Positions 1 through 64,000 of a DNA stretch of 64,000 bases are shown here, piece after piece. The translations under genes were made by a program, and so were the position numbers. This DNA is from the human T2T-CHM13v2.0 reference genome, Homo sapiens. The notes under the pieces were generated by a model. It did no database searches and was not told the origin of the DNA. It worked only from the letters and a program-made list of their open reading frames with translations. Every line of letters starts with the position of its first letter. The stretch's first letter is position 1. The DNA lies in assembly GCF_009914755.1 (NCBI RefSeq), contig NC_060931.1; one strand, written 5' to 3'.

Positions 1-166
1 AATAAGCCAGGTGTGGTGGTGCATGCCTGTAGTTCTAGCTACTCAGGAGGCTCAGGCAGGAGGATCAGTTGAGCCCACAAGTTTGAGGCTGCAGTGAGCT
101 ATGGTTGCACCACTGTACTCCAACCTGGGTGACAGAGGGAGACCCCCAACTCTTAAAAAAAAAAAG
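1..166 (+). mobile_element. Alu right arm (AluJ-like), cut by the window edge
   Basis: agccaggtgtggtggtgcatgcctgtag...gcagtgagctatg...ctgggtgacagag followed by an A tail. Confidence 0.92.
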
Positions 167-387
167 AAGCCAAACCAAAAAGCCAGTTGTTTTAAGCTAC
201 TATAATCTCTAATTTGTAACGATAATTTCAGTATTTCCTTGTGTTTATTTCCATACGCTTAGCCACTTGTGGAGTTTTCTTTTTGATGGTATTAAAATAA
301 AATTCTTTCTTTTAAATCATTAAAATGCAGAGGTAAAAGAATCTTTCACTACAGACATTAGACAGCCTATGTGAGAATCTCTTAAGG

Positions 388-603
388 CAGGAGTTGGCAA
401 ACGTTTTCTATAAAGAGCCAGATAGCAGTAAATATTTTGGGCTTTGCAGGCTATATGGCCTCTGCTACAAGGATTTCTCTGCTTTTTAGCAGGAAAAAAA
501 CCATAGATAATATGTAAATAAATGGGCGTGGCCATATTCCAGTAATACATTATTTAGAAGAATAGGCGGAAGGTTGAATTTGCCATAGTTTGCCCCACCC
601 CTG
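388..603. mobile_element. MER58A (hAT-Charlie MITE), apparently nested in a MER5-like element (~340-750)
   Basis: Ends CAGGAGTTGGCAAAC and GTTTGCCCCACCCCTG are inverted repeats; the internal sequence follows the MER58A consensus. Confidence 0.85.
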
Positions 604-989
604 ACTTGGAGGATTCATTAAAAATGCAAAGACCAAGTTCTTACACCTTCCTGAATTAGATTTCAGAGAGATAAGCCTTTGGAATCTGTGTGCTTAACCA
701 GTTGCATATATTATTAATATTATTATTATTACTTATACTCAAGTTTGTGAACTTTCATTTTATTTATATACTAGGATATCTGAGTCCTGAATTTGTCTCT
801 ACAGTATTGCTAGGGGATTTTTCATTTAGCTTGAATAGTTACTTTGAACTTTTTTTTTTATTTTGAACTATATTTATGGAGTACACCTTTATCAGATGGA
901 ACCTCTGTTTCAAATAATTGACCGAGAAAATATGAAGGGTAAGTTTCTGTTGAGTTAAAGTTCAAAAATGGAAATGCTGAAAGAACAAG

Positions 990-1087
990 GACCTTTTTCC
1001 TCCTCTTTATTGCTATATTTCTAGCACTTGGAACTATAACCGGCACAGGGCAGGTGTTTTGAGAAATATTTGTGTAATGAATGAATA
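990..1087 (+). mobile_element. L2 3' end fragment
   Basis: ctagcacttggaac...ggcacag...aaatatttgtgtaatgaatgaat tail typical of L2. Confidence 0.6.
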
Positions 1088-1329
1088 CACATTTGTATTA
1101 CTTCACTCTCGGCATACAGTGATGGCCTGAATCCAAATGGCTGCACTGTCCCTGTATTTGATATCTGGGTAATCAAGTCCTAGCCATAGCCTTTCTGCTT
1201 TTACACAATACCTTTTAGTTTTTATCCAATATTCCACCTGTTTGCATTAATTTTGGGGTTATGAATGCTGCCCTTAATTGTGCTGTTTCAACATTCATGG
1301 TTCCAAAGCAACATCTATAAGTATGAATG

Positions 1330-1720
1330 ATTATATTAGCTAAGGATCTTTTGACTATAATCAATGAAAATCCATATGGTCAACTTAAACAAAAAAGGTA
1401 TCTATTAGGAAAATGGGTTAGGTGAAAGCTCAGTATCAGGGGCCTGCTGAACTTCTCTCTGGAATGCTACCCAACATAACTCAGCTCCTAACCTTATCCT
1501 AACTCCAGGCCTGTGCACATGCTGTTCTGTGTGCCAGTTTTTAATTCTGAGAGATTGGGATTGGCCCAGCTAAGGGCAAGTGCCTGTTGTTTGGTTTAAT
1601 TTCTTGGCTGGTGGGTCAGGGGGACCATTATGTAACCATCCTTGTGGAGAGAAAATCAGAGATTACTACCAGAAGGATGTGGGAGAAGAGATGAGAGATG
1701 CTAGGAAGATGCAACTAGTT
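1330..1720. mobile_element. Old MaLR LTR (MLT1-like), degraded
   Basis: tattagctaaggatcttttgact...aacttaaacaaaaaagg start and gattggcccagctaagggcaagtgcc internal motif. Confidence 0.45.
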
Positions 1721-2329
1721 TAGATATGTTGATTTTGGTGCCTTTAAGAAAAAAAAAACTTTGCAAATAACTATTTGTGCTCTGATTTGCCAAAGCCCTG
1801 TTTTAAATTCTGCTATTAATGCAAACCAGGCTGCAGACCTCTGAGGTCCATGCTGATTCTTCTCTCCAGGCCTCTGGTCTGCTGTGAACAGGGCTGTTCT
1901 CTAATTGTTACAGACTTCCTCTAAACCTGAAGATTTGATTTGGAGCCTTGCTTTAGCTGCCTTTAGCTGGAAGATTTGATTTTGAGTCCTGTTTTTGCTT
2001 TTAGATTATATTTATTTATAATATCTATCCCTCTCTACTTCCAAGAAAAGATTGTTAATTCCAGATTTAAAATCAAATTCCATGCTAAGAAATGACACAG
2101 ATCATCTTCAGACTGCTCCCTGTAATCTACTCATCTCTGGTTCTGTCCTTGATTAGCTGCCACCCAAACAGAGTGGCCCAGCATGGTCCTAAATCCAAGC
2201 CATAGGATAAGGATCCTAGAAAGAGAATGGAGTTCTTTCCCAATTTATGTCCCCATCTCCCACATGCGCAACCCCCGGAAGCTCAGTCTTTGTTCCTTTA
2301 TTGCAGTCTGCAACTACTGACAGGTTCTG

Positions 2330-2778
2330 ACTGCTGTCTACTCCAAAAGCATCATGTATACTTCTCCCCACTGCTTTTTGTGATACAGTTCCACTGGCCT
2401 GCTTTCTGTTACAGACACACAGAAGTCTATTCCCTCTGCGTGAAGCGGGCCTTCCTTACGTATTTACAAGACCGGCTCCTTCATGTTTTTCAGATCTCAG
2501 GTCAAGTGTCTCCAACTTAGCAAGAGATGCCTTCTCAACCACCCTTTCTAAATACATAGAGCATGCCTCCTGAGTCACTCTGTATCCCCTTACCCTGTTT
2601 TATTTTAATGTTGCAATGATCCCTATGTAGAATGTCACTTCTTTGTATACTTGTTTATCGCTTTGTTTTCCTGCTAGAGTGTATGCCCCAGGAGGGCAGA
2701 GATCTTGTCTCTGGTTTATCCCAGTTGTTTAGAACAGCACCTGATGTACTGGGTGTTCACTTGTAAAAATGAATGAAT
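2330..2778 (+). mobile_element. L2 (L2a-like) 3' portion
   Basis: cagatctcaggtcaagtgtc...gagggcagagatcttgtct...tagaacagcacctga...aatgaatgaat. Confidence 0.75.
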
Positions 2779-4034
2779 TAAGGCCACTTAGCAATTTCTA
2801 AATCACCTTTGATATACAACAATCCATATGCACAGCAATCCAGATAGACTCACCTGTCTGGGATATGTCAAAGCCACGGAGAAGAAAACTCAGCAATCAG
2901 CATTTTTCAGACTGTGGGGAGCTGAGATCACTGGCCTTGCTGAATCTCTGGTCCCAGAAACAAATACAGACAGGGATCGCCAGCATTACTTAACACCCAT
3001 TCAAAAAAAGGCATTGGGGATTTGCAGCAACTTTTATACCCATGTTCTTTTGTCACCCTTCTCAGTATCTGTATCAGCATGTTTGTAGGGTTCAGCAGAG
3101 AATTTTGTCAGGTTAGGAAGAAGTAACATATGGTAGTTGTGATGAAACCTTAGCACCAGGCATGCCTCTAACATTAACTCAGAGGACTTGTTTTCGATTC
3201 TTTCTTTTATGAAACCCAGCCTTTCTATTTTCTGCTAAATCAACAGTTCCTATATACACATCAGCTTTACAAGTCTCTAGGAGACAATATTTCTTTTCCA
3301 CTAATATGTGTATTCACAGCCCAGGTGCACATGTGCATGGATGCACAGACAAGGGACTGCATTTTAAGAAGTTTTGGCAGAAGCCAAGCCATAGCATAAC
3401 TCATTAAGACAACCTATGACAATATAAGAAGAGATTATTTTGGAAATTCTTAAGGTAAAGATAAAAGACAAAACATACATCGAGTGGTCTTTAGCAACCC
3501 TGAGTTCTTTCCTCAGTAGCTCTTCTTGGATAGCACACTTAAGTTTTCATATCAAATAGTAATACAGCTCACCTCTCACTGACTAGAGCCTTGTTATGTT
3601 TTCCGTAAAGCTTCATGCTGATGGATCAACCTGTTGGTGAAATGGTGTTAAATGGTCTTAAAATAGTTCAGAAATCAAACCCTTCAAATCTTTGGGTAAA
3701 GTCTAAGAGGAGCATTATATTAGCTGTACAGTAAATAATGCTATAAAAAGACTCTTGTATGAGTTAATGGTGTTCCACACACATCACTTAGGGTGCAGGA
3801 ATGAAACAACTTGTTCTTAACTTGCCAAGCCCTTGTACTTTTCAGCTTCTTATCTATGTTCTTGGAAATCATCAAAGAAGAAATGGAGGAAGGGGATAGC
3901 ATGGTAACATTTCTCTGAGGAAGGCTATTTCTTTCCGTCCAATGCTGATTGTGAGCCTTGGTAATCTCTCTCAACTTTTCTATGTGCATACATATATGCA
4001 TTTTATGGAAGCTAAATTAAATTACATTTAAAAA

Positions 4035-4150
4035 CAACAATGTGGCAAAATGTTAATAATGGGTGAATCTATGTAGAGGGTATATGGAGTTCTTAGTACT
4101 ATTCTTGTACCTATACTGTAAGTTTTTAGTTGTCTAGAAAAATGTTTAAC
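4035..4150 (+). mobile_element. L1ME-type 3' end fragment
   Basis: aatgtggcaaaatgttaataatgggtgaatctatgtagagggtatatggagttcttagtactattcttg. Confidence 0.65.
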
Positions 4151-4627
4151 AAAATATCAGCAGCATCCAAGGTGGTCACACTTGTGCTTTTGCATGTCAG
4201 GTATCCATCTATAGCTGCCCCTGTGGCATGTGTTTTTTCCTGCTCGACTCTAGCCACAATAATCACTAGGGTAGGCTGAGCTGAACTGATGAAATCAGAT
4301 ATCCAGGGAAACAAAGCAATCAAATTTTAATATATTTCTTTATTTGTACATATTTTATTATCTTTGAACTATAGTTTTTTCCTTTGGGGGAGTAAGGCAG
4401 GTTTATTACCAAATTTTAAGAAGATTTTATGTTCTCAGAGCATTTAAAGCATGTTTGAAATAGATAATGATTATTTTATGTGTTTATCTTGAGCTGAGAT
4501 TCATATTCTATGGTTTCAGGGTATTAGTGAACTACTTCTTAATAAACACAGCATCAAACCTGAAAGTCAGAGACACAAAAACAGTGAAATTTAAAACCGT
4601 CTCCATAGCAAGAATCTGGAAAATCTA

Positions 4628-4755
4628 GAGGAGAAAAAGTGAATGAATAAGGTAGTATGGAAGGAAGAAAGAGAGGAGAGGAGAAGGGTGGAAAGGGGAG
4701 GGGAGCAAAAAGCAAGAAAGAAAGGAAAGAAGGAATGGTCAAAAGGAAAGAGAAA
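4628..4755 (+). repeat. Purine-rich (GA) low-complexity tract
   Basis: ggaaggaagaaagagaggagaggagaagggtggaaagggg... Confidence 0.8.
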
Positions 4756-4919
4756 TCTATAAAGACACCTTGTATGGATGTTGCTGATGTCACTTATTGG
4801 GAAGCATAAAATGTAATTGAAAGATAGTCACAGTAAGTGTTAATAGAATTTTAAACTAAAGTTCATTATAGGCTGTGGATTTACCCTGTGGGTTTTGTGG
4901 CAGCTCAGGCTTCAAGCAA

Positions 4920-5060
4920 GGCCTGCTGTAGTGTCATGGTCAGGAGGAATCCTTTGCCTAACAGAGCTCGGAAGGATCTTGTGGTGGTCAGTGACCAGAC
5001 CTTGATCTTTTCACCCAGGGAATCCACTGCCTTAGTAACAAATCTCTGCAAATGGGACAA
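4920..5060 (+). mobile_element. Possible L3/CR1 ORF2 remnant
   Basis: Translation ARKDLVVVSDQTLIFS resembles the CR1 motif EKDLGVxVDxKLxFS; weak. Confidence 0.3.
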
Positions 5061-7224
5061 GAGCCATGGACTCTTCTGACCCCTGATCCCACACAAAGTG
5101 CCATGTCACCAAATATTCTGTTTCTTGAACTAGTAGGGAATTGTTCTGTGTATAAAGTGATTAAGTTAAATTCTTTGAGTCACATTTTTACAGAGATTTA
5201 AGAGTTAATTTTATAGAGGGTGCCAAGCTTCTTAGAAGCAAGAATATGGATAAATATTTTTGGTTACCATTTCCCCTGTCCCGGGAGATATCTTGCTATC
5301 ATTATCAGAAATTACTTTTATTATTGTAGAAAGAAGTTCATTCTGTAGCCCCAAACAAGGCAAAGGTGGCAATTGGACAATAAATCAGTACTTTGTCAAC
5401 ATGGAGATGCATTTTTTTCTAATTTTACTAACACTGTAGCCAGTCACTATGCCGCCCCAGCCCATGCAGCTGCATAATTATACATCAGATCTCCAAAATG
5501 AATTAGTTTATTTTTAAAACAGCTAATTGCCTTAGTGGAGTCATGTTTTACCAGAAGCACAAAAGGGCTTTGTTCACTGCAGGGAAATTTTCTTCTGGAA
5601 TGACTGTGTTAGGCTCTAGCTTCTGTAAATGTCAGTCATAAACAGCAAAATATCAGCAAAATCCACTAAAATCACTAATAATCCAGAACATCTCAATGCG
5701 ACTTCAGCATTATTTGCTCTGCATGTAGCTCTATGTGATTTTAAGATTAAAATGGCATAGTTAGGTATGTTCTGTGGTACAACCATATGTGACTTTTTAT
5801 GTGTGCTTTCTGTAGCCCAGTTTAGATATGTCTCTTGAAACCCAACTATGTGTTTATAAGGCAGACCTCTTATTGCATGTTTGGTCTCCATTAGGGATGA
5901 CAAGCCAATTTTTGGAAATCAAGACTCCTCTCTATTATAGTCTTAAACTTCAATTTTTACATTTTGTTTTTGGATGCTATTATATTTAAATAGAAATAGC
6001 AGGTGTAATGTTTATGCTATGTTACTCTGCAGGGATAGTGGGCTCAGAAAACACTGATTAAGGATAAGTTCCCACAGTGTGGCATCACCTTGACAAATTC
6101 ACATCAGTAATGCCCACAAAGACTAGTAGATTCAATCCTAATGACAAATGAATACTCACAATAAAAAGTATTTCCCCAAGGGACAATATCCTCATGACTT
6201 AATGACCAACAAGTTGTAAGAAACCAGATTATAATTAGATGTATCATGGCAGAATATTGACTCAAACCCATACTTATTAGTTACATGGTTTGAGTGTTTA
6301 ATAGCATGAGGCTAAGACGGCTGACTAGATCTGCCTCTAGGGGACTTAAATGTGGCAGGACCATCACAGACAGCCTCAGATGTGACCCCAAACCCAACAT
6401 GACGTAAGTTTCTGGACTTTCTCTTTAAACTTTAAGGCCTGAAGCATTAGTATTTCAGACTTCATAATGTATAAGAAAAAAGCCAAATGATTATCATACA
6501 GTTAATTTTAAAAGTCCAATTAAATATCTTATTTCTTCCCTTAATATTTCTCCCTAGAAGGCAATAAACTTATCTGTATATCTCTGTTTCAATTTTTTCT
6601 TCGTTCTCTGTCCACACAGGTCCCAAATAGATTTTATTATTTTGAACAACTAAGTTCTGGCTCCAGTTTTGTATTCCTACCTAGAAAAGCAAAGCCTGCA
6701 GTTAGCTAAACCCTTTCTATTGTTTGCAAAGTTCTGCTTTTTAAGTTTGCCCCCTGGAGGTCTCATGTTCCATGCCAAATAGGTTTTCAAAGTATTTACC
6801 TAATAATTCCTAGGAAAACATTCTGCTCCTAAGAAAAATAATACTTACCACTTACAAATATAGGAATTCACATGCCTTTGGTACTGAACACCCTCTCCTC
6901 AAAGTAGACTTTAGGTGGGCATTGACAATGTTCACCTTGACAATGTTCACCTTTGTGCTCTGCATTTTCTCTGACTCCAAAGCTAACACATACCCCTTCT
7001 GATGAATCCTTCATTAAACAGATTAAAGTAATTAATTATATTATAGTCAACTATGACTAATCTGCAATCTACTATATATTTTCTAATTTGAGTTAGCTCC
7101 CCCAAAACATGAATATTAGGACAATAATAATAGCCTTTGAGACCTTACTTGGTCCCCACTAAGTCACAGTTTAATCCAGCGTGTCTTAATTTCTAAGCAA
7201 AGGCTGACAAACAGGGTGATCAGT

Positions 7225-7264
7225 TATGTGTGCGTGCGTGCGTGCATGCGTGTGTGTGTGTGTG
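7225..7264. repeat. Compound (TGCG)n/(TG)n microsatellite
   Basis: tatgtgtgcgtgcgtgcgtgcatgcgtgtgtgtgtgtgtg. Confidence 0.9.
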
Positions 7265-7850
7265 AAACAAATACACACAGGTGTATTTATTTCAGGAACC
7301 AAAAGACTGCATTTACAAAATATATTTGAGATGGAGATAGTTATTAAATTAAGGCCAAATTGTTTCCATATGGTGAAAATACTTCTTTACTAGTAAAAGA
7401 TATTTTTATAATTTAAGAGGTTTAAGATGGTTTCAAAATTCATTTCTCATCACATTTCCAGCATTCATGAGCCTTTGAAACTTAAAGCCAGAGAGGAGCT
7501 TATCATTTGACAAATTACATAAGAGTTCCAGAATTTAATGTTATGTCGATTCTTAAAATTGGCCATTATTCACAAATTATATTTATCACATGCGTTCATG
7601 AAAATCAAGAGAACTTTAGAATAATTATATATATTCCTTTATCTAATGTTAACGACTCACAGCCTGTAACTACCATCTGCCCTTTCTGCCAATGGTGTAT
7701 TTATTAATATATTTTAATAACAATTCTAATAGTTTTCATTTTAGCTTAAAATGTGTTTGCCTACCACAACTATACCTGCATTTTTCTATGCTTGCTTTTC
7801 ACACTAGAAAACAAAGACCAGTCAATACTTTAATTGCCCAAGGGTTGTAA

Positions 7851-8209
<359 letters not shown>

Positions 8210-8569
8210 AAAATACTGTACTTTTAAGTGCAGTTTATGCATTTTCTAATTCTGTGCTGCACTCTCAGGATGATGGGCTGCGCATTATTAGCTCATTCCT
8301 TTTATGTTATATTACTTAGTTTGAAAATCAACTTTTATTTCAGATGCCATAGTAATTTCTCACTGTTGATAACAGAATTACAATGAGAAAACCTTGAAAA
8401 GAATACATTTAGTTTAAATTAAATAGAAAAGAAAAGAGGAAGATAAATTTAGCCAAGATTCAATTTAGGATTGTACCAGAATATTTAGTTCCCTTACAAA
8501 ATACAAAGTATTGCTACTTCAAATGAAAATTTCTTGAGAAACTCTAGCCCTCATTAAATGAAATGTTTG

Positions 8570-9560
8570 TAACAAAATAAACTTTCACTATCAATGTATC
8601 AGAGTCCTTATTACTCAGCATTCTTACCAATACTTGGTATTGTTAGACTCAATTTTTGTCTGTCTGCTGGGTTTAAAATGGTGTCTCATTTTGGCTTAAT
8701 TTTCAATTTTCTGATTACTAATGTGCTGTAACATATTTCATATGTGGATTGGACATTAGAGTTTCTTTTCCATCACTTGCCTATTTTCTTTTGCCAACTT
8801 TATTATTGGGTTGTCTTTTCTTATTTTTTAACCATTATTAATATATATTCTGAATACTCATTTTTGATTCATTAAATTCACTGTAAACGTTTTCTCTCAA
8901 TCTGTCATTAATACATTTCCCTTTTTAAAAGTGTCTTTGCACAAAATTATATTATTATATCATGTTTATCAATCTTTTTCTTTATGATTTGTGTTCTTTT
9001 ATGTCTCATTTAAATCAATTCTTTACCTGAGAATTTAAATGTATTCTTTGACATTTTTTCTTGTAAAACTTTTCAAGTTTGCTTTTTGTATATATGTTTA
9101 ATCTACTTGGAATTGATTTTCTGAGTGGGAGTGTACATGTATATGTGTATGTGTAGTTTGATACAAAAAATAAGAGTTTAACATAGAGTAGCAATTATCT
9201 TAGCACCAGTTATTGAAAATCTTCCCTTCTCTGTAGTGCTAGTATTGATATATGTAAAGCTTCCACATATGTGGGACAATATTCCACATATGTGGGCCTA
9301 ATTGTCGTTGGTCTATTCTGTTCTCTTACCTAGTTGTCTATATTTGAACCAATAATGTATTCTCTTTTGTATAGCTTAACAAATAACTCCTGAAATCTGA
9401 TAAGGCACATACCCTCATTTTAAGTTCCTTCAAAATTATGACTTTTCTTGGAATTTTGCTATTTCATGTAAATATAGAAGTAGCTTGTCAAGTTAAGAAT
9501 AATATTAACACTAAATATTGATTTTTTTCTATCCATGGACAAAATGTATCTCCCTATTTT
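8570..9560 (-). mobile_element. Old L1M fragment, antisense
   Basis: T-rich strand with ttaccaatacttggtattgttagac...aaaatggtgtctcatt...ctgattactaatg, typical antisense L1 ORF2 3' region. Confidence 0.75.
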
Positions 9561-9989
9561 TTTCTTTATTGTCCTTTATCTATTACTTCTTCAATTCAGG
9601 ACACTTTACTTAGTTTAACTATCGCTCAAGACTATTTTATTAACATTATTTTAATATTATGTAATATGGTAATGGTTTATTATATTACATAATATTGAAG
9701 TGTGAGAGTAGGCCTGTGTGTGCCAACACTCAGTTATCCTAGATTGCAATGCTAAGAGAGGTCTAAAATCTGCTAATTTTAGCTTTTCTTCTTTCTCCTT
9801 TATTTTATAAATTCCACTCTGTCTTTTTTTTTTTTTTTTTTCTGGAAGATTGCCTGTTTCTAGCAGAACCTTTTCCTCCTTTCTATTTTTTTTTCCCTAG
9901 TCTGCTGCCAACGAACTTTTTAGAATTTTTTTCTGAGATAAAAGTAAATTTATTTTGAGTATGAGGTTTACAACATACTAATTAATTAG

Positions 9990-10190
9990 CTACTAGTTGT
10001 TGATTAAATACTGTGCACCAGTGTTTGTATTAGACATTCTAGGTTTTCCCAGCAACACTACTATTAGGGATAGATGGTAATCACCAGTACATAGATAAAA
10101 CCGAGGATAACATGCCCCAGATTATGAAATTAGAGTGCTGTGTGGTCAAGATTGAGTCCGAATCTATGTTTTTTCTCCTAGCACCACCCT
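9990..10190 (-). mobile_element. MIR fragment
   Basis: tacatagataaaaccgagg...taacatgccccagattatg...gattgagtccgaatct core-like segment. Confidence 0.45.
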
Positions 10191-10497
10191 GCCTCTAACA
10201 CATAACAATATTTTAACACTGAAGTGTAATCAGAGACAATGTGCTGTACAATTCTAAAACCAGACAACCTGATTCTGAGGCAGGATGGGCACCCTTCCCT
10301 AACTTTGGGGCCATAGAGCAACTGCTGTGCCAGAAAGTTTGTAGGGAGGGAGAGTGGTTAGGTAAGTAGAAGAGACAGAGATACCTGGGGGATAGAGCTG
10401 CAGGAGGCTTTCAAAGGTGGTTGTAGTGAGCTGAATAAAGCATTTCCAGTAGGTCAGAGCTGCAGATTGAGGAAAGGAAATAGAGTTTTAAGATATT

Positions 10498-11217
10498 TAG
10501 TCTGTTCTGCTGCAACACGTGTTTCTATAACAAAAATTAAATGTGATTGGTACATAGGTGATAATGAGTATAAAGTGATGTTGGTTCTTAAGTGATTTTT
10601 TTCTAGTCATGGGGAACCAGAAGAGTAGAAATACAATAATAACTTTTAGTAATAAATGGGAAAGAAAAAGCCATCAACTGGGCTGCTACATTGCCAACAG
10701 GAATCATTTGGAGTATGTTTAAGAAATTAAAAACTAGTATCTGCATCCAGTGAGTTGCTTATCTCAGTTCCTCGTGCCCAAACTTGTTATGCTGTAGGCT
10801 CATGGCAGGGGACATTTCCTCCAAGCCCACCTAGGCTGCAGCCCTGCAGCAGAGCTCCAGTTCTCCCAGCAGTGCCTCAGTCCCCATCACCCCGCTTCAC
10901 TGTCCTCTCTATTGTTTTGTGCATTTGTCCATCCACTGTGGCGGCTTCTGGCCAAGCTGAGCTGCTGGTTTTTTGGAGAGGGCAATCCAACTTTTATCCC
11001 CACTTAACAACTGTAAATATCAGTAATAATAATAATATTATATGATAATGATAGTGATGATGGACATGGTGGTATAATTACCAAATAACATAGGCTTTGA
11101 ACAGTTTGCTTATAATCCCATCATCTCATAAACTTGTTATTTAGAGTACATATTTAACAGAATATGAATTTTCTCTGGAACGCAATTATTGTGTTATTGC
11201 TGCATACGTGTACTGTT
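10498..11217. mobile_element. Possible ancient Tigger-like (TcMar) DNA transposon
   Basis: Degenerate termini tagtctgttctgctgcaacacg and gcaattattgtgttattgctgcatacgtgtactgt resemble CAGTCAGTTCTGCTATAACGCG-type TIRs. Confidence 0.3.
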
Positions 11218-12100
11218 ACAGGTCTAATGTTTCCTTCGTGGTGTTCAAAAATTACAAATAATGGACCTTACTTACTTAGATATTACTTTTGGGTTACTCA
11301 AATGGATATTAACTACAACACCACTATAAACTGCTGAACACTATGGGTTATGGTTATAAGGGTTATACTTGGTTCTGTTTACTTTGAGTACCAGGGTATT
11401 TTTGTCTTCAGTAGTCAGATTGTGTCACCCCAGTATCCATTATAATACCTAGGAAATTTATTTTCATTCTAGGCTTTGAAAAGATGATAAAATGATGTAA
11501 TGTGAGTTAATCAACTGCAGAATGGCTTACTTTCCTATATAGTTAAAGCAAAATTATACATGACAAATGATGAGTTGTGATATGAATCTTCAGTTCACCC
11601 CTCACTGTGGATCTAGTGTATACCTTTAGCATATGGAGCTAAGTCCAGGCTAGATTACTTGCCTTGTGTAGTCTGAATGCTTGAGGTTCAGTTCTGGATG
11701 GGCCACAGTATTGCATGAAGACTTTTGTCTGGTTGTTACTTCCTCATGTCCAGATCCTTGTAATTATTTGCAGAAAAATCATTATTAGCTGTGTCTGTAA
11801 TGGCCTGTGGGTGACTTTATGTGCCAAGTCTTCACTACCAGCATTTTCAAAGGGCTTGGTTTCCTTCCAAGCCATTCATCAATTGCCTATCGCCACATCA
11901 TATATGCCTTGAGGCATGATCATTCAGTCAGGAGCCTCTGTAACTCTGAGTGTGCTCTGCACTTTCTCTGCAAAATTAAGGTGATGGAAAAGATCATATT
12001 CTGCTTGTTCTGGCAAGAAGGGAAGAGGTCTGAACTGAAAACAGGGGCACAACCATGGACCCTCATGTGCCCTGTCACACTGTTAAAGAGTATCCCTGGC

Positions 12101-12218
12101 TGCTGAGCATAGTGGTGTGTACCTGCAATTTCAGCTGCTTGAGAGGTTGAGACAGGAGAATCACTTCAGCCTAGGAGTTTGAGACCAGCCTGGGCAACAT
12201 AGTAAGACCTGGACTCAC

Positions 12219-12257
<39 letters not shown>
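12101..12257 (+). mobile_element. FLAM (free left Alu monomer) with a 38-nt A tail
   Basis: Single monomer ending gagaccagcctgggcaacatagtaagacc; A run 12220-12257; flanks tccctggctgc / tccttggctgc look like a TSD. Confidence 0.88.
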
Positions 12258-12259
<2 letters not shown>

Positions 12260-13904
12260 CTCCTTGGCTGCCACGTCTCAGGGATTTTTTTTAAAAACTA
12301 TTTTCCCCTTATGTGGATATTGTTTGTATTTTTGTCTTGATCTCAGTTATCTTCCAGCAATAAATACTTGAGATGTTATTAGAGTTATCAAATCTTACAA
12401 ATGATTATTACAGAAGGATAGAAAATTGTATTGAAGGATTAAAACATAAATTAAGAAGAAAAGTAACTGAGCAATGCCCTTATTTATTTTTTTTCTTAGA
12501 GAAGCATCACACATTTTTAAGACATTTTTTTGGAATCACAGAGCATAACTTTTCTTCCTGGGCCATCGAATCAAAGCATTACCAAGGGAGCATTAACAGC
12601 TAGGTGTGCCTGGCTCTACAGCTCATGGGTGTCCTGTCCAGTGGCTTGCTGCCCTCTCTGGTCATGCCCACTTTGTGTGAACACTGAAGGCCCTTCTTCC
12701 CAGGAGCCATTGGAAGAACTAACACTTGTCAAAGCAAATCATATTTGTTATCTAAATATGAGGAAACCCTTAAAAACAGAACAAAGTCTAACGCATTACT
12801 CTATAAGACAGATTTTTTTGAAGTACTGCTCTGAAGTGTGACTTTTTCCACTGCTATATTAAGAATTAGCAAAAGAAAAAGATGGTGAATTATGCATTAT
12901 ATAGTATATGCATTATATACAGTAAATTACGCTTTATATACTACAAAGAAAGAAGAGAGATGCAGAAAATAATATGGAAGCTAATGGATAAGAAATATGT
13001 GCTTAAGTTGGGGCAAGAAAGTCAACTTTTGATTTCTGTGAAAGAAAACAAAGGCTTCAATGAGTATTATGTAAATGGGTGTCTCAAGAACAGGTAATGA
13101 TTGCTGAAATGAGGGAGATATCATCTTAAGCAACTAGAAAGGACATGTGCGAAAGCATTGATATACAGACAGGATACAGTGATTTTGAAGAACCTAAGTA
13201 AAGATGAGAGCAAGGTTTTCAGAAAAAGCAGAATAAAGGAAAATAAACCCACAGCAGTGAATTGGAAGAACTTTGACCAGTAATCTGTTTGATAGTGGAT
13301 GTGTTTTGAGGATTATTTATGACCTGTATCAGTAGGCATTGTTGTTATGATCATAGGAAAATCCTGGGAAAGAGGGTTTTTGGAATGAAGGGTGGCCATG
13401 TTGTCTAATGTGTCTTCTTACCCAGGTCGCCCTATGTTAAGAAGCTTAATTCTAGAAAATTTTAAATTGCTTCTGGATACACATAAGAACTTCTGGCAGA
13501 ATTTTTCTCATCTGGAAATAAAGTCATTTAAAATTTTTACAAATCAAGTTCTTTCTGTTTTTTCATTTATCTCAAATTTTCTAAAACTGATGCTACATTG
13601 GCAATTCTGTTAAAGTTCAAAATTAACAAATTTTATTACCAGAAAGGCTTATATCATGACTGTCTAAACATTGTGTTATTGGCACAGATTCAAAATTCAA
13701 AATTTTGAGTATTATTTTAATCTTTCTGTTTTCTATCAACTGATTTGAATCACATACATTTAAATGTCTGAAGGCCAATATATTCTACTATGTAATGATC
13801 TACACAGTTTTGAGATGTTACAATAATTCATGATTCATTTGAAAGTGTAAAAAAGGGTACTTTAGTTTTACCCTAATGGCTAAATATTTAAAATACTGTT
13901 ATGG

Positions 13905-14185
13905 GGCTGGGCATGGTGGCCACTGTAAGCCCAGCACTTTGGGAGGCTGAGGTGGGAGGATTGCTTGAGCCAAGGAGTTCAAGCCTAGGCAACAAAGCAA
14001 GACCTTATCTCTCAAAAAAAAAAAAAAAAAAAAAATTAGCCAGTCATGGTGGTGTGTGCCTGTAGTCCCAGCGCTTGAGGGGAGAGGATCCCTTGAGCCC
14101 AGGAGGTTGAGTTTGCAGTGAGCTATGATTACACTACTGCACTACACCTGGGTGACAGAGCAAGATCCTATTAAAAAAAAAAAAA
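13905..14185 (+). mobile_element. AluJ with small internal deletions
   Basis: ggaggattgcttgagcc and gcagtgagctatgat J-type diagnostics; both arms and A tail present. Confidence 0.92.
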
Positions 14186-14545
14186 GTAAATGTCTATAGG
14201 TATTGAAATACAAAGGTAGCCCCATTATCATAGAACTTGATAATCATGGGTTCTCATTTCTTAACCCCCATATTGGTTTAAGTTTTTTTGTTCATGTAAT
14301 GCTATAAGCATGTTTTGAGTGAAGTGCATATTTTAAATGAAATCAAATGCCTGAAGTTTTTGAATATTATGTCTGCTGAGTGTTTTCTCCCTAGCTTTTG
14401 AAGGGGATAGCATTAACTTATGTTTGTGGATTCCCTGTTAATTAGCCCTTAGAACCATTTAGCTCCTAGATTTTAGTTTCGTTTAACTAGGCCTCGGTTT
14501 TTGAAGTCAACACATAATTATTCCTAATTGAAATAATGAAAAAGT

Positions 14546-14707
14546 ATTAACCAGGCATGGTGATGCATGCCTATGTCTCAGCTACTCTGAAATCACGTGA
14601 GAAGATTGCTTGAGCCTAGGAGTTTGAGGCTTTAGTAAACTATGATTATGCTATTGCATGGCAGTCTGGATGACAGAGCAAGACCCCACCTGTAAAAAAA
14701 AAAAAAA
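14546..14707 (+). mobile_element. FRAM / Alu right monomer, diverged
   Basis: ccaggcatggtgatgcatgcct...gacagagcaagacccc followed by an A tail. Confidence 0.85.
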
Positions 14708-15487
14708 GGAAAACGTAAAAAATTTTAGTTCATCTAGGGTTTTGAATTTAAAATAACTAAACTTGGGTTCCAAAGGGTCCCTTCTGCTTATAAGCAAGTA
14801 CCATTGAGAATTTCCTTCAGACATAGCCAAAATAAGACAACAGTCCCTGCTTCATTACAAAAAACAGATTGTTACAGCTTCAGGTGAAATAACTAATGTT
14901 AGCTGATTGATTCTTAAATAGACTGTCCCTGCCATCTGGAGAGAAAACATTAGTTGGGGGGAACACATTGTTTACTGAAGATATTCCTAGGTTCGAATTA
15001 AATGACAAACACAGGCGTAATTCATTGTACCTAATGAAGGCTCTGTATTTCATGTGAGTGTTGTTATCAAGCTTCGTTTCTCATATTAAAATGTCAGATT
15101 TGGCTTTATAAAAAGAATATAGCAAATAGCCCAGCATATTCCACCACCTTCTTGTTCATTATTTCCATATCTTATTTGGCAGTTAGGAATCATTGAATCA
15201 TTGAATATGAATGGTTTGTTTAGCAGCCTACAGAGTGATATTCATATGATGAAAATTTCCATTCTAACTTTTCATATTTAATTTATATATATTTATTATA
15301 TATATTTATTTTTTCTTTAAGAAACAAAGCAGACTAATGATTTTTATGTTCTGTTTTATGATGTTTATAGCTGATGTTAGTTCGGCAATACAGAACTCAA
15401 TTATCTTAGTTCAGAATACAGAATTCTAAGTAGTCCTTCAATCATTTAGTTCTAATTTATGTATTAATATTATATTATAATCATAAT

Positions 15488-15730
15488 GACTACTGTATAT
15501 TGAGTGCTATTATGTTATCATAATGCTAGGAACTTTATATTTACTGTTTCTAAATATTGAAGCTATACTGAAAGGCAGATGTTAATATCCCCATTTATAA
15601 CATGAGAGAATTGTGACTCAGAAAGGCTAAGTAACGTATCCAAGTTGTACAGTCCTGCATAATAAGTGGCAGAGACAAAATTCATATCAAATTCTGTCTT
15701 AATCCAGGCCTCTTATCCATACAATAAGCC
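15488..15730 (-). mobile_element. MIR
   Basis: tatccccattttataacatgagagaattgtgactcagaaaggctaagtaacgtatccaagttgtacag core. Confidence 0.8.
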
Positions 15731-15749
15731 ACATTATTTGAAATGTTAT

Positions 15750-16100
15750 TGTCTTAGTCTGTTTTGTGTTGCTGTAATAGAATACCACAGACTGGGCAAT
15801 TTATAAAGAAAAGAAATTTATTTACAGTTCTGGAGGCTGGGAAATCCAAGAGCATGGTAAGGGCATCTTGTGTGGCCTTCTTATTTCATCATCCCGTGGT
15901 GGAAGGCAGAAGGGCAAGAGAGCATGAGAAAGCAAGAGATGGCTAGATTTGCTTTTATAACAAACCCATTTATGATAATGACATTAATCCATTCCTGAAG
16001 GACCTAATCACCTCCTAAAGGTCTCACTTCTCAACACTGTTGCATTGGGAATTAAGTTTCCAACATATGAACTTTGATGGCAAACTATACCAGTTATATA
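15750..16100 (-). mobile_element. MST-type MaLR solo LTR
   Basis: tgtcttagtctgttttgtgttgctgtaatagaataccacagactgggcaatttataaagaaaag...cctaatcacctcctaaagg...aagtttccaacatatgaactttg. Confidence 0.88.
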
Positions 16101-16959
16101 GTTCTGTTTCATAAAAAAGAGATGCCATTATTCTCATGAATCAAATTTAAATTAATATCTGAAGCCAAAGTTTCCACATTTTCCAGAATATATCTCTCTG
16201 ATCTAGAAAGTATATGATCATAAGGCCCTTCCTTCAAAAGGCTTAGACCATGTAGGATCTCTTTAAAGCTGAAAAGACAGCCTTCAACTCGATGACAATG
16301 TAAGGTGGAACTTCTTTTTATTAGAGCTTTGATGTTCTCAGAGTGTCTCATCAATGTGTTCTGTAGAAAAACTGTAATAGAAGCCAGTATGGCCGTTAGA
16401 CAGAACCAGGGAGACCCTTAAGAGCATAGAAACAATTGTTAAAATTATTTTCAGTAAACATAGTTTCAGTATAGAAATGGAAATGTTTTAAGTAAATTCT
16501 CTGGAATCTTGAATATCTAATTCCTGTGTTTAATTATAGGAAAATAAAGCATAATATAATTTATAATCTCCATGTTTTATATTGATAATATGAAACATGT
16601 TTGGGTATAATTTCGTCCAGAAAAAATATTAGATTTGGGAAGGGTGGTAGGTAGAATGGGGAATGATAATGCAGAAGATGGTCAAAATTGTGTGCCTGAC
16701 ATTTATTTGTGAAAATAAGTATGAATGGAAGTGTTTAGTTATCAAATGTTTTATCTACATTTCTGTAGATTCATATGTATCTATTCAACCAACATGTGGC
16801 TTTGCCAAGGAGATCATCTTTGGAGAGTGTTTTGGGGGATGAAAAGGATTTACTGCTTTTAGCTCCAGAGAATATGGTGCACCAGCAAGGGCTTCTATCT
16901 CCCTTCTGTGAGCTCACCAAATGCAGAGACTTTTATATTGGATATAAGGAAAAAGATAC

Positions 16960-17155
16960 AGAAGTAGGCTGCTTATAAAAGAGAGTGATGCCTAAAATAA
17001 AGGCATTGAAAAGTTGAAAATAAAGGGAAAGAAAAATATCTACCAGGCAAATGTGAATAAAAAGAAAGTCTGTTGTAGTAATCTTGAGGCAAAAGTCATC
17101 ATAAGGGACAAAGAAGGACATTATATACTGGTAAAATGAAAAAGAATTTCCCAAA
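16960..17155 (+). mobile_element. L1 ORF2 endonuclease-domain remnant
   Basis: agggacaaagaaggacattatatactggtaaaa translates RDKEGHYILVK, matching L1 ORF2 RDKEGHYIMVK. Confidence 0.75.
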
Positions 17156-18961
17156 TGAAAAAGAGTGAATACAAGAACATCATGTTCAGAGACATGGAAA
17201 AATGAAAAATTTGGGTAATATCCAGGAATTGTGTCTGTTGCATGATGTTTGCAAAAGAAAGTTAGGGGTTGAACTCCTAGGTCAGGTGGTTGTCAAAACT
17301 TGAATGGCCTTAGAGTGTGTTTGCCTCTGTTCTTGGCACTGAAATAAGAGAAGTCCTGAAGTAGAGAAGATTCCATAACCATAGGATGTATAATATAAAC
17401 TTAGTGATATGGCCAGTTGTAAATGTTTGTATTTAGTTATATGCCATTGCTATAAATACTTTTGATCTGTTGAAACATAAGTAAAATATGTTTTAGGTAC
17501 TTGCTATTTCTTAAATTCAATAGTTCACACCCAATTAGATCGAATTATGAAGTCAGAATTGAATTGCAACATTAACCAAAAGTTGTTGCTATTTTCAGAG
17601 GCTAGCTTTCTAGAATCCTCTTGATTTAAATTGGTTATAGATCATGGTGTGGTATGCCACGTATCAACTTGACTTTTGTAGCAAGAAATGATGTAAAAAG
17701 CTCTGGGTTGACTTTTGGTATCTGCTACAATTATGTTAGCAAGTAGTAACTTAGTCTTGTCACAGCTCTCAAATGTGGTATATATTCAGATGCTACACAT
17801 GACAGAATTTTTGGTGTTCAGAATTTCCAAGTTGATAAATATTAAATGTGCAGCTACATAAGAAGCAGACTTATTTTGTGGAATAAAATAAACTTTTGAT
17901 TCATACCAAGTAGTGAAGATCAGAATGCTAATCCTTAACTGGACTTCTAGAATTTTTTTATTTTCATAGTCCTGTAGCTAAAAATAGTCTTTTCTTGAAA
18001 CAGAGCTTTCCATTAAGTTTCTGATCCTGTGAACACCTTGTATGTACATAGCTTAGTCAACATAGGATGGGTTAGTCAGTGTTAACTTGCATTTCAAAGT
18101 AGACACTGTTAAATAAAGAAAATAGTGCTTCATTATTCAGCATGAACCATTACGTGTCACTTAAAGGAAAAGCAAGGTTTTCTAGTTGATATGTACTGAT
18201 ACATTCAGGCATATGTAGTACATATACTAATGCAAAATGATGTTAAGTTGCTTAGTTATCTTATATGAAACATTAGTTTTAGGGTCACAGAAATGCTGTT
18301 TATACGAAGTATAAAAATTGTGTTATAAGTTTCTGTAGTGACCTTTGAAGGGAGGCAAAGTTGGGTCTGAAGCTGTAATATATTTCTTCTAGAATTTTGA
18401 GCGCAAATGGTGTATTCAGTGAAATTCATGAGTTAAAGATAGAGCATGAAGACATTAGCCAATGCAGCTTATAACCAGAGTTTTCTGGAAGCTCTGTCAT
18501 GACTACAAGGTTACTAGTAGTACAAGGTTCATTACTGTAAAGCAGAGTTACAAACACATTTTTATATTTTCTTAGTGCTGATATCTGCTATAAATGCCTC
18601 ACAAGAAAGATATTTTAATACTTTGTTCATTCAAATTGTACTAGATAATGATGGTCACATTGAGATCATTTATGCTACAGTCTGATGCCAAGTCTTTTTC
18701 ACTGGTTGGTCTATGTTGTGGGACAAGAACAAGGCAAAGGAAATGCAAAAAGTGAAAGTGCAATTAAACTGCACTTGCTTTCAATGAGATTCTTTATTCA
18801 GTTATATACTTAGCTTTTAATTATGGTTTATTTTTGTTATTAAATTAATATTTTAATAAGAAACTATATAAAATGAATAACAATGAAATATTAGAGGTTG
18901 AATAGTATGTTAGTGATTTACTCAAGATCAGTAGTCACTTAATAGGTTCATCTGAAGAAGG

Positions 18962-19545
18962 AATCATTTATTCATTGCAGAAATATTTATTGAGTGACAT
19001 ACTATGTGCCAGACATTATGCTAAGCTCTGGTAATACAGGAGAAAGCAAAATGAACTATTTTTTCAAGTTGATGCATGAAACTTTTTATAACTCTGAGTA
19101 AATAATTCAACATTTAATCAATTATATAACTTTCTTTAGAATTTATACAGTTTCTTAGAAAAACAAATGAGTAACAGCTTTTCAACATTTTAATAATCAT
19201 GAATTAAAGGTCCATAGGAGGATATTTTTAATAATCAGTTATAGTAATATTAGCTAGTATTTATTGAATACCTATTTGCCAGGTATTGTATAATTCTCTA
19301 TCATCCTTATAACAATCCTGAGAAATTTATTATTTTGAATCCATGCTTATAAATTAAAATTTAGGGAAGACTTGAAGAAAATTTAGTTACAGAGTTTCTT
19401 ATCAAACTGTATAGTAATCACCTTGATTGTATTGCTTCTAAAACTGAAAATTCCATGAAAGTAGGGCCTGTCTCATTCTTGTATACATTTATATCTTCAG
19501 GGCTTGCACTGTGGCTGTGAAATAGTTGATATTCAATATATGAAA
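18962..19545. mobile_element. Cluster of L2 3' ends (18962-19060 minus; ~19430-19545 plus) and a MIR fragment (~19240-19395)
   Basis: tcatttattcatt...aaatatttattgagtg..actatgtgccagac; ttccatgaaagtagggcctgtctcattc. Confidence 0.55.
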
Positions 19546-20021
19546 TAACTCACTTTCATAGAAAAAATAAACTTCCCTTGATTCTATCAAAAGACTATTA
19601 AGTTTTCCTTATCTCTAATTACAGGACTGCACAGGGCCATATTGATTTCTCCTCCTGTGCTGGCTGCCTTGAGTGCTGCAGAGAGGGGCTGATGTGCAAC
19701 TGGAAAACACTCAGAAAAAAATAGAACCTGGAACAAAATGGCTGAGCAGGGAAAAGCTGTGCACACATGCCCATCATCTTAAGAGTACAATGCTGCTCTC
19801 ATTCGCAAGCTAGAGGATCCCTTTCTTAGCAATCCACCTTAGTCTTTCATACTCCGAATATTGATAGCCTTGTTCTTACCTAGCCTTACCTAGTCTAATT
19901 ATTTTCATTTTTAAAAATTGTTCTCTAAAAATGTTGGCTAATTTGAAATCACACCAAAAGATACTTTATTCTTTTATATTTTTGCTGTGTAACTCCTGCT
20001 TTTGAAAGGATGATCTCATCT

Positions 20022-20165
20022 TATGGTTCTCAAACTTTATTGTGCATCAGAATTACTTGGAGGGCTGATTAAAATACAGATTCCTTCCAGAGATTCTGAC
20101 TTACTCGTTCTGGGGTAGGAACCAATAAATTGCACTTCTAGCAAGTTCCCAGGTGATTTTGATCC
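20022..20165. mobile_element. MER5A (hAT-Charlie)
   Basis: tggttctcaaacttt...gcatcagaattacttggagggct...ttctagcaagttcccaggtgatt. Confidence 0.82.
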
Positions 20166-20673
20166 TCTGTAATCCTCTAAAAATAGAATAAATCTTGGCT
20201 CAACACATCCCATTTGAAGGGAAGAGTTATTTTCAATCACTGCAAGGCCAATGATTCTAAAGTTTTTGTTGTCGTTGATTTGTTTTGCTTTCAAATATAA
20301 CAGTCTCCCTGAAATTTCAATGCCAACGTGATTTCTCAGACCCTTTACCTGCTGTAAAATCTTGCGTCAGATGAGGAAGATTTTCTCAGAAGACCATTTG
20401 TTATCTAATTAGGCTTTCTAAGTGGGGAGAAATCACTTGTTAATTGAGTATCCCTTATTCACATAGAATTGATGATGTTCCTCTAAGAAATAGAAAATTC
20501 AGATAAATAAGGTCTTGAGTTGGAACAAAAATTAGTACACTGTACTTTCCCCTCCATCCTATTCCTTGGAGGTCTAAGGGAATCAAGCTCACTGACTGCA
20601 GGCAAATGCATATAGTTTTATTGCTTTAACAATAGTTTGAGGAATGTGAGGTTGGGAGAAGAGGTAACATCAA

Positions 20674-20707
20674 TGAGTGAGTGAGTGAGTGAGTGAGTGA
20701 GTGAGTG
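20674..20707 (+). repeat. (TGAG)8 tetranucleotide microsatellite
   Basis: Perfect tgag array. Confidence 0.95.
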
Positions 20708-20953
20708 GAGGAGCAGCAGTTATTGGTGAGTAATTTGCAGCATACTACAATTGTAGAGCACAAATTCGGTATTTGAGGTAATTAAGTTTTAAATCTTACT
20801 TCATTTACATTCCAGAATCATAGGGTTTGTTAATACATGAAAAGTCTCTGCTTGATTACAGATGAACTGATGATATATCATTGTGGTAGAATAAATTGGG
20901 TTACATTACCTCCTTTGCTTGTTTCCAGTTATCAACTGAGATTGATTTTAGAA

Positions 20954-22144
20954 GAAAGCCTATTATAATCCAGAAAAATACAACTTGAACTCCATAATCT
21001 CAAGTGTTGAAATCCCAAAAGATGAAAATATAATTCTGAAAGAAATAATAAAACATTCTTTATATTTATTTACATTTTAAAAGGGGGTTTATTTGAGAAA
21101 AATTAAAACAAAACAATACACTGTACACGATAAAATAAATAATGGCACATATTTTTACAAGCAAAAACACTCAGGTATACTAGCAACAGTCACACCAGTA
21201 TAACAGTTATGATGCAGACAAACCGTATTTATAAAGAAATAGGTCAAAAATGGAAATGTATAAATGCATATCACTGTGGTTGATAATTGTGTGCACCCAG
21301 CTTTATATAACTGTAGTCATCTTAAATTTCCGGATGAAGAAGCTAAGCTTTTTGGCAAGATGGATCAAAAAATTCAGTGGGTCAACAACACGCATATAGT
21401 TACCCAAAGAACCGAGATCCTGATAAATTTTCTTTCACAAGCGCAGATGTACAAAATCTTTCTTTCATTTATTGAAGAAATTTCGACATGTTTGGGTTCA
21501 GAAGTACTGCTTATATGCAAAGTCAACGTTGTGATAATGCAGTTCTCGTGGAATCAAATTTCTGATGTCCAAGGCATTCGAAGAGAAGCCTGCCCTAGTT
21601 CTCAGACAGAAACCAGTTCACCTCCTGTGTCTGTTCTATATGGGTCCCCGGCAGATCGGATGGTGCCTGCTAACATTGAGGGGAGATCTTCTTCACCTAA
21701 TCCACTCAAACTCACACTAATGTCATCTGGAAGCACCCTCACAGACACACCCAAAAAATGCTTTAATAGGTTTCTAAGTATTTAATCCAGTGACATCTCA
21801 AATTGAATCCACAGGTCCACCCCTTGTCAACTTGGCTCCCGTAAGTCTCTCCTTAACCATACTTAATTTCCAAGTAAAGACTGTAACAGCCGCCTAACAT
21901 GATGCAACTAACATGATGCAATAATCCTGCATACGACCAAAAACTAATCGCTTCACCAGAATGCAGCTTTCAAGATTTCATATTTGAGATTTTAATATTT
22001 CGAGATTGTTATTTTCAGGATTGTAGACGTGAGAGATTTTAGACCTAAGGGATTTAGACCTTAGGGATTTTGTATCTTTTCAGATTTCAACATTCAGGAT
22101 TATGGCATGTGGGATTGTGTCTTTCAGGATTGTGATCTAAATCC
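20954..22144. mobile_element. Ricksha (MULE/MuDR) non-autonomous DNA transposon containing an MLT2/ERVL fragment
   Basis: ~70-bp degenerate TIRs built from aatccc/gggatt units; 9-bp TSD ATTTTAGAA at 20945-20953 and 22145-22153; MLT2-like cctcacagacacaccc...aatccagt and ERVL-like ccccttgtcaacttgg at ~21590-21900. Confidence 0.85.
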
Positions 22145-23424
22145 ATTTTAGAAAAGGTCATTGTGAGCTAGAGGTCTGAGGATATTTCTGGAAATATTTT
22201 GGTGCCATACAGGTTTTTTAATACTTTTTTTTTGCTTATATGTCTGCATAGAAAGAAATTGGATTATGGTAACTTTGAAATAACATTTTACATTAGGATT
22301 TAATTCCCACTTTCATTTACTATTAAATTGAGAACCTGAGATTTTTTTGGCCCTTGTTACTTTTTTTACCTTTTTCTTTGACCTATGTGTATATAACATA
22401 TAATATTTGGATTAGTTTGCAATAAATGCTTACTTAATTGAATTTGAATTTGTTACATTGAAACTTTTTAAACTACCCATCTACCTAGCCTGACATTTGT
22501 ATTAGCTTGTTATAGTTCTTGTAATAGAACATATATCTTTTTCCCCCACATTAGTAAACTGTAGTTTTATAAATACCCCAAAAGAAACTGAGTCACATTT
22601 CTTTACTAACATTACTGAGATGATGTGGGAAGAATTAACTCAACATTCTTAATAATGGAAATATGGTAATCAATATAGTTGATGGTTGTTTTGATGATAC
22701 TTATTTTTCTTCTGAGAAACAAGTGGGGTTTTTTGTAAGTATCCAATGTCTTTTCACTCTAAAATATTTTTTCATTATCAAGAGTTAAATAAAAGAGAAG
22801 ATGGCTGATGGAAAAACATACTGCAAGAATGCAGGGATGAAACGTAAATAAACCTCATGTTAAATAATGGTCAAAATGAAGAAGACACATTATTTACAGT
22901 ATTTTATGTGGAATGCCCTTTCCTGGATCCTTTAAGAACTAGGATAATTACTAACTCAGTCTTCTGGAGTTTTATTCTATTTTTTATTTTTTATTATAAA
23001 AGCTGAGAGATCTTTTTTTATCAATTGTTGTTTGAAGGTGTAATTTAAACTTAAAAAGACAAAAGATGCATAGGCATATTGTATCAATATGGTGATTTTG
23101 TTATCTCTTTTGTATATTCATCATAAATTTTTGTATTCTGTTAAAAATCACTCTGAAACAGACAGTGGGTCCATTTTTCATCAGTAGATCATATTAAATT
23201 TTATTTGGAATATCTCAGATAATGATTTGTATCATTTTGGTAAGGGACAAGATGGTGAGACTGGATAATATAAATGCTAGACCTATATGGTTAGTTATTA
23301 ATTACCTGTATTTCCTTAAGCTACTGTCTTTAAAGCCTGACTCCAATAGTGAGTCCTTTTGTAATCAAGCCTCCTTCGTTTCCTCATGAGTGAATTTCAA
23401 TGATTGTTTTTCTTAATATAAGAA

Positions 23425-23592
23425 GTTCTTGTTCTGATCTCACCACAAAAAAAATGGTAACTAGCTGAGATGATAGATTTGTAGCTTGATTATGGTAATT
23501 ATTTCACAAGGTATAGGTGTATCAAATCATCAAATTGTACACCTGAAATATAAAGAATCTTGATTTGTCAAATATACCGCAATTTAAAAAAT
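23425..23592 (+). mobile_element. L1MA/MB 3' end
   Basis: ctcaccacaaaaaaaatggtaact...gcttgattatggtaattatttcacaa...aaattgtacacctgaaatat. Confidence 0.82.
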
Positions 23593-25389
23593 GTTCTTTA
23601 CATAAATGTTTTGTAGAATAAAAAAAAAAAAAGTTCTTCAAAAGAAATCTCAAATCTCCAAATGGAAACAGGTAAAAGTGGAGCTCCCCTGGTTCCACGG
23701 AGAACCTTTTTTGAGGAAACTTAGGCAACTCGCAGGTACCTTATGTCATGAGACAGAGTTTGAAAACTACAATTGACTATCTCTAAATTTCCTCCCAGGT
23801 CTAAAATGTGATGATAGTTACTACTTCAGTACATCATCCTTAAGGAAAATTATTAGGTCCACACTGTTTCTATCCTTTGAATTTTACACATAAATTTTGT
23901 AATCAAAAGTTTATTTGTAATATCAGATGGAATCAGATAATTGCTTTTTGTTTTTTCCACTGACAGGAACATAAGATTTTGTTGTGTAGCTTAAGTCAAA
24001 CGCAGTTTGGAATATATATTTTTTAAAAATTGTAACTTACATATCCAAATACAATTTTTCAAGAAGTAGAGTATTCAGTAGAAATTAATCTGTGAAAGAA
24101 GAGGAATTCAGCAGTGGCCTATTTGATGAATGATTTAACGTGCTTATTTCTTCCCTTTCATCAAAACTCTGTGTCCCCTTGTTTGCCCCCTCTGACTTCA
24201 TACTCTGGAGTTGACCAAGATCCCTCTTCCATCGGATTGTTCTGGGAATTTTGAAATAATCTGCTTTTTCCTCTCTTTCCCCTGTTGCTTCTGATGCCTT
24301 AGAATTACATTTTCCTCGCTGATTTAGTTTAGAAAAGAGAAAAGAGCTTCCATGACTAGTAGATTATCACTTTTGGGTTTGCTCTTGGAAGTGACAAGAT
24401 GCTAGGATCCCTCTTTGGAATGTAAAATTTATCTCTTATATAGAAAGGATATAAATGTAGCACCAGAGACTATAAAACTCTGATACTATCTACTGTACTG
24501 TATAGCTGAACGCCACAATGTGTCTGGTAATCTATTGACTATCATAAATGCTATTTCTACAGAAAAGTTAGGAGGTCCATATTTCGGGCAACCAATGTAT
24601 AGCTGAATGCAGAACAGTCATAGTTGGGTACTAACCATATATATGATTTATCCATCAACAGGTGCATATGCTCAGAAATTCTGTATCCATAAGAAATCAG
24701 ACTACTTTCTTTTCCTTTTGCAAGTAAATTGAATTTAGCCTGAGAGGCTGAGGGGAAATTTTCACATATAAGCCACGGTTTTGTGTTTTGTGTTTTGTTT
24801 TGTTTATAGATATAGTACTAACTGGATGGATGCGATAAAATTCATAGGTGGTACTAAGATACAATAGGATTTGTGAAATGGACAATTGTCTTGCATAAAT
24901 AGCAAGTAAAAAATCAAGCCTGTCCTTCATAAAAATTTTATTCTGGGGTGTGCTTGTTTTCCAAAAGTACCTCTGCTAAATCTCCTGTTAGTCCTGAAAC
25001 TAGAAGGCAGAAAAGCTTCTAGTGCTACAGCCAACTGCAGTGTAGCCTGAGAAACAGGCAACAAAAATAGAACACCAGGATTGCTGTGCGTGGGTGAGGC
25101 AGAAACCACATTATGAGCAAAAGCTTCCAGTATTATTTTAGAACCAATACAGAGCTCTGTACTTCTCTCCTCTCTCTTCCAAAAACACATACTACAAAAA
25201 TAAAATGAAATGAAATGTATGTGCATTTGCCCTCTTAGAATTATGATTCTTAATTTTTTTTCTTGCCTTCCTTTCTTTGGAAGCGAATCGCCAGTATGGA
25301 AACACAGTGTGTAAAGCAAGCTTCGAGAGAGGAAAGAGTTAATTGGTTTTAAGGCCCTGCGATAGAGAATTATGGTTGGAAAGATAGAG

Positions 25390-25590
25390 GCTGGACAGCT
25401 GGGTTTGCTGGGGTATTTTTAAATGCATTAATGCAGGCTCCAATCACTCGGCCATGCTTGACCTATTTTTGGCTCAGGCCGACCATTGTTCTATTTCTGT
25501 GCCTGTGGGCCATGCTGTTGTTGATTCATATGCAAATGGATTATCACTCGCTTTAGCCAACTTGAGCTGAGAGAGACTGAGAAAGGGGGA
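25390..25590 (+). promoter_or_regulatory. HDAC9: HDAC9 proximal promoter
   Basis: E-box CAGCTG 25396-25401; MEF2-like GTATTTTTAA 25413-25422; palindrome TGCATTAATGCA 25424-25435; CCAAT 25440-25444; MEF2 site CTATTTTTGG (=CCAAAAATAG) 25463-25472; octamer ATGCAAAT 25530-25537. HDAC9 is an established MEF2 target. Confidence 0.8.
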
Positions 25591-25694
25591 AGAGAGGCAC
25601 AGACACAGATAGGAGAAGGGCACCGGCTGGAGCCACTTGCAGGACTGAGGGTTTTTGCAACAAAACCCTAGCAGCCTGAAGAACTCTAAGCCAG
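25586..25694 (+). other. HDAC9: HDAC9 non-coding first exon (5' UTR); TSS position approximate
   Basis: Ends ...gaagaactctaagccag|gtttaa. The junction ctctaagccag-atggggtggctgg matches the HDAC9 mRNA 5' UTR as I recall it. Lies directly downstream of the promoter motif cluster. Confidence 0.8.
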
Positions 25695-26058
25695 GTTTAA
25701 TTGGTTTCTTTTTCTCGTGGGTAGACTTAATAATTTTCTACGTATTCTGACAAAGAAATAACCCCGAAGCACGTTCCTATTTCCCACCTGCTTGTAGTTT
25801 CCGGGATAACCTAAACTCCAGAGAGCTATAGCATCCACTCTGTCCTTTCTGCTTTGCACACAGGTTGGTAACATGGGAAAAGTGTCCAGGTCTTTTTAAA
25901 AGTGGATGCCCATTTGAGCAGAAAGGAAATCATTGTCGAAGTTGATCCTCTGCTGCTTCTCCTCAGGGAGGAGGGAGAACCAGCGAGGGTAGCTCCTGGG
26001 GCCGGTGCACTGAGCAGTGATGAATGTTTCATGTAGCTGAAGTAAGAGTGACTGGAAT

Positions 26059-26164
26059 ATGCTGCAGACAATTTACGAGAGTGACTCCTGTTTTTCCTCA
26101 GATGGGGTGGCTGGACGAGAGCAGCTCTTGGCTCAGCAAAGAATGCACAGTATGATCAGCTCAG
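26059..26164 (+). CDS. HDAC9: Putative alternative HDAC9 N-terminus MLQTIYESDSCFSSDGVAGREQLLAQQRMHSMISS (needs a transcript that includes the 3' end of intron 1)
   Basis: ATG 26059 (A at -3) is 84 nt upstream of and in frame with ATG 26143, with no stop between; in-frame TGA at 26038. Confidence 0.5.
26102..26155 (+). other. Overlapping out-of-frame uORF, 17 aa (MGWLDESSSWLSKECTV*)
   Basis: ATG is the first 3 nt of the exon with G at +4; TGA 26153-26155 lies inside the HDAC9 CDS. Confidence 0.65.
26143..26164 (+). CDS. HDAC9: HDAC9 first coding segment, MHSMISS plus 1 nt (phase 1); continues in a downstream exon outside the window
   Basis: ATG CAC AGT ATG ATC AGC TCA G|gtaaga matches the known HDAC9/MITR N-terminus MHSMISS(VDVK...). 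Strong donor CAG|GTAAGA at 26164/26165. Confidence 0.95.
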
Positions 26165-26603
26165 GTAAGATCCTCTTTCATAACTGAGACGTTTTAGGTT
26201 TGAAAGGGGGCTGGCTTGGGAAATGCAGCTAAGAAAAGCACCTCTCTTAAGGAAATTGCTGCTTTTTCGTGTTGATGTTGCTATTTTCTTGGTGCGTCTG
26301 TAGGGTTTAACTTAGATCCCTTCCATTACTGTTTCTGTGCATATTCAGTCTGCTTAGGGACAGCAGCTTCTGAATGAAATTGCAAACTATTGCTTCTGAT
26401 GAAAGATGAGACTGAGATAAGTAAAATGTAGTTGGGGGTGTTTTGCCTTTACTATGCAACTAGAAAAAGGAGCTGTGTACTGATTGTAAGCCTATTCTAA
26501 TAGGACTTTAAAAATCAGGTAAGTTCATATTGGGGCTTCAGTTTAAACTGCAGCCCCGCTAGCCTGACGATTTTATATTTACTCTGTGCCTACAGAAGCA
26601 CAT

Positions 26604-26613
26604 CTATTTATAG
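26604..26613. promoter_or_regulatory. Perfect MEF2 consensus CTATTTATAG, ~440 bp into the intron after the coding exon
   Basis: Matches CTA(A/T)4TAG; lies in repeat-free sequence next to the promoter. Confidence 0.45.
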
Positions 26614-28116
26614 ACCTACCTTCTAAAATGTGTTTGCCACAGAGTTATAAAGGTAGTTTTCTTTTTTCCATTATGTGGCTTTTTCTCATCAGCCCCAAAT
26701 GAAACTGTTTAGGATGAAATAAAATTGTTATTAGCAGATGCTTATTTTAATTTTCTTCAAAAACATGTGGGAAGTCTAGCATTGTCAGGCAGATGTGATG
26801 GCATAACACACATGTAAATGTGTTAAAAGCAGGTGCAGCGTTTTAAAGGATAATAGGAACAGATTCTAATTTCTAGTTTCTCAAGGAGATGAGCTGGTGG
26901 GAGATTGAGCTTGTCAGCCTTGTCAATTTATACTTACTAAATGAACATACTCTCCAGGCAGTATCACTTAACGTGTAATTATTGCCTTTCATATTTATTT
27001 CCTATGGCTATTTCCTAAAGCTTTGGGAACTCTTTGTTTCTGTCCTCTTCTGAATGTTTCAACCTAAAATTGGCTTAAAGTTCTCACTTAGATCCCACTT
27101 CCCATGTGGGCTTAATCGTAATTATAGATCACCGCCTAGATTTCCATGATAAGAATGCCACATAAAGCAGTGTTTACTTTGTAGAGCTAGGTGTGAAAGA
27201 AATATTCCACAGGTTGGCATGATGTCTGTTTTGGTGTTAATACACCTTCCCATATGGGGATCTATGTTTAAAGCTAGTTTTCTTTAAACCTTGGTTAGTT
27301 ATGTTAATTTTAAGATCCTTCTGTTGACCCAATCTTTTCATGGAATCAGAATAAAATATCAATTTTGCATAATTTGGTATTTATACACTTAAGTGACAGG
27401 AATTATGTTAATGAATAGTGCCTGCTTAACAAAAGCAAACCTACCAGAATTTCAGTACAGTTTATTCTTATAGCTGCAAAGCTGACAAGGGCTCCGGGAG
27501 GGTTTAACAGGTATGTCTCTAATGGGACTGGTCATTTAACTTAGCATTTTATTTTTTAAAATATGGATGAACCCTTTGAAAATAACTATTTTAGAAATCT
27601 TTTCAGCACTATGCTTTATCCTTTTAGTCCTCACTTCTGTGTTACAAGTTTGATATTTTTTTTCATATGGTAGAAACATACATGCCTTCCAAGTAGCAAG
27701 TGTCTGCTGAAGCTAAGGCTGGCTACAGGTGTTTGCAAGCTTTGCTTTTTTCTCCACATCTTTGATAATCACATACAGCTTTACACCCATTTCAGTAGAG
27801 ATTGTCATTTTCCTAGCATTTAATGGTTTGTGTACAAAGCAACAAGATTTTCAGACAGGGAAGTGCTTCAGGCTGTCCATGCTTTGGCCAGTTCTACAAG
27901 AAGCAACATTTAAGCAGCAGCTAGCTATTAAATGAAAAGTGATGTAGGTTAACATCAACTCCCAAAACCTGTCTGGTATAAATACATAATCACTAAGTTC
28001 TATTTATTTTTAAAATGTGAAGCATAAAAACAATTACACCCTTCCTGCCATGCCATATATTTCATATATGTTCTTAAATTTAATTCACCTAGTCTTTATT
28101 GTATACTTCCTGTGAG

Positions 28117-28278
28117 GCACTGGCTCTCAAAGTTGGACTCACCAGAAGCACTTTACAAAATATGATACCTAGATTCCACTCCCAGAATGCCTGGTTTAAT
28201 TGGTATGGGGAACAGCCTGGGGATTGAGGTTTTTAAAATCTCCCCACCTTAACCTTCAGCAAACTGAGATTCACTGCT
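28117..28278. mobile_element. MER5-family hAT MITE
   Basis: cactggctctcaaagt...ggtttaattggtatgggg...ttttaaaatctcccca...ctgagattcactg. Confidence 0.7.
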
Positions 28279-28479
28279 GTAGGGCTAGGGAACAGATGGT
28301 GATGCTGGTGAACCACTATCAGTAGGGTTTGTCCTTTGAGCTAACTGCTAAATTAGGGGTATGTTTGTCTTAATTTAGCTACAAATCTTGTTCAGCTCCC
28401 TTTTGGACCAGTGGTCTGGACGTGATTCATAGGCTTAGAAGCAGAGTCTTTGGATTTGAAAGAGAGAAAGGATGCCTGG

Positions 28480-28690
28480 CAGCAGTGCAAAGGAGTGGAG
28501 AGAGCACTGTTCTAGGAGTCAGACACTCTGTATTCTAGCATGAGCTCCACTGCTAGCCGATTGTGTACTGATTTTTTTACTCATCTTCAAACTGAAGAAT
28601 AATGATGTCCTCCTGCTTGCCTCTTAGCATTCTTGTGAGGTTCAGATGTATCAATATGTCTTTAAAACGTATACTCACTATTAGAATTGT
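28480..28690 (+). mobile_element. MIR
   Basis: agtggagagagcactgttctaggagtcagacactctgtattctag...ctcatcttcaaactgaagaataatga...ttgtgaggtt. Confidence 0.75.
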
Positions 28691-28913
28691 TGTTTTTAGT
28701 GAATGAACCTAAGATCTTGGTTTTCAATGCCATGTTCTATCTTGCTGAACAAGCCACATGAGTTACATTGTAGGTCACATGGGGGAAATGATTGTTTGTT
28801 TTGATAATCAGTTTGCCTTAGTTATCTTATAAATCAACTATTTATTTTGTTACCTTGGTTTGATAAGAGTTGAGATCTTTCCTATGCAGACTATCACTAT
28901 AGGTAAGAGTAGG

Positions 28914-28943
28914 GTGTGTATGTGTGTGTGTGTGTGTGTGTGT
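28914..28943. repeat. (TG)n microsatellite
   Basis: gtgtgtatgtgtgtgtgtgtgtgtgtgtgt. Confidence 0.92.
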
Positions 28944-30149
28944 TCTCTGAAATGTCTCATTATGTAATAAAGGCAAAGAAGTTGCACAGTATGTGATTGA
29001 ACAGTGAACCCCAATCGCAGATTTCATGAGATTATTTTTAAAACATTGGTTATGTTGTGTAATTTCTTTAGCAATTGCATTAGAGTTCCCATTTGTTGTT
29101 CTAGTTATATTGGATATTATGCACTAATATTGATGGTTTTTGTACAGAGCTCTTTATATACTATTGGAATACAAGTTTTTTTTATGGTTGTATGTTTTTT
29201 TGATATTGACTCGGCCAGGCTAAACATGTTTGGTAGAACCAGGTTCTATAATATTGTACTAATATATTTTAGTTTAAAGTTCTATAATATTAAATCTTAG
29301 AATTCAGTGTGAGTGACACATTTTGTCAAGTACATCCCTACTTTTGTGGCTTGTGTGGGCCAGGGTAAGTGATAACTGTGGCAGAAAGTGAAGCATGTAC
29401 AAATATTGACTCAGGTCACTCTGCAGGAGCTGGCAGGATTAGGGGTGTTCTCCCATTGCCAAGCATGTTGCTTAACACGTTGGGCAGCAGAGCTGTCCAG
29501 ACAATATTGGAACAATTATTATGAAGGAATTTCCTAGAGTTTGTACAGAAGTAATGTAAGATATATTTACAATAAGGAAAGCTCATATTTTGGCCATCTA
29601 TTCTTACTTTAGGGTATAAAAGAAAAACATTTAAATCAAAGTCCTGAAATTCTTTTATATATCTTCACCCTTTTTTGAATCCTTTTGTTCCTTAGTGTAT
29701 GGTGTTGAGGGGAAGGGAACATTTTAGATTCAGTAGTCACGTCACTTATGTCTACTTGAAAAGCAGAATCTAATTATGAAAATGTAAGTCTGTGAAATGT
29801 TCCTGTCATGTCAAGAATCACTTCTGGTATTCCCCATAATTACTGTTTTGCCATTCTCTAACTCAGGTTATCTTCACTTGCAAGTCTGTTATCAATTGAG
29901 ATAGATGATAGGTATCAATCAGAAATATAATTATAAATGGGCTCATTGAGAATGGAGACAAGAATGAGTATTTCATATTTCTAAGGATGACACAGGAGGC
30001 ATAATTATTGTTATGTCCGTTAAGTAAGAAAATCCAATAAAACCCCTTGGAAGACTGAAATAAATCCAAATTCTGAATTCAAAAAATATTCTAAATGATG
30101 ATTTTAATTTTGGAGATGAGCAATTTTAAAATGTGCCTCATAATTTCTC

Positions 30150-31450
30150 ACTACTGATAAATAATGAAGTGAGCCCAAAATAGCATGTCAGCCAGCAAAC
30201 ATACCTTCCATCCCTGTCACCCAATATATTCAACAGTAACTGAGCAAAGAAAATGATATAACCTAATGCAACATACCTCAGAGGCTAACAGCCAAGGCAA
30301 AAATGGATGCAGAGGTTCTTTGATCATAACAGAGAGACCTGTCTCCTGGGCTGTCTTAGAATTTTACTGGCAAGTTGACCAGTTCCTGAGGATTCTCACT
30401 AAGATTCCCAAATCTGAAGAGAAGAAAACTGAGTAGGTATCCTCACCATTTTGGGTTGTTCTTGTTTTCTCTTGTGGCTGAGAAATAGTAGAAATGAAGG
30501 CTTCAGAGCAGCGTACTAAATTGGGAGAAAGATCGATCCATAGCTCTTTGGAATGACGTACCTTTCACCAACTAAACTTAGAGATTCTGCCAAGAAGAAA
30601 AACATCAACTCATTGAACCCATGGAATTAGACGTCTTAGTATTGCTTCCTACAAATAGAGCACCTTACATAAATTTTATATTAAAAAAAGCTGAAAGGTG
30701 AGATGATAAACAAGAGAATGAGATGAGAAAGGAGATATAGATCTCAGGAAATGAATCAAGAATGGAAAATCATAATGATTATAGAAAAAAATATTCATTA
30801 GAAATAGAAGAAAACAGAATAGGCCCAGGTAAAAATCTTTACACATAAAGATGAAAGGTTTGAAAAAAATCAGAGTAAATGAAAAAGGAAAACAGTTAGA
30901 CAAAGTAGAAATTCTCAAACATGAAAGAGGCTGCTTGACAGTGAAAGCCACACAGTGAAGAGATGAACTTAAAACAAACAAAAAACTAAATTCAGAAGTA
31001 GAGAAAACATTATCAAAGTAACGAGGGAACACTGAATGCATTTAAACAACTATTGGATTGTGTTTATAGGGCAGAAAACAGATATTATAAAGTAGGGGAA
31101 TGTAAAAATATTAATAAAGCTGGCCAGTGTGAGGTGTTAGAGAGAGGTGAGATGGAAGGATGTGAGAAATGCTAATATCCTTCCCTTTCTGAGCAGGGAC
31201 AGACTCCCTGCTGCTTAAAATAGAAACACATACTTAAAAAAAAGATTCAAAGCACTGATTTTTAAAAATAGTTTATTTAACCTTAAAGAGGTCTTTTTGG
31301 AAATAGTATCTCTTACGTTAAGGAAGTATTTAGTACATTTATAGTTCCTTCAACTGCAGTTTTAAATCTGCTTAATTCAGTTAAGTTTAAATTTAAATTC
31401 AGTTAAGTTTAATTTCAGTTTTTAAAAATAAATATAACATCAGTGATATG
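30150..31450 (+). mobile_element. Very old L1M/HAL1-like remnant
   Basis: Strongly A-rich sense strand (30670-31050) typical of ORF1 coiled-coil coding DNA; family uncertain. Confidence 0.35.
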
Positions 31451-31699
31451 TTCTTATTTTTATAATTTTTTAAATCTATCCATCCATCTCCTGAAGAATT
31501 CATATAAAGATAGGAAGAAATAAGGAAAGATGCTGTGCTGTGTTTGGTGAAGAGGAGGGGCTTTTTCTTTCAGCATCATACCTCTTTACAGTGTATGATT
31601 TTTTATAATAGGCATGTATTCTATGAGAAGTGTTCATTACACACCCCCACACAAAGCTACCATGTCAAAATACTAACAGTGATTAATTGTAAGTAGTAG

Positions 31700-32315
31700 G
31701 TATATTAGTTAGGTTGTTTTCTCCTGCAGATAAAAGAACACTCTAGTCAAAATGACAGACAAGTAGGACATTTATCATGTGATAAAGTAGTTGGGTGGTT
31801 AGGCAGCACCAGGTAGTCAAAAATGGCAGCAGCATTCAGGTCCTTCATATAGCTCCACTCTGCTGGTCTTAGCCTTGGTTGGTGTGATCCTAAGATTGGA
31901 TCCTCCAATGGTCACAAACTGACTTGTAGCAGTTCCAAGCATTATGTATGTTTATGCATAACAAATTGCAGAGACAAAGGTTGGATCCTCCAATGGTCAC
32001 AAGTTGACTCGTAGCAGTTTCAAGCATCATGTTATTTATGCACGACAAACTCCAGAGACAAAGAGGGGAAACTGCTGTCTTGGCGTCTCTTTTAAAGGAA
32101 AGAAATCTTACCCAGACTTCTCCAGCAGATCATCCTTTATTCTATATTGACTAGAATAGCATCACCTGCCTATTCTTTCACTTGTTTTTCAGAGGAGTGG
32201 GACCCATGACTGAGCTGGGAAGGCAGGATACCTAAACCTGCTCAAGTTTCTATTGGGAAGAACCAAGAAGCAGGAGGAATAGATGTTAGCTAGGCACTAG
32301 CAGTATTTGCTACAA
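31700..32315. mobile_element. Old MLT1-type MaLR LTR with an internal 85-bp tandem duplication
   Basis: tatattagttaggttg...tggtcacaa..tgact.gtagcagttccaagcat...tattgactagaatagcatcacctgcc...gcactagcagtatttgctaca. Confidence 0.6.
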
Positions 32316-34137
32316 CGTGGATATTGGTGATAAGAAGTTTCTTCTTTGCAATTTTATTTACTTTTTAGTTTCCACAAATATAATAAAGTAAATGGACTAT
32401 GTTTATAATTTCCCTTTCAGTTGAACTATGGGTGTTGACTTTCTTTTCATGAAGATAATATATCTGTTTAAATACTAATGTAAGTATTTTTTACTAGTAT
32501 TGAATATAAGTTTTTTATTAATATTGAATAGATTGCCTTTCTTAGTACTGTCTATTGTTAGAAGAAGCCCCCTAATAAAGAGACTGAAGTAATTGTAGAA
32601 GAAACTGGATCTCTCTAAGCTATTAATCATGTTTTCTGAAGGAAGGAGAGTCAACATTGTGGCCTCATGCCTTACAAGCATTTATTATAAACGTGAATAG
32701 AGTATTCCTTTAATGTTGGCTTCGAGGCACACAAAATTTTTTTTGAGAAATATAATAATATATGAATTGTTTTCAATATATGAAAGGAGGATTATCTTAA
32801 AAATACTCAGAATGTGTTCGCCAGTAGGTTGTCACAAGTATTACATTTTAAGAATCATGAACAATTTTTACAATATGGAATGATAAGCACTACATTTTAA
32901 CATTTTTTTTCTGAATTTGAATGCTTTGAAAATAATTTAATTGAAATAAAAGCTCATGCAAATGACTTTAGAAAAGAAGCTTTCAAGAAGAAATTCAAAA
33001 ATATGTTGGCCTCTGCCTCAAATGAGTGTTGGCTGTGCCATGGTCCCCCCTGTTTTTGAAAGGAAGCTGAAGTGAGTGGTTAGCTTGGGATATGTGGTGT
33101 CCTTCCTGTTGGCAGTTTTCCCCTTTTCTTTTCCCAGTAAGTTGGCAATAAGGAAGCAAAGAAAGAGGAAATGCCTGGTGTTCCTAGTTCCATTCTTCTT
33201 CAACTAAGTTGGTTGCACAAAACAAATTTAATTTAAACAACATTTTTCACAATACTAAACGACCTACACTTTCAAGTGTTATCAGAGAACGTTATGTTTA
33301 GGTTTACTCTGAGTTGCTATGATTCATGAATATAAGAATAAATACTTCTTGTGTTTTTATAAGAATATATTTTCCATTCATTATCATAATGTTAACTTTT
33401 CCATAGTAAAATAAGTGATGGGCTTTTCGTGTACAGTGTTTCTTAAATACCCATTAATTAAATCCAATGAAAACCACTTTTAAGGAAGAAAGAAATTTAC
33501 CAAACCACAGAGTGTAACTAGTCATTTGCTTATGATTAAACTTTTTGCATGCTGATAAGGTTGGAAATACCCACGACTTTATTTTCCTGCTTCTCCTTAT
33601 GGTTCACCACTTGTATCAGAAACTTTTAAATTCATAATGTATGTTCATTATTGACCCAGTTGCAGCCATGTGGATGTTATTTTCAATTTGCTTGAGGTAC
33701 ATTTTGGTGAATGTCTAAGGCATGACATTTTCAAATGAGAATGTCATGAAGTTGTTTCAAAATTTGAAACTTGATATTAAAAACAAAATAAACCCCCCAA
33801 AATCCAGAAAACAAAAAATAAGTAAATTTCACTGAGTTTTCATTAAATGACATCATAGCTTGGGAGTTCTTGCTTTAGTAAAAATGTGTTTACCCAGAAG
33901 GTTTTCAGGGAACCCCATGTAGGGTGAATAAGAAAAAGCTCTTGTGTTAAGCACTGTTTTAACTTTATTCTTGATGATGCTTTTGAAATCTCATAATCAA
34001 AATTCAAGGGTGTATTTTAAGTACATGATTTTTACATTAGGAACTATCCATTTTAAGTTAGAAAGTTATCACCACCCGTTTTTGTTTTTTTCTGTCATAC
34101 TCCTCTCTGATCTTCTAGTTGCTTAGTTCCAATTTTA

Positions 34138-34444
34138 TTTTATTTTGTTTTGTTCTGTTTTTTGAGACAAAGTCTCACTCTGTCATCCAGGCAGGAGTGC
34201 AGTGGTATGATCTTGGCTCACTGCAACCTCCACCTTCTGGTTCAAGTGATTGTCCTGCCTCAGCCTCCCAAGTAGCTGGGATTACAGGCATGTGCCACCA
34301 TGCCTGACTAATTTTTGTAGTTTTAGTAGAGATGGGGTTTCGCCATATTGGCCAGGCTGGTCTCGAACTCCTGACCTCAAGTGATCTGCCCGCCTTGGCC
34401 TCCCAAACTGCTGGAATTATAGGCATGAGCCGCTGCGCCCAGCC
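34138..34444 (-). mobile_element. Full-length AluS (Sx/Sz-like) with 14-bp TSD
   Basis: TSD TAGTTCCAATTTTA at 34124-34137 and 34445-34458. Confidence 0.95.
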
Positions 34445-34514
34445 TAGTTCCAATTTTAGAGGTCAGTGATTGTAAGCATATTTTTTTCAAAAATTTTTAT
34501 GTCATTCTTTTATT

Positions 34515-34715
34515 ATTGACACAATGGCTAATGTTTCAAAAGTTTCTCTGTGTATCACTTGATCATTTAATCCTCACCACAGTTTAATAATGCAGTAGTT
34601 GTTGCAGCAATATTGGTGTTTTACAGTTGAGGAAATATATTCAGAGAGATAAGAAATTTACTGATGGTTACTGTAGGTAGGAAATGGCAGGGTCGTGTTT
34701 AAATGGCAGGGTCCT
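34515..34715 (-). mobile_element. MIR
   Basis: tcatttaatcctcaccacag...ttttacagttgaggaaat..attcagagagataag. Confidence 0.7.
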
Positions 34716-36980
34716 GCCCCTTTTTCTCAAAAAATATTTAGCATAGGATAATTCTGCTTGGTACTAAAAATGTGGACACATTTATATATGTATAAACAAA
34801 TACCTAGACAGACTTCTTAATCCTGGGAGGTTTAAGGCACAAATAGGCAAGCATGTTGAAAGTTTTGCTGGAAGATCCTTACTTCATGTTCTCAGTGCTA
34901 GATAATTAAATTCGAGGAAGTTAGCACTATCCAGGGCTGAGAGGAGCTTAAGGAAACCAAGCTTCTATGAGCGTGCTCTTTTCCTTGGAGCAGATGCTCT
35001 GGACAGAAGCAGCATTCCTGATGCATTTGGCACCTGTTTGCCAGTGTTCATGATACACAGATCATGAGGGTAAAGTTAGCCCCGCTTCAAAATAGCAAAT
35101 TATTATTAATGTATTTTGGCAGGAGAAAGTAATTTTTTTTGAAATGTTAGCATTATGGGGTTCATTTATTTTGACCAAAAGGTTTGAATTATACTCACCT
35201 TGGCATTTACCTTGAAATGTAAGGTTAATAAAGCCTATATCACCACTCAAATCCTAATTTCAACTTGCAATGTGAAATTCTCTAGCCACAATAAAGATCT
35301 AGCTAACATAATTCAGTTTCTACTTATTTTGAATATATATCTGTCCAATTTGGGTCCAGTTTGGACAATTTAGGTGAAAACTGGATGGCTGTGTTTATAT
35401 GTATTATCATCATACTACGTTTTACTTTATCTTGAGTTAATTTTGCTTTATTGGATGAATGTCATATGTTCTGTAGGTGGCTTAAGCGTAAAATTCACCC
35501 ATTACCTACTAATCCAATTATGCAAAAGCCCACTCTTGGCTTTCCAACAGGTAATTTTTATGATCTTATTTGCTATGAGAATCTTGAGCCATCTTCAGGA
35601 ATCAATACATTGTAAAAGCATTATTGATTATCACGTTAATGATTGACATAATTTATTGCCTTCCTAGGGGAAAGAAGCTTTCAGAAGATCATTAAATGCA
35701 TTAAAACCTGCAGATGTCCACATGTCTGTGCCTCTCTTTAGCAGCCTGACTCCTTTGGGTCAGTTATTCTTAGCCTCGGTATTTCTATCTTATGGCATCG
35801 CAGGTCTAAGATTAGCTTGTTAGGCGTTATCATGCCATATGAGTTACCTCCTAATATAACTCTACACTGGAATGATTATTTATAGAAAGAGCATTCTGTC
35901 ATTTTTGGGTTATTTCTAGTAGTTTAAATAAAGAAGAATAACATTCAAGTGAAACCACAGATTCCTTCCTGCTGCCAAAATAGCATGATAACTGTCTGCT
36001 TAAGGGGCAATAATGTTGTTTAAATGTGTGCTTAGGGTGATTGCAGAATTCTTTTTATCTCTGCCACCTTGAGAGAAAAGGGAGAGCTCTGGTAATGATG
36101 TATCATGCTTATGGAAAGGCAAAGAGGCGGCCTTGATGCTGTCTCAGAGCACACAGGACTCTGGTTGATGATGACAACAAGAGACACACAGGGTTTATTT
36201 TTAGAAACAGACATTGCTAAGCTCTCCATTTGGTGTTAATATTGCTCATAAACAGAGCTTCTTGGGGCTGTTGACCCTTCTCGTGAATATGGCATTACAC
36301 ACACATACTGTTTTCTTTTTTCACTTTGTAAGAATGATTCTATTATTGAAAGTGTATATATATCTGTTTCTAAAAATTAAGAAATCTAAATTCTATTCAA
36401 TTTCTCAATTTTTTTTTTTTAATCCCATGAAGCTTGGGTTTAAGAATTGGTTTATGAAAAACAATTGACTATTATAAGCACAATAAATATACAGGTTAAC
36501 TATAAGTATGGGAAAAAGGCAAGTATACATCATGAATGACTTTTAATAATAAATAACACCAATGCTCCTAGCTTTATTACCACAATATATAAAATATAGC
36601 CATAAAAGATACTGTCATTATAATGCACTATTGTGAGTTACTGATTTAAATAGATGAGATAAAATTCTCAGCATATGAGAAAAGTAAGTGTAAGCCTCTG
36701 CTTGCTGTTTGGGTATTACTACCTCTTGATGTTCCCAGCAAGTCTCATATACAGTAAAATATGCAGTTTTACATTTGAGAAGTGTTCTCTCAATTTACTT
36801 TGTGTGCTTAATTCAAACCTTAGCAATTGTTACTTTGCTCTAAAATTAGAATTGTGTTTTAATGTTAAATTCGCATTTTATATTTTACTATTAACTCATT
36901 TTTCCTAAATGATAAAAATGTTAAAATGGATGTTAGTGCATTTTATGTTAAACATTTGCCAAATGCTATAGAATGGATAA

Positions 36981-37331
<351 letters not shown>

Positions 37332-37591
37332 TATTATTATTATTATTTTTTGAGATGAGGTTTTGCTCTTGTTGCCCAGGCTAGAGTGCAATGGCGCCCT
37401 CTTGGGTCATTGTAACCTCCGCCTCCCGGGTTCAAGCTATTCTGCCTCAGCCTCCTGAGTAGCTGGGATTACACGCATGTGCCACCAAGCCTGGCTAAAT
37501 TTGTATTTTTAGTAAAGATGGGGTTTCTTCACATTGGTCAGGCTGGTCTCGATCTCTCGACCTCAGGTGATCCGCCTGCCTTGGCCTCCCA
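37332..37591 (-). mobile_element. AluSp/Sq-like element, 5'-truncated, directly adjoining the AluY
   Basis: gttttgctcttgttgcccagg, gagtgcaatgg, cctcaggtgatccgcc. Confidence 0.9.
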
Positions 37592-39049
37592 TGTTTTTAA
37601 AAGATAAATATGTTTTGTGTTTTGTTTGGTTATCTGCTGACCATTAGGAATTTCCAAAATGAAAGACAAAAATAGGAAACACACAGTAATTGAAATGTAT
37701 CTTAAAAGAAGTCAAGATGGAAATAAATTCAGAGAGTGGAAATGGAAGCAACTGAAGGAACAACATAACATGTTGCATCCTGACCACTCTTTTAATGAGC
37801 GGGTCGAAGACTTTGGAAGATGAAATTGTTTGAAGCTTTGGGAACTGGGGTGAAAGAGTCATTTATCGGTTCATTTTTTCACCCAAAACTGTTTTAAGAA
37901 CCAACCATATGACACAGAAGATACAGCTATTAAACAAAGCAAGGAGATACATGGTTGGTTGTTCAATGGAATGATGGATGGATAGATAAAGCTACTTGAG
38001 ATAGGAATTAGTATTAAGGTGAAATAAGAGAATGGGGTAGAAAGTGACTGATAGGGCAGTATTAACTAGGGTAGCTAGGGTAGTTAAGTGAAGGCTTTTG
38101 AGTCTGCTAACCTGTAAAGGGTATCTTTCTAAAAAAAGTAGATTTTCCTTCAACGTTTAATTTGGTCTAAGTCAAGTAGAACAGAAGCACAGTTAAAATA
38201 GATTAGGAATGGTCTGGATCTATTTCAATATTGTTACCTCTGCTTTGTGGAAAGGATGGGGAAGCATTTAGCAGTAGGTAGGTAAGGGAACTGGAGAAAG
38301 GCTGTTAGCTATGATTTTCTCTGTTTTTCATAGAGATCGTGAACCAAGTGCCTCTCTCTTGTATTCATATTATTAACTTGAAGTGAAGGCTCTTTTAGAA
38401 CTTGTTCCCTTTCCTTGTTCCTAAGGTTCACCCTTGTCCCTCATCTCACCTGCCCTGTCAATTGTGCTTAACATTTCTTACCCAAGCAGTATGAGTCATT
38501 GCTAGTAGTTCAGTGAAGCAAACAGTTTCTCTTTCTCAGAAACCCAAAAGAAGGGGAGCAGAGTATCTTCGCCAGCTGAAGTTAGAAGTCTTAGAACATT
38601 TTCTCATAAACACAATATTGCACACTTTTTAAAGGAGTATGAAATACAGTATTCATCACACAGGCATTTACTGTGTACCTACAACGTGCCAGGTATTTAA
38701 TTCAGGTAGATCATGGGTCAAATCACACCTTTGTTAGGCGGCTGGAGAATCATAACTTCCCAAGAAAATATTTAGCATACATAGCATACACAGTCGTCGT
38801 TGGGTTAGCAACTGGCTAGATTCGTGACATGTTGTTACAAAAAAATAGTTGTATAAGGAAGTATTTCATGAAGGTGACACATCTATTTTTTAAAAAGGGA
38901 GAAACAGCTAAGAGCTATTTTTCCTCACACATTATGCTTTGTGAATAGGGAACAATGGTGGATACACAGAGTAGGTTGGACAAACATTTTTGAGGGACTG
39001 ACACATTATCTCACATGCTTGATGCCTCATGGGGTTTTCCCTCAACATT

Positions 39050-39286
39050 CCAATTGGTCTAAGTCAAAGCACAATTAGAATAGAGCAGGAAGTGTTCTGG
39101 AGCTATTTTAATCTCCACTTAACTTCTGCCTTGTGGAAGGGGTGGGGAAGCCTTTATCAATGGGTAGGTGGGAGAACCAGGGGAAGACTGTCAGCTACGA
39201 TTTTCTCTAGCCTCAAGAAGACTGAGACCGAGCCAAACTCCTGGCCAACGTGCTTTGTGGATTCACAGTGTAGCTTGAGAAAAATG
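39050..39286 (+). promoter_or_regulatory. HDAC9: Probable alternative intronic HDAC9 promoter and first exon
   Basis: CCAATTGG 39050-39057, ETS site CAGGAAGTG 39086-39094, MEF2-like CTATTTTAAT 39103-39112, G-rich tract, then donor ATG|GTTAGT at 39286/39287. Consistent with my recollection of an HDAC9 alternative first exon ~13 kb into this intron. Confidence 0.55.
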
Positions 39287-39399
39287 GTTAGTGGTGACTT
39301 GTTTTTTCCCCCGAGTGATTATCTCATTCAATCAGTATTTATTGAGTCCTTGAAAGCTGTATTTTTTAAATGAGGCTGCTTGTTTATCTGTTTTTGTTG

Positions 39400-39820
39400 T
39401 TGTTGATTTCTTAGTCTAAGAATTACCAGGTATTTCCTTCTTCTGAGATACCTTAATGCTCTATTCCAACTGGTCATCACTGGGGAAAATTCTCTTACAA
39501 GCCCAATGCAAATGTTACCTAATGTCTGACACCATCACTGATTTCCCCTCACCTCTGTAATATTAATACTTCCCTAATTACGTGTATTTTTTTTCTCTTT
39601 CTCCCTTCTCTCTCGATCCTCATAGTCCTTTTATTACTCTCTTTAGAACATTTCCACTTTCTGTCTTACACTGTGACTGTGTATGTGTGTCCTCATCCCC
39701 CCAATTAGTTATATTATAAGCTCCAAGAGGAAAAGGATCATGTTTTACTTCTATTTTTATTCCCTACAGTACCTAGCATATAATTGATCCCTGAGACTAT
39801 TTTTAGATAAATGAATGATT
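39400..39820 (+). mobile_element. L2 3' portion
   Basis: ataagctccaagaggaaaaggatcatgtttt...tccctacagtacctagcat...aaatgaatga. Confidence 0.65.
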
Positions 39821-41290
39821 AAAGAGTACAGTGTTATTGCACAATGTGTTTTTATACATTTGGTATTTTTAAAAAATGATTTCTTCTTTTATGAAGAAAA
39901 TTACTCCTCAGTTTCTTTGTAGATTTGAAAAATGTAGACATTTTTGAGGTGTTAGAGCTTTTTGCCCCCAAATTAAAATTATTCATTATAGAATGTAAGC
40001 AGGAATGACCTCCAATGCTTTAACAATGTGTGTATGACCCTTTAAATGCTTCAGTTATTCTTAACGAAGGGAATTTGGGAATATTCTTATTTGATGTGAT
40101 TTTTCAATGAATAATGAATGCCAATAGAAATTTCCTGGGATATGTGTCTGCATTCAAAATGTGAAATGTGAAATAGCTAATTTAAGACTGCCTGAATATA
40201 AATGCATACTTTTTTTAATCCAAGAGAAGAATAAATTTAGTTGTGAAAATGATTACAGGTGTACTTTTATGTTATTCAAATAACACTTTGCATTTAATAC
40301 TATTTTTCCCTTCTCCTATGTTTTTATGTAGAGACAATTTTCTTAGATAAGGGGCAAAAATAGGTGGATTTTTCTGTTAATAATAATATCAATTGGAAAT
40401 AATTTATCCCCACAATTGCTATCTAGCTCATCTACATTTATTCTGACATTATTTAATTAGCTATATTATTTGACAAGGGGGCAAGGAATGATGATTTTTG
40501 ATGAACAATTTAATCAAAATCTCAATGCCAAGGGTATCAGTAATTTGAAAAATTATCTAAAGTAAAATGTCAGAATAAGGAGTTAACATAGTGAGATATT
40601 AAGGAAATATAGATGGAATGGGTGAATCAATCTCTATGTACAACTCTTCTAAGAGAAGAATGAGAAAATTATCTTTATGTGTATGTGGGAAAGGAATGGT
40701 ATAGGGAATAAGATATAAATCTTTCAGGGTAGTCTTTTTGCTCTATTTTATCCTTAAAACAGCATAAATTAGGATAAGGGCATTAAGACTTAGAAAATTA
40801 ATTGAGTTCGTTGATAATAGATGTGTGGGCTGAGAAAGGAGTTAGATAATAAAACCGAATTTTACAGCATAGGTGTTGAACACAGTGTAGTATATCATGG
40901 TGAACAAATGTATGCCAGTGTCCTTTTAGTGAATTTGCAAAGGCTGCCAATTAGGCTTTCTTATCATTGTTCATTTGTTTGCTAAAAGATGAACATAAAA
41001 ATATTAGAAAAAAATTATCTGAATACCAGCTTAACCTAACTTTTATATTGTAAGAAGGAAAACAACCCTCAATCAACTGATACCCGTAGTACCCCTAGTC
41101 TCTCACTATTTATTATCCCAGTAATTAAATGGACATTCTTCCACATCCTTGATCTGGAAAGATCAATATCTTTTTCTTTTTTTACTTTTTCTTTCCAGCA
41201 CATAGTTTCAAATCTGAATATAGTTATAACTCTAACGTTAGAAACCTCTATCTCAGTTCAGTCTTAGATGACTACAAACCAAACTAAATT

Positions 41291-41465
41291 GCCAGGTACA
41301 GTGGTTCATGCCTTTAATTCCAGCACTTTGGGAGGCTGCGGTGGGAGGATTGCTTGAGCCAGGAAGTCAAGGCTTCAGTGAGCCGACATCACTCCATTGC
41401 ACTCCAGCCTGGGCAGCAGAGTGAGACTCTGTCTCAAATAAATAAATAAACAAATAAAAGAAAAG
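41291..41465 (+). mobile_element. Monomeric Alu (left-arm start joined to right-arm end; FRAM-like or internally deleted AluJ)
   Basis: gccaggtacagtggttcatgcc...gagccaggaagtcaaggcttcagtgagc...gagactctgtctc followed by (AAAT)n. Confidence 0.85.
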
Positions 41466-41559
41466 ACAAATATTAAATTGTTTAGTGGACACAGGAGACA
41501 ACATTGTTCTATTTGATTATCTACTGCCCAGTCAGCTTCCTTGGGCACTCAACCAACAG

Positions 41560-42960
41560 GTAACAGAGATTATCTTTATGCTTCACCAGTCATATATATG
41601 AGACCCACTTTCTTCACACCCCTGCCAATATATTGGATATTGTCAGACTGTAGATATTTTTGCCAATCTTAAAGATGAAAATGGTAGAGAATTACTTTTT
41701 TCTGTGAATTTTTCTGACTACTGTTGGATTCGAGTGGTTTTCATATGCTATTAGCCATATGGGTTTTCTTTTATGGAGAGAGAATTCCAGGAATGCAAGA
41801 TTGGTTAAAGGAAAAAAGTCTATCAGTGAATGTTGCCCTGTTAATAATGAATTAAGCAAAAAAAAAAAAAAAAAAATCTTCTCATTAGATGTAGAAAAAC
41901 ATGCAATAAAATTCAGTATACTTCCAGCATAGAAACTCTTATTAAACTAAAAAATAGAAGAGGGAAGTAAGTATTGTTGACCAAAACCCATTCACCCTAT
42001 CTGAAACTTTATATTTAATGGTAAAATTAAAATACATTCTCTTTAATGTCAGGAATTGTCTTTGGATGTCCTAGTCAATATTTCAAGACATGAGCATTCA
42101 ATAAGATGTATTAGAAATTAAAAGGAAAATAAAATAATTGAAATAATAAAGAGTTCACTTATATTGCTCAGTACAAGGTCAGTACAAAATAAAACATTGA
42201 AAGGACTGTTTTATATAAAAAACAACCAAACACAAAATGTAATAGTGCTAGCATTTACATGGCAAATGAAACTTTTATGGAAAAATTAATAACATTGTTG
42301 AAGGGCATATAAGAAAACTTGATCAGATTTGAGCGATGCTATGCTCAGGAATAGGAAGACTACATCTTTAAAAAGTTATTTATTCCCAAATTAATCTACA
42401 TATCTCTTTGTTTTTAAAACAGTTTTTTAAAAAAGATGCTTGATGAATAGTATTAAGTCAGATACACTAAGTGATGTATAACAAGAAGTAAATCTTATTT
42501 CCACCTCAACTCTACTAACCATTCGATTTCCCACCTCATACATAGTCTGCTGTAAATTTCTTCTATACATTATATGTGTATTATATTTCAGCACAATGTT
42601 GATTAAAATCCTGACAGGATCTATGAAGGAACAAGGCATACTGATTCCAGAAATTCAAATATACGAGTAAGTGTGCACAAATGGCAGTTTTGTAAAGCAA
42701 CAAATGGAGAGAAGAAGCCTAGATGTCAAGTCATACAAAGCTGTATTAATAATGATTATTTGGTTTGGGCAGGGACATGCTCACATAGATGACAAGGAAT
42801 AGAATACAACGTTATTTTTAGTAGCTTTGTGTATGACAGAGTTTGCATCACAAATCAATGGAAAGAGGACAAACTGTTAATTAAATAGTTTGGGAACAAT
42901 TAATATATTCAGTTTTTAAACTCATAGCCAAATGATTTTGTACTCAAATATCTATGTTTG
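41560..42960. mobile_element. Old L1M fragments: antisense ~41560-41775, then sense ORF2 RT region ~41780-42960
   Basis: attccaggaatgcaagattggtt...ctcattagatgtagaaaaacatgcaataaaattcag; catcacaaatcaatggaaagaggacaaactgttaattaaatag. Confidence 0.65.
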
Positions 42961-43289
42961 CAATACTGTTGTTATCCAGTTATGCAGGTTACAATTTAAA
43001 TTTCTGCAAAGCCTATGTATTGTATCATGCATGTAGGATCTTGCATTGTATAGAGGGACCGGAAGGAATTTTATGAAGATAGGGCAGGGACTTTAGTAAA
43101 GTGGTTCTAAACTAGGTGAGAGAAGTACACAATGTTTATCTAGCTCAATTCTCAAAAAATAACTTGAGACCAAATAAAAGATTCAGATCTATGAGTACGA
43201 TAGAGTGAAATAGAGAGGTGATAATTTAGTCAAAGAAGAAAGGTAGATAACTGTATCCTAAAGCTTCACCAAGTTAGTCACTGAATAGT

Positions 43290-43480
43290 GCCTTAAAAGA
43301 CCAATGGAGAAGTGACTTTTAAGCTGATGCCTGAGTGACTAGAAGAGCCCAGCCATGCAAAGATCAAAGGACAGCAATTCCAGGCAGGGGGAACAGCCAA
43401 TGCCAAGGCCCTTGAGACCATTATGTATTTGGCTGTTCTCAGAATAAAGGCCACTGTGGCTACATCACTTTCAACACAAT
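43290..43480 (-). mobile_element. L2 fragment
   Basis: gagaagtgacttttaagctgatgcctgagtga...ttccaggcagggggaacagccaatgccaaggcccttgag. Confidence 0.75.
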
Positions 43481-44497
43481 AGAGAGGATTTTCAGGAGGT
43501 TTAGCCAAATCTGCCACTGTCTGTGTGGAGATAGGTAATCTAGCTGTCTTCTCTGGCATCTGTAAGCTAGGATGGGTTGCCTAGATTACCGTTAGGTCCC
43601 TGCCATCCTTAAAAATGTTAGGGATTTGACTTTTTAATTCCCTAAACCAGATCATATCGCAAGACTATGTCTTTCTTGAACCTCCAAAATAATTTTGATT
43701 TAGTGGGCAAATAACCCCAGTAATTTGTTTGATACTGCTAGTTTATAATCCTACAGATTTTAGGTTTAGAAACCCATTCACTTCTAGCTTATTTAAACGT
43801 TATTGCTTATTTTGAAGCTTATGCCATGTCTGACTTTGGCTTAGAATGTGTTGCCTTTTCACAAAAGTGTTGTGGTCTGTTATAGACCTGTTTACAAAGA
43901 ACTATCACTAATTGTTATGACTTATCTAGCTTAGTTTGATACCTCAAAACAATCTGAGTCAATCTTTCTTTTTCTGTGGTGTGTATATGCGTTGTATGTG
44001 TATATGCATATACAATGTATGTATTACAACTGTAATTGAACTATTTCATATTTTTCTCTGTAGCAAGTTATGTCATTCTTCTAATAGAAGTAGAAAGAAA
44101 TAGATGGAAAATTTGACTATATGCCAAATTTCTTATAGCTTAGAACTATTTATTACCATCTTAGTAATGAAGATTATTATTTGATTGTTTATCAGAAATA
44201 TAAAGTTGTATCGTTAGTGTTCATGTTTTTCTTCCAATCTCTTTGCCCAGTGACTACATTTGAATTTTCTAGGTCAATTTAAAATTGTATTTCACTTTTA
44301 AAAATTCGGACTTATTTTGGGCTAAAATAGAAATTTCAGTTAAGCACAATAACAGAGATGATTGTAAAAATGCAGAAATTCCAGTTAAATATTAACACTT
44401 AATATAATTAATTGCTGCAGGTCAGCTGCTTAATAAGTAAATAATTGTTTCCAGCTATCTTTTTTCCCCAGTTTATTTTAATCAAAATAATTTTCTT

Positions 44498-44813
44498 GGC
44501 TGTGTGCTGTGGCCCATGCCTATAAACCTCAGGATTTGGAAGGCTAAGGTGGGAGGATAGCTTGAGGCCAGGAGTTTGAGACTATCCAGGGCAACATAGT
44601 GAGACCCTGTCTCTACAAAAATAAAAACGAAAAATAATTAGCTGGCTGTTGTGGTGTGTGCCTGTAGTCCTAGCTACTCCGGAGGCTGAGGTGGGAGGGT
44701 TGCTTGAGTCCAGGAATTTGAGTTTGAAGTGAGCTATGATCATGCCGCTGCACTCTAGCCTGGATGACACATAAGACCCTGTCTCTAAAGATAATAAGAA
44801 AATAATAACAATA
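44498..44813 (+). mobile_element. Full-length AluJ with 14-bp TSD
   Basis: TSD AAAATAATTTTCTT at 44484-44497 and 44814-44827. Confidence 0.95.
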
Positions 44814-46417
44814 AAAATAATTTTCTTCGTTAAACTAGTATTTTGGGATAAGTACTACATAGTCCTTAGGAATTTTTATTCATAACTTTTTCTAAACTCC
44901 AGTTTATAGTCATATGGTTAAAATTTAAAAACAGAAAGAGAGATTATATTGGTTATTGGTTCTAAAGTCATATTTTATTGGGTTTTACACCTACTATGGT
45001 GATATTTAAATGATGCCAAAGCTACATGTTGCAATCAAGATAACAAGAGTATTTTTTCCTTCTTCCTCATTCCAATCTTTTGAAATGTAATGCATGGAAA
45101 TTTTTCTTTCATATGTTAAGTGTATCTCATTGCTGAATATAGTGTGCCTCACTGAAGTATTCACTTCGTTGCCAAAAACACATCAGTCATTCACAAATAT
45201 TCAGTATTCTGAGAATGAAATTTTTTTTTAGCTACTTGGGTAGTTGGTGAAAGCCAGTTTGCAAAGATTTCTAACTCCTACAGCGTTAGACATATTATGT
45301 GGAATCCAGGGCTAAGCAGCAGCTCCCAAAACATGAGGTAGAGTTCTAGATACATTGGACCCTTCAGGCCACAGTATCCTGGACCAAGATTTGTAGCCAG
45401 TTAACAGAATGGCAGTAAGCAGTCTTCTATTTTGTCAGTGAGATCAAAGAGCATTATAATTTTGGAGAACAAAGGGGGTTCCATCCCTGAGCACATTCAT
45501 TAGCATTTAAAGGAAATAGTTATAAAATAAAAATACAATCCCTGAGTTAATTAAAACATGGAGTTTCAACATAAGCAAACCTAAGGCTTAGAAGATTGGT
45601 TGACATATAATAATTGCTTAATGAATATTCATGGGATAAGTGAATGAATGAATGGATTGAATATCATCCATTTACAGCAGCTGATATTTCAAGTGCACAT
45701 GTGCGTTTGCACTTTAAATGTTCTAGGCTTTTTATCCTGGGTTTTCTAGGCATAAGATATATAAAGAATATATTTTAAAAGCCAATTTTTAATTTTAAAA
45801 CTTAAAGGGAAGAAGAACTTCTTTTCATTCTTCATGATGCTTTTACTAAGGACACATTATTATTTTTATGAATATTAACTACGTCATACTTCAAATATGG
45901 AGGTTCTTCAGTCACACTTAAAATTTTTTGGGTTGTTTTCTTCAGACAAAAATGGCTTTGCAGCTGTGATTTTATACTCTTCATCCTGCCTGCGGGCCTC
46001 TTTCTAGTAGGGCCACATTGTGTCATCCTAATTTATTATGTGCAGTATAGTTAGAGAATAAAACCTCAGATGGTTGGGCTTATTGCGTTGGTTTCTAAAA
46101 TGAAATTTAAAAGACCTTTAAGAAGGATTTCCTCTGGGTAAATATATTCAGTTATGCTCATATCCATAGAAAATGTAATTTGGACAATAAAAGGCCAAAA
46201 TCACTTGAGTCTTTGGTATGTTCTGGATAGCTGGTGTTTTTAGAGTTGTGATTTCCAGGAAGGAGGATGTCACCTTACCGCCCTAGTCAATATCCTATTT
46301 ACTTAAGAACAGAAACAGGGAAAGGACAACTCAACCTTCCTCTCACCTCCTTCACATGAGAACCCCAGAGGATGTTCTGATGTGTGTCAAATTCACATTC
46401 TAGATAGTAATATATTA

Positions 46418-46807
<390 letters not shown>

Positions 46808-48139
46808 TTACTTAAAAAGACATCTGATTTTAGGCTTCTTTTTCTGGCAACAACAACAACCACCACCATCACCCCAATTCAGCCAGCATTCTCTACATTT
46901 CTAATTTATGTTTAAATAAATATGAATATTTAGTCCAAGATAAATTTTTTGATCAAAACTGATGATCTCACACATTGACAGATTTACTTTCTGGTATTTA
47001 AAGACAAACATATTCAGAAAGGTTAAGCAGTGCAGGGCGTCATGTGCTTACAGGAATTGATATCTTTTAAGAGTCCGTCATTGTGACTGCCTCATTTCAC
47101 GGCTTGCCACCTGACTCTGTTCTTACAAACGATAAAAGTTCAAATAATACATTATGAAAATGCGTTCTGAGGATGTTTTATTTACTTGCTACTTTCCACT
47201 TGTAGTTTCATGTCAAGTATGGTCCCTTACACCTGGTAAGAACTGAATACCATGTTTGGGAATGAACGAACTAAAGGATCAGCTTGTGTGATGCGAGAGC
47301 TGCCTGCATTATTTCCTCCCCTCCATTTCTCCTCTTTTACAGTCTAGAGTCTAGTATGGCTGCTCTCATAGTTCTTCTATACATTCATTCTAAAGAATTA
47401 GCTGTAATCTATTACACATCATATACCAACTTTGTTATTCTCTTGTCAGTCACATATCTTTTCTCAACACTGATTTGAACATTTGTCCATCTTTCAGAAC
47501 ACGATGTTGCAGGTAGAAGAGTACAAGTTAAGACAGGATGCCTTAATTAAAGAAGAGGCCTTTACTCCTGTTTTCTTCCATTCTCACCCCTCTGTTTCTG
47601 CCAGAATTGTGACAGCAGGGCAGAAAATGGGCTTTTCGTGCAGAGTTGACAAGATACAGGGTAGTGAAGACAAGAATCTTCTTTCACATGCTAAGAAACT
47701 CCTGACTATACTTCTGAAGTAGTAATTGGAATGACAGCTTTTCTGGCTGAAGTACAATTTTTTTGTTTTAAAAATACAAATGGTCCCTCTCATTTTCTAT
47801 TCCCAGTTCTTTCACTCACATGCTCACACTTACAGTTATACAGTGTTCACACATACATTTTTCATTGTTTTCTCATTTGAAATAAAATGTTATGAGAAAT
47901 TTTCACCATAAGCAAATAATCACTTATTTTATTTGTTTTAATTGAGCTTTTAAAAGGACATTATTTATTATTATTTCACACACTCGTGCATTTATTGATT
48001 TACTCTCTCCCACAGTGATTGATTTACCGGTATTTATCTTCTCCAACTAGACTGACTTCTAATGACTCATTTATTTGGGAACTTCTTCTATACGAATCAA
48101 AATCAAGAGTTTGAAGTAACCCAGAAAGAGACTTGGAGA

Positions 48140-48300
48140 GCCCAAGGGATCTGTGAATGAGCTTTAGGCAGTTTCTGAATCTAAGAAAATTGTCTGCAAA
48201 CAAATATATTTGTGTACATATGCATTTTTGGGGAGAGACTGTCAATTCCATGTCTTAATACTCAAAGAAGTTTGTGTCCCTAGCAAACGTAAGTGATCAA
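48140..48300. mobile_element. hAT-Charlie-type MITE fragment
   Basis: gggatctgtgaatg...tgcatttttggggagagactgtc...tactcaaagaagtttgtgtccc resembles Charlie-derived MER elements. Confidence 0.4.
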
Positions 48301-49049
48301 TTTTAGAAAGAGTGATAACAAATTTGATTATTTGGGTCTTCAGCCCAAGACTAAAAGGCATAGATTACAAGCAGGGGAGTTTACTAGATTTAGACTACCT
48401 AAAGACTTACCTAGAGCCACAGCACACAATAAAAAGCAAAAAGAAAACCAACCCATCTTCCAAATATAGAAAAGGTCGAGAAATTAATGCAAAAGCTTGT
48501 CCCACCTCCATTAAAGCCGACTGCTGTATTTAACTGGCCCTGAGGGAACCACAGTTTCACAATGCAGTTACGGAAAGGCCAGTAATAGCCCTGGCTGGCT
48601 CCTCCATGTCATAGATATCTTTAAAATCAGAGATGTATCTAACCCATTTTGGAAAGCATACCTTAAAACATTAAAGTGTTTTTGATATTTCAAGGAAAAG
48701 GCTTCCGACATGTGAAATGTTTATTTTCTAGATTCTCTTATTCCAAAATGAAATCAAACGTGTATGAAGCTGTGGGATGTGTCGTTTGCCCCTTGAAGCT
48801 ATAGTGTGGTAGAAATTGAATCTTTATGTCCAGAAGCCCAGTGTCTGTATTATTAGTTTTGCAAACATCTGTGGGCTCTAAGTGATTGATAAATACTATG
48901 TATAGAATTAACCTAAAGTTTAGTTTGAAGACCCTACTTCATAGATCAATATGAAAATGATGCCAGCAAAAAATATAGTTTAGACATTGTGCCTTGGAAA
49001 AATATTTCTATTTATATTAATGAGCTTATGTGATGTCATCACAACTCAT

Positions 49050-49960
49050 TCTAGGAAAGATCTAGGTCAGTGTAATCCTATCTAGAGAAAGTTAAAAAAG
49101 AATAATTGTTGACTTGGTATTCTTCGTAGTCAGAAACAAATTAAATGACAAATTATGACACTATTTTTTATTACATGACAGACAAATAAAAAGTTACCAT
49201 ATATTAAATGCTCAAGAGGTTAATATCTATAAAGCAGAAATATAAACTGTAAATCAGTAAGAAATACCAGTAACTCAGTGGATAAATAATCAAAGGCTAT
49301 GAATAAGACATTTACAAAGGAATAACCAAAAATAGGCAGTAAGTATCCGAGAAGATGATCAATCTTTGTCATGATTAACACATCAATGAGGTGCCATTTT
49401 TGTCAACATTATGGGAGTAAAAATAAATGACTAGATAATGCTTAGTGTTGATTGTGGTTTGGAGGAAAGGGGTGTTGTCATGTATTAGTGGAAGAGCACA
49501 CTGTTCAAATTTTGGAGCAGCATAAATTGGCAGTACTATAAAAATTAAAAATCTACACACCCAACAATCTAGTAATTCCACTTAATTGGTATACAGAAAT
49601 ACTTGCACAAATTCACAATAATTTATGTACCAGGATATTTATCAGCAGTTTTATTTATAATAATGGAAAACTGAGGGCAATCTAACTATAAGTCAATACA
49701 TAATCCATACTCTGAAATACAAGTCATTAAAGTTATTAAGTAATGTCTGAAGATATTAACATAGAAGGATGAGCTCAATATATTAATGAATGCAAAAAAA
49801 TGTAGAATGGTATACAGTACATATAGCATAGTAAGCTCAACTAATGGATTCATGGTACTTGTTTCCATTATTTTATTGTTGTAGTAGGAGCAGAAAAGTA
49901 GTAAAAGTATTTTAACCCAAAGAAAAAAAATGCTAGCATGAAAATCACAGTTCAATAAAG
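49050..49960 (+). mobile_element. L1ME-type ORF2 end and 3' UTR
   Basis: caaaggctatgaataagacatttacaaagg...cccaacaatctagtaattccactt...atttataataatggaaaactg. Confidence 0.75.
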
Positions 49961-52724
49961 TGTTTTTATATCAGTATGTTTATTAATAATTAAAAGTATT
50001 AATAAGTTTACTTCAGGAATAAGATTAATTTACGTATCTGTGAGAAACTTCGTGATATACATCAAAATATTAAAGTAATCATGCTATATTTTTCTTTTCA
50101 TTCTGAAGACCACCTCTTGCAGGTAACTTTTTCTATTTTATTATACTGTCCTATTCTCCTTTCTTTACTTAGTTATATATCACAACTATAGAAGAAATAG
50201 GTTACCTGTTACTTGCAGAAATGTCACTCACTATTAATATTACTTTGCAACACAGAAAATTTTTCTGAATAATTAGAGGCAACTAAGCAAGCCTAAATGG
50301 AGTTGGTTAATTAAGTTATAAAATTCTAAGGGAGTATGATGAACCATGTAGACATATGAGCTTTCTGTTCTGCTTTTTTATCAAATGTTTCTGGCACCTG
50401 GGTTTTCTCAACTGCCCTTCTGTTGAATATGATTTTCGAATTGATGTAATGAAGAGTGGTGCTCTCTGGACAAGTAAGCTGTTCATTTGTAGAATAATAA
50501 TATGTCAACACATATTTTCCAAAATAACAGTCCTACTACCGTAAATGTCTTGGAAACAGTTACCTGACACCCAGAGAGTAAGTACAACTAGCCTAGAGCC
50601 TTGGTCTGACACCAAGCAAGAGGGTTTATGAAAGAAGATAGCCCAGAAAGCTGGAGCCCTGCTCTGCTGTGTCGACATGTCTACAGCTCAGAATAAAATT
50701 GAGTTTCCTGCTTTAGCCATAGCTGGGTCTTAAAATAACCTGAAGAAATTATAGTTCTGATTACATAGAAAGTGAAGGACTTAGAACATTCTCCTAATAA
50801 AGCCATGAGAATGACACAAAGCTTAGTCATCGGCAGTCCTCCTCTAACAGGCGTTTTAGAGAGAAAAATAGAGGTTTGAAATTGGATAATTTGATTTGAA
50901 ATCTTGCCTAATTATTTTAAGAATGCAGAAAACCTTTCTTTTTTGGCCAAAAAAATAATGATCTGGAATCCAATTAGGAAAGAACAGGCTTTTAAAATGT
51001 TTGATATCTCCAGTAATGGAGAAAAATCATGTCTTTAAAATTACATTCTGCTACAAACCTCATTCTTGGATGTCTTGCTTTTTGCATTTTGAATGGACAA
51101 ATTTAATGTAATTTCCTTTTGGAAACATGGCATTGGAAAAGTTAGATGAGATGTTTAATTTTATGTTGGATCCTATCTACCAGGGTACAGATTTTTAAGA
51201 AGAAAAACACTTCTTGTTTCGTTTTATTTCCCAAGGGAGATATCTCACTTAACCAGATGCCTTGCGATTTGTCACAATATAGATCATTTACACAGAATTT
51301 GTGTCCAGTCGTCCATCTATTTGATTTGCACACCATGAATAAAATAAGCAAAATGGATAAAGCTTCTAATACTCCCAATTAAAAAATTGCTATCTATTTT
51401 TTCACCATTAATATGCTATCCCAAATGGCATTTATCACCATACTGTCTCACCATATTTATTCGTATGCTGTTGTTTTCTCAAGATACGTTCAATTCAGAT
51501 TATGTTTGACTTGCAGCCATATCAATAATATGACTAATAATAAACAACAGTCTAGGATTTCCAGTTTTTAGAAAAACGATAATAAATTTGAAGTGAACCT
51601 ATATTCAGATTTACATTTTACTTAGTATTGTTTTTAAAAAAACATTCAATTAATATTCTGAAATGATTCCATTTATTTTTACTACAAAGTTAGCTGGACC
51701 TTTACAGCATTTTAGAGTTTTACACGAGGTTTAGATTTGACTAAGCCTTAGTACGATGTCTGGAAACAGGAGGTTGAATGAACATTTGTTGAAAGGAAAA
51801 ATCAGTTATTGAAATATTGTGTCTTCTGTTATCATTCTTGAGAAATGGTGGTGAGACAACTTAGTAGAAGTGACTAACAACTACATATATACAGAAGACA
51901 GGATGTAAGTCTCCAAGGTAATCAAGACCAACAGGAGGATGTTAGACCAAAATTAACACCGCGAGAAATGTGTTATGCATATATTACAGCCCACGTGTGA
52001 AAATCTGTTCATTTATAGAGAGATTGCTTCTCTGTGAATGGCTAAGTTGGCTCCACTAAGTACAAAAAAGCACTTAGGGCCATTCAGAACTAACAGCCAC
52101 ACACTCTGAAAGACTAAACCAAAAGATACCTGATTAGTAAGTGCTCTTTAGATGTGGGGATAGACGTTTTAACAAAGAAAGGACAGGGATGGAGAGGACT
52201 AAAGCTCCGTGCTGGGAAACTCTTAAGGAGCCAGGGCCTCCCAACAATATGCTAAGAGTGCACCCCTAGCTGTCTGGCCACATTTTCATTTCTTGTCTCA
52301 ATCCTGAGGATTAATCATGAATTCCAGTCCAGTTTCTTTCCAAGCATATAACTGGACATGACAGAGTATCTTAGCTTCTACATCATAAAGCTCAATTGTT
52401 AATACTGAAAAAAAAAAAGCAGGGTGGTTTTTTTAAAAAAAACAAAAAACAAAAAACAAAAAAAAAAACATCTAATGAGCAAACAAACCAAACATGCCTC
52501 TCTTATTTCTTGTCCTGTCTATTTTTTATTTAAGCGCTGTAGGTGAGGTAATTGAAATGGAGCCCATGATATGTCTTAAGAAGGATTAATAACATTCAGT
52601 GACCATTAAGTGCTATGAATTTTCAATGTATAATGTTTTATTTGTTTCTCCCAGGAATCCTCTTTGTAGGTGGTAAAAATCATTTAACAAGTGAGGAAAC
52701 TGAGCTCAAAGAGGCTGAATAACT

Positions 52725-53690
52725 TTAATTAACAAGCATTTATGGATGTCCACTGTATTTAGGCCAAAGTAAATGATGTAGTGTCTTGCTTCCAAGAGCA
52801 CATTGTCTAGAGTGGAGGAAAAAGGCAAAGTAAACATGAGAGAATAGGTGCTAAAACTAGACTTTGCAATATTGAGAAGGCCTGGGAAGCCTTTCAAAGG
52901 AAATAAATGAAGGGGAGTTCAGTGTTTTTGAAGATGGTTGGAGGACATGATCTATAATGTTGCCATGGCTGGAGATGACACTGCAAACCAGGCAGGAGAC
53001 AGATGATTAAGGACCTTTAATTCCATGCAAAGCTAGTGACTTTGAACTTCTAAAGGATTTTAAGAAGAGCTGCATGATCAGAAATACTTCTTGGAAAAGT
53101 AACTTTAGCTGCTGTATAAAGGATGGGACACTCCTTAAAATGGGTTGTGTAATTATCACATAACCTCTAACTATTAACTAGAAGTGCCCAGCAAGGAATA
53201 GGGAGAGAATAGTAAGAGTGAACTGGAAGGACCAGAAAGAGATAAATTGGGAATTCATGCAAGAGGTAAAGGGACAAATTCAGAGTCTGAGATTTCCACA
53301 TTCATAACTGGGTAGATGTGTTGCCATTATTCATTCATTAATTATTTTTTGAGTGTCTCTTATGTGCCAGACATTATCTTCGTGCCAAAATAGATGACAG
53401 AGCAAAACAACCTTATATATTTGCCCTTGTGGAATGTGAAATCTACACTGTTTGCACATGTATATGTGTGTGTGTGTTGGGAGACTGATAATAAATTATA
53501 AATGTACATAATTATGTAATTGGTTAGAAATGGTGCTGTTAGATGAACAAAAGGTAGGGCAGAGAAAGGTGGTTCATGAGTTGGGAGAGAAAGGTGCACC
53601 ATCACATAGAGTAGTTAGAGTAGGTAATTTTTATGAAGGTAAGATTTTCAGCAAAGGATTGGAGAAGGATTGTTAAGGTGAGGAATTACA
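52725..53690 (-). mobile_element. L2 fragments (at least two)
   Basis: ttaacaagcatttatggatgtccactgt; ttattcattcattaatt...gagtgtctcttatgtgccagac. Confidence 0.6.
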
Positions 53691-53721
53691 CAAGAGACAG
53701 ATGAGGAGATTTAAATGTAGA

Positions 53722-53758
53722 CCCCGCCCTCCCCCACCTCCCCCTCCCCGCTCCGCCC
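53722..53758 (-). other. G-quadruplex-forming / GC-box tract
   Basis: ccccgccctcccccacctccccctccccgctccgccc gives at least five G runs of 3 or more on the minus strand. Confidence 0.7.
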
Positions 53759-54699
53759 TGCTTCCCATTGCTTGTCTTGCTATTCACCTGGACTGGCAGA
53801 ATAAGCGTGGAGCTTGGTAGGTAACATTGATTGACTATCACAAAATGAAGTGTAGAGCAACACTGAGAGTAGGAAAACCTTACACTATGAAAACATAGAG
53901 GGGAAAGAAGCACTTCTTCATCTGGCTGGGTTAGCTATTCTCAGGATAGGTACTCAAGTATGGAAGGTATATAGAGATTGGGCCTTGGCATACATTCATA
54001 TCTACACAGATAGCATCTATTTACCTGTGTAGTGAATGTGAGCATGATAATTCATGTAATTAACTGCCATATTTCTTGTAGGGACTGAAAGTTAACAACT
54101 TTGTATATTAATACTCTAAGAGAACTCTAACTATAGTCTCCAACAAGAATTGCAGGGATTTTAAACTCATAATTACTCCTCAGCTGTAAATTTCAGATGT
54201 GGGTTATTGCTTTTTCTCATTTAGGGGAGTGAAATTGCTTCAGCCATCGACTTTGTGATGAGGCCTGCAGTCAGCTGTAGTTGAGAGGGGTGCTCACTCT
54301 CTGCTATTATTAGTAGTTTGTCCACGTAAAGACAATCATACAACATGTACAAAAGTTGGATTCAGGATAGCAACATATTATGTTTTGTGGCTGCAAGATA
54401 TTTAAATCTAACACCAATAGCATAACGTTTAAAAACAAAAATTTTATTGAAAATAAAGTTTATGTTTGGGGCAAAGGAAGATTAAGAGGATAGGAATATA
54501 TATTTTCCCATTCTTAACTCTGTCTCTCTTCTAGGGATTGAGAGATACAGAGAGATTGAGAGAGTGAATTGGAGTGAGTGGATATGAGTTATATAGCACT
54601 GCCTAATGGATTATTACCTCCCAAACCCCTGAGTTGAAGAGTAGATGGAGAGCCTGTGTAAAAGATTTTGGGTAGACGATTTTGAAATAAAACTTAGTG

Positions 54700-54704
<5 letters not shown>

Positions 54705-54742
<38 letters not shown>
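54705..54742. repeat. (CA)19 microsatellite
   Basis: Perfect CA array. Confidence 0.95.
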
Positions 54743-54743
<1 letters not shown>

Positions 54744-56329
54744 TACAGATAAGTATATATATGGAAAAATATGTATACGCAAGGAAAATACTGCTGTTCT
54801 AAATGTAGTATAATGATTTTAATATACTACCCAAGAAATCTTATGAGACTTTAAAATCATTTTAAGATTTAATAATAGTAATGGATTTAATTTTTTTAGT
54901 ATGCTATTCATTACAAACTAGAAAAATCCTAATAAATCAGTCTGAATCAGTAAAGCCTCATAGATTTCCATGCAATAATGTGTTTCCTCAGTTGCTTTTA
55001 CAGGAAAATAATTACTAATTATTTGATAAATTTAATTTTGGAGCAAATGTGTTGACAGCTGAAAAAACATGTAATGACTTGGATAGAGACCAGATATAAC
55101 ACTAGAACAAATAATATTGGCGACTTAAAAAAATAGTAACTGATGAAAAAAATCTAATTGCGTTAAATATTTTAAAGTACCTAAAAATACCAAGGATTTT
55201 GTATCTTTTGTCCTTTTCTACTTGAAATTTCTTAATCATTTTGGTGATCATACAAGATAAATCTTTAAAATTACTGTGTGAGTATTCTTAAAATAAATAT
55301 AATTCTTTGGTTAAACTATACTTCTCTAAATTACATGCAGTCTTAATAAAATAATTCCTATGGATGTTAATGTTCATTCTAAACAATTTTGCTCAATCCA
55401 TATTTTTGTAAACTGCATTGCTTTGCTTTTTTTAAAAGCTACTGTTTATATAGTCCTAGTTCCCAGTTTTTCATATATACTGTATTGTGTCTTTAAAATT
55501 AGAAATGCTGCTGAAACATAGAATATATTAATCCTTGATGAAATGGGACCTCTCTTTGAGTATAGGACTGTTGCCTGTACAACTAAGTCTAGTCTTTCAG
55601 AACAGAATAGGATGCTGTATATCTGTTCCCTGGAACTTAGATCCTTTGGCCTTGGTTCTACCTGACTTTGAGAAATTACAATCCCTAGTTTTTGTACATG
55701 TTTCACTTACTTTCTGCATACGATTTCTGGCTTACTTGACTCTTAAGTTCTTGCTGCCAGTCTTGCCTCTGCAGCAGTCCACATTCTCTCACCACCAAAG
55801 ACATAATGTCTTGTGGCTTCCCCACTTTTATCTCTTTGCCTGCTACTCAACATTTGTTCTGCACCAGATGAAAGTCACTGTTTTAGGTACTTTTTAGGGG
55901 TACATAAATAATTATTTCCTTCAAGAAGCCAGCAATCTGCATAGGAAAGGTTCACAAAGCAATTTTGAAATAATTTAATAAGTCTGCATAATGGATTATC
56001 ACATGAGCTTTGTAATTTATACTATTTTGTTGGAATTGTATAGCAATATTTATAAGTTGTTACTATTTGAGAATTCTTGTGTCTTAAATCATCTTCCTAT
56101 TAGACTGATATACAAGTCTCCCCATTGACCACCCCCAATGCCAAAAAGAAGCATGCTGTGAACACTGCAAAGTAAACTATTAGAAATTAATGGTCACTAC
56201 CTATAAAGATAGCAAAATACTAAAGGGGTGGTATTTTATGAGCAATGGAAACTTTTGTTGTAGATATTTCAACTGACACTGTGCCTTTATTACTACTTTA
56301 TACCTACATCTGAAGATCCAGACTCTAGT

Positions 56330-56730
56330 AGTTGTAATACAATAGATGCAAACAGTGGGAACATCTAGTTCTTGTCAATGTGTCACCAAAACATATTATC
56401 AAAGCTAATCTCATAAGGGTGTCAGAGGAAATTAAAGTTGCCTTTGGCTGCATGTTATAAGAACTGACTGAAATTTTAAACTACCTCAGTAGCTGACTAT
56501 ATACAGCAGCAGGAAGCCTTCAATTAACTGCACCAGTTCTATTTGTAGTACAAAGGATCTATGGCTTAGGATAGCCTACATAACTTAAAAAGAAAAAAAC
56601 TCAACTAGATCTTAACAGTATCCTGAAGTACAGCCTGAGAGAAAAGGATAGATAGGGTCAGATAGGAGCATGGAGCATAGTAACTAATTCAAAGACAAGG
56701 GGGTCTTAGGTTGAGCTTTAAAAAATGTTC
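56330..56730 (+). mobile_element. Possible L3/CR1 remnant
   Basis: aaagctaatctcataagggtg...tttggctgcatg and ttaggttgagcttt resemble the L3 3' region; weak. Confidence 0.25.
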
Positions 56731-57717
56731 TGTCTAGTCAATAAGAAATTCAGAGACAATGTCTTTGAAAGAAAGGTAAGCCAGAATGAAGAGTAGCAGT
56801 CTACATTCTAGAGATTATAACAATAAAAGTCAGCAATATTAAATGATTTAGTATAGAAAAAGGTGAGCTTTTACAAGAATAATGGATAGAAAAGAGTTCT
56901 TGAGGTTATTAAGTAGAAATTCACATGGATTTAATAATGAAAGATCATTTCCACATGATCCTCAGGCCCTGTTTCTTGGACTGTAATTAAGAAGAAAAAT
57001 GGAAGAACACTAAGAGAAAGGACTAGGAAGTGGTAGTGGCTCTAATGTTCTTCTTTTACCTTTTGAAATGCTACCTGATACTAATTTTTGAGAAAAATTT
57101 GTTGGAGAGTGAAACTTGCATGTCTTTTGGATAATTTTATTTAAAGGTGAATGATCTCAATTTTACCTTCTTTGTTTTTCACAGTTGCCTCCCTCTCCTT
57201 TTGCTATATGGACTATATGTATCTAAGTAAGTTAATGTTGGAAAAAAGTTTAAACATTGAGAAAATTACTGAGGGTGTCTGGGTAATATCTCAGAATTAG
57301 ATTTGAAAGTCACTGAACGATATGTTGTGGCTCAATGAGGAAGTTGTTAGATTTGTGATAATACCGAAAAAAATCCCTCTTTTGGTTTTATCTAAATTAG
57401 CATTCACAATACAAAAGTCATTCTAAGAATTATAATTAGGAGTCTGACATTTTACACAGAATTTGGTAGTTATTTTTGGTAAATAATTTTTACAGAGGAT
57501 GTTTGATCAAATTAAAATGTAAAAATTTTAAGGATCAACCTATGATTTTCTTGTATTAATATATTCACGTGGGATCTAAATGCTGAAAAATTGTATTATT
57601 ATTTTTTCTAGTTTCAAATCTACCAGAATGTTTATCTATAACAACTTCTATACAGAAGTTGTTTAAAGTTCATGGAAACTATCTTCTGTAGGAGACAGTT
57701 TACAGTTTACAGTTCTG

Positions 57718-58067
57718 TAAAATGAATCATAAAATCCAGAATTTTGCTCCACTTGTCCCATTACTGATCCATAAAAACTGGATTTAATTTCTACTGTAGT
57801 TATTTTTAAAAAATACACATTTGGTACCTTAAGAATGAAATAATTATAGGTCGGGCATGGTGGTTCACTTCTGTAATCCCAGCAATTTGGGAGGGCGAGG
57901 CAGTAGGATCACTTGAACTCAAGTTCAAGTGGAGTTTGAGACCAGGCTGAGCAATAAAGCAAGACTCAGTCTCTACGAAAATAAAAATAAAAATAAAAGT
58001 AAAAAAGTAAGCCAGGTGTGGTGGCACATGGGAAGCTGAGGTGGGAGGATTGGGGAGGTCGAGGGTG
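57718..58067 (+). repeat. Duplicated copy of 59698-60042 (unique flank plus truncated AluJ 57849-58067)
   Basis: Colinear high identity, offset 1980 bp. Confidence 0.92.
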
Positions 58068-59828
58068 CTTCTGTAGAAGTTTTCCATGAAGTATTTTTTT
58101 TTTTTTAAATTAGGTCGAATTAATTTGCTTATTTTTCAGAAAATAGATTTTGGAGCTGGTAAGAAGAAATGAGAAATACTAATATAGCATATTAGAACAA
58201 ATAACATTTTATATAAGTGAAAACAGAAAAAAATTAGGTAAAATGATATATTTATAAGCCCAGTGAAGGAAATGGAATGAATTATCTTCTGGGTTTTCAG
58301 ACCAAATGGACTGTCAGATCCTTTAGTTAAAAATTTGAAATATCACCTTTAAAATTAAGGTTTAGTCTTCTCTTCTTTGCCACTTTACTTACTTTTCAGG
58401 GCATTAAAAATTACTTAGCAAACTCATAATTATGTACCAGAATAATTCCCTTTAATAGGAATTTTATTCTAGGAAATCATTTCTAAAAGTGATAAAATTT
58501 TACCAATTTACAAATACTTTTGTACTAACAGTATTAATAACAATGAATTTTATAGTAGTGATAGATACATAAGGAGACAGGAATCGATGAGCATGGGACT
58601 TATTATGGAATATAGTTGACCATGTTTCAACATATGAAGTATTATTAGAAAGTGATACCTCTCTACCTCCACTCTTCTTTCTAACTTTAACAATTTCCTG
58701 CCCAGTCTAGGGTGTGCATATTTGGAATTATACCTATTTACAAAGGAACCACATAAGTAAAAAACATGAGATAAAATGGCTATTTTAGCCATCAGAGTTT
58801 TTCTGGGGTATTTGTATTACATTTCTGTTTTCTTGCTTGATGTCTTTATCCTTCTGTCATGTGAATCTCTTTATTCCCAAACATTTGTCTGGGTATTAAA
58901 CCTTTTTTCTTATATGACTCAATGTTAAGAGAGCCTCAAACAGCTAAACAAAATAACAATGAGTGGAAAATTTCTGTAGCCAAGAAGAAAATTAAAAATA
59001 GGAGACAGAAAATAACCAGAGAAGAAAAAAAAAATCTTTTGAAAAATGGTCAAATGTCATCCAGATAACCTTCCAAGGAAAGCTGCCTCTCATCTCCTTC
59101 CCCCTTCTTTTCCTTCCTCATCTTCCTAAGGTTGTCAGTTGGCATAGGACATAAAAGTAAATAAAAAGATGGGCATAAAAGCAAATCAAAAGTGGTAGGA
59201 AAGCAGCCAATAAAAATGGGGAGGTATTGTCCCAGAATAAGGACAGAGATTTTACTTTAGCCAATTCCAAGTTAAGTTTTCATCCAACACTTAGTTTGGT
59301 ATTTACATGAATGCTTGTATAGATTTCCAAAGTAGATGCCAAAGTAGATTGAGGAAGTTAGTGGATTAGTCCCTAGGGTTTGTTTGTTAAAAGAATTTGA
59401 GAAGCTTCCCATAATAACTTTAACATAACAGAAAAGAAAACTGATAATTGTGTGTATTTCGTGTATTTATGGTTATATACATTATGTAGTTTATTTCATC
59501 CATAGACTTGTTTTTTCTCAATCATTTCTTTAGTTGTTTTAGAATTAAGAAAATGCATTCATACATTGTTGAGGAAAGAGTCTTGAACTCATTGGATTCA
59601 CCAATGTTTAAAATCTTTATTGCACCAATTTTTTTAAATCTTTATTGGTTTTCATTGATCTGATGTGGTTCATGATTTTCCATGACATTCACTCTTTTAA
59701 AATGAATCATAAAATCCAGCATTTTGCTCTGCTTGTCCCATTACTTATCCATAAAAACTAGATTTAATTTCTACTGTAATTATTTTTTTAAAATACACAT
59801 TTAGTGCTTTAAGAATGGAATAATTACA

Positions 59829-60129
<301 letters not shown>

Positions 60130-60609
60130 TTATAAAATAATGTATGTTCTATCTGAAAACAATGTCGTTAACACTTTATGGAAGCTGTCCCCAGAGTTGA
60201 GGGACACTTGCTGATGTGAAGTTAGCCAACACATGACTGCTTCAGAATAGAAACAATGTTCAATGGTGTTGAACAAAAAAAAAATGCACCCTTGCTAAAG
60301 CTACTTCTAATGCTGTGTAGCTCTAACAAATGATTTATACTGGTTTTCCATTTAATGAGCTGGCAGGGAGGATTTTTAGCTACTGCAAAATCTTCTAGAA
60401 AAAAAAGAAACTTGTTGAGAAGTCTCTGAAAGGGTGTGAAGTTTCTTATTTTACATTCATTAACTTTTTATTTTATTCAAAGTTCAGAAATAGGCTATTG
60501 GTCATGCATTGTGAACTCACCATCTGGCTCCATCCAGCTTCCTGAGGGATTTCCCCCAGTGTCACAGTCTTCTGATGTACTTCATGTTTGTAAAAGTTTT
60601 GAATGCTTA

Positions 60610-61030
60610 ATTATATATATAAAATATATATTTATATATGTATGTGTATATGTATATATAAATACATATATGTAACACTTATAAAAGTGTGAGAATTTAA
60701 ATATAGATACATAGTTAAAAAAATCAATCGGTATATAAAGGCTTACAGTGAAAAGAAATTATCCTCTATTTCACTTCAGCTTCAGCCCGACTCGTTTCAG
60801 TACTCCAGCCCTGCCTCCCATATTAGCCATTTTAACAATTTTTTACTCGTATGCTTCTAGTGCAACCTCTCTGTCTTTAAATAATATTCTTGCTTTATTC
60901 ACTTTCAGCATTGTCTATTGACTTAATGCATGGTAATAAGAATAACTCACCAATTTTTCTCTTTTCTCCCCTGCTTCAAACTATACTTACTTTATTCTTA
61001 GTTCATTCATTTATTATAATAATTATTATT
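60610..61030 (-). mobile_element. (TA)-rich low-complexity tract followed by an antisense L1ME 3' end
   Basis: tatatatgtatgtgtata...; atacatagttaaaaaaatcaatcggtatataaaggcttacagtgaaaag. Confidence 0.55.
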
Positions 61031-61784
61031 AATTAGTGTTCAGAAACCTCAGGAAGAATAATTCTCTTAACTGGTTTCTAAGTTGTTGAGATATGTGTGG
61101 ATCTGAATGATTTGGAAAGTAAGTAAGTGGACTAGCAAACTGTAAGCATCATATAAATATGCTTTATTAAGGAATGTGGTTACACTCAAATTACTCTTTT
61201 ACTTAAGAAAATAAGAATTTAAACCACTTGACATAAACTGCAGGAAATTGTTGAATGATTTATCTTAATTTAATTTCTTTAAATTCTTTCCTGTGATGTG
61301 CTAATATGTATGTAATTAAGAACCAAATGAGAAATGTACTCTTGAAAAAAACTTTAAGTTTTGAAAACCTTATAAAAATATAAAAAGTCATTTTTCCCCT
61401 ATGATTAAAGAAAATCAAGTTAATGCATGACCTATATGTTGCTCCTTGACAGTCTTTAATAGACAAAATACTGGATTTCCTATAAATAAGAAAATGGAAA
61501 GGAAAAAATCCTCTGTTCCTTTCATACTTTTACCCCCTAACTCTTTAACTATACAATGTAGTTCGGCCTCTAATGTGCTTGTGTAAGCAAAACTCAATAC
61601 CCTTAACCTCCGAGAACCACACTTCTACTGTTGGAGTTCTATTGAACTCCATTTCAATGCAAACAAGTAAAGGAAATGTTTAAAAAGTTGACGTGTGATG
61701 AGAAATGAACTCTTTTATGTTTTGTCAAAATTTGGTGCTTCTGGAAAAAAATTGTCAAATACATTTTTTGGTCCAAAGCTTTCA

Positions 61785-62133
<349 letters not shown>

Positions 62134-62519
62134 TTAAAATACTTCCATACTAAGGCATCACATTTTGGCCATCCAGGAACACTGTTGCCTACAGTAAGAT
62201 TATGAGCTCTCCTAGAGGTATGATTCTAAAGCAAGATTAATGCATTTGATTATTTCTGGATACAGGGATGGGAAGAGAAGTGGTCTAATTATTCATTTAA
62301 AATATACCAATTCCAAAAATTAATTTGTTCTTTCTTGTTTAATTATATGATTTTCTTAGAACATCATAAACTTCTTGTTTATGCCTCTTCTCTCTACTCT
62401 GAATATTGACTATCGTGAGAGCTGTTCAGGCATTAAACACCGATTTGAATTTTGGGTTCTCTATGAGTGAACAAGTAAAATTATCAAAACGTTATATATT
62501 GATCCTATACCGTTTTTGT

Positions 62520-64000
62520 TTTAAATCAAAGTAAGTCATGCATTTAGTTTAAAAAGGAAAAGGTCTTTTAATGAAAATAGCAGTTCTCTACTCTGCCTCT
62601 CCCCAATCCTCCTTTTCACTCCACAGCAGCAACTACCTTCAACAGTTCTGGCTTTCTTCTGTTTTTTTTTTTAACTTTAATATTTCTAAATAACATATCC
62701 GTTTAGAAAATTATTTGTTTATGCATTTTAAGCACTATGCATTGTTTTCTCAGCCTGTGAGATGAGGAGGTTCCCCTGTACCCATATGTGTTCACCCACA
62801 GGAGTGTGCTTGTGTGTGTGCACACACACAAATATGTACACTTTTCTTCTCTACTCTTCCCAGTAGTTGAATCAAATCAATAGTATTTATATGACTAGTC
62901 AAATGTTTACTGCTGAACCAAGTCATGTATTATAACCATGTCAATTTTCAAGTTCAACTTAGGCTTTTTTCTGAAGTTCATTGCAAAATCGTACCCTCTA
63001 TTTATCTGGTTTTGTATACTTGCATGTTTCTACCATGTGCTTAAAAATAAATATTTTCCACACCTGCAGCACTTCAACTCTATTTTCTCCGGGAGTTTCC
63101 AGCCTTCTTTCTCTATTGGGAACTAATTGCTTTAGGCTCCCCACTCATCCTTGGTCTGTTCCTTTGCTGTTCTTTTGCGTAATCCTCTCTTTCTTGGATT
63201 CTTGTAGCTTCTTTGTCGGTTTTATTTTTGTTTTAATTTTCAGAAGAATATTTTACAATAGCTTATATTTGTTGAATTTTTACATACCTGAAAATGTCAT
63301 TTTTCTATCTTTTTCAATGATAGATTTGTATGACTGGGCATAGAACCCTTGTGGAAAATTATTGTGAGTTCTAGTCCCAATTTGACTCTCTTTCCTTTGC
63401 ATTTGGCTTCCCCAACACATTTGGAAGCTTTTTAGAATCTTCTCTTTATCTCTGTGGTTCTAAAATTGTATAACAGTGTATCTTACCTTATTCATTTTCT
63501 CGGTTATTCTATGGCCTCTTTCACCTTGGAGGCTTATGTTTTCAGTATTTAGATACTCACTCGAATTATTTTCCTTTCTTTAATATAACTTCTTCTCCTT
63601 TGTGTTCTCTACTCTTATTTTTCTGCAGTTCTTACTAGTTCAGTGTTAGACCTTCTGATTAGAGTCTAATTGTATTTTCTTTCAGGTAGATTTAGTTCAC
63701 TTTGTCTTCAAGAACATTTAGTGACATTTTAATTTAAGTTACTGAGTTTTTAATTTCAAAGAGTTTAAAATTTTTTTTTAAGTTTTTCATCAAAGTGCAC
63801 CGTTCTTTATTTTAATGTAGTAGGTAACTTCCTCTATTCGATAGAGGCTATTAATTATAGTTAACCACATTTTAATTTTTCTGCGTGCACTTTATACTTT
63901 TTCTCTGCTCTCCTCCTTTCATGTTTGTTTTGATCTCTCCTGCGTGTTGGGAGCCTTCATATTTAAAATGAGCATTTGATCTTTGGAAGCTCATCATTTG
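62520..64000 (-). mobile_element. Old L1M/HAL1-like remnants, antisense
   Basis: Strongly T-rich strand with cctgaaaatgtcatttttct...ttgtatgactgggcatagaa...tagaatcttctctttatc. Confidence 0.55.

What the first reader, a model, noticed from the sequence alone, without database searches (positions are those of the whole stretch)
26059..26164. Hidden alternative HDAC9 N-terminus carrying a perfect PP2A-B56 docking motif (LxxIxE), encoded by the splice-acceptor region
Seen: ATG 26059 (A at -3, in-frame stop 18 nt upstream) reads without a stop through the polypyrimidine tract and AG of intron 1 into the HDAC9 frame, giving MLQTIYESDSCFSS-DGVAGREQLLAQQR-MHSMISS. Residues 2-7 are L-Q-T-I-Y-E, followed by S-D-S. 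Established: LxxIxE is the short linear motif bound by PP2A B56 subunits, and acidic or phosphorylated residues just C-terminal strengthen binding. Class IIa HDAC nuclear/cytoplasmic localisation depends on phosphorylation of 14-3-3 sites, which PP2A reverses. Inference: promoter or splice choice could act as a switch that adds a phosphatase-recruiting tag, producing an HDAC9/MITR isoform that stays dephosphorylated, nuclear and MEF2-repressive. The same bases would serve as both splice signal and coding sequence. I have an unverified recollection of similar MLQTIYE starts in predicted class IIa HDAC isoforms (including HDAC5), which would make the module ancient.
Basis: partly seen in the sequence, partly recalled or inferred. 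Interest (0 to 1): 0.9.

Follow-up and report, generated by a model that had tools for sequence, protein, structure and literature searches.

The report
Annotated alternative HDAC9 N-terminus, B56-like motif
An alternative start of the HDAC9 protein, read from what is otherwise the end of an intron, is real, ancient and already in public databases; it carries a short motif that could recruit the phosphatase PP2A-B56, an idea that still has to be tested.

Summary
ATG 26059 reads MLQTIYESDSCFSS through the intron-1 acceptor into exon 2, in the HDAC9 frame.

It is not hidden. Two human database entries (577 and 572 aa) start with exactly this sequence, as do 105 annotated HDAC9 models from mammals to coelacanth.

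The human HDAC5 locus encodes the same module just upstream of the homologous acceptor: MLLVPKAQGLVE-MLQTIYETESCFSA-DG. HDAC4 does not.

The sequence is under coding selection:
- 7 of the 9 HDAC9/HDAC5 nucleotide differences are at third codon positions.
- L-x-x-I-x-E is intact in 216 of 216 module-bearing proteins.

No paper found links it to B56.

- Published PP2A partners of class IIa HDACs are mostly B55.
- All four primate entries lack the first 14-3-3 site.

Verdict: a known isoform with a plausible but unproven new LxxIxE instance. Interest is moderate.

The parts
25589..25863 (+). HDAC9 exon 1 of the selected RefSeq transcript (non-coding)
   Evidence: The hub's annotation table gives the exon. 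It contains no ATG at all.
26024..26155 (+). Out-of-frame ORF of 43 aa. Its ATG aligns with the HDAC5 upstream start (MLLVPKAQ...) but is shifted by 1 nt relative to the module frame in human HDAC9. It overlaps both HDAC9 starts.
   Evidence: ORFs from unnamed genomic contigs (P0002-P0005, whose module spelling ESESCFSS...VSGRE matches the bird, crocodile and turtle models) keep this stretch in frame but have no Met there.
26038..26040 (+). In-frame TGA that closes the frame upstream of the alternative start
26059..26061 (+). Alternative start codon (M of MLQTIYE), context tggaatATGc
   Evidence: All 105 annotated HDAC9 models carrying the module (P0008-P0112) begin at this Met.
26059..26101 (+). 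43-nt 5' extension of exon 2, coding MLQTIYESDSCFSS plus the first base of Asp15. In the canonical transcript the same bases are the 3' end of the 238-nt intron 1.
   Evidence: Coding selection is shown: against HDAC5 there are 5 synonymous, 3 replacement and 8 identical codons.
26062..26079 (+). Codons for L2-Q-T-I5-Y-E7, the L-x-x-I-x-E core
   Evidence: The core is intact in 216 of 216 module-bearing proteins.
26080..26088 (+). Codons for S8-D9-S10 (motif positions 7-9), acidic or phosphorylatable
   Evidence: Across homologues these positions read S/T/A, D/E and S/P. The review states that D/E or pS/pT at P7-9 enhance B56 binding.
26072..26076 (+). TTTAC, the only yUnAy branch-point-like site in the last 60 nt of intron 1. 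Its A (26075) lies 27 nt before exon 2, inside the Ile5-Tyr6 codons.
   Evidence: This is a consensus match only; use as a branch point is inferred.
26080..26101 (+). Pyrimidine tract (15 of 20 bases) and acceptor AG (26100-26101). The same bases code SDSCFSS.
26102..26164 (+). HDAC9 exon 2. 26102-26142 (the codons for DGVAGREQLLAQQR, minus the first base of Asp15) is 5' UTR in the selected transcript but coding in the MLQTIYE isoform and in isoforms with other upstream first exons.
   Evidence: Hub table; (P0113-P0121 and P0363 join other N-termini in frame to DGVAGREQ).
26102..26155 (+). 17-aa out-of-frame uORF. It starts at the first base of exon 2 and overlaps the canonical start.
26143..26145 (+). 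Canonical HDAC9 start codon (MHSMISS), in the same frame as ATG 26059
   Evidence: Hub table

Best explanation
Bases 26059-26164 are the coding start of an alternative HDAC9 first exon, a 5'-extended exon 2. Its transcript starts inside, or retains, the 238-nt intron 1. Translation from ATG 26059 adds 28 residues, MLQTIYESDSCFSS-DGVAGREQLLAQQR, in front of the canonical MHSMISS. This part is shown; I put it at about 0.95.

The 14-residue module [M/V]LQTIYE[S/T][D/E]SCFS[S/A] is shared with HDAC5 and is found from teleosts to mammals. It therefore predates the HDAC5/HDAC9 duplication (inferred).

Its most likely molecular role is a short linear docking motif for the B56 regulatory subunits of PP2A. 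L2, I5 and E7 would sit in the conserved B56 groove, and S/T8, D/E9 and S10 would add negative charge, constitutively or after phosphorylation. That would bring PP2A-B56 to isoforms made from this start and favour removal of phosphates elsewhere on the protein. Candidates are the remaining basophilic 14-3-3 sites. This mechanistic part is inferred and untested; I put it at about 0.4.

Part of the extreme conservation of the non-core residues probably reflects the second job of the same bases as branch-point region, pyrimidine tract and acceptor of intron 1.
For: Coding status:
- ATG, an open frame and an upstream stop are present.
- Two human entries (P0016, 577 aa, 'histone deacetylase 9 [Homo sapiens]'; P0010, UniProt A0A9L9PY89_HUMAN), orangutan Q5R6M0 and a chimpanzee entry start with exactly this sequence.
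- 111 of the 120 listed HDAC9 hits carry the module.
- 79 of the 99 HDAC5 hits carry it, as do 26 of the 31 new representative-library hits, including teleost, Arapaima, lungfish and coelacanth proteins.
- HDAC9 and HDAC5 differ at 9 nt over 16 codons, 7 of them at third positions (binomial P = 0.008). That is 5 synonymous, 3 conservative and 8 identical codons.
- The module plus DG is 13/16 identical between the paralogues, against 6/19 for the rest of exon 2 and 11/29 for exon 3 up to the Gln domain.

B56 reading:
- The review definition is [LMFI]xx[ILV]xEx, with L at P1 and I at P4 preferred, E6 invariant, and D/E or pS/pT at P2, 7, 8 and 9 enhancing binding (section read in full). All of these are met by sequence.
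- BubR1 LSPIIEDS and RacGAP1 LSTIDE are close look-alikes.
- L..I.E is intact in 216/216.
- No Pfam domain covers residues 1-64. The Atlas model of the whole protein has pLDDT 0.49, consistent with disorder.
- PP2A-B56 handles basophilic sites far better than proline-directed ones. Class IIa 14-3-3 sites are written by basophilic kinases and erased by PP2A.
Against: - No binding test could be run.
- The non-core residues Q3, T4 and Y6, and SCFS, are as invariant as the core: 1 change in 24 distinct 15-mers at T4 and none at Q3 or Y6. That is more than a B56 motif needs.
- In HDAC9 the motif sits at residues 2-7, so there is no room for the N-terminal basic patch that boosts many B56 clients. 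HDAC5's 12 upstream residues hold a single Lys.
- Reported PP2A regulatory subunits are B55alpha (HDAC4, 5, 7) and B55delta (HDAC4). B56 is noted only for HDAC4, which lacks the module in human. HDAC9 has 0 mentions in that review.
- All 4 primate entries with this start lack the segment with the first 14-3-3 site and NLS.
- The RefSeq table supplied lists no human exon covering 26059-26101.
- Five ATGs in intron 1 precede 26059 if the transcript starts at exon 1.
- The proteins were found by searching with the module, so decayed versions would be under-sampled.
Confidence: 0.4

Rival explanations
1. The extension is a genuine conserved alternative N-terminus, but the module serves another purpose and its fit to LxxIxE is incidental. 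It could be an unidentified partner's binding site that reads the whole 14 residues. It could also be an N-terminal signal: a Met-Leu start is a typical NatC-type acetylation substrate (recalled knowledge), with effects on stability or targeting.
For: - Q3, T4, Y6 and S10-C-F-S are invariant beyond the B56 core.
- No published B56 link to HDAC5 or HDAC9 was found.
- Strict L..I.E occurs at about 2.8e-4 per residue by chance, so many proteome matches are non-functional.
Against: - In HDAC5 the module is internal (residues 14-27) and in four hystricognath entries the preceding Met is Val. An N-terminal-signal role therefore cannot be the shared function.
- No other motif class that I know fits as well.
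- No Pfam family or PDB chain matches the peptide, so there is nothing positive to point to.
Confidence: 0.33
2. The extension is translated but functionally near-neutral. Its conservation is driven mainly by the overlapping RNA signals (branch point, pyrimidine tract, acceptor of intron 1) that the canonical transcripts need.
For: - The only yUnAy site in the last 60 nt lies in the Ile-Tyr codons, and SCFSS is encoded by the pyrimidine tract.
- DNA just upstream of the ATG also resembles the HDAC5 and sauropsid-type sequences, although it is out of frame in human.
Against: - 7 of 9 paralogue differences fall on third codon positions, and replacements are conservative (S/T, D/E, S/A). This is the signature of selection on the protein, not on an RNA signal.
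- Human HDAC4 splices the homologous acceptor with an unrelated upstream sequence, so the splice function does not require this sequence.
- The ATG or frame is kept in 216/216.
Confidence: 0.15
3. A chance ORF in an intron that annotation pipelines propagated. It is not made as protein.
For: - The supplied RefSeq table has no human exon here.
- Most non-human entries are computational models.
- No peptide or Ribo-seq evidence was seen.
Against: - Two paralogous loci, separated since early vertebrates, keep the same 14 codons with synonymous drift.
- Only these two loci in 3.1 Gb match.
- An orangutan entry in UniProt (Q5R6M0) carries the start. By my recollection it is cDNA-derived; this was not verified here.
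Confidence: 0.02

Closest known systems
B56-docking LxxIxE short linear motifs (BubR1 KARD LSPIIEDS, Repo-Man LSPIPE, RacGAP1 LSTIDE)
   Same: L at P1, I at P4 and E at P6, with acidic or phosphorylatable residues at P7-9. T at P3 as in RacGAP1. Outside any folded domain. Conserved across orthologues.
   Different: Binding is not shown. The motif sits at the very N-terminus (residues 2-7) in HDAC9. There is no Ser/Pro at P2/P3 for CDK priming and no upstream basic patch. The flanking and non-core residues are far more conserved than in typical instances.
HDAC5 alternative N-terminus MLLVPKAQGLVE-MLQTIYETESCFSA-DGMSGREP (human chr17 locus L002; annotated in marmoset, rodents, bats, whales, opossum, reptiles, Arapaima, lungfish)
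   Same: A paralogous module directly upstream of the homologous acceptor, in the same codon phase (Asp codon split G|AT). 11 of 14 residues are identical, and it is an alternative to a short upstream coding exon.
   Different: HDAC5 starts 12 codons further upstream. In human HDAC9 the ATG at that place (26024) is 1 nt out of frame. No human HDAC5 entry with this start appeared among the 99 hits, but the library is clustered at 90% identity, so this says little.
Other HDAC9 N-terminal isoforms and MITR/HDRP
   Same: Alternative first exons join the same acceptor in frame, so DGVAGREQLLAQQR is coding in several isoforms (P0113-P0121, and P0363 MMSSPVQS|DG). 57 of 105 module-bearing models have the MITR-type C-terminus.
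   Different: Those N-termini come from distant upstream exons and carry no LxxIxE. The selected RefSeq transcript starts at MHSMISS.
PP2A control of class IIa HDACs (HDAC4 N-terminus-PP2A; B55alpha for HDAC4/5/7; B55delta for HDAC4; B56alpha found with HDAC4 in HeLa)
   Different: The known routes use B55 subunits or an undefined HDAC4 N-terminal contact. No docking motif has been defined, and none of these papers mentions HDAC9 or this N-terminus.

Membership tests
Protein-coding alternative first exon (5'-extended exon 2) of HDAC9 | Start codon and open frame continuous with the downstream coding sequence | tested here: met
Protein-coding alternative first exon (5'-extended exon 2) of HDAC9 | ATG, frame and residues conserved across species and paralogues, with synonymous drift | tested here: met
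   The module is intact in 216/216. 7 of 9 HDAC9/HDAC5 nucleotide differences are at third positions.
Protein-coding alternative first exon (5'-extended exon 2) of HDAC9 | Transcripts that contain 26059-26101 | tested here: inconclusive
   Human, chimpanzee and orangutan protein entries with this start exist. No transcript, CAGE or long-read data could be seen here, and the supplied RefSeq table has no such exon.
Protein-coding alternative first exon (5'-extended exon 2) of HDAC9 | Evidence of translation (initiation Ribo-seq, N-terminal peptide) | not testable with these tools
   No such data are held. The strings MLQTIYE and LQTIYE occur in 0 papers.
PP2A-B56 docking motif [LMFI]xx[ILV]xEx | L/M/F/I at P1, I/L/V at P4, invariant E at P6 | tested here: met
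   L2, I5 and E7, the preferred residues. Kept in 216/216.
PP2A-B56 docking motif [LMFI]xx[ILV]xEx | Acidic or phosphorylatable residues at P2 or P7-9 that raise affinity | tested here: met
   P7-9 are S-D-S in HDAC9 and T-E-S in HDAC5. P2 is Gln, so there is no priming site there.
PP2A-B56 docking motif [LMFI]xx[ILV]xEx | Lies in an accessible, intrinsically disordered region | tested here: inconclusive
   No Pfam domain covers residues 1-64. The Atlas whole-protein model has pLDDT 0.49. A per-residue model could not be made.
PP2A-B56 docking motif [LMFI]xx[ILV]xEx | Basic patch within about 15 residues N-terminal (an enhancer, not obligatory) | tested here: not met
   The motif starts at residue 2 of HDAC9. 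The 12 residues upstream in HDAC5 hold one Lys.
PP2A-B56 docking motif [LMFI]xx[ILV]xEx | Direct binding to the B56 groove that is lost on mutating P1/P4/P6 | not testable with these tools
This needs ITC or pull-down.
PP2A-B56 docking motif [LMFI]xx[ILV]xEx | B56-dependent dephosphorylation of the carrier or its partners | not testable with these tools
   Experimental only.

The most novel reading that the evidence does not exclude
MLQTIYE[S/T][D/E]S is a true, previously undescribed B56-docking motif that vertebrates have kept for over 400 million years on promoter-specific isoforms of two class IIa HDACs (HDAC5 and HDAC9/MITR) but not on HDAC4. Start-site choice would then decide whether the repressor carries its own PP2A-B56. 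That would set an isoform-specific phosphorylation set-point for 14-3-3 binding and MEF2 repression, with the codons doubling as the splice signals that exclude the motif from the other isoforms.
Probability: 0.3. Interest if true: 0.6.

Novelty: new member of a known kind. Interest (0 to 1): 0.4.

Why it matters
Class IIa HDACs are switched between nucleus and cytoplasm by phosphorylation. How PP2A is aimed at them is only partly understood: B55 subunits are implicated, but no docking motif is defined.

A deeply conserved module exists only on alternative-start isoforms of HDAC5 and HDAC9 and matches the best-defined PP2A targeting motif. That gives a concrete, cheap test with peptide binding and an AxxAxA mutant. 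It would also add isoform choice to the regulation of MEF2 repression in muscle, heart, vessels and neurons.

Proteome-wide motif scans built on canonical sequences would miss it, because the canonical HDAC9 and HDAC5 entries start elsewhere.

If binding fails, the module remains the best-conserved stretch N-terminal to the Gln-rich domain, with no assigned function.

Tried and rejected
Tools that did not answer:
- Complex prediction (B56delta core alignment A2 with HDAC9 residues 1-60, alignment A3) was not available. Nothing was folded.
- Structure prediction on A3 was not accepted twice, so there is no per-residue disorder estimate.
- Haberland 2007 (PMC1800816, HDAC9 promoter) is not held.

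Searches that came back empty or negative:
- The chr1:101362862 match to the MLQTIYE pattern reads MFQTIYENMTKFYY with no further similarity. It is chance.
- HDAC4: the homologous exon was found 46 kb upstream of the Gln exon. Its upstream frame reads ...SF*SQCLLCSP|DG and aligns as noise. A regex for .Q.I.E[ST][DE] found nothing on the HDAC4-coding strand (three frames) of the 200 kb scanned.
- The full-length fish proteins with the module score as HDAC5-like or HDAC9-like, none as HDAC4-like. Short genomic ORFs such as P0345 and P0353 could not be assigned.
- No hit outside vertebrate class IIa HDACs was credible in the representative library. P0362 and P0365 are spurious partial matches.
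- No PDB chain resembles the peptide. The Atlas feature search gave no usable hit.
- No MEF2-like site YTAWWWWTAR lies in 24500-26300.

Literature:
- The HDAC9 promoter-switch paper (PMC12575860, passages only) names Ensembl transcripts, but I could not tie them to ATG 26059.
- MRBLE-pep paper: my search terms found nothing.
- Supplementary motif lists of the B56 papers (for example Hertz 2016, not held or read) were not seen and could contain this isoform.

Full report
OBSERVATION. The sequence is as described. ATG 26059-26061 sits in tggaatATGc, with A at -3. An in-frame TGA at 26038-26040 lies 18 nt upstream. The frame runs through the pyrimidine tract and the AG at 26100-26101 into exon 2 (26102-26164). 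It reads MLQTIYESDSCFSS-DGVAGREQLLAQQR-MHSMISS, in the same frame as the canonical start at 26143. An ORF of this size upstream of an acceptor is unremarkable on its own. Strict L..I.E occurs 36 times in 127,996 six-frame residues of this window, about 0.0025 expected in a 14-residue extension. Only one of the 36 is followed by three S/T/D/E residues.

IT IS A CONSERVED CODING SEQUENCE. I searched the window's own genome with the 35-residue peptide. Besides the peptide itself, it found one place on contig 17, minus strand. That locus reads MLLVPKAQGLVE-MLQTIYETESCFSA-DGMSGREPSLEILPRTSLHSIPVT and then a GT donor. It lies 17 kb upstream of a match to the Pfam HDAC4_Gln domain, and its hits are named HDAC5. 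A pattern back-translated from MLQTIYE has 3 matches in 3.1 Gb, against 0 for the reversed control. They are HDAC9, HDAC5 and a chance hit on chr1 that reads MFQTIYENMTKF. A longer pattern for LQxIYExD/ExC has exactly 2, HDAC9 and HDAC5. Over the 16 codons M..G the two loci differ at 9 nucleotides, 7 of them at third positions (binomial P = 0.008). That gives 5 synonymous, 3 conservative (S/T, D/E, S/A) and 8 identical codons. The module plus DG is 13/16 identical between the paralogues. The rest of exon 2 is 6/19 and exon 3 up to the Gln-rich domain is 11/29. The module is thus the best-conserved stretch N-terminal to that domain.

IT IS NOT HIDDEN. The protein search with a 41-residue window translation returned 709 proteins at E <= 1, of which the best 120 were listed. 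Of these 120, 111 carry the module. They include:
- 'histone deacetylase 9 [Homo sapiens]' (P0016, 577 aa);
- UniProt A0A9L9PY89_HUMAN (P0010, 572 aa);
- orangutan Q5R6M0, which I recall as cDNA-derived (not verified here);
- a chimpanzee entry;
- models from carnivores, ruminants, rodents, a marsupial, birds, crocodile, turtles, salamanders and coelacanth.
The other 9 join different N-termini in frame to DGVAGREQ. The 14 residues that are 5' UTR in the selected RefSeq transcript are therefore coding in several isoforms.

The HDAC5 search listed 99 proteins. Of these, 79 carry the module, usually preceded by MLLVPKAQGLVE. One is truncated inside it, and 19 start MNSPNES[A]DG. A two-sequence profile run over 1.84 billion representatives gave 45 hits at E <= 1e-3, and 26 of the 31 new ones carry the module. 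Among them are fish proteins that score as HDAC5-like (P0356, P0350) or HDAC9-like (P0367) against the human Gln exons. In all, 216 of 250 proteins examined have the module. There are 24 distinct 15-mers, L..I.E is intact in 216/216, Q3 and Y6 never change, and T4 changes once. The preceding residue is Met in 212 and Val in 4. One caveat applies: the proteins were found by searching with the module, so decayed copies are under-sampled.

HDAC4 LACKS IT. I located the homologous human HDAC4 exon ([24 protein letters not shown]) in 200 kb fetched upstream of the Gln exon. Its upstream frame reads ...SF*SQCLLCSP|DG and aligns with the other two only at the acceptor. Entry P0363 shows HDAC9 also using a short first coding exon, MMSSPVQS|DG, the counterpart of HDAC5's MNSPNES. 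The ancestral gene therefore probably had two alternative N-termini, of which human HDAC4 keeps one (inferred).

ANATOMY.
- Intron 1 is only 238 nt.
- Exon 1 has no ATG. The intron has five before 26059 (25873, 25906, 26020, 26024, 26031). A transcript starting at exon 1 and retaining the intron would be a poor template, so a start site inside the intron is more likely (inferred).
- ATG 26024 aligns with the HDAC5 upstream start but is 1 nt out of frame in human HDAC9. ORFs from unnamed genomic contigs (P0002-P0005) keep that stretch in frame but have no Met there; their module spelling (ESESCFSS...VSGRE) matches the bird, crocodile and turtle models.
- The only yUnAy site in the last 60 nt of the intron (TTTAC, A at 26075) lies in the Ile5-Tyr6 codons.
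- SCFSS is encoded by the pyrimidine tract.
The same bases really do double as splice signal and codons, which probably adds to their invariance.

THE B56 READING. A review section read in full defines the motif as [LMFI]xx[ILV]xEx. L at P1 and I at P4 are preferred and E6 is invariant. D/E or pS/pT at P2, 7, 8 and 9 enhance binding, and a basic patch within about 15 residues N-terminal gives a further boost (PMC10970375). LQTIYE-SDS in HDAC9 and LQTIYE-TES in HDAC5 meet the core and the P7-9 features. They resemble BubR1 LSPIIEDS and RacGAP1 LSTIDE (passages). They have no P2 priming site and no basic patch. No Pfam domain covers residues 1-64. No PDB chain resembles the peptide. The Atlas model of the whole protein has pLDDT 0.49. 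This is consistent with disorder but is not residue-level evidence. PP2A-B56 dephosphorylates basophilic sites far better than proline-directed ones (PMC7327492 passage). That suits the class IIa 14-3-3 sites (PMC9902726 passages). Binding is therefore untested.

WHAT IS IN PRINT. The strings MLQTIYE, LQTIYE and LLVPKAQG occur in 0 papers of the searchable library. Searches for LxxIxE+HDAC (11 papers), HDAC9+B56+PP2A (8), HDAC5+B56+docking motif (2) and PPP2R5+class IIa+HDAC (10) gave no paper that links a class IIa HDAC to an LxxIxE motif, in the listings and passages I read. A PP2A-epigenetics review tabulates B55alpha for HDAC4/5/7 and B56 (sites not determined) for HDAC4, and does not mention HDAC9 (PMC8807117). 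Another paper notes HDAC4 with B56alpha in HeLa cells and B55delta in myoblasts (PMC6609635). Supplementary motif lists, and Hertz 2016 itself, were not seen.

AGAINST THE SWITCH MODEL. Of the 105 annotated HDAC9 models with the module, 57 end like MITR and 45 are longer than 800 aa. The segment RKTASEPNLK..., which holds the first 14-3-3 site and the NLS, is present in 61 and absent in 44. All four primate entries, including the two human ones, lack it. By recollection (Petrie 2003, not read), forms without this exon are cytoplasmic. The specific prediction of a nuclear, MEF2-repressive isoform is thus not favoured for the forms that are actually deposited for primates. The second site (RTQSAP) is still present.

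VERDICT. The alternative N-terminus is real, ancient and already annotated. The new element is the recognition that its invariant core is a textbook B56 motif shared by HDAC5 and HDAC9. My estimates are about 0.95 that it is a genuine coding start, about 0.4 that B56 docking is its function, and about 0.3 for the full isoform-switch model. Interest is moderate (0.4). It is a cheap, well-posed experiment rather than a surprise.

Noticed in passing
window 26102-26155: The first three bases of exon 2 are ATG, out of frame. In the canonical mRNA this opens a 17-aa uORF (MGWLDESSSWLSKECTV) that overlaps the annotated start at 26143. The ATG is a by-product of the conserved Asp-Gly codons (G|AT GGN). 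It is also present at the HDAC5 and HDAC4 acceptors (cagATGGG, cagATGGA).
   Followed up: partly
window 26024-26058: ATG 26024 aligns with the HDAC5 upstream start codon but is 1 nt out of frame with the module in human HDAC9. ORFs from unnamed genomic contigs (..WWIFHVAEVQTDWNMLQTIYE) keep the frame but have Ile instead of Met; their module spelling matches the bird, crocodile and turtle models. This looks like a lost 12-residue leader, now an overlapping uORF.
   Followed up: partly
L002 about 1560-1575 (HDAC5 acceptor, minus strand): The HDAC5 acceptor reads tcagcagAT, a tandem CAGCAG. That fits the two annotated canonical forms MNSPNESDG and MNSPNESADG, which differ by one Ala.
   Followed up: no
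window 32421-32479 and 39110-39286: The 59-nt annotated exon (AG/GT flanks) has stops in every frame when placed after exon 2, so it looks like a poison or non-coding exon. The 177-nt exon has no acceptor AG and lies inside the RefSeq enhancer 38476-39675, so it looks like an alternative first exon.
   Followed up: no
G000:C1:101362862-101362882 (L005): This is the only other genomic match to the MLQTIYE pattern. It reads MFQTIYENMTKFYYHLD with no further similarity and is a chance match.
   Followed up: yes
G000:C3:52406620-52407852 and G000:C7:139332004-139333863, C7:56463313-56464144: Long intron-less matches to the B56 Pfam domain with internal stops. They look like processed PPP2R5 pseudogenes.
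   Followed up: no
P0363 (representative library): A 945-aa HDAC9-like protein starts MMSSPVQS|DGVAGREQ. This short first coding exon is the counterpart of HDAC5's MNSPNES, which supports two ancestral alternative N-termini.
   Followed up: partly
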